A DNA stretch of 30,802 nucleotides from a virus. Taxonomy: Duplodnaviria > Caudoviricetes. Shown here piece by piece: positions 1 to 30,802 of this stretch (positions within the stretch are counted from its first letter, which is position 1; every line of letters starts with the position of its first letter). The notes below the pieces were generated by a model, which saw only the letters and a list, made by a program, of their open reading frames with translations, was not told the DNA's origin and searched no databases. The translations under genes and the position numbers were made by a program. Where the stretch lies: positions 1-30,802 of the IMG/VR virus record IMGVR_UViG_3300038336_000145; one strand, given 5' to 3'.

Positions 1-543
1 TCACTTCAGCGGCAATACCAGGTTGTGGTCAGTTGCCCCTGGGATCACCTTATCCATGAATAGCTCCTGGCAAGACGCCTTCCAAATGGTAAGCGTGCTG
101 CCATCATCCGAGATGCACAGCCAGCAGTTGTGCCCCCATGACCGGTACTCAGCGGGGAAATGACCAGGCTCCTCCGTCACTTTGAATTTCAGCGCAGTCG
201 AGCACTCAGGAAACTGCTCGACGCCTTTGAATTCCAGAGAGGACCAGTATTTTGTCAGGCCTGGACATTGCGCAAGGATGCGCGGCCATGCGGCCTGAAT
301 GCGCGCCGAGTCCTGAGGTGTAACGTCTGACATTGCAGGCAGCGGTGGTGATTTCTTGCTCTGCCCGCCAGAGGTGTTCCAAGCCACTACCCCGGTGATG
401 AGCGCGAACAAAACAAAAAAGACCTTCAGGAATGCGAGATTCCTTCGGGTCAGTGTTGCTTTGTTCTGAGTGAGAAGCTCCGGCTTGGTCATCGCGATGA
501 CGAGGCCGAGAACTCCAAGGACAGGGAACAGCCAACTGGTCAT
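1..543 (-). CDS. Hypothetical membrane protein, 180 aa (two N-terminal hydrophobic segments, Cys-containing soluble domain), coupled to the repressor gene
   Basis: ATG (541-543, minus strand) overlaps the repressor stop in an ATGA overlap; hydrophobic stretches WLFPVLGVLGLVIAM and LAFLKVFFVLFALITGVVAW. Confidence 0.75.
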   Translation of the reverse strand: MTSWLFPVLGVLGLVIAMTKPELLTQNKATLTRRNLAFLKVFFVLFALITGVVAWNTSGGQSKKSPPLPAMSDVTPQDSARIQAAWPRILAQCPGLTKYWSSLEFKGVEQFPECSTALKFKVTEEPGHFPAEYRSWGHNCWLCISDDGSTLTIWKASCQELFMDKVIPGATDHNLVLPLK

Positions 544-1214
544 TTCGCTTCCCTACACCACCAGATTACCTTGCCCAGAATGGCCACGCCGTCGACCAGG
601 TCGCCGCGCAGATCCACCTTCATGGGCTCGTAGGCCGCGTTGATGCTCTTGAGCACCAGGCCCTCTGGCAGCGCATCGACCACCTTCAGGTAAATCAGCT
701 CACCGACGCGGACGGCGTACATAGTCCCAGGCCTCGGCTCACACTGGCTCTGGTCGATCAACACGGTGTCGCCGTGCTTGATCTCCGGCTCCATTGAGTC
801 CCCGGAGACATGCATGAGCACCATCTGCGCGGGGCTGCCCTTGCGGCTCAGGAAGTCCGAGCGGAAGGCGTACAGGCGCTCACTGCCCACCTCGGTCTGA
901 AAGCTGCCGGTCCCCGCAGAAATCCTTGCCTCCACCATGGGCACGAACATCAGGTCCACATCGCACACGGTCTGCTTTGCTGCGGCAGAGAGCTGGACAC
1001 ATGCGGATGCATGCATGGGGCCGACGCCACGCAGCACCCATTCGGGTGCAATACCAAGTTCAGAGACCAGCCGCTGGACAAAGTCCAGGTCCGGCGTCCG
1101 GTCTCCACTCTCCCAACGGGCGAGAGTGTTGCGGTGCACGCCAAATCTGGCCGCAAACGCCTCTTGTGACTCATCCTTGCGGATGGCTTTAAGCCGGTAT
1201 CCGATCTCTGACAT
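540..1214 (-). CDS. Phage repressor, XRE-type HTH plus S24 (LexA/CI-type) autopeptidase domain, 224 aa
   Basis: HTH SQEAFAARFGVHRNTLARWESG; Ala-Gly cleavage site ISAGTG; catalytic Ser in GDSMEP and Lys in YLKVV; divergent from the early operon; start trimmed from 1331 to MSEIG at 1214. Confidence 0.93.
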   Translation of the reverse strand: MSEIGYRLKAIRKDESQEAFAARFGVHRNTLARWESGDRTPDLDFVQRLVSELGIAPEWVLRGVGPMHASACVQLSAAAKQTVCDVDLMFVPMVEARISAGTGSFQTEVGSERLYAFRSDFLSRKGSPAQMVLMHVSGDSMEPEIKHGDTVLIDQSQCEPRPGTMYAVRVGELIYLKVVDALPEGLVLKSINAAYEPMKVDLRGDLVDGVAILGKVIWWCREAK

Positions 1215-1390
1215 GGCGCCAAACTTCCAGGGTAGAACTTTCGCACGAACCTTTTCGCACCGGGCGAAGGGGGGAACACGTGCAACAACTTGAAAGCATT
1301 GAAAGTCTGCCCTGCATATTTTTGTGTGCATATTTTTCTAGTTTTGCACACAAACGAGTTGACTTTGCACCCTTACGGATGCAAATAAAG
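1215..1390. promoter_or_regulatory. Divergent lysis/lysogeny switch region with candidate operators TGCA-N10-TGCA
   Basis: AT-rich spacer; TTTGCA-N10-TGCAAA at 1364-1385, TGCA-N10-TGCA at 1313-1330, TGCA-N10-AGCA at 1281-1298; TTGACT (-35-like) at 1359-1364. Confidence 0.6.
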
Positions 1391-1393
1391 ACC

Positions 1394-1489
1394 TGCGGGC
1401 AGTAGACAAGAAAACATTCCAAGTCGTCTCTACCAGCCCGCATAGCCAGGGTCAACGTCCGGCGAGATTTCGAGATTGGACGTTGGCCC
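1394..1489 (+). other. Two-hairpin structured 5' leader of the early operon
   Basis: TGCGGGC 1394-1400 pairs with GCCCGCA 1436-1442, with inner GTAGAC/GTCTCTAC pairing; GGGTCAACGTCC 1449-1460 pairs with GGACGTTGGCCC 1478-1489. Confidence 0.55.
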
Positions 1490-1513
1490 CCAACCCGAGC
1501 GGACGGTAAGGCG

Positions 1514-1939
1514 ATGCAGCAACACTCCCTCTTCAAGGATGACCACGGAGCCCTGGCCGGGCTGGTGCCTGCAATGCGGGCGGCCATGAACCGCGCCGCC
1601 GGTGCGGACACAGCAGGCCGCGCGCTCCTGGTGGACCGCATCAACGACATCGCCCGGCAAGCGGGCCTGCGGCTCACCACGGGCAACGCCCAATCCATCA
1701 GCAAGGACACCCTGGACAAGTGGCTGGCCCCTTCGGACCGCGACCACACGCCCTCGCTCCTCGCCGTGGTGGTGTTCTGCGCCGCCACAGGCGATTCCGC
1801 CCCGCTCCAGATGATGCTCCGCGCCCTGGGCCTGGACGTGATGACCGCCGAGGACCGCATGCTCCGCGACTACGGCAAGGCCTGCAAAACCGTTCGTGAA
1901 GCAAGTCGGCGCAAGAAGATGCTGGAGGTGTCCATATGA
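1514..1939 (+). CDS. Phage regulatory protein, CII-like, 141 aa
   Basis: First early-operon gene; ISKDTLDKWLAPSDRDHTPSLLAVVVFCAATGD resembles CII-like phage regulators; ATGA overlap with the next gene. Confidence 0.6.
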   Translation: MQQHSLFKDDHGALAGLVPAMRAAMNRAAGADTAGRALLVDRINDIARQAGLRLTTGNAQSISKDTLDKWLAPSDRDHTPSLLAVVVFCAATGDSAPLQMMLRALGLDVMTAEDRMLRDYGKACKTVREASRRKKMLEVSI

Positions 1940-2193
1940 CCTCGCGGCGTCTGGAGTGCGGTCTGGCGCGCAACCGCGTACGCCGCCGCATTCAGGAGCA
2001 TCTGGACCGCCTGGGCAAGAGCATGGCGGACGTGAGCCGGGAGATCGGCATCTCGCGCCAGCTGGTCGCGGCCACGGTCGCCGGGGAAAAGCACAACGGG
2101 CGCGTGCTGACCAAGCTCCGTGAGCTGGGCGTTCCCGAACGCTACCTGTTCGACCCGACCCTGTGCGAGCAGAAGCAGGAGGAGGCAGCATAA
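1936..2193 (+). CDS. Ner/Cro-like HTH DNA-binding protein, 85 aa
   Basis: HTH SMADVSREIGISRQLVAATVAG; directly upstream of the transposase, as Mu ner is. Confidence 0.75.
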   Translation: MTSRRLECGLARNRVRRRIQEHLDRLGKSMADVSREIGISRQLVAATVAGEKHNGRVLTKLRELGVPERYLFDPTLCEQKQEEAA

Positions 2194-4355
2194 TGAACGG
2201 CTGCACTGCTTCCCAGCTTGCGGACGCCCTTGGCTGCACCATCTCCACCCTGCACCGCAGGGCCAACGCGGAGAGCTGGCCCTTTGAGGCCAAGCCCGGA
2301 CGCGGCGGCGGCAAGCTCTTCCCCCTGACCACCTTGCCGGATGATATCCGCCTGGCCCTGGCCAGCACCGCCACCACCGCCACAAATCACGAGGCCGCCA
2401 CGCTGAAGCTGCGCCAGGAACTGGCCACGCGGGCCGCCGAGGGTTCGCGCCAAGGCGCGCTCTCCGCCTTCGCCGCCCTGCCCGAGCCGCGCAAGCGCCG
2501 GGCCGAGGCGCGGGCGCTCATCGCCAGGCTGTGCACAGATTTCCTGACCACTTCCGGCCTGCCGCGCCGCCGTGGCACAGAGCTGTTCGCCAGCGACTAC
2601 AACACCGGCCGCATCAGCACGCCGGACTGGACGCGCGAGCAGGTGCCCAGCCTCTGCGCGGGCAGCATCCACAACTGGCAGAAGGCCCTGGACCGCGAGG
2701 GTCTGGCCCGACTGGCCGGGAACCACGGCCTCCACCGCCTGGGCACCGGCAAGATCGACGGCAACCCGGAGCTGTCCGGGTTCTGCCTGGGCATGCTCAA
2801 GACCTACCCGCACAGCCACGCCACGCACCTGCTGGAGGCCATGCGCGCCCGCTTCGGCGAAGACAAGCTGCCCACCCTGCGCGCCGTGCAGCGCTGGCTG
2901 GCTGGATGGAAGTCCCGCAACGCCCAGCTGTTCACCGCCGTGAAGAACCCGGACGCCTGGCGCAGCAAGTACATGGCCGCCGGGGGCGACGCCCTGGGCG
3001 TCCTGCGCCTGAACCAGCGCTGGGAAATGGACTCCACCAAGGGGGACATGCTGCTTTCCGACGGCACGCGCCACGTCATCGTAGGCTGCATCGACGTGTA
3101 TTCCAGGCGGTTAACGCTGCATGTCTCGCGCTCCAGCTCGTCGGCCGCCGTGGCCGCCACCCTGCGCAAGTCGCTCCTGGCCTGGGGCGTGCCCGAGGAA
3201 GTGAAGACCGACAACGGCTCGGACTACGTGAGCCGCCATATGACCAGCCTGTTCCTGGGCCTGAACATCCGCCAAACCCTGTGCGCACCCTTCCAGCCGC
3301 AACAGAAACCCTACATCGAGCGCGTCTTCGGCACCTTCTGCCGCGACCTGGTGGAGCTGCTCGCGGGCTTTGTGGGCCACAGCGTGGCCGAGCGCAAGGA
3401 CATCGAGGCCCGCCGGAGCTTCTCCCAGCGGCTGATGAAGCAAGGCGAGGAAGCCCTGGAACTGCGCATGACGCCAGGCGAGCTGCAAGACTTCTGCGAC
3501 CGCTGGACCGAGGACGTGTATGCCCGCAAGCCTCATTCCAGCCTGTCCGGCAAGAGCCCCTGGCAGATGGCCGCCGAGTGGCCGCACCCGGTGCAGCGCA
3601 TTCAGGATGAACGCGCGCTCGACGTGCTGCTGTTGCCCGCTCCGGGTGAAGGCACCCGCCGCGTGACCAAGAAGGGCATCCGCCTGGACGGCGGCCTGTA
3701 TGACCACGCGGCCTTGGGCGGCATGGAAGGCCGCGACGTGCTGGTTCGGCTCGACGAGGGTGACGTGGGCGCCATCTACGTGTTCGACCTGGACGGCCCG
3801 TTCCTCTGCCGGGCGCTCTGCCCGGAGATCGCGGGCGTCTCCCGCCGCGACGTGGCCCTGGCCCGCAAGCGCAGGCAACAGGTCGTGATCAACGAGGGCA
3901 AGGCCATGCTGCGCCAGGCCGCACGCAAGGCCAACGTCAAGGACATCGCCCAGGAGATCCTGGCCGACGCGCGCGCCGAGGCCGCCAAGGTGCAGGCCCT
4001 GCCGCGCCAGGCCGAGGCCTGGGATACCCCGGCCCTGACCGAGGCTGGGATTGCCGCCCGCGTCACGGACGCCCCCGCCTCCCTGCCGCAGGAGCAGGAG
4101 GACCGCCTGAACGCGCAGACCGACGCCCTAGCGGCGGAAATGTCTGCCGTACGGCCCGTGCCGGAGACCATGGAGGTGCGCTACGCCCGCGCCCTGCGCC
4201 TGGAGAAGACCCTGGCCTGCGGGCTGGCCGTGGACCCCGACGCCCTGCGCTGGCTGCACGGCTACCAGAACACCCCGGAATACCTGGGCTGCCGCAATGT
4301 CTACGAGGAATTTGGCGACGAGTGGCTGCCGCAGGCGGCGGGCGCTGGTCTGTAA
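2193..4355 (+). CDS. MuA-type DDE transposase, 720 aa
   Basis: N-terminal Mu-type DNA-binding domain (TASQLADALG..LHRRANAESW..GRGGG); DDE triad in WEMDST, KTDNGSDY, KPYIERVF; GGAGG RBS and TAATG overlap at 2191-2195. Confidence 0.96.
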   Translation: MNGCTASQLADALGCTISTLHRRANAESWPFEAKPGRGGGKLFPLTTLPDDIRLALASTATTATNHEAATLKLRQELATRAAEGSRQGALSAFAALPEPRKRRAEARALIARLCTDFLTTSGLPRRRGTELFASDYNTGRISTPDWTREQVPSLCAGSIHNWQKALDREGLARLAGNHGLHRLGTGKIDGNPELSGFCLGMLKTYPHSHATHLLEAMRARFGEDKLPTLRAVQRWLAGWKSRNAQLFTAVKNPDAWRSKYMAAGGDALGVLRLNQRWEMDSTKGDMLLSDGTRHVIVGCIDVYSRRLTLHVSRSSSSAAVAATLRKSLLAWGVPEEVKTDNGSDYVSRHMTSLFLGLNIRQTLCAPFQPQQKPYIERVFGTFCRDLVELLAGFVGHSVAERKDIEARRSFSQRLMKQGEEALELRMTPGELQDFCDRWTEDVYARKPHSSLSGKSPWQMAAEWPHPVQRIQDERALDVLLLPAPGEGTRRVTKKGIRLDGGLYDHAALGGMEGRDVLVRLDEGDVGAIYVFDLDGPFLCRALCPEIAGVSRRDVALARKRRQQVVINEGKAMLRQAARKANVKDIAQEILADARAEAAKVQALPRQAEAWDTPALTEAGIAARVTDAPASLPQEQEDRLNAQTDALAAEMSAVRPVPETMEVRYARALRLEKTLACGLAVDPDALRWLHGYQNTPEYLGCRNVYEEFGDEWLPQAAGAGL

Positions 4356-4431
4356 ACGGCGCGGCTCCGCCCGGCGTTGGCGCGCCAGGCAGGGCCTTGG
4401 GACAAGGATGATGAATCAAACGGAGGGAACG

Positions 4432-5217
4432 ATGACGAAGCAGAGCGGACAAGCAGGCGGCCAGAACAACAGCCAGAGCTTTGGCGCGGGAGCATCAGGC
4501 ACCATCGCGCCCCTGCGCAACGTGGTGCTGTTCTCCGGCCTGGTGGAGCGCGTCATGGGGCGGCCCTACGGTCTGCCGGGCATGGCCACCTTCCATGGCC
4601 GCAGCGGCCTGGGCAAGACCTTTGCGGCCATCTTCGCAGCCAACAAGCACCGCGCCTACCACATCCAAATCAAGAGCGTGTGGACGCGCAAACACATGCT
4701 GGGCAGCATCCTGGCCGAAATGGGCATCCGCCCGGCGGGCACCATTCCGCAGATGATGGACCAAGTGGGCGAGCAGCTCTCGCTCTCCGGCCGCCCGCTG
4801 ATCGTTGACGAGGCCGACCACCTGCTAGCCAAGGGCATGATCGAGGTGGTGCGCGACATCTACGAATCCAGCCAGGCCGCCATCATCCTCATCGGCGAGG
4901 AGGGCCTGCCGCAGAACCTGGCCCGGTTCGAGCGCGTGCATGGCCGCATGCTCGACTGGCAGGCCGCCCAGCCCGCCTGCGAGTCCGACGCCCGCGTGCT
5001 GGCCCGGCTGTACTGCCCCACAGCCACCGTGGGGACGGACCTGCTGGCCCGGCTGCTGGAGGCAAGCGGCGGCAGCGTGCGGCGCATCTGCGTGAACCTG
5101 GACCGTGTGCGCGAGTTCGCGGCGGCGGGCGGCCTGGAGGAGATCGGCCTGGCCGAGTACCAGGGCGAGATCTTCACCGGCAGCCCGGCGGGGGTGCCCC
5201 TGCGGAGGTGCGCATGA
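4432..5217 (+). CDS. MuB-type AAA+ ATPase (transposition protein B)
   Basis: Walker A GRSGLGKT, Walker B LIVDEAD; follows the transposase; GGAGG at 4422-4426 supports the start at 4432. Confidence 0.93.
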   Translation: MTKQSGQAGGQNNSQSFGAGASGTIAPLRNVVLFSGLVERVMGRPYGLPGMATFHGRSGLGKTFAAIFAANKHRAYHIQIKSVWTRKHMLGSILAEMGIRPAGTIPQMMDQVGEQLSLSGRPLIVDEADHLLAKGMIEVVRDIYESSQAAIILIGEEGLPQNLARFERVHGRMLDWQAAQPACESDARVLARLYCPTATVGTDLLARLLEASGGSVRRICVNLDRVREFAAAGGLEEIGLAEYQGEIFTGSPAGVPLRRCA

Positions 5218-5822
5218 GCCGCACGGGCCGCAAGGGCGTCATCGAACTGGCCGCCAAGGGCGGGGCCTATGGCCGCCAGGCCATGTGGGAGGCCATGCGA
5301 TCCTTACGCCGATTCACCCTGGCCGACCTGGACCACCTGAACGTGGAGCGCGACACCATCAAAACCTACGTCCGCAGCTTGGTGCAGGGCGGCTACCTGA
5401 ACACGGAGCGCCAGGCCAGCACCGGCGGGCGCTATGCCCCTGCCGCATACGAACTGGTGCGGGATGTCGGCCTGGAGGCTCCCAGGGTGCGCCGCAACGG
5501 CACCCCGGTCCTCCAAGGCCAGGCGCGCGAACAGATGTGGCGGGCCATGAAGATGCTGGGCCAGTTCACCCCGCGCGACCTGTCCGTCACCGCCAGCACC
5601 GAGGCTGTGGCCGTGAACGAGGAGGACGCCAAGAGCTACGTGAAGCACCTCTTCGCCGCCGGGTACCTGGCCGTGCTGCGGCCTGGCAAGCCGCCCCGCA
5701 CGCAAGGCCTGTACCGCCTGGCCAAGAACACCGGCCCCCTGCCGCCCATGGTGACGCGGGCCAAGGTGGTCTTTGACCCCAACCTGGGCCGTATCGCCTG
5801 GCACGCGGAGATCGACGCATGA
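5214..5822 (+). CDS. Mu-like early protein with two winged-helix-like halves, 202 aa
   Basis: Internal duplication (RQAMWEAMRSLRRFTLADL..TIKTYVRSLVQGGYL / REQMWRAMKMLGQFTPRDL..DAKSYVKHLFAAGYL); ATGA overlaps at both ends. Confidence 0.75.
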   Translation: MSRTGRKGVIELAAKGGAYGRQAMWEAMRSLRRFTLADLDHLNVERDTIKTYVRSLVQGGYLNTERQASTGGRYAPAAYELVRDVGLEAPRVRRNGTPVLQGQAREQMWRAMKMLGQFTPRDLSVTASTEAVAVNEEDAKSYVKHLFAAGYLAVLRPGKPPRTQGLYRLAKNTGPLPPMVTRAKVVFDPNLGRIAWHAEIDA

Positions 5823-6229
5823 GCCCACACTCAAAGCGCAAAGCCGTTGATACCGCCCGCGCCGCCTGGGCCGATCTGGGCGGCTGCCCGGACTGGATCA
5901 TCGCTCTGGCCGAGGAATGCGACCGCACCAGCCAGCGCCAGGTGGCGGGCCGCATCGGCTACAGCGCGGGCGCGGTGAACCAGGTGCTGGCCAACAAGTA
6001 CAAGGCCCCCACCGACCGCATCGAGCAGGCCGTGCGCGGGGCGTACCTCTCCGCCGTGGTCAATTGCCCGGCCTCGGGTGAGATCGCGGCGGACCGCTGC
6101 CTGGAGATCCAGAGGCAGCCTTGGGCAGCCACCAACCCCCAGCGCGTGCGGCTGTTCACCGCCTGCCGCAGCGGCTGCCCCCACAGCAGAATCAACCCCA
6201 AGCCCGGAAATGAGGAGGACGCATGTTAG
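5819..6229 (+). CDS. XRE-like HTH regulator with Cys-rich C-terminus, 136 aa
   Basis: HTH SQRQVAGRIGYSAGAVNQVLANKY; C-terminal Cys residues (VNCP, DRC, ACRSGCPH). Confidence 0.75.
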   Translation: MSPHSKRKAVDTARAAWADLGGCPDWIIALAEECDRTSQRQVAGRIGYSAGAVNQVLANKYKAPTDRIEQAVRGAYLSAVVNCPASGEIAADRCLEIQRQPWAATNPQRVRLFTACRSGCPHSRINPKPGNEEDAC

Positions 6230-6411
6230 CCAACAAGATCGAGAGCTCTGTGAATCGCCTGCGCGAACTGGCTGGCTTCATCCCCGAGGAGCAATGGGAG
6301 ATCGCCAGCCGCGTTGTCGCCGTGCTCGACGAATGCGCGGCTATCGCCCGCAACCTGGAGGCGGCGGCCCTGCCCATCACCGCCCCTGTCACCGCAACCC
6401 TTGAGCAATAA
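6223..6411 (+). CDS. Hypothetical protein, 62 aa
   Basis: GAGGAGG RBS before the ATG; fills the gap between neighbouring genes. Confidence 0.65.
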   Translation: MLANKIESSVNRLRELAGFIPEEQWEIASRVVAVLDECAAIARNLEAAALPITAPVTATLEQ

Positions 6412-6422
6412 GGAGAACGCAC

Positions 6423-6938
6423 ATGGCACCGAGAACCAAGCCCCAGCCCCTCATCATCAATGACTTGGCCCAGGCCGACGAGGCCCTGCGCCAGCTGGCC
6501 GAGATCGCCCGCGAACAGGCTGCCATCGAGTCCGGCCTGAACGAGCAGATCGACTCCCTCAAGGCCGCCGCCAAGCTCCAGCAAGAGCCCCTTGTCGCCG
6601 CGCGCAAGCGCCTGGAGGACGCCCTGGGCACCTTCGGCCTGACCCGCAAGGACGAGCTGTTCAGCGAGCGCAAGCGCAGCGTGGAACTGAACTTCGGCGT
6701 CATCGGCTTCCGCAAGGCCACCAGCTTGCGCACCCTGGCAAAAACCACCTGGGCCATGGTGCTCAAACGCATCCAGGACCTGGGCTTTACGGAGGGCCTG
6801 CGCACCAAGGTGGAGGTGGACAAGGACGCCCTGCGCGGTTGGCCGGACAATCGGCTGGAAACCATCGGCGTGCGCCGCGAGGCAGCGGACGAGTTCTACC
6901 TGGAGCTGAAACAGGAGGAGATCAGCAAGGCCGCCTGA
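6423..6938 (+). CDS. gam: Host-nuclease inhibitor Gam (Mu Gam family)
   Basis: Coiled-coil N-terminus, KRSVELNFGVIGFRK and LRTKVEVDKDAL motifs; AAGGAG RBS; Mu synteny. Confidence 0.92.
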   Translation: MAPRTKPQPLIINDLAQADEALRQLAEIAREQAAIESGLNEQIDSLKAAAKLQQEPLVAARKRLEDALGTFGLTRKDELFSERKRSVELNFGVIGFRKATSLRTLAKTTWAMVLKRIQDLGFTEGLRTKVEVDKDALRGWPDNRLETIGVRREAADEFYLELKQEEISKAA

Positions 6939-6944
6939 CCCCAC

Positions 6945-7025
6945 GCGAAACCGCCCCCGCCCTCTTCATAAGAAGGGCGGGGTGCGGTCGTCCAGGCGTG
7001 GCGGCCTGGGCCTGACGAGCAGCCG
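6945..7025 (+). ncRNA. Type II hammerhead ribozyme
   Basis: GC-GAAA 6945-6950, stem III 6950-6988, GUC cleavage triplet 6987-6989, 8-bp stem I 6990-6997/7004-7011 with loop GUGGCG, CUGACGA 7012-7018, GC 7019-7020 closing stem II, 3' GCC 7022-7024 complementary to loop I GGC. Confidence 0.9.
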
Positions 7026-7040
7026 TTTAATGGAGACCAC

Positions 7041-7553
7041 ATGAGTTTCGACACCCGCAAGTCCCTGCTGGCCAAGGTGCACATTGCCAAGGCCCAGCTC
7101 CAGCTGACCGACGACGCCTACCGCGCCGTCCTGGCCCGTCACGGCGTGGAGTCCTCCAAGGAGCTGGACACGAAGGGCCTGGAGAAGCTGCTCGACCATT
7201 TCGCCAAGCTGGGCTGGCAGGCCAAGGCCGCCCGCACGCGCAAGGGCGACAAGCACGGCGCACCGGCCAATCTGGGCCGGGGGCTCGGCAAGGGCAACGC
7301 CAAACCCTATGACCGCTCGGCGCTCATGACCAAGATCGAGGCCCTGCTGGCCGAGAAAGGCACGGAACAGGGCAAGCACGTGCCCTGGGACTACGCCAAG
7401 GCCATCCTCAAGCGCATGTACAAGCTCGACCGCCTGGAGTGGGCCACGCCCGAGCAACTGCGCGGCGTCATGGTGGCGCTGATGCAGGGCGGCAGGCGCA
7501 AACGGCGGATCATGCCGCCCGTGCCGGAGGAAGCGAACCATGCCGCGCCCTGA
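7041..7553 (+). CDS. gemA: GemA-family regulatory protein (Mu gp16 / DUF1018)
   Basis: RKSLLAKVHIAKAQLQLTDDAYRAVL..SSKEL..LEKLLDHFAKLGW N-terminus; KIEALL..W.YA..I.KRMY..DRLEW C-terminus. Confidence 0.9.
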   Translation: MSFDTRKSLLAKVHIAKAQLQLTDDAYRAVLARHGVESSKELDTKGLEKLLDHFAKLGWQAKAARTRKGDKHGAPANLGRGLGKGNAKPYDRSALMTKIEALLAEKGTEQGKHVPWDYAKAILKRMYKLDRLEWATPEQLRGVMVALMQGGRRKRRIMPPVPEEANHAAP

Positions 7554-7989
7554 CCTACAGACAGACACGCCCGTGCACACAATCCCGGACTACGTGCTGG
7601 CCCAGCTGCCCGGCGTGCTGGCCCAGGTGGCCCAGGCCGCAGGGGTCAAGGCCGCGTGGCAGTTGGCCAAGGAACGCGGCGGCGGCCGGGCCTACATCCC
7701 CACGCCCGAGGCACTGCACGACAGGCACTGGCTGGTGCAGGCCTGCGGTCTGGAGGCGGCAAAGGCCATCGCGGGCGCCCTGGGCAGCGGCGAGGTGGAA
7801 GTGCCCCTTGGCCCCTTCACCGGCAACCGCGCCCAGGTCTGGGCGGCCATTGAACGCGGGTTGAACGCGGGCTTGTCCGTGGAGCAGGCCGCGCGCCAAG
7901 TGGGGGTGACGGCCAGGACGGTGCGGAGGCATAAAAGTGGGGTGACGGCGGGAGAAAATGGGGGGTGGTGTAAGCTGCCAGGTGTGTAA
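7540..7989 (+). CDS. Mor/C-family transcription activator, 149 aa
   Basis: LPGVLAQVAQAAGVKAAWQLAKERGGGRAYIP (Mor-type dimerisation region) and C-terminal HTH SVEQAARQVGVTARTVRR; follows gemA. Confidence 0.8.
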   Translation: MPRPDLQTDTPVHTIPDYVLAQLPGVLAQVAQAAGVKAAWQLAKERGGGRAYIPTPEALHDRHWLVQACGLEAAKAIAGALGSGEVEVPLGPFTGNRAQVWAAIERGLNAGLSVEQAARQVGVTARTVRRHKSGVTAGENGGWCKLPGV

Positions 7990-8065
7990 TATCACTTGTC
8001 TGACAAAGCCTTTTTGAGATACGGGGTGCATATTCCGGTGCCGATATTCAATCAGCGGGGGGGAT

Positions 8066-9034
8066 ATGCAACAGATCAATAACTTTGACGAACTCGTTTC
8101 ATTCATGTGGAAAGTTTCAAATGGTGAAGCAAGCTTTGACGGGGTAGTATTTTCAGACAACTGCGCGAGTATACCAATACGCGTTGAAGGCGTAACTTGG
8201 GACAAGCGGATTGATGTGAGAGGGGCAAAGTATGTTCAGGCCCTCCAAGAAGAGCTTAATGCATTCTGTAAAAAATACAAAGATATTATTGGTGAAGACG
8301 CCCCACTCATCAAGGTTGCTGTCCGTAAGGGTAGCGGAATACTCGATCCAGACTTTCTTCCATTCCTGAAGGAGGCGATAAAGAAAATGCCCCCAAAGCT
8401 GACCTTTACGCTACTCATGACATTTATGGCATGCTCTACAGGATATTTAATATACTCTCGTTATGAGTCGGCACAAGAACAGTCTCGAGAAAACAAAGTC
8501 GCAATTGAAGCGATCCGATCAATGAAAGAAGTTGCGTTACAGAATGGATTTGACACCTCGAAAGCCACAAGGCCAATTCGGTCGTTTGTAAAAACTCTCG
8601 ATCCAGAGGATCAGATTTCTGTCGCGGGGTTGGAAGAAATTAGCGGTGACAAAGCAAAACAACTAGTCGAAACTAAAAGATCCCGTTCGCATGAGGTAAC
8701 GATTCCGTGTGACGGGAAATATATCCTCGACAAACTGGATGTGAAACGACCTATCCCTGTTCTTGAACTTTCCCAGGGGGGCGTCCCCCTGAATGGATAT
8801 CTTGAACACTTAGCTCCTGAGGCTAAGCAAACTCTCCTCAAAGCTTTAGAGGAACGCATTGGGAGCAGGAAGGGCGCGATTGTTCTTGAACTTCAGATCG
8901 ACGTTCATGCGACTGCAAAAAAAGTTAAATATGGCAGTATTGTTGGTATCGGTATACCTAGAGAGGGGATGCCACATCGCAGGCTCACCGACTTACCGCT
9001 TAAGCCTATCCCACAGGCCAAGCTTAATCCTTAA
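8066..9034 (+). CDS. Accessory hypothetical protein with one central TM segment, 322 aa
   Basis: Long ORF in AT-richer DNA; G-rich RBS; hydrophobic stretch LTFTLLMTFMACSTGYLIY. Confidence 0.8.
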   Translation: MQQINNFDELVSFMWKVSNGEASFDGVVFSDNCASIPIRVEGVTWDKRIDVRGAKYVQALQEELNAFCKKYKDIIGEDAPLIKVAVRKGSGILDPDFLPFLKEAIKKMPPKLTFTLLMTFMACSTGYLIYSRYESAQEQSRENKVAIEAIRSMKEVALQNGFDTSKATRPIRSFVKTLDPEDQISVAGLEEISGDKAKQLVETKRSRSHEVTIPCDGKYILDKLDVKRPIPVLELSQGGVPLNGYLEHLAPEAKQTLLKALEERIGSRKGAIVLELQIDVHATAKKVKYGSIVGIGIPREGMPHRRLTDLPLKPIPQAKLNP

Positions 9035-9073
9035 TCCTTCTCGTACTATCGAACTTTCATCAGGAATACCTCC

Positions 9074-10540
9074 ATGAGTGAAGGACAAGACGCCCCCCCT
9101 GCAAAGTCCATCGGGATCGACCTCGCCACTCTTTCCGCCAACGTGGATATTGAGACAGAAGATGCGGGCATACTCCGGATCGGTCCCTTGAATGCCGGTG
9201 TCCTCATCGACGTGGCCCCCTTGCTCGAATCTACCTCCAACATACCTGAAGCTTCTTTGGCAAAATCGATGATGCTGAAGATGGTGAAAAACAAACCGAC
9301 CGACGAGGGCGCGGAATGTTCACCGCTTACGAGTGAACAAAGGGAGCGAATCACCGAGGAGGACGTTCGCCGTTTTGCTGAGGCGGTGCTCAAACGCGAA
9401 CGGGTGAAGGAAATATTGACCGACTCGGGGGAGCCGCTTTCCCCTGAACTTGCACTTGTTCGGTACGTCCGCGAATGGAACGAGAAGATTACTGAACCCA
9501 TGAAGCGCTGGAATACTGCTCTTGGCTCCGGGTTTCTTACGGCTTCCACACGTAACGCTTTGGGAGACTTCAAACTCCATAGAGCAATCGCTGACTCAAT
9601 GCGCACGCCCGCTTGGCTTTCCGAGACTGCTGTGGCCAAGAGCCTGATGGCGGATGCCGAGCGAGTCGCAAGGGCAACCGCCTATCCCGGCGGTGCTATT
9701 GGCAAGAAGCTAATGGAGGATGCCGAGCGACTTACAAGGGCTACCAATGGTCTTGGTGCCTCCGCCGTTAAGGGCGCTATCGCTGATGTAGAGCGTCTTA
9801 CGAAGGCGGCCTATATTCCTGACCTTGGCATCGCGAAGGGCGTGATTGCGGATGTCGAGCGTGCAGCTAGGGCTGCCGCCTTTCCCGACGCTGCCGCGTT
9901 CAAGGTCCCATTAGCAGAGACGGCAACGGGAAGGCTGGCTGCCGAATGGGAAAAAATGACTGCCGCAATTAAAAACCCGCTAGCAGGGACGGCAACGGGT
10001 AGACTGGCAGCCGAACTCGAAAAGACGGCGGCCGCATGGCCAAGCCAAGAGGCCCGCCCTCTTCTCGGTGCAGCGCAGTTGCAGGAAGCGATCATCGGGC
10101 AGAGCCCTACCGCGAGACTAAGCGAAAAGCTGGACGAACTGAAAGACGCGATTGGCAACGGGACCGAACTGACGGAAAGGCTTCTGTCTGACTCCGTTGC
10201 TGCAACTCGAAAGCATATTGAACAAGCGGAAGAGCAAGGGAAAACGGATGCGCGCGCCCAACGAATAGCCGTATGGTGTGCGGTCGGAGGTATTGCTGTC
10301 ACGGTCGTCCTTGGGCTGGCTTCGTTGGTAGTGTCCTGCCAAAGCTACAGCCACGATCTCGCGGTAGAAGCAAACGCTGCAAAAGAGCGTACCACGTCTG
10401 CCTCTAAGGAAGAGGAGAGGCTACAGATCCTACGGGAGCAGATTGCTACCCAACAGGAGCAAAACAGGCTTTTGCGTGAGCTTCTGACCCAATCCGCTCA
10501 GAAGGGCAAAACCCCCAGCCCCAAAGTAGCCCCGCGGTAA
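9074..10540 (+). CDS. Accessory hypothetical protein with helical repeats, C-terminal TM and coiled coil, 488 aa
   Basis: Long ORF with AGGA RBS; 22/23-aa repeats; TM IAVWCAVGGIAVTVVLGLASLVVSC. Confidence 0.8.
   Translation: MSEGQDAPPAKSIGIDLATLSANVDIETEDAGILRIGPLNAGVLIDVAPLLESTSNIPEASLAKSMMLKMVKNKPTDEGAECSPLTSEQRERITEEDVRRFAEAVLKRERVKEILTDSGEPLSPELALVRYVREWNEKITEPMKRWNTALGSGFLTASTRNALGDFKLHRAIADSMRTPAWLSETAVAKSLMADAERVARATAYPGGAIGKKLMEDAERLTRATNGLGASAVKGAIADVERLTKAAYIPDLGIAKGVIADVERAARAAAFPDAAAFKVPLAETATGRLAAEWEKMTAAIKNPLAGTATGRLAAELEKTAAAWPSQEARPLLGAAQLQEAIIGQSPTARLSEKLDELKDAIGNGTELTERLLSDSVAATRKHIEQAEEQGKTDARAQRIAVWCAVGGIAVTVVLGLASLVVSCQSYSHDLAVEANAAKERTTSASKEEERLQILREQIATQQEQNRLLRELLTQSAQKGKTPSPKVAPR
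9638..10045 (+). repeat. Intragenic degenerate tandem repeats: 4 x 66 bp (22 aa), then 2 x 69 bp (23 aa)
   Basis: K-x2-[MI/L]-x-x-D-[AV]-E-R-type units start at 9638, 9704, 9770, 9836; PLA[EG]TATGRLAAE[WL]EK units start at 9908 and 9977. Confidence 0.85.
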
Positions 10541-10672
10541 AAATGAACGAGGATGAGGTGAAGGGTGGTGTCCGCTGCTTTCGTAGTATCATAGCCCATT
10601 TGCTGCGGAATAGCTCTGGATGATGTTTGGTGACGGCCATATAAGCGTCTACGCGCAAACTTAGGAGGACAC

Positions 10673-11077
10673 ATGAATTCAGAAAGATTTTATGCATCTA
10701 CACAGTATGGCGACATGAAAGGTACATCTTGTGCCGATAATCATGCCAGCAACTCAATGCGTGTGTATCTGGAAAAGAATGAACTGATCCACCCTGATGA
10801 ACTGCTTGTCGGTATTTCTATGTTCTCCGGGGAGGTGCACACGTCGACGCAGGACAACCCTGTCTATGTCCATGCATATGTCGTTAAGGCAACGGACTTT
10901 GAAGAGATGAAGAAACTTGTCGATTCAGAAATGCCGTTGCCGGTGCGCCGGATTTCCATTGAGATGCACCTTAACGAATTTTTCGGTCTGTTTAAAAGGT
11001 TTGAAATTTGTGTTTCTAATAACGGCTTGATCGATGGGAAAGAAATAGAGGTGTTAGAGTCCACGGACGTGGAGTAA
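10673..11077 (+). CDS. Accessory hypothetical protein, 134 aa, acidic
   Basis: Strong AGGAGG RBS; tandem TAA TAA stop; AT-richer codon usage. Confidence 0.82.
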   Translation: MNSERFYASTQYGDMKGTSCADNHASNSMRVYLEKNELIHPDELLVGISMFSGEVHTSTQDNPVYVHAYVVKATDFEEMKKLVDSEMPLPVRRISIEMHLNEFFGLFKRFEICVSNNGLIDGKEIEVLESTDVE

Positions 11078-11170
11078 TAATTTGCGGGAGCCAGGGGGGG
11101 AGATATCCTCCCCCTTGACTCCCCCTCCCCGCACGTGCCATTTCCCCTGCATACTGCCCAATTCCCCTCG

Positions 11171-11218
11171 CCCCTGACACTTGTCCGCGTTAGAGCGCGG
11201 CCCCTGCCAACGTAGTCT
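11171..11218 (+). promoter_or_regulatory. Late promoter of the lysis operon (putative Mor/C-family activator site plus -10)
   Basis: CCCCTGACACTTGTCCGCGTTA (11171-11192) is 20/22 identical to 22107-22128; TAGTCT lies 20 nt downstream. Confidence 0.75.
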
Positions 11219-11314
11219 CCACCACGGATGCGGCGCTTCGCCGCCATCAACCCCTCCCGCCTCCTCCCGGCTCGCGCCAAGCCGGGGGGAGGCAACGGAG
11301 GAGAACCGTGGAGG
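11217..11314 (+). other. Structured multi-stem 5' leader of the endolysin gene
   Basis: CCACGG 11222-11227 pairs with CCGTGG 11306-11311, enclosing two hairpins and overlapping the SD GGAGG 11310-11314. Confidence 0.55.
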
Positions 11315-11319
11315 CCGAC

Positions 11320-11772
11320 ATGCAACGCACGAACCGCCAGGGTCTGGACCTGATCCTCGTCAGTGAGGAGCTGCGCCTGGAGGCCTATCGTTGCCCGGCT
11401 GGCGTTTGGACCATCGGCTGGGGCCATACCGGGCCTGACGTTTACCCCGGCATGGTCATCACCGAGGCCCTGGCGATTCTGTTTAAGCAGGCCGACCTTG
11501 AACGCTTCGAGTCCGCCGTTGAGGATGCGCTCGAAGTCCCTGTCACCGGCAATCAGTTCTCCGCGCTTGTCTCCTTCGCCTTCAACGTTGGGGATGAAGC
11601 CTTCCGTGGCTCGACCCTGCTCAACAAGCTGAATACCGGCGACATCAATGGTGCGGCGGCGGAGTTCAAGCGCTGGGTGCACTCAAAGGGCCGCCTCCAG
11701 CCTGGCCTGGTGACCCGCCGTGCAGCCGAGCGCGAGCTGTTCCTGACCCCTGGCGACGGAGATCCCGCATGA
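11320..11772 (+). CDS. Endolysin, GH24 (T4-type) lysozyme, 150 aa
   Basis: E-x8-C-x5-T catalytic triad (EELRLEAYRCPAGVWT), QFSALVSFAFNVG, GLVTRRAAERELF; GGAGG RBS before ATG 11320. Confidence 0.95.
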   Translation: MQRTNRQGLDLILVSEELRLEAYRCPAGVWTIGWGHTGPDVYPGMVITEALAILFKQADLERFESAVEDALEVPVTGNQFSALVSFAFNVGDEAFRGSTLLNKLNTGDINGAAAEFKRWVHSKGRLQPGLVTRRAAERELFLTPGDGDPA

Positions 11773-12032
11773 TCTTCCCGCGCGCCTTCAATTCCAGCCC
11801 CGTGCCGACCGAGGCCCACACCGCGCTTGTCCTGGCTGCCTTCATCGCTCTCGTGACCTTCCAGACCGTTGCCTTGTGGAAAGGTCAGGAGTTCAGCGCA
11901 GCCGCCTTTGGTGAGGCGCTGGGCATCATCCTGGGCGGCGGGGGCGTGGCCGCGCTCGGCCAAAGCTACCTCACCCGCGCGCGCGGGCAGATCACCGGCG
12001 GCAACGTCCGCCCCGACAACCCGGACAAGTAG
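11769..12032 (+). CDS. Putative holin, 87 aa, two TM segments
   Basis: Two hydrophobic helices, charged C-terminus, lies between endolysin and spanin. Confidence 0.65.
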   Translation: MIFPRAFNSSPVPTEAHTALVLAAFIALVTFQTVALWKGQEFSAAAFGEALGIILGGGGVAALGQSYLTRARGQITGGNVRPDNPDK

Positions 12033-12041
12033 GAGGCACCT

Positions 12042-12680
12042 GTGGACCTGACCACCCTCGCATCAAAATCCGGCGCGAAGCTGGCCCTGGGCCTTGGCGG
12101 CGCGCTGCTCGTGCTCATCCTCTGCCTGGCCTGCTCCTGGGGCGGCTACCGCCACGGGTTCGCCACGGCCAAGGACAAGGGCGATGCCAAGTACTCCAAG
12201 CTGGAGACGAGCATCGCCGAGGCCAACCGCCTGGCCAGCGACACCGCCCGGCGCATCGTGGACGCGGAGATCATCCGCCGCGACAAGCTGGCCGGGGAGC
12301 TGGCCGCCGCCCGCGCGACCATTTCGGAACAAGGCAAGAAAATCACCAACCGGAGGATAGCCGATGCGTCGCGCTCTGTTGCCGCTGTTGATGGCCGTTG
12401 CACTTTCGGCCCTGGCTGGGTGGGGCTGTACAACGAAGCTTGGGGCTTCGGCCACGGCGATCCAGCCGGTCCCGCCGCCACCCCCGGCCCTGATGGAGAA
12501 GCCGGAGCAATACCGACCGCTCAAGCCGGGGAGTTTCAACAAGGCGGAGTGACCCCGGAGGACATTCAGGTGGTCAACCGCGACAACGCCCGGATTTGCC
12601 GGGACACCACGACCAAGTACCTGGCGCTCATCAAGTGGGCGGAAGGAATCCCCAAGACCGTCACCATGGAGGCACGCTAA
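12042..12680 (+). CDS. Rz-like inner-membrane spanin
   Basis: N-terminal TM followed by coiled coil; contains an out-of-frame lipoprotein ORF; AGGAGG RBS with GTG start. Confidence 0.8.
   Translation: MDLTTLASKSGAKLALGLGGALLVLILCLACSWGGYRHGFATAKDKGDAKYSKLETSIAEANRLASDTARRIVDAEIIRRDKLAGELAAARATISEQGKKITNRRIADASRSVAAVDGRCTFGPGWVGLYNEAWGFGHGDPAGPAATPGPDGEAGAIPTAQAGEFQQGGVTPEDIQVVNRDNARICRDTTTKYLALIKWAEGIPKTVTMEAR
12364..12552 (+). CDS. Rz1-like outer-membrane spanin lipoprotein, embedded in Rz
   Basis: Signal peptide MRRALLPLLMAVALSALAGWG-C, Pro-rich mature part (QPVPPPPPALM), GGAGG RBS, different frame within Rz. Confidence 0.85.
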   Translation: MRRALLPLLMAVALSALAGWGCTTKLGASATAIQPVPPPPPALMEKPEQYRPLKPGSFNKAE

Positions 12681-12681
12681 A

Positions 12682-13044
12682 ATGGACTGGTGGGAAATCC
12701 TTGTCCGTCTCTCTTCCGCAATCCTGCTCATCGTCCAGGGATTGATCATGTGGGGGTTGTGGAGCTTGCGCAAACAGTTTGTGTCCCGCACGCATTGCGA
12801 TGCGCAGTGCCAAACCCAGACCAAAAAGCAAACGGAGCTCGAGCAGGCGCAGACCAAGCTGGAACAGGCGCAAAAGGCCTTGCCCAACGCGGACGAGGTG
12901 CAGGCCATGGCCGTGCAGCTGGCGGCCATTGAGGGCAGCATCAAAACCGTGGAGGCCACCGTGCGCGGCCAGTCGGAGGTCATGCAGCGCATTGAACGCC
13001 CCTTGAACCTGCTCTTGGAGCATCACCTGCGGAGCGAAAAATGA
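12682..13044 (+). CDS. DUF2730-like protein (Mu gp25-like)
   Basis: N-terminal TM, coiled coil, LP motif, C-terminal LNLLLEHHL; Mu synteny. Confidence 0.75.
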   Translation: MDWWEILVRLSSAILLIVQGLIMWGLWSLRKQFVSRTHCDAQCQTQTKKQTELEQAQTKLEQAQKALPNADEVQAMAVQLAAIEGSIKTVEATVRGQSEVMQRIERPLNLLLEHHLRSEK

Positions 13045-13337
13045 ACCTTTCCCAATTGCTGAACGAGGACCGCCGCCTACTCATTCTGCGCCTGCTGGCC
13101 GAGGACCCCGGCTACCAGCTGAACGTCTACGTGCTGCGCCCGGCGCTTCAGTCCATGGGCCATACCGTGAGCCACGACAAGGTGGAGACGGACCTGGCCT
13201 GGCTGGCCGAGCAGGGCCTGGTCACCATAGGCCAGGCCTCCGGCGTCACCGTGGGCAAGCTCACCGCGCGCGGGGCGGACGTGGCCGCCGGACGCGCCAC
13301 GGTGCCCGGCGTGAAGCGCCCCGAACCTGGGGAATAG
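13041..13337 (+). CDS. Mu gp26-like winged-helix protein
   Basis: EDRRLLILRLL..DLAWLAEQGLV..LTARGADVAAGR..VPGVKRPEP. Confidence 0.85.
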   Translation: MNLSQLLNEDRRLLILRLLAEDPGYQLNVYVLRPALQSMGHTVSHDKVETDLAWLAEQGLVTIGQASGVTVGKLTARGADVAAGRATVPGVKRPEPGE

Positions 13338-13340
13338 GCC

Positions 13341-13934
13341 ATGCCGCGCAAGTCCACCGTCCGCCGCCTGCCGCCCGAGCTGCGCGAACAGATCGGCAAG
13401 CTCATCGACGAGGGCCGCACGCTCGACGAGATCACCGCGCACCTGAACCAGCTGGGCGCGGAGGTCTCCCGCTCGGCCCTGGGCCGCTACAAGCAACACC
13501 TGGACAAGGTGGGCGAGAAGCTGCGCCGCAGCCGCGAGGTGGCCGAGGCGCTGATCCAGAAGCTGGGCAACGCGCCGGAGTCCAAGGCCCTGCGCCTCAA
13601 TGTGGAGCTGATGCATGGCGTGCTCATGGACCTGGCGCTGAACGCCAACGCCAACGACGAGGACGGAGGCGAGGGCAACGAAGCGGCCGAGGGCAAGGGC
13701 GTGACCCTGGAACCCATGGGCGCCATGCTGCTGGCCAAGGCTCTGGACCATCTTTCCCGCGCCAGCAAGAGCGACGCCGAGCTGGTGGGCAAGATCAAGG
13801 AACAGGCCCGCAAGGATGCGGAAGCCAAGCTGGACAAGGCCGTCACGGCCGCCACGGGCGAGGCCAGGCGCGACGCCCTCACGCCGGTGCAGGTGCTGGA
13901 GCGCGTCCGGGCCATCTACCGGGGCGAGGCCTAA
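13341..13934 (+). CDS. DUF3486 family / Mu gp27-like terminase small subunit
   Basis: MPRKSTVRRLPPELRE..VSRSALGRY; directly upstream of the large terminase. Confidence 0.88.
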   Translation: MPRKSTVRRLPPELREQIGKLIDEGRTLDEITAHLNQLGAEVSRSALGRYKQHLDKVGEKLRRSREVAEALIQKLGNAPESKALRLNVELMHGVLMDLALNANANDEDGGEGNEAAEGKGVTLEPMGAMLLAKALDHLSRASKSDAELVGKIKEQARKDAEAKLDKAVTAATGEARRDALTPVQVLERVRAIYRGEA

Positions 13935-13937
13935 GCC

Positions 13938-15251
13938 GTGGGCGGCATCCTCTACCCGTTCCAGCGCCGCTGGATCGACGATCCCGCGCGATTCAAGGTG
14001 GGCATGTTCGCCCGCCAGACCGGCAAGACCTTCACCAACACCCTGGAGATCGCCGAGGATATCGTCGCGCACGATGTCGCCAGCACCCGCACGCGCTGGG
14101 TCATTCTCTCGCGCGGGGAGCGCCAGGCCAAGGAGGCCATGGACGAGGGCCTCAAGCTGCACCTGCGGGCCATGGGCGCGGCCTTCGACGCCGTGGAGGA
14201 GGACTCCGGCTACCGCTACGAGGACGGCTCCAGCATAAAGGCCCTGGAGGTCATCCTGCGCCACGGCTCGCGCGTCACGGCCCTGCCCGCCAACCCGGAC
14301 ACCGCACGCGGATTTTCCGCCAACGTGCTGCTGGACGAGTTCGCCTTCCACAAGGACAGCCGCGCCATCTGGAAGGCCCTGTTCCCGGTGATCTCCAAGC
14401 CTGGCCTGAAGCTGCGCGTGGTCAGCACGCCCAACGGCAAGGGCAACAAATTTTACGACCTGGTGACGGGCAAGAACGACCGCTGGAGCCGCCACGTGGT
14501 GGACATCCACCAGGCCGTGGCCGAGGGCCTGGAGCGCGACATAGCCGAACTGCGCGAGGGCTGCGACGACGAGGACGCCTGGCTGCAGGAGTTCGAGCTG
14601 CAATGGCTGGACGAGTCCTCAGCCTGGCTGCCGTACGAGCTCATCAACAGCTGCGAGCATGACCGTGCGGGCGCACCCGACGCGTACACCGGCGGGCCAT
14701 GCTTCGTGGGCGTGGACATCGGCGCGCGGCGCGACCTGTTCGTCATCTGGGTGCTGGAGGCCGTGGGCGATGTGCTCTGGACGCGGGAGATCATCGCCCG
14801 ACGCCGCATCACCTTTGCCGAGCAGGATGCCCTGCTGGACGCCGTGTTCGAGCGCTACCGCGTGATCCGGGCCTGCATGGACCAGACCGGCATGGGCGAG
14901 AAGCCCGTGGAGGACGCCAAGGGCCGCCACGGAAGTTTACGCGTGGAGGGCGTGCTGTTCACCGGCCCGAACAAGCTGACCCTGGCCACCGTGGGCAAGG
15001 AGTCCTTCGAGGACCGGCGCATCCGCATCCCCCTGGGCGACAAGGACGTCCGCGCGGACCTGCACAAGCTCCAGCGCGTGGTCGGCCCCACTGGCAGCCC
15101 GCGCTTCGTGGCCGAGAGCGACGCGGCAGGCCATGCGGACCGCGCCTGGGCCTGCTTCCTGGCGGTCAATGCCGCAGGGCGCCCGGCCATCCCCATCGAG
15201 TTCACGGCACTGGGCCAGGAGCGCTTCGTCACCCGCATGGACGACTACTAA
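13938..15251 (+). CDS. Terminase large subunit (Mu gp28-like)
   Basis: YPFQ, ARQTGKT Walker A, VLLDEFA Walker B, STPNGKGN, nuclease motifs VGVDIG, MDQTGMG, GHADRAWA. Confidence 0.95.
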   Translation: MGGILYPFQRRWIDDPARFKVGMFARQTGKTFTNTLEIAEDIVAHDVASTRTRWVILSRGERQAKEAMDEGLKLHLRAMGAAFDAVEEDSGYRYEDGSSIKALEVILRHGSRVTALPANPDTARGFSANVLLDEFAFHKDSRAIWKALFPVISKPGLKLRVVSTPNGKGNKFYDLVTGKNDRWSRHVVDIHQAVAEGLERDIAELREGCDDEDAWLQEFELQWLDESSAWLPYELINSCEHDRAGAPDAYTGGPCFVGVDIGARRDLFVIWVLEAVGDVLWTREIIARRRITFAEQDALLDAVFERYRVIRACMDQTGMGEKPVEDAKGRHGSLRVEGVLFTGPNKLTLATVGKESFEDRRIRIPLGDKDVRADLHKLQRVVGPTGSPRFVAESDAAGHADRAWACFLAVNAAGRPAIPIEFTALGQERFVTRMDDY

Positions 15252-15272
15252 GAACGACCCCCGGAGGGACTC

Positions 15273-16820
15273 ATGGCCAAAGCCACCACCCAGAAAGACT
15301 TGAAGCAGGAGATCGCCACCGTTGACCGGGACATCCTGTTCCCGGCCTTTGACGGCATCCTGCGCAACGCCGACGACACCCTGCTGACCCGTGGCGGCGC
15401 GGACGGGCTCAAGATCTACGACCAGTTGGAGCGCGACGGCTCGGTGTTCGGCTACCTGAACAAGCGCAAGCTGGCCGTCACCGCGCGCCCCTGGGAAGTG
15501 GTTCCGGGCGGTCCTGGGGCAAGGGAAAAGCAGGCCGCCGAGGTGGCCAAGGCCATGCTCGACGCCCTGGGCTTTGACAGGCTGACCACGAGCCTCATGG
15601 ACGCCCTGCTGAAAGGCTACGCCGTGGCCGAGGTCTTGTGGGACACGGACGGAGCCACCATCTACCCGCGCGAGATCAAGCCCAAGAACCAGCGCCGCTT
15701 CCACTTCGACGTGGACGGGGGCCTGCGCCTCTTGACCCCGCAGAACATGTACCACGGCGAGCCGGTGCCGAACCGCAAGTTCATCGTGCACACCTTCGGC
15801 GACAAGGACGGCACGCCCTACGGCCTGGGCCTGGGCACCAGGCTGTTCTGGTACGTGCTGTTCAAGCGCGAGGACTTCCGCTCCTGGCTGCTGTTCCTGG
15901 ACAAGTACGCCTCGCCCACGGCCGTGGGCAAATATCCGGCGGGCGCGGGCGAGCCCGAACAGCGCAAGCTCTTAAGCGCCCTGGGGGCCATCGCCCGCGA
16001 CGCCGGGGTGGTCATCCCCGAGGGCATGGCCATTGAACTGCTGGAGGCCAAACGCTCCAGCGCGGGCAGCCACGAAGCCTTCTGCCGCTATCTGGACGAA
16101 CAGATCGGCCTGATCATCCTGGGCGATGCTCCGGGGGCCAAGGACTCGGGCGATGCGCTGGCCAGCGCGGCGATTCTGCGCAACGAGGTGCGCCTGGAGC
16201 TGGTGGCGGCGGACGCGGACCTGCTTTCGGCCACGCTGAACCAGACCCTGCTCACGTGGATCACGGAGTTGAACGTGCCGGGGGCCATCCCTCCCAAGGT
16301 CTGGCGCGACGTGAAGCCCGCCGAGGACCAGACGGCGCGCAGCGAGCGCGACAAGAACCTGGGCACGCTGGGCTACCGGCCCACGCTCAAAAGCCTCACA
16401 GAGGCCTACGGCGGCGAATGGGAGGAGATGCCCGGACGCACGGCCACCGGCGGCGGGATGGACAAGAACCTGGACAAGGGCGCGGCCACTCCGAGCATAC
16501 CGGACGGCGCTGACGCCTCGGCCTTTACCGAAGGCGTGGACTTCTCGAACCAGGCCCTCTACCCGGACCAGGCCGCCCTGGACGCGGCGGCAGACGGCTT
16601 GCCCGCCGACGAGATGGACGCGGCCATGCGCGCCATGCTGAAACCCGTGGTGGACCTGCTGGCCAAGGGCGACAGCGCCGAGGACGCCATGACCAGGCTG
16701 GCGGAGATATATCCGGACCTGGACGCCACCGGCCTGGCCACCCAGCTGGCCCGCGCCATGTTCGTGGCCGAGGTCTGGGGCAGGCTGGCCGCGCAGGCAG
16801 AAGAGAAGACAGGAGGCTAG
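15273..16820 (+). CDS. Portal protein (Mu gp29 / DUF935)
   Basis: KRKLAV, DALLKGYAVAEV, PYGLGLG, W..FLDKYASP..VGKY, VIPEGMAIELLEA; follows the terminase. Confidence 0.93.
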   Translation: MAKATTQKDLKQEIATVDRDILFPAFDGILRNADDTLLTRGGADGLKIYDQLERDGSVFGYLNKRKLAVTARPWEVVPGGPGAREKQAAEVAKAMLDALGFDRLTTSLMDALLKGYAVAEVLWDTDGATIYPREIKPKNQRRFHFDVDGGLRLLTPQNMYHGEPVPNRKFIVHTFGDKDGTPYGLGLGTRLFWYVLFKREDFRSWLLFLDKYASPTAVGKYPAGAGEPEQRKLLSALGAIARDAGVVIPEGMAIELLEAKRSSAGSHEAFCRYLDEQIGLIILGDAPGAKDSGDALASAAILRNEVRLELVAADADLLSATLNQTLLTWITELNVPGAIPPKVWRDVKPAEDQTARSERDKNLGTLGYRPTLKSLTEAYGGEWEEMPGRTATGGGMDKNLDKGAATPSIPDGADASAFTEGVDFSNQALYPDQAALDAAADGLPADEMDAAMRAMLKPVVDLLAKGDSAEDAMTRLAEIYPDLDATGLATQLARAMFVAEVWGRLAAQAEEKTGG

Positions 16821-16823
16821 GCC

Positions 16824-17699
16824 ATGCCCGAAATGCCGGACCTCTCCTTTGCCCTGGGCCTGCCGCCCGAGCAGGCCATCGCCTACTTCGAGACCAAGGG
16901 CTACACACTCTCCTGGGCCTGGCGCGAGGTCTGGCAGGAGGCCCATGTGCGCGCCTTCACCGTGGCGGGCGTGCTGAAGCTGGATGTGCTCACGGACATC
17001 CGCACGGGCATTGAACAGGCGTTGAAGCAGGGCAAAACGCTCTCCCAATTCGAGCGCGAGCTGGAGCCGCTCTTGAAGCGGCGCGGCTGGCTGGGCAAGG
17101 GCGAGATCCGCGACGCGCTGACCGGCGAGGTGGCGGGCCGCCGCCTGGCCCCGCACCGCCTGGCCACCATCTACCGCACCAACATGCAGACCAGCTACAT
17201 GGCCGGGCGCTACAAGCGCTTTGCGGAGAACGCGGCGGCCCGGCCCTATTGGGAGTACGTGGCCGTCATGGACAGCCGCACCCGGCCGGAGCACGCGGCC
17301 CTGAATGGCCTGGTGTTCCCGGCGGGCGACAGCTTCTGGCAGTCGTACTGGCCGCCCAACGGCTGGCGTTGCCGTTGCCGCGTCTCAGCCCTCACGCACG
17401 GGGAGGCCCACGCCGGGGGGCGCACCGTGCAGGACTCCGCCGGGCGCATCACCGAGAAGGAAGTGCCCACGGGCCGCCCACGGCCAGGCCAGCCCATGCC
17501 CACGGCACCACCCATGGCTAAGGTGGCCCGGTTCGAGGCCCGGCCCGGCCTGTTCGTTTCGCCGGACGCTGGCTTTTCGTACAACCCCGGCCAGGCCGGG
17601 GCAGGCATGCAGGAAATGGTGGTGCGCAAGCTGGCCCAGGCCCCGCCGGACCTAGCTGCCCAGGCCGCGCGCGAGCTGCGCAAAGGCAAGGGCTCATGA
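16824..17699 (+). CDS. Head morphogenesis protein (Mu gpF / gp30 family)
   Basis: AIAYFETK, AFTVAG, RLATIYRTN, DSRTRPEH, PPNGWRCRC motifs. Confidence 0.93.
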   Translation: MPEMPDLSFALGLPPEQAIAYFETKGYTLSWAWREVWQEAHVRAFTVAGVLKLDVLTDIRTGIEQALKQGKTLSQFERELEPLLKRRGWLGKGEIRDALTGEVAGRRLAPHRLATIYRTNMQTSYMAGRYKRFAENAAARPYWEYVAVMDSRTRPEHAALNGLVFPAGDSFWQSYWPPNGWRCRCRVSALTHGEAHAGGRTVQDSAGRITEKEVPTGRPRPGQPMPTAPPMAKVARFEARPGLFVSPDAGFSYNPGQAGAGMQEMVVRKLAQAPPDLAAQAARELRKGKGS

Positions 17700-18208
17700 T
17701 TGATCTGAAGATCGACGCCGAGCGCACCCTGCACGCAATGGAGATGCTGCGCGTGAGCTGCCTGGAGGCCTCCCCGGCCATGCGGGCCATAGCGGGAGAC
17801 ATGGAGCGTGCGGTGGAGCGGAACTTCCACAGCGAAGGCCGCCCGGCCTGGCTGGGGCTCGCTCCCGGCACCATTGCCTCGCGCATGCGCACCGGCACCT
17901 GGCCGGGCAAGATCCTTCAGCGCACCGGCCAGCTGGCGGCCAGCATCGAGAGCCGCGCGGACGCCACCAGCGCCACCGTGGGCACCAACCTGGTCTATGC
18001 CGCCATTCAGCAGCTGGGCGGCACCACCCGCGCGCACACCATCACCGCGCGCAAGGGCAAGGCCCTGGCCTTTGGTGGCATCTGCCGCCGCTCGGTCCAC
18101 CACCCTGGCTCCAAGATCCCGGCCCGGCCCTTCCTGGCCCTGGACGTGGACGACGAGCGGCAGATTATGGAGTCGGTGCTGCTATTCCTAACTGGCAGAC
18201 TGGGGTAA
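17696..18208 (+). CDS. Virion morphogenesis protein (Mu gpG / gp31 family)
   Basis: KILQRTGQLAASI, VGTNLVYAAIQQLGG, IPARPFL motifs. Confidence 0.92.
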   Translation: MIDLKIDAERTLHAMEMLRVSCLEASPAMRAIAGDMERAVERNFHSEGRPAWLGLAPGTIASRMRTGTWPGKILQRTGQLAASIESRADATSATVGTNLVYAAIQQLGGTTRAHTITARKGKALAFGGICRRSVHHPGSKIPARPFLALDVDDERQIMESVLLFLTGRLG

Positions 18209-18280
18209 GCGCAGCATTTCACGCTTCTTGCCTTCCCCTCGGATTTCCCGCAAAGATACCTATACTTGCGTGGCGGTATT
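18116..18280 (+). repeat. Copy 1 of a 165-bp diverged direct repeat (gpG 3' end plus promoter-like block)
   Basis: Aligns without gaps to 20530-20694 (offset 2414 bp). Confidence 0.92.
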
Positions 18281-18314
18281 CCTTGCCCAGCACGTTGATA
18301 CGAATGAGGGGAAC

Positions 18315-20528
18315 ATGACCTGCTGCAAATGTGAAGAGTACAAATGGGGCGATCCTCAACCTGTCGAGTATGTGGACGATGAGGGCAAGGGTTATTGCCT
18401 GTTCCACGCCCCGGCAAACTACAAGATGATCGACGGATGCCCGTATCTCTCAGTTGCCGCGTTCAACACCTTCGTCTTTCATCGCATTGATCAGGTTATT
18501 GCCAAGAACAAGGCGGCTGGCGAAAGCAACCGCTGCAATATGGCAGGCGTCGTGTTCTTGGGTGAAATTTCCTTCAGTGCGTACGATAGCGATAACCCTC
18601 TTCCGCCTATTTTGTTCAGCCACGCAAAGTTTCAGGGAGAGACAAATTTCGGCAACACCACCTTCGGCGAAGAGGTGACATTCGACAAGGTCAAATTCGG
18701 CGAAGAGTCGAATTTCGACAATGCCAAATTCTGCGCTTGGACGAAATTCACCAATGCCACCTTCGGCAAAATGGCGGATTTCACCAATGCCACCTTCGGC
18801 AAAGGGGCGGATTTCGAAAATGCCAAATTAGGCGACGGTGCGCACTTCGACACTGCCACCTTTGACGCATACGCGACCTTTAACAATGCCACCTTTGGCG
18901 AATGGACAACCTTCGACAATGCCACCTTTGGCGAATGGGCAACCTTCGACAATGCCACCTTTGGCGATTGGGCGTCCTTCGAGAAGGCCAAATTCGGCAG
19001 TATGGCGAGATTTGACAAGGCCACCTTTGTTGAAAAGGTGAGATTTTCCAAAACCACCTTTGGGAACCAGACGCTATTCAGTAATGTGGCATTTAAAGGC
19101 CTGGCGACATTTGGCGATGCCATCTTCGGCGATGAGGTGAGTTTTTGCAGAACGAACTTCAGCGAAAGGGCGATCTTCGACAATGCCACCTTCGGCGAAA
19201 AGGTGATATTCGAAAAGGCCAAATTCGGCGAAGAATCGAGTTTTGACGATGCCAAATTCGGCGCACGTGCGAGATTCACCAATACCACCTTCGGCAACAT
19301 GGTGACATTTAACAAAGCCACTTTCGGCAACAAGGCGACATTCAACAAGGCCAAATTCGGCGAATGGGCGAAATTCCAGAAGGCCTCCTTCGGCAAAGAG
19401 GTGAGATTCGAAAATGCCGAATTCAGCGTAATGGCGAACTTCTGCTATGCCATTTGGGGCGAAGGGGCGAAATTCGACAATGCCATCTTTGGCGAAGGGT
19501 CGGAATTTTGCAACGCCACCTTCGGCGAGCGGTCGGCATTCTATAAAACCACCTTCGGCAAATGGGCGACCTTCGCCAATGCCATCTTCGGCGAAGGGAC
19601 GACATTCGACAATGCCCTCGTTGGTGCCGAAACGGATTTCAAGGCAGCTGAATTCAAGGGCCGAACAACCTTTCAACAGACCACATTTGGGCACGGAGTA
19701 GACTTCGGAACGGCCATCTTCAAGGGCGTGCCGGACTTTGGAGCGGCCAACTTCACCGGCAGCTCCTCTTTTCGCGAGGCCAGATTCGTACGCAACGCCA
19801 AATTCACTCGGACCCTCTTCGCTGGGGAAGCGGATTTCCAAGAGGTCAAGACAAAGGAGAAGGCCCTTCGGCTGCATGCGCTTCAAGCCGCGTCCTTAGC
19901 CAACCTTTCGTTCACCAGTCTGGAAACGGACCTCTTTTCGTTCAAAGGCTGCGACTGGCCTGAAAAGCTTTTGCCGGAAGCGGATGGACTCCAAAGCGGC
20001 CAGGACTGCAAGGGGCTTTACCGCGATGACAAGGCCTGCGAGGAACTGTACCGAAGCCTGAAGCAAAAGGCCGCTGCCGAACACGATCAGCCAATGACCT
20101 CCTGGTGGCACTACCGGGAAAAGCTGATGAAGTTGGCAGGGGTAAAAAGCAGATACCCATATATCTGGCATCTCCATTGGCTAGGCTTGTACTGGCGGCT
20201 TTGCGGGTTTGGGGAGCGCTGGGTGCCGCCGCTGAAGGCGTTTGGAGGAATGCTTCTGTTCTGTCTGTTGCTACTAGGAATGGGGGGGGTCCAGAGCGAA
20301 ACATACGCCATTCACGGACCTGCCTGGCCAACCTGGGAGAACATCCAGAACTTTGGCTCCGTCTGCCTGTCCCTGCTCAAGTACCTCCTGCTCATCAAGG
20401 AGGAGGCCATCACATTCAAGCCGATCTACGGAGCAGCGGAATTCTTCATCCTCCTCTTCACCCGCCTAGTCATCCCCATTCAGGCCGCGTTTTTCGCCAT
20501 CGCGCTGAGGAATGCGTACCGGAGGTAG
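18315..20528 (+). CDS. Pentapeptide-repeat-type protein with N-terminal Cys/His motif and C-terminal membrane domain, 737 aa
   Basis: About 37 consecutive 11-aa repeats; CCKC..YCLFH; C-terminal GFGER, TM helices and ALRNAYRR end; GAGG RBS before ATG 18315. Confidence 0.88.
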   Translation: MTCCKCEEYKWGDPQPVEYVDDEGKGYCLFHAPANYKMIDGCPYLSVAAFNTFVFHRIDQVIAKNKAAGESNRCNMAGVVFLGEISFSAYDSDNPLPPILFSHAKFQGETNFGNTTFGEEVTFDKVKFGEESNFDNAKFCAWTKFTNATFGKMADFTNATFGKGADFENAKLGDGAHFDTATFDAYATFNNATFGEWTTFDNATFGEWATFDNATFGDWASFEKAKFGSMARFDKATFVEKVRFSKTTFGNQTLFSNVAFKGLATFGDAIFGDEVSFCRTNFSERAIFDNATFGEKVIFEKAKFGEESSFDDAKFGARARFTNTTFGNMVTFNKATFGNKATFNKAKFGEWAKFQKASFGKEVRFENAEFSVMANFCYAIWGEGAKFDNAIFGEGSEFCNATFGERSAFYKTTFGKWATFANAIFGEGTTFDNALVGAETDFKAAEFKGRTTFQQTTFGHGVDFGTAIFKGVPDFGAANFTGSSSFREARFVRNAKFTRTLFAGEADFQEVKTKEKALRLHALQAASLANLSFTSLETDLFSFKGCDWPEKLLPEADGLQSGQDCKGLYRDDKACEELYRSLKQKAAAEHDQPMTSWWHYREKLMKLAGVKSRYPYIWHLHWLGLYWRLCGFGERWVPPLKAFGGMLLFCLLLLGMGGVQSETYAIHGPAWPTWENIQNFGSVCLSLLKYLLLIKEEAITFKPIYGAAEFFILLFTRLVIPIQAAFFAIALRNAYRR
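18609..19829 (+). repeat. Intragenic 33-bp (11-aa) tandem repeat array, about 37 units
   Basis: Consensus A-x-F-D-N-A-T-F-G-E-x; near-identical adjacent DNA units around 18880-18970. Confidence 0.92.
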
Positions 20529-20529
20529 C

Positions 20530-20694
20530 ATTCCGGCCCGGCCGTACCTGGCCCTCGACGTGAGCGACGAGCGGCAGATCCAGGCTTCGGTGATTGCCTT
20601 CCTGACCGGGCGGATGGAGTAGACTCGGCCATTTTTGACTCTTGCCTTCCTCTCGAATTTACCGCAAGGATACGTATACTCACGTGGTGGTATT
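20530..20694 (+). pseudogene. Copy 2 of the 165-bp repeat: orphan 3' fragment of a second gpG allele plus promoter-like block
   Basis: Reads IPARPYLALDVSDERQIQASVIAFLTGRME* versus IPARPFLALDVDDERQIMESVLLFLTGRLG* (22/30 aa identical); downstream 54-nt block 46/54 identical. Confidence 0.92.
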
Positions 20695-20765
20695 GGCTAT
20701 GGACAGAACGCCGACGCTTTGAGATGAACACTAGCTCTGTACAATTTCCTGGTAGGCGTTTACAA

Positions 20766-20794
20766 TTGATTGCAAAAATATCAAGCAAGACAAT
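20766..20794 (+). promoter_or_regulatory. Candidate sigma70 promoter of the lipoprotein gene
   Basis: TTGATT-N17-GACAAT, 23 nt upstream of ATG 20818. Confidence 0.5.
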
Positions 20795-20817
20795 AAAGAG
20801 CTGGCGGAGGAAACGTC

Positions 20818-21624
20818 ATGAAAAAGGTTGCTGCTATTATCGCGATGTTGACCATTGCAGTGTTGGTCAGCGGATGTGCCTCAACATACAATGAAGCAGG
20901 CAAAAAGATTGCCTATCTGCCAGGTAAAGTTGGCTTGGGAAGTACCAAGCTTGAGGTCTTCAATACTTACGGTCATCCTTCCGCTCAAAGGCAACTCGGC
21001 GAACTATATATTTATGACTACAATTACACAATTGGTCAGGCGAAGCATGATAGGCTAATCGCACAGGGGACCGCAGCATTATTTACCATGGGCATTTCAA
21101 ATCTTTTTGTTGACCATGGTGTTAATCAGAGTGATTTCAAGGAAGACTATCAGGAGCTTCAATTTATTTTTGACAACAACAGTAAAGTTGTAGATTTTCA
21201 CTATCACGATAGCCAGGGAAACGGCAATGATGAAAGCGAGACCATTTACCTAAAAGCAGTAGCCGCTGTAATAAGCGGCAACATGCAGGAAGGCATTATT
21301 CTTGCGAGACGTTCTGTTGAATCCAACCAGAACAATCATCGTTCTCTCAACTTTTTGGCCTGGTATCTGGTTGACATGGGAATTAATCCCAAGGAAGGTG
21401 TTAGCCTGGCTGAACGAGCAGTAAAACTTTGGTCTTATGAACCAAATTATTGGGACACTCTTGGTACTGCTCAAGCCAAAGTTGGTGATTTCGTCGGGGC
21501 TAAGGAAAGCCTGGAGCAAGCCATGAAACTTTATCCAGTTTACATGCCAGGCTACAACTATGCTCACACTAAAACTATATACGAGCAAGTGAGTCAGCAG
21601 TTGACTGCCAAGAAGAAAATGTAG
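20818..21624 (+). CDS. Accessory lipoprotein with SmpA/BamE-like N-terminal region and C-terminal TPR repeats, 268 aa
   Basis: MKK signal plus lipobox LVSG-C; GSTKLEVFNTYGHP..YDY and LQFIFDNNSKVVD; TPR-like LNFLAWYL..AERAVKL..YWDTLG..A..SLEQAMKLYP; AT-rich; GGAGG RBS. Confidence 0.85.
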   Translation: MKKVAAIIAMLTIAVLVSGCASTYNEAGKKIAYLPGKVGLGSTKLEVFNTYGHPSAQRQLGELYIYDYNYTIGQAKHDRLIAQGTAALFTMGISNLFVDHGVNQSDFKEDYQELQFIFDNNSKVVDFHYHDSQGNGNDESETIYLKAVAAVISGNMQEGIILARRSVESNQNNHRSLNFLAWYLVDMGINPKEGVSLAERAVKLWSYEPNYWDTLGTAQAKVGDFVGAKESLEQAMKLYPVYMPGYNYAHTKTIYEQVSQQLTAKKKM

Positions 21625-21648
21625 TCCTCAAGACAAAAAAGTCCGGAT

Positions 21649-21920
21649 TATCCAATGACCAGTGGTTTCGGCGAAATGGAAAAGCGAAGAAGCTTGCCTT
21701 TTTGGTAATCTTGCCGCTGGGGCACAATATGATTCCCTCGCCTTTCGATGCCATTTCGCATAGCGAAGAGTTAATCAAGACGCTTGATTACATTCCGTTC
21801 ACAAATATTTTATCCAGCGGCACTGGCTGGCAGCGCCTTGGTCAAGGCGTGAGTCAGCTTTTGATTGCTCTTCAGGCAACCATCTTCGCCTTCGCCCTTC
21901 GCAACCGCTTCAGGCGCTAA
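21649..21920 (+). pseudogene. Frameshifted 3' remnant of a second pentapeptide/membrane-domain gene
   Basis: SGFGE at 21661-21675 (cf. CGFGER), then in another frame ..LLIALQATIFAFALRNRFRR* (cf. LVIPIQAAFFAIALRNAYRR*). Confidence 0.8.
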
Positions 21921-22106
21921 CGGAAGGCTTCCGGGCATGAGGGCTAGCGAAATCCATTAAACACTAGATTAAACGCATCCTGGCGCGCGTGGGGGGCAAG
22001 TCTACCGCGCGACACCACCCCGCCGGGAGGGGGATTGCCAACGCCGCCGGTTTCGGCATACCCTCGATGCACCACCTAACCACCACCTCCCCCCGCAGAA
22101 CCTAGC

Positions 22107-22154
22107 CCCCGGACACCTGTCCGCGTTATGTCTCGCCCTCGCTTCGGCGAGGAT
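22107..22154 (+). promoter_or_regulatory. Late promoter of the head operon (same motif as 11171-11192)
   Basis: CCCCGGACACCTGTCCGCGTTA with palindrome GGACA-N2-TGTCC; GAGGAT 20 nt downstream. Confidence 0.75.
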
Positions 22155-22160
22155 GCGGGC

Positions 22161-23306
22161 ATGAAGACACCCGCCCCCATCCACATCTTCCGGCCCGGCA
22201 CGCAGACGGACGTGAGCGGCACCACGCTGGCGTTCACCGAGGCCATGCTGGAAGCATCGGCAAAGGCCTACGACCCGGCCCTGCACGAAGCGCCCCTCGT
22301 GGTGGGCCACCCCCAAACCGACGCCCCGGCCTATGGCTGGGTGCAAGCCCTCGCCTTTTCCCAATCCGGCCTGGCCGCCAGCCCCCACCAGGTGGACCCC
22401 GAGTTCGCCGAGCTGGTGCGCGCGGGCCGCTTCAAGAAGATCTCCGCCTCGTTCTACACCCCCGACTCCCCGCAGAACCCCGTTCCCGGCGTGTTCTACC
22501 TGCGCCATGTGGGCTTTCTCGGCGCGGCCGCCCCGGCAGTGAAGGGTCTCAAGCCCGTGGCCTTCGCCGCTGGCGAGGAGGGCGTGGTGGAGTTCGCCAC
22601 CTTTGGCGAGGGCGACGCCTGGGCCGAACGGCAGAACGCCAATCTGTGGCGCAGTTTCCGCGAGTGGCTCGCCAGCCAGTTCGGCCAGGACGCAGCCGAC
22701 CAGGCGTTGCCCCAGAACCATCTTGCACAACCCGCGTTCGCCGAGGGCGCGGCCAAACCAAAGTCCAAGGAGGACGACGTGGATCAGAAGGAACTTGATG
22801 CCGCGAGGGCCAAGCTCGTGGAAGAGCGGGCCGCACTGGACAAGGACAAGGCGGACTTCGCCGAAACCAAGGCCAAGGCCGACCAGGCTGTTCTGCTCGT
22901 GACCCACGAGCAGCACCTGGCCTTTGCCGAGGGTCTGGTCAAGGAGGGCAAGCTGCTGCCCGCCAACAAGCTGGCCACCGTGGCCCTGCTGGACAACCTG
23001 GCCGCCACCGGCGCGAGCCTGGAGTTTGCCGAGGAAGGCGGCACCAAGACCAGCAAGCCCGCGCTCCAGAGCATGAAGGACATGCTGCAAAGCGCGCCCA
23101 AGCTGGTGGACTTCACCGAGCGCGCCACCGGCGACCCGAACGCTCTTGCGTCCGGTGGGGGCAGCGTCAGCTTCGCCGCGCCCCAGGGCTTCACCGTGGA
23201 CGCGACCGGGCTGGAGCTGCACACCAAGGCCCTGGCCTACCAGGCCGCGCACCAGGGCGTGGACTACATCACGGCTGTGACGGCCGTCAGCGCAGGAGGC
23301 AAGTAA
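22161..23306 (+). CDS. Prohead protease/scaffold (Mu gpI-like)
   Basis: IHIFRPG, EAPLVVGHP, APAYGWV, FKKISASFY, YLRHVGFLGA..PAVKGL; start trimmed to 22161. Confidence 0.9.
   Translation: MKTPAPIHIFRPGTQTDVSGTTLAFTEAMLEASAKAYDPALHEAPLVVGHPQTDAPAYGWVQALAFSQSGLAASPHQVDPEFAELVRAGRFKKISASFYTPDSPQNPVPGVFYLRHVGFLGAAAPAVKGLKPVAFAAGEEGVVEFATFGEGDAWAERQNANLWRSFREWLASQFGQDAADQALPQNHLAQPAFAEGAAKPKSKEDDVDQKELDAARAKLVEERAALDKDKADFAETKAKADQAVLLVTHEQHLAFAEGLVKEGKLLPANKLATVALLDNLAATGASLEFAEEGGTKTSKPALQSMKDMLQSAPKLVDFTERATGDPNALASGGGSVSFAAPQGFTVDATGLELHTKALAYQAAHQGVDYITAVTAVSAGGK
22779..23306 (+). CDS. Scaffold protein (gpZ-like) from an in-frame internal start, 175 aa
   Basis: AAGGAGG SD followed 5 nt later by an in-frame GTG; coiled-coil sequence follows; parallels Mu I/Z. 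Confidence 0.65.
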   Translation: MDQKELDAARAKLVEERAALDKDKADFAETKAKADQAVLLVTHEQHLAFAEGLVKEGKLLPANKLATVALLDNLAATGASLEFAEEGGTKTSKPALQSMKDMLQSAPKLVDFTERATGDPNALASGGGSVSFAAPQGFTVDATGLELHTKALAYQAAHQGVDYITAVTAVSAGGK

Positions 23307-23307
23307 C

Positions 23308-23646
23308 ATGGGCCAGCTGAACATCCCCATTCTCACCCTGTCTGTGCTGGCCACCGGCACCATCACCGCGCGGCGCTTCACCACCGCAGCCGGTGCCCAG
23401 GCCGGGGCCGGGGCCAACGCCCTGGGCGTGAGCGAGTATTCCGGCGTGACGGGCGACATGATCCCCGTCACCGCGCTGGGTACCTCCATCGTGGAGGCCG
23501 GGGCCGCCTTTGACGCCGGGGTCGAACTGGAGGCCGACGCCACCGGCCGCGCCATCCTCAAGACCACCGGCAAGACCCTGGCCCGCGCCCTCCAGGCCGC
23601 CACCCAGGCCGGAGACTTCGTCGAAGTCTTCCACATCCCCAACTAG
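23308..23646 (+). CDS. Capsid decoration/cement protein (DUF2190-like)
   Basis: Gly/Ala-rich 112 aa; DATGRAI..ARALQAA..AGDFVEV; lies between scaffold and capsid genes. Confidence 0.8.
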   Translation: MGQLNIPILTLSVLATGTITARRFTTAAGAQAGAGANALGVSEYSGVTGDMIPVTALGTSIVEAGAAFDAGVELEADATGRAILKTTGKTLARALQAATQAGDFVEVFHIPN

Positions 23647-23673
23647 CCAGGCCCGCAAGGAGGCTCAATACAC

Positions 23674-24600
23674 ATGAACATGAATCCCACCCAGGTGCGG
23701 GTCGTCGATCCCATCCTGACCACCGTGGTCCAGGGCTACAAAAACCAGGAGTTCGTGGGCAGCACCCTGTTTCCGTCCGTGCCGGTGACTGTCTCCGGCG
23801 GCAAGATCATCGAGTTCGGCAAGGAGCACTTCCTGGCCTACAACACCCGCCGCGCGCCCGGCGGCGACGTCAAGCGCATCACCTTCGGCTACGCAGGCAA
23901 GCCCTACTCGCTGGAGAACCACGCCCTGGACGCCTCCGTGCCGCGTGAGCACATGCGCGACGCCAGCAAAATTCCGGGCATCAACCTGGGCACGCGGGCC
24001 GTGAACCTGACCATGCGCGTGCTGACCCTGTCGCTGGAGCTGGAGCAGGCGGAGCTGGCCACCAACGCCGCGCTGTACGGCGTGAACAACAAGATCACCC
24101 TGTCCGGCACGGACAAGTTCAGCGACGACACCTCCGACATCTTCGGCACCTTCGACGACGCCAAGGAGGCCGTGCGTTCGGCCTGCGGCATGTACCCCAA
24201 CGTGGCGATCTTCGGTCCCAAGGCCTTCAAGGCGGCCAAGCGCCACGCCAAGGTGGTGGACCGCTTCAAGTACACCAGCAAGGAATCCATCACCGCCGAC
24301 ATGCTGGCCGGTCAGCTCGACCTGGAGAAGGTCGTGGTGGGCAAGGCCGTGAAGGCCTCGGACGCCGGGGTCATGAGCGACGTGTGGGGCAACTACATCG
24401 TTCTGGGCTACGTGCCGAGCCAGGCCTCGCAGATGGAGGAGCCCTCCTACGGCTACACCTACACCCTGGAAGGCCACCCCATGGTGGAGACGCCCCGCTA
24501 CAACGACACGGCCCGGAGCTGGCTCTACGGCATGAGCTACGAGCGCGCCCCGGTGCTCTCGGGCATCGCCTCCGGCTTCCTCATCATCAACCCCGACTAG
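23674..24600 (+). CDS. Major capsid protein, 308 aa
   Basis: RVVDPILTTVVQGYKN..LFP.VPV; PN..IFG; PSYGYTY motif; gene position. Confidence 0.9.
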   Translation: MNMNPTQVRVVDPILTTVVQGYKNQEFVGSTLFPSVPVTVSGGKIIEFGKEHFLAYNTRRAPGGDVKRITFGYAGKPYSLENHALDASVPREHMRDASKIPGINLGTRAVNLTMRVLTLSLELEQAELATNAALYGVNNKITLSGTDKFSDDTSDIFGTFDDAKEAVRSACGMYPNVAIFGPKAFKAAKRHAKVVDRFKYTSKESITADMLAGQLDLEKVVVGKAVKASDAGVMSDVWGNYIVLGYVPSQASQMEEPSYGYTYTLEGHPMVETPRYNDTARSWLYGMSYERAPVLSGIASGFLIINPD

Positions 24601-24633
24601 GCCCGGCCTGGCCGAGAACGCGAGGAACACAAC

Positions 24634-24933
24634 ATGCCGCAATACCTTGTGACCGAGCCCCTGAAGCACAACGGCCAGAGCTACGGCCCCGGCAGCGACC
24701 AGGACACCGTGGAGATGGAGGCCAAGGCAGCCCGCGAGCTGCTCAAGCTGGGCGTGCTGGTCCTGGCCCCCAAGACCGCCGCCGCACAGCCCAAGAGTCA
24801 GGGCAAGCCGAAGCCCGAAGAAAAACCGAAGGACGAGGCCAAGTCCGCCGAGAAGGGCGGCGACGGCAAGGACGAGGCCAAGTCCGCCGAGAAGGGCGGC
24901 GACGGCAACGAGACTGACGGGGGAGGCGAGTAG
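24634..24933 (+). CDS. Small virion-associated protein at the Mu gp35 position, with low-complexity charged tail
   Basis: YLVTEPLKHNGQSYGPG..VEM....ARELLKLGVL domain followed by a K/E/G-rich tail. Confidence 0.75.
   Translation: MPQYLVTEPLKHNGQSYGPGSDQDTVEMEAKAARELLKLGVLVLAPKTAAAQPKSQGKPKPEEKPKDEAKSAEKGGDGKDEAKSAEKGGDGNETDGGGE
24829..24908 (+). repeat. Perfect 39-bp in-frame tandem duplication (KDEAKSAEKGGDG x2)
   Basis: aaggacgaggccaagtccgccgagaagggcggcgacggc at 24829-24867 and 24868-24906. Confidence 0.95.
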
Positions 24934-24936
24934 GCC

Positions 24937-25362
24937 ATGGCCTACGCCACCACGCAAGACATGGTGGCCCGGTTTGGTGAGGGCGAAGTTCGTGCCCTCA
25001 CCGACCGGGAGCACACCGGGAGCATCGACGAAGCCGTGTTGGCTCCGATCCTGGACGAGGCCACGGCGGAGATCGAGGGCCACCTGGCCGGGCGCTACGC
25101 CCTGCCTCTGGTGAATGTGCCGAGGCTTGTCACGGGCATCTGCTGCGACATCGCCCGCTACCGGCTCTCCGGCGCGGAGGTCCTGGAGACCGACCCCACG
25201 CGCAACCGCTACCGCGACGCCGTGCGCCTGTTGGAGCAGATCGGCGCGGGCAAGGTGGGCCTGGGACTGGACCAGGCTGGCCAGGCTGCGCCCACGTCCA
25301 CGAGCGTGCTGATCCAGCCCGGCGAACGCAGCTTCCCGCAGGGCAGCCTGGAGGACTACTAG
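24937..25362 (+). CDS. Head-tail connector (Mu gp36 / DUF1320)
   Basis: MAYATTQDM..RFGE.E..LTDR, GRYALPL, CCDIARYRL, RYRDAVRLL. Confidence 0.92.
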   Translation: MAYATTQDMVARFGEGEVRALTDREHTGSIDEAVLAPILDEATAEIEGHLAGRYALPLVNVPRLVTGICCDIARYRLSGAEVLETDPTRNRYRDAVRLLEQIGAGKVGLGLDQAGQAAPTSTSVLIQPGERSFPQGSLEDY

Positions 25363-25363
25363 C

Positions 25364-26002
25364 GTGGCCGACTTCACCTCCGAGATCACCATCGCTGCCA
25401 TCGAGGACGCCCTCAAGGCGCGCATCGAGCAGGCCAGCGCCTCGGGCGAGCTGGGCTACAAGCTGGCCGCCATCGGCACCTACGGCGGCGAGTTCGACGA
25501 CCTGGACAGCCTGGGCAAGGCCATGCGCGCCCTGCCCGCCGTGTGGGTGGTCCTGGCCGACTCCGGCAAGCCGGAACGCAAGGGGCCGGACAAGTGGCTG
25601 GTCCCGGCCACCTTCGCCATCATGGTGGGGGCGCGCAGCGTGCGCAACACGGAGGCCGCACGGCACGGGACACAGACGGCCAAGGGCGTGGAGCCCGGCA
25701 CCTACCGCCTGCGCGAGGACATGTGGAATCTCCTCGTGGGGCAGGACCTGGGCCTGGCCATCGACAACTTCAAGCCTGGCAAGACGCTGACCATCTTTCA
25801 GACCCGCGTCCAGAGCCAGGGAATTTCCGTGCTCGGCCTGGAGCTTCACACGGCGTTCGTCCGCACCGGCCAGGCCACCCTCCTGCTCGGCAAGGCCCCG
25901 GAGCTGGAACAGATCGGCATCAACTACGACCTCACCCCGCCGGGTGACGGCGAACCGGACGCAGTGGACCTCATCACCCTGCAACAGGGGGAGAGCGAAT
26001 GA
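25364..26002 (+). CDS. Tail completion protein (Mu gp37 / DUF1834)
   Basis: IAAIEDAL..RI, TYGGEFD, LPAVWV, ARSVR..EAARHG; synteny. Confidence 0.85.
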   Translation: MADFTSEITIAAIEDALKARIEQASASGELGYKLAAIGTYGGEFDDLDSLGKAMRALPAVWVVLADSGKPERKGPDKWLVPATFAIMVGARSVRNTEAARHGTQTAKGVEPGTYRLREDMWNLLVGQDLGLAIDNFKPGKTLTIFQTRVQSQGISVLGLELHTAFVRTGQATLLLGKAPELEQIGINYDLTPPGDGEPDAVDLITLQQGESE

Positions 26003-26007
26003 ATGCG

Positions 26008-26670
26008 TTAGCTGGATTTCTTGGCGCGACGCTCTGCCAACAGGCCGGGGAGAGTGAAGGCGTAAAGCAAGAACAACTCGGTGAACGACTTAAGCGCCTC
26101 GCAAGTTACCTTATCAAAGGCATCTTCTTCATGTGTGGCATCGTTACCGTCAAGTCGAATAGCATGAGCCCATTCTTTCATTGCTGGAGTAATCTCATGC
26201 TTCTCTGCGAGTTCGTTAATTCTAGCGTGAAGTTTCCCACTCGTCGAGCCAAGCTCCTTTGTCGCAATATCAAGTGTCTTGCGAAACATTGCACCAGATG
26301 CATCAAAGTTGCTTCGCTGAAAGCTGTCAACAGCCTGCATGTATATTCTAGAAATATTATTCGAAACATGATCTGGAGGCTCATTAACATGGCACTTTGG
26401 GTAGCACGCATAAACCTCATAGTATTTTTCAAATTCAGTCCCATTAGGTATGTTGTGAGGTGAAGATGGACATTGCTTCTTCATTTTAACAAGAAGAACA
26501 CAACCTCCAAGACAATTGTTACAATGTATAAATAGGTTATAAGTCGAAGATGCGATTGACCCATCAAAATTTTTATAAAAATCAAATTGCTGAATCACTG
26601 AGTCAGCAACAGATGTAAACAAAACTTTATCAGTATTGCAGTGTGGGCATCTCATTGAATAGACAGCCAT
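26008..26670 (-). CDS. DUF4145-like (HEPN-related) protein with N-terminal Zn-ribbon-like Cys pairs; accessory, antisense to the tail operon
   Basis: CPHC..CNNC; ASGAMFRKTLD, LHARINEL, WAHAIRLDGNDATH, LFLLYAFTLP; AT-rich; GAGG RBS before ATG 26670. Confidence 0.88.
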   Translation of the reverse strand: MAVYSMRCPHCNTDKVLFTSVADSVIQQFDFYKNFDGSIASSTYNLFIHCNNCLGGCVLLVKMKKQCPSSPHNIPNGTEFEKYYEVYACYPKCHVNEPPDHVSNNISRIYMQAVDSFQRSNFDASGAMFRKTLDIATKELGSTSGKLHARINELAEKHEITPAMKEWAHAIRLDGNDATHEEDAFDKVTCEALKSFTELFLLYAFTLPGLLAERRAKKSS

Positions 26671-26753
26671 GGCGCACCTCTTGGTCAACGATTCAACACG
26701 TAATCAACGAATATTCGACATACCCAATACCGTCAACAGCATAAGGAGTCCCC

Positions 26754-26933
26754 ATGATCGTCAAAGCCGCCTTTGGCCTGAAAGTGCCCAAGGAAGACAA
26801 ACCCCGCGAGTACATCACCGAGGATGTGGCCGTGGATGTGCCCGAAACCGCGTACTACCTGCGCCGCCTGGCCGAGGGCGACCTGCTGCCCGCGAAAAAG
26901 GCCGGCGCGAAGTCGACCACCGGAGGAGAGTAA
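26754..26933 (+). CDS. Mu gp38-like protein (DUF2635), 59 aa; not in the ORF track
   Basis: MIVKAAFGLKVPKEDKPREYI..VPETAYYLRRLAEGDL; AAGGAG RBS; directly upstream of the sheath gene. Confidence 0.88.
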   Translation: MIVKAAFGLKVPKEDKPREYITEDVAVDVPETAYYLRRLAEGDLLPAKKAGAKSTTGGE

Positions 26934-26936
26934 GCC

Positions 26937-28358
26937 ATGACCAGCCCGAACATCAGCTTCGACAAGATTCCGGCCAGCATCCGCAAGCCGGGCAAGTATT
27001 TCGAGTTCAACACCAAACTGGCGGTGCGCACCCTGCCCGCCAACGCGCAGCGCGTGCTCATTTTGGGCCAGCGCCTGGCCGAGGGCAGCGTGGCCGCCCT
27101 TGTGCCCACGCAGGTCTTCAGCGACGCCGAGGCCGCCGAGTGCTTCGGCCAGGGCAGCATGGCCCACCGCATGGTGCGCGCGGCCATCAAGGCCTTTGCG
27201 TACATCGACCTGACCTGCATGGCCCTGGACGATGCGGGCGCGGGCGTGGCCGCCACCGGCACCGCGACCCTGGCTGGAGCCGCCACCGGCTCCGGCGTGG
27301 CCACCGTGCAGGTGGGCATGGACCTGGTGCAGGTGGCCGTGGCCAGCGGCGACACCGCTGCGGATGTCTCCGCAGCGCTCAAGACCCAGGCCGACCAGCA
27401 GCCGGACCTGCCCGTGGCCTTTGCAGCGGCCGCCGGGGTGCTCACCCTCACGGCCTTGCACAAGGGCACCCTGGGCAACAGCATCAAGATCGCGGCCATC
27501 TGCACCGCCACCGGGCTCACCGCGAGCGTGACGGCCATGACGGGCGGCGCGACCGATCCGAGCCTGACCGAGGCCCTGGCCGCCATTGCCGGGGCCGGGC
27601 ACCACATCATCATCACCCCCTTTGCCGACCAGGCCAGCCTGACCGCCCTGCGCGACCATCTGGAGCTTGTGGGCGGCCCGCTGGAGCAACGCGGGGCCAT
27701 CGGCGCGTACGCCCTGGCCGGAACCCTGGCCACGGCAACCACCCTGGCCGGACAGGTCGACCATGGGCGCATCAGCGGCGCGCTCTTGCGCGGAGCCAGG
27801 CGTCTGCCCTGGGAGATCGCCGCCGCTTACGGCGCGGTCATCGCCAGCGAGGAAGACCCTGCCCGGCCGCTGAACACCCTGGAGCTGCTGGGCATCGACG
27901 CGCCGGACATTGGCCAGCGCCTCACGCGCACCGAGCAGGAGGTGCTGCTCAAGAACGGCGTCACCCCGCTGGAGGTCGGCCCCGGCGACCGCGTGCAGAT
28001 CGTGCGGGCCATCACCACCTACACCAAGGACGCGCAGGGCATCGATGACGTGAGCCTGCTCGACCTGACTTCCATCCGCACGCTGGACTACGTGCGCAAG
28101 GCCGTGCGCGAGCGCATCTCCTTACGCTTCCCGCGCGAGAAGCTGTCCGAGCGCACCGGCCCCAAGGTGCGCAGCGAGATCCTGGACGTGCTCGTCAAGC
28201 TGGAGGAGCTGGAGATAGTGGAAGCGGTGGAGGCCAACAAGGACGGGGTGATCTGCGAGCGCGACAGCCAGGACCCGAACCGGCTGAACGCCAAGATCCC
28301 CGTGGACATCGTCAACGGCCTGCACGTGTTCGCTGGCCGCATTGATCTGCTGCTGTAG
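26937..28358 (+). CDS. Tail sheath protein (Mu gpL family)
   Basis: ISFDKIPASIRKPGKYFEFN, FGQGSMAHRM, DPARPLNTLEL, LLKNGVTPL, IRTLDYVR. Confidence 0.96.
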   Translation: MTSPNISFDKIPASIRKPGKYFEFNTKLAVRTLPANAQRVLILGQRLAEGSVAALVPTQVFSDAEAAECFGQGSMAHRMVRAAIKAFAYIDLTCMALDDAGAGVAATGTATLAGAATGSGVATVQVGMDLVQVAVASGDTAADVSAALKTQADQQPDLPVAFAAAAGVLTLTALHKGTLGNSIKIAAICTATGLTASVTAMTGGATDPSLTEALAAIAGAGHHIIITPFADQASLTALRDHLELVGGPLEQRGAIGAYALAGTLATATTLAGQVDHGRISGALLRGARRLPWEIAAAYGAVIASEEDPARPLNTLELLGIDAPDIGQRLTRTEQEVLLKNGVTPLEVGPGDRVQIVRAITTYTKDAQGIDDVSLLDLTSIRTLDYVRKAVRERISLRFPREKLSERTGPKVRSEILDVLVKLEELEIVEAVEANKDGVICERDSQDPNRLNAKIPVDIVNGLHVFAGRIDLLL

Positions 28359-28392
28359 CCGCCCGTGAATGGGCGTTTAAGAGAGGTTCAAC

Positions 28393-28761
28393 ATGACCAT
28401 CGAATATACGGGCGCCATCGTCCTGTCCGTGGACGGCAAGGACTTTGATGTCGAATCCTGCGACGTGACGCGCAAGACTGGCCGCAAGGCCGTGAAGACC
28501 ATGAACCGCACCGGCAAGCCCAAGGGCTTTGCCAAAGGCGTGGCCGAGTTCAGTCTCAAGATCACCCTGCCGGTGACGCCGGGCGACCCGGAATGGGCCG
28601 ATGTCGAGAACGCCAAGATCACCCTTGAGCCGCTAAACACCGGGGACAAGCGCGTGAGCTACACCGGCTGCTTCACCACCGACGTGGGCGAAAAGTACCA
28701 GGTCGACGGCGAGGCCAAGCGCGACATCACCGTGGAAGCCCTGGACCGGAAGGTGGAATAA
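28393..28761 (+). CDS. Tail tube protein, 122 aa
   Basis: Follows the sheath gene; beta-rich; GRKAVKTMNRTGKPKGF. Confidence 0.8.
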   Translation: MTIEYTGAIVLSVDGKDFDVESCDVTRKTGRKAVKTMNRTGKPKGFAKGVAEFSLKITLPVTPGDPEWADVENAKITLEPLNTGDKRVSYTGCFTTDVGEKYQVDGEAKRDITVEALDRKVE

Positions 28762-28764
28762 GCC

Positions 28765-29271
28765 ATGAGCGATCTTCTCACCAAATTGAAGGCCGGGCGC
28801 GCAGCGCAGCGCCGCGTGACCCTGCCCAGCAAGGACGGCCAGGGCGTGGAGCTGGGCCTGCGCGTGCTCACCGAGGCCGACTACATGGAGGCGGGCCTGG
28901 CCGCCATCGAGACCCTGCGCGCGGCCGGGCACGAGGACGTGAACGTGGCCAACGCCGACCTGTACGAGCAGGCCAAGGTAACGGAGCTGCTTGCCCGCGC
29001 CCTGGTGGACCCGGCCACGGGCAAGCCCCTGGTGGAGAGCGCGGCGGAGCTGCGCGGCGCTCTCGCCCGCGCGGACAAGATGTTCCTCATCGACCAGTAC
29101 CTGGACCACGAGCGCGAGTATTCGCCCAGCGAGGTGAACATGAGCGCCGAGGACTTCGCCCAGCTGCTGGAGGACGTAAAAAAAAATCCCGCCACGCCTC
29201 GTTTGAGCGATTCCAGTACCGCCACGCTGAAAAGGCTCGTGCAGTCTTTGGCCGAGCCGGAAGCGAGCTGA
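28765..29271 (+). CDS. Tail assembly chaperone (lambda gpG analogue), 168 aa
   Basis: Lies between tube and tape measure genes; slippery A9 run near the 3' end. Confidence 0.8.
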   Translation: MSDLLTKLKAGRAAQRRVTLPSKDGQGVELGLRVLTEADYMEAGLAAIETLRAAGHEDVNVANADLYEQAKVTELLARALVDPATGKPLVESAAELRGALARADKMFLIDQYLDHEREYSPSEVNMSAEDFAQLLEDVKKNPATPRLSDSSTATLKRLVQSLAEPEAS

Positions 29272-29414
29272 CGCGGGGGCAGTGGCTGTATCTCCTGGCC
29301 ATGGCCCTGGCCGAGGCGGAGGACCTGAAGGAAGCCGCAGGCGGCAAGGGCACTAAGCGTTTCGTCGCCACCCGGCGCAAGAATAAACCGAACACCAAGA
29401 GGCCCCGACCGTGA
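29176..29414 (+). CDS. -1 frameshift extension of the tail assembly chaperone (gpGT analogue; fusion about 216 aa from 28765)
   Basis: GTA AAA AAA AAT (A9 at 29178-29186); -1 frame open to TGA 29412-29414, which overlaps the tape measure GTG. Confidence 0.75.
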
Positions 29415-30802
29415 GCAACAACCTGGCTGTGTTTCTGCGCTTGAATTGGGACGGTGGCCGCGTGGCCGCCGGGCTCGGCCAGGCCGAGGCCCAGCTGCGC
29501 AAGTTCAGCTCCGGGGCCTCGAAGCAGTTCCTGGGCCTGCGCAAGCACGCGCATGAGCTGTCCACGGCCATGGGCGGCTTCTCCAACATCTCGCGGCTGG
29601 CGGGCGGGTACCTGGGCCTCCAGGGCGCGCGCGCGGCCATCACCAGCAACCTGAACTTCGAGAAGACCCTGCTGGAGGCAAAGCAACTGGCGGAGATGAA
29701 CGCTGGCCAGGCCGCCCGTATGCGCGACATGGCCATCAACCTGTCCAGGAGCGGTCTGGCCAGCCCGCAGGAGAACGCCGAGGCCATCCAGACCCTGGCC
29801 AACGCGGGCATGCGGTTCGAGGCCATCGAGGGCACCATTGCCGAGGCCAACCGCTCGGCTGTGGCCTTCCGCAGCACGGTGAAGGACATCGCCAACATGG
29901 ACTTCGACCTACAGGAGAAGTTCAAGATCACCCCCGAGCAGCTCAAGGCCGTGCACAACATGCTCTACTACCACTCCAAGGCGGGCCGGTTCGAGGCCCA
30001 GAGCTTGAGCATGTTCGCGCCCAAGTTCCTGACCAAGCTGGCCCAGGTGGGCATCGGCGGCGTGCAGGGCGTCAACCTCACCGGCGCGATCCTCCAGGCC
30101 GTGCAAAAGGCCGCCCCGGCCACGGACCCGAGCACCACCGTGACCATGCTGGAGCACGGCATGGGGCACCTGTTCAACGCCCACGACAAGAAGAACATGC
30201 GGAAGTTCGCCAAGATCGACGTCCAGAAGTACACGCCCGGCGGCAAGTTCTACGGCGAGGGCGGCGTGCAGGGCATGCTCGACATGGCCCAGGCCATGAA
30301 GGGCGCGGGCCTCATGGACATGCACAAGCTGGGGCGCATCTTCCGCGAGCAGTACACGCAAACGTTCTGGTACCAGATCATGCAGAACCTGGACGAGGTG
30401 CGCGAGGCCATGCGCAAGGGCGACCAGGCCATGAACGCGGACACCATCGAGAAGGACTACAAGGAGGTCATGGGCTCCAACTTCGGCAAGGTGAAGCGCG
30501 CGCAGAACACCGTGGACCGGGCGGAGCTGGGCGGCGCGGCCACCGCTGGCACATCGGCCTGGGCGCGGATTGTGGAATACGCCTCGGAGAACCCCTTGCA
30601 GGCGGGAATGGGCGGCCTCGGCCTCTTGATGGCCGGACGCATGGGCTACAACCGGATGGTGAAGGGCAAGGGCGGCGGCGCGGGCGGCATCGCCGACGCG
30701 GCCATGGGCATGGCCGGGGTGCAGCGCGTCTTTGTCGTCAACATGCCCGGCGCGGCAGGCGTGGGCGGCGGCCAGCTGGCCCTGCCGCCCGGCGCTGGCT
30801 GG
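29411..30802 (+). CDS. Tail tape measure protein, truncated by the window end; not in the ORF track
   Basis: GTG AGC AAC AAC CTG.. (MSNNLAVFLRLNWDGGRV..) with a frame that appears open to the window edge; Ala/Gly-rich helical sequence; late QRVFVVNMPG motif. Confidence 0.9.
   Translation, partial: MSNNLAVFLRLNWDGGRVAAGLGQAEAQLRKFSSGASKQFLGLRKHAHELSTAMGGFSNISRLAGGYLGLQGARAAITSNLNFEKTLLEAKQLAEMNAGQAARMRDMAINLSRSGLASPQENAEAIQTLANAGMRFEAIEGTIAEANRSAVAFRSTVKDIANMDFDLQEKFKITPEQLKAVHNMLYYHSKAGRFEAQSLSMFAPKFLTKLAQVGIGGVQGVNLTGAILQAVQKAAPATDPSTTVTMLEHGMGHLFNAHDKKNMRKFAKIDVQKYTPGGKFYGEGGVQGMLDMAQAMKGAGLMDMHKLGRIFREQYTQTFWYQIMQNLDEVREAMRKGDQAMNADTIEKDYKEVMGSNFGKVKRAQNTVDRAELGGAATAGTSAWARIVEYASENPLQAGMGGLGLLMAGRMGYNRMVKGKGGGAGGIADAAMGMAGVQRVFVVNMPGAAGVGGGQLALPPGAGW

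Follow-up and report, generated by a model that had tools for sequence, protein, structure and literature searches.

A spare gpG 3' end between two accessory-gene blocks of a Mu-like prophage: a possible scar of allele stacking

How can a phage come to carry two accessory-gene blocks one behind the other, with the end of a virion gene between them? The entry of morons into phage genomes is still called mysterious (PMC4378225), and the locus described here bears on that question. The window, a stretch of 30,802 nucleotides, belongs to a Mu-like transposable prophage, in which a MuA DDE transposase, GemA, a Mor-like gene, a Mu portal and the gene order gpF-gpG-gpI are found. A spare gpG 3' end with its leader sits between the two blocks; gpG itself stays intact, its 3' end duplicated (Table 1).

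Table 1. Features of the gpG-gpI interval and its surroundings (positions in the window)
Feature	Position	Strand	Basis or remark
MuA-type DDE transposase	2163..4355	+	PF09299, PF00665
gpF, head morphogenesis gene	16824..17699	+	PF04233
Intact gpG (tail completion/neck), 170 aa	17696..18208	+	PF05069, phrog_26, TIGR01635
Copy 1 coding part, final 30 codons of live gpG	18116..18208	+	alignment
Probable crossover zone within copy 1 (counterpart 20557-20562)	18143..18148	+	site pattern against G306; inference
Leader 1: 18-nt variable piece, conserved 54-nt core (18227-18280), tail with ribosome-binding site	18209..18314	+	alignment
Pentapeptide-repeat gene, allele A, 737 aa from ATG	18315..20528	+	PF13576
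Non-homologous joint, allele A stop to copy 2	20529..20529	.	single base
Copy 2: start-less orphan end of gpG (30 codons)	20530..20622	+	phrog_26 positions 202-230
Leader 2: core (20641-20694), tail, decayed first codons of pentapeptide gene	20623..20745	+	alignment
Sigma-70-like site, TGTACA-17-TACAAT, directly before lipoprotein gene	20738..20766	+	consensus match only
Predicted lipoprotein with C-terminal TPR-like repeat	20818..21624	+	in place of most of allele B
Pentapeptide allele B, C-terminal remnant, frame-shifted	21660..21920	+	aligns to G213 second gene and L041 gene
Conserved pre-gpI region, present in empty alleles too	21921..22160	+	comparison of alleles
gpI protease/scaffold (start as in relatives; ORF opens 22128)	22161..23306	+	phrog_976

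The repeat itself is as first described. Its copies, 18116-18280 and 20530-20694, align without gaps with 123 of 165 nt identical; at a lag of 2414, 20-nt windows agree at 11-18 positions within the repeat and at 2-8 beyond it. BLASTN within the 3.5-Mb genome that carries the prophage joins the copies at E 5.5e-25 and finds no third. Patches of full identity between the copies lie, in copy 1, at 18119-18129, 18133-18141, 18151-18165 and 18226-18236. Copy 2 does begin 1 nt past the pentapeptide stop (20526-20528, then base 20529), and the gene calls for gpF, gpG, the pentapeptide gene and gpI stand. Two contigs from runs that are possibly the source span the stretch with no letter differing, which excludes mis-assembly. 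One detail needs amendment: the 54-nt block said to follow the gpG stop is present (46 of 54 identical between the copies), but not directly adjacent, as a poorly conserved 18-nt piece (8/18) intervenes.

Both copies look like ends of functional-type gpG alleles, as the first-pass annotation held. Their coding parts differ at 24 of 93 nt, with 22 of 30 amino acids identical: 8 codons differ synonymously and 8 non-synonymously, and a TAA/TAG swap alters the stop. The proposed dN/dS comparison gave 0.32 between the copies and 0.13 for copy 2 against the full-length gpG of a relative, G306. Local tandem duplication followed by decay would account for a direct repeat within one genome, but these ratios speak against it, and it is contradicted by copy 2 being nearer to the G306 gene (80/87 nt) than to copy 1 (65/87); it has next to no chance of being right.

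The setting in relatives clarifies what has been stacked. Sixteen distinct close alleles were compared: 11 are empty (gpG-gpI interval of 194-247 nt), two carry the same leader and one pentapeptide-membrane gene, one carries two such genes in tandem, and two are cut off; a second tandem lies on an X5 contig, and in G046 a pentapeptide start stub is fused before a second, whole gene. The leader pattern occurs at four places in three of 22 genomes of the genus (twice in the genome that carries the prophage, once in each of two others, all at gpG) and on one viral contig; it was not found away from gpG in the 22 genomes. In all five copies it stands behind a gpG end and before a member of the pentapeptide-membrane family or its stub. 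This phage group carries a moron, conserved leader plus pentapeptide-membrane gene, right behind gpG. Since the leader always precedes that one gene family or its stub, the window holds, on sequence comparison, two alleles of one moron. The expectation of different cargo behind each copy is not supported: the same family or a decayed stub follows in five of five.

The cargo is distinct in composition, with G+C of 0.43-0.53 against 0.68-0.69 in the flanking core genes. Allele A has a Cys/His-rich start, 33-nt repeats and a hydrophobic C-terminus, the last 86% identical to that of the first gene of G213; a weak Ion_trans_2 lead was also noted. The predicted lipoprotein, whose lipobox was read from the sequence by the lipobox consensus, lies with its flanks in DNA of 43% G+C; its one homologue (P0002, 58%) is on a 1.5-kb contig, and no viral contig matched as donor. 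The remnant reported behind it is real, starting near 21660 with a frame change near 21690. A single 13-aa match to the allele B start in viral contigs was disregarded. The pre-gpI region contains a TTAAAC repeat (21957-21974) and TTGCCA-18-TACCCT (22035-22064), and the 810 nt that follow the stack on its right share 92% identity with G213, a point for the circle crossover described below. PADLOC recognized neither the pentapeptide protein nor the lipoprotein, and no HTH or acr family matched among the proteins of the interval; the variable pentapeptide-membrane family is a candidate defence or counter-defence gene.

In the promoter-like block, TTGCCT and TATACT lie 27 nt apart and were rejected as a sigma-70 pair; a sigma-70 scan found no site in either 54-nt block. 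For an alternative geometry, TTGCYT-18-AANNAT, genome-wide motif counts were uninformative. The sigma-54-like consensus GG-N10-GC was seen by eye in L041 and G046 only. Sigma-70-like sites numbered three against 2.3 expected, the one before the lipoprotein gene included, and the scan found no terminator-like site after the cargo genes. The homology of copy 2 extends past the core: 20530-20727 matches L103 at 80%, and likeness to a relative's leader reaches about 20727-20745.

Which copy is the newcomer? In a tree of the 250 nt before the IPARP codons, the window groups with G213 (100/98), near G306; in a tree of the 87-nt ends, G213 and G306 group with copy 2 (89/90) and not with copy 1, at a node below the support threshold. 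The G306 gpG end agrees with copy 1 at 69/87 nt and with copy 2 at 80/87, and a composite of copy 1 nt 1-33 and copy 2 nt 34-87 reaches 84/87, matching the 86/90 identity just upstream. Site by site, G306 sides with copy 1 at 4/4 positions before the crossover zone and with copy 2 at 16/17 informative positions after it. Copy 1 agrees with G306 at 32/33 and then 37/54, copy 2 at 28/33 and then 52/54 (p 0.002 by permutation, about 0.03 when 16 tests are allowed for). Pattern and trees give moderate support to the proposed polarity, with the first unit as newcomer and copy 2 as displaced end.

The breakpoint depends on four sites, compared for the most part with a single relative. At all four the majority state is that of copy 1, which makes the siding of G306 with copy 1 weak, and the excess of copy 2 differences from G306 ahead of the breakpoint does not reach significance by itself (Fisher p 0.10). 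Of the four differences within the first 27 nt of copy 2, three are synonymous, and each of the four states is known from relatives, as donor DNA would lead one to expect. Three other relatives gave an equally small p for another breakpoint, because of private changes at the copy 1 end. The gpG end of G213 is a patchwork of both copies (73/87 and 75/87), and its leader core is nearer copy 1 (49/54) than copy 2 (45/54); allele exchange is thus frequent and blurs the polarity.

The orphan gpG end may well be the scar of one event that stacked two accessory-gene alleles, probably a single homologous crossover with a small circle, a reading given about an even chance. The circle would derive from a related phage, spanning the IPARP codons, the leader and allele A to its stop, closed by a non-homologous joint (now 20528/20530). 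It would then recombine with the resident gene, at a depth of about ten codons in the 165 bp that the two share, by host or phage homologous-recombination proteins and without an integrase; that G306 switches sides at this depth suggests such recombination with a circle. gpG would be kept intact with a new end, while the former end would shift 2414 bp downstream together with the leader and cargo behind it. In a separate step, the low-G+C lipoprotein gene would replace most of allele B, its first codons and C-terminus remaining. Recombination between the copies, 75% identical, could also run in reverse and lose the unit; it should then restore a one-cassette allele in frame.

An analogy with integrative elements and their target genes underlay the first-pass annotation, which placed entry at the IPARP codons. 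Site-specific integration at that core, by a recombinase acting in trans, would explain a 2414-bp unit bounded by direct repeats with gpG in frame, and an identical 11-nt run (18119-18129); 13 tyrosine- and 6 serine-recombinase matches lie elsewhere in the host, and the right end of the prophage is unassembled. But neither the unit nor the prophage part seen (C6:304966-341584) has a match to PF00589 or PF00239, and the MuA-type DDE transposase is the only recombination enzyme found there. The 11-nt identity is ordinary coding conservation, and the site pattern puts the crossover downstream of it, near nt 28-33 of the repeat; under the circle model IPARP is the circle's edge, not an att site. 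No second locus among the 80 gpG loci and six phage records searched shares the breakpoint, the leader pattern is nowhere else in the 22 genomes, and Cazares et al. (PMC4378225) detected no common recombinase target in the variable regions of Pseudomonas Mu-like phages. Integration of this kind is most improbable, and the site is not a new integrative system.

A simpler history does without a circle and leaves the gpG end unreplaced. In it, one illegitimate, out-of-register crossover joined a left arm (gpG, leader, allele A) to a relative's right arm starting at the IPARP codons (gpG end, leader, lipoprotein, remnant, gpI). A single event suffices, and the joint lacks shared homology. The order gpG-leader-allele A is natural in G213 (one BLASTN block, 17866-18412, 84%) and on an X6 contig that covers gpG, the leader and the gene start at about 85% identity, which allows the left arm to be taken for a single natural allele; beyond the allele A stop, at 20529, G213 and X5 diverge from the window. 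Mosaic gpG ends are common in relatives, and no other examined locus has the orphan. Against this, the reciprocal G306 pattern must be coincidence, as must the grouping of the nearest 5' relatives with copy 2. Such a crossover is a tentative but serious contender. Against the circle crossover itself, neither a circle nor a deletion joint turned up in the 15 of 17 joints listed, which come from contigs that drop rare forms, and the search for a donor with a repeat behind allele A found none. Post-stop resemblances to the IPARP region and a 12-mer shared with the gpI start were treated as chance.

Has the same thing happened elsewhere? The annotation itself made recurrence the test of its idea, and the outcome went against it: no clear orphan appeared in the 16 close alleles, 80 gpG loci and six Pseudomonas phage records, though few of them have cargo. 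The gpG-end pattern matched once per locus, with no orphan, at 10 viral, 4 metagenome and 5 genome loci. The 80 loci, 70 viral and 10 from elsewhere with some redundancy, were searched downstream with their own gpG ends; in 68 of them the downstream sequence spanned at least 2.5 kb. There were no protein matches, but only six of these loci have known cargo; gpI was found in 44, with gaps over 600 nt in 4. DNA matches of 20-22 nt at three loci were dismissed, as they lie inside gpI and derive from upstream of the gene end. A family search across 301 genomes, by one query of low sensitivity for distant gpG, found a C-terminal gpG fragment in the genome that carries the prophage only; L001, a second Mu-like prophage of that genome, has no orphan. 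Descriptions of orphan gpG ends were not found in the literature searched, mostly non-subscription papers.

It is nevertheless conceivable, though doubtful, that in this clade of Mu-like phages gpG end plus leader form a reusable, integrase-free landing pad, at which circles with diverging pentapeptide-membrane genes would recombine into the essential gpG, renew its end and shunt older alleles downstream into rhs-like stacks of a defence or counter-defence family, the window being a fresh scar and the G213/X5 spacer and G046 stub older ones. The 84-nt spacer between alleles A and B in G213 and an X5 contig would then be a worn orphan unit: its second half matches the leader tail (p 0.001-0.004), its first 41 nt match the coding start of copy 1 (p 0.002), the same tandem occurs in two sources, and the G046 stub precedes a whole second gene. 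But 20 comparisons were made, and those 41 nt resemble a leader tail (p 0.001) as well as the post-stop piece (p 0.046). G213 and X5 align over the spacer without gaps at about 90% identity (8 changes), unlike decaying DNA; the implied joint falls about 11 nt off that of the window; and the 80 loci held no clear orphan. Recurrent stacking is accordingly unlikely. Displaced-end arrays across strains were not found: there is one clear orphan, and the spacer is ambiguous.

The locus preserves a readable scar. Together with the empty, single and tandem alleles of relatives, it is consistent with additive gain through one crossover within an essential gene. Being one example at a hotspot already known, it illustrates a mechanism and does not reveal a system. 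Variable cargo was rightly recognized here, but the hotspot is not undescribed: the gpG-gpI interval has been published as the site of anti-CRISPR genes in Pseudomonas Mu-like phages (PMC4704812), and acrF2 is annotated there in L198. The anti-CRISPR locus, or RGP G, of D3112-type phages (PMC4704812; PMC4378225; L194-L198) occupies the corresponding interval, bounded by the gpG homologue and the protease/scaffold gene, and likewise has variable low-G+C cargo with a conserved leader upstream. As described, that cargo consists of small acr genes and an HTH regulator, whereas the window has a large pentapeptide-membrane family and a lipoprotein; five Pseudomonas aeruginosa phage loci and VW-6B, the six records searched, have no orphan gpG end.

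A close parallel is the displacement of rhs tips, for which Jackson et al. 2009 (PMC2935791) proposed a two-step circle model. There too an intact gene is followed by a start-less conserved 3' piece, without an integrase, and a single circle crossover is proposed to shunt the old end downstream; in the window such a fragment, from a natural allele, lies downstream of intact gpG. By comparison with the rhs account, the window has one displaced end and not an array, its gene end is conserved while the variable part is a separate downstream gene, and its core copies are 75% alike, not near-identical. Promoter-cassette circles have been detected in T4-type phages by Arbiol et al. 2010 (PMC2839356). 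Those PeSL cassettes likewise have a regulatory-like stretch of about 100-165 bp heading accessory genes, which can, as proposed here, serve as homology for excision and insertion. PeSLs are described as intergenic and numerous, with shown promoters, detected circles and unrelated genes behind them; the window has two copies that include coding DNA, a putative promoter and one gene family behind. Finally, morons and mosaic junctions (PMC4378225; De Paepe et al. 2014, PMC3945230; P2/P4 hotspots, PMC13586616) also place an accessory gene with its own leader between virion genes, and temperate-phage mosaics are described there as exchanging by homologous and illegitimate recombination, as is likely at this site. 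The usual moron exchange, in those accounts, swaps alleles; the window adds two alleles together, one of them now a pseudogene.

The duplicated gpG end stands as the first-pass annotation described it: in pairwise alignment the two copies match without gaps (123/165 identical), with 24 of 93 nt differing in the coding part (22/30 aa identical) and 46 of 54 positions identical in the block behind it. Identity at a lag of 2414 runs at 11-18 per 20 nt inside the repeat and 2-8 per 20 nt outside it, and a third copy is absent from the genome. Contigs from two sequencing sources (X1 and X2, possibly the source runs) cover the region with zero differences, and profile searches confirm gpF, gpG, the pentapeptide gene and gpI of a Mu-like prophage. 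The block had been called promoter-like. The 54-nt unit is real, preceded 5' by an 18-nt variable piece absent from the first reading; its TTGCCT and TATACT motifs are not a sigma-70 pair, because they lie 27 nt apart, and a sigma-70 scan found no site within the block of either copy. That scan gave three sites, against 2.3 expected, one of them immediately 5' of the lipoprotein gene. To judge from its position, the block may act as a promoter. Within the genus its pattern was met only four times, in 3 of the 22 genomes, with no control match; one viral contig has it as well.

With duplicates (G302, L149 and L151) left out and same contigs counted once, the gpG searches yielded 16 distinct alleles from close relatives, some with Desulfovibrionaceae-type hosts named. 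Eleven are empty, with a gpG-to-gpI gap of 194-247 nt; L041 and G046 each carry the block and a single pentapeptide gene; in G213 the block is followed by two genes, A and B, with an 84-nt spacer between them, a tandem also found on a contig from a different study (X5); G198, with unrelated opposite-strand cargo behind gpG, and L152 are cut off. The C-terminal part of gene A resembles that of the window's pentapeptide gene (86% aa), and the end of gene B resembles the window's pentapeptide remnant. In all copies found, the block heads a pentapeptide gene or a stub of one, and copy 2 remains homologous to the G213 leader up to the ribosome-binding site and into what is left of a pentapeptide start, a few decayed codons; so both units in the window are alleles of one moron, the second of which (allele B) has been mostly overwritten by the lipoprotein gene.

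Features of the window and of related loci
Location	Feature	Remarks
Window 8066-11077	three low-G+C accessory genes, Mor-like gene to lysis genes	only weak PHROG matches; nothing in Pfam or PADLOC
Window 18116-18280	copy 1	end of live gpG plus block
Window 18143-18148/20557-20562	putative exchange point	
Window 20530-20694	copy 2	orphan gpG end plus block
Window 20818-21624	lipoprotein gene	43% G+C; one homologue
Window ~21660-21920	allele B C-terminus	persists, frame-shifted
Window 21957-22123	pre-gpI TTAAAC direct repeat, TTGCMA-18-TANNNT, short hairpin	conserved in all close alleles; candidate late promoter and activator site
Window 26008-26688 (-)	DUF4145 gene of low G+C, an insertion running against the tail operon	weak PADLOC PD-T7-4 match, E 6e-07
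L002:6460-7480 (own genome, C7)	chromosomal pentapeptide-gene homologue	no leader block
L048:8600-9388	DNA methylase-like gene (by eye) at gpG-gpI	distant Mu-like phage
L071:8438-9178	reverse-strand membrane protein gene at gpG-gpI	distant Mu-like phage
L103:6435-10445 (G213)	4-kb prophage remnant, gpG and gpI truncated, adjoining a helicase-like gene and a tRNA-like stretch	both pentapeptide genes intact, which may hint at host benefit
L103:8323-8406 (G213)	84-nt A/B spacer: 25-codon open frame, leader tail without core	ungapped, ~90% conserved in X5 contig
L104:5420-6620 (G046)	24-codon pentapeptide start stub (79% identical to window's) fused directly 5' of whole second pentapeptide gene	another allele-swap scar
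L105:1-857 (G198)	reverse-strand repeat protein behind gpG, TPR-like by eye, hydrophobic C-terminus	contig stops within gene

The pentapeptide-membrane family is present in 16 of the 22 genomes; PADLOC gives no match for it, and there is a weak lead to Ion_trans_2, from 25% of one cluster. According to one preprint, a pentapeptide protein of a phage acts in counter-defence (10.1101/2024.07.02.601686). From position and turnover, a defence-related role is our guess. A second Mu-like prophage in the window's own genome (L001) has unrelated cargo behind its gpG.

The orphan end itself, as the annotation had supposed, derives from a functional gpG allele, to judge from its dN/dS, which is 0.32 relative to copy 1 and 0.13 relative to the full-length gpG of G306, to which copy 2 is 80/87 identical. 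Over the 87 nt compared, 22 sites tell the copies apart: G306 agrees with copy 1 at the first four of them and sides with copy 2 at 16 of the 17 informative sites that follow (permutation p 0.002; ~0.03 after 16 tests). A chimera of copy 1 nt 1-33 and copy 2 nt 34-87 matches G306 at 84/87, much as the sequence directly upstream does (86/90). Trees agree in direction, placing the window's 5' part with G213, near G306, and the gpG ends of G213 and G306 with copy 2 (89/90). This pattern is what one would expect from a single crossover of a circle with the resident gpG; the IPARP codons, where the repeat begins, would then be the circle's non-homologous joint and nothing more. We give this origin about an even chance. 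The alternative, possible rather than probable, is that two related phages were joined once, out of register; it is a serious rival on account of several observations: copy 1 carries the majority state at the four early sites; three further relatives give similar p values with another breakpoint; the early excess of differences in copy 2 is alone not significant (p 0.10); the gpG end of G213 is itself a mixture of both copies; and gpG, leader and gene start occur together on an X6 contig as one natural allele. Recombination between moderately diverged phage sequences by phage recombinases is established (PMC3945230). No circle or deletion joint occurs among the 15 joints listed out of 17, in contigs not expected to show such joints.

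Reuse of the IPARP site would predict further orphans, and the annotation's own refuting test went against it. No second gpG-end match was found in any locus of three pattern scans, nor a clear orphan in six Pseudomonas phage records or in 80 gpG loci. Only six of the 80 are known to carry cargo, four from the size of the gap (L041, L048, L071 and L103) and two by inspection (L104 and L156), so that power is limited. An ambiguous hint of recurrence comes from the G213 spacer: its opening 41 nt match the copy 1 coding start (p 0.002), but also a leader tail (p 0.001; 20 comparisons), and its second half is clearly leader tail. Literature searches, supplements excluded, turned up no description of orphan gpG ends.

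The annotation had suggested that the hotspot could be undescribed, but gpG-gpI is the published anti-CRISPR position in Pseudomonas Mu-like phages (PMC4704812), acrF2 is annotated there in L198, and L048 and L071 hold other cargo. The suggested analogy with integrative elements fails on two counts, recombinase and recurrence: the seen part of the prophage encodes MuA transposase and no tyrosine or serine recombinase, the right end lying beyond the contig, which stops inside a tail-fibre-like gene; and no recurrence was found among the loci scanned. The mechanism proposed here resembles two described ones, C-terminal displacement at rhs loci (PMC2935791) and the shuffling of PeSL cassettes (PMC2839356), but the window has neither the array of the one nor the many copies of the other. 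At a known hotspot, recombination has left a real and well-preserved scar in which two alleles of a single moron are stacked.
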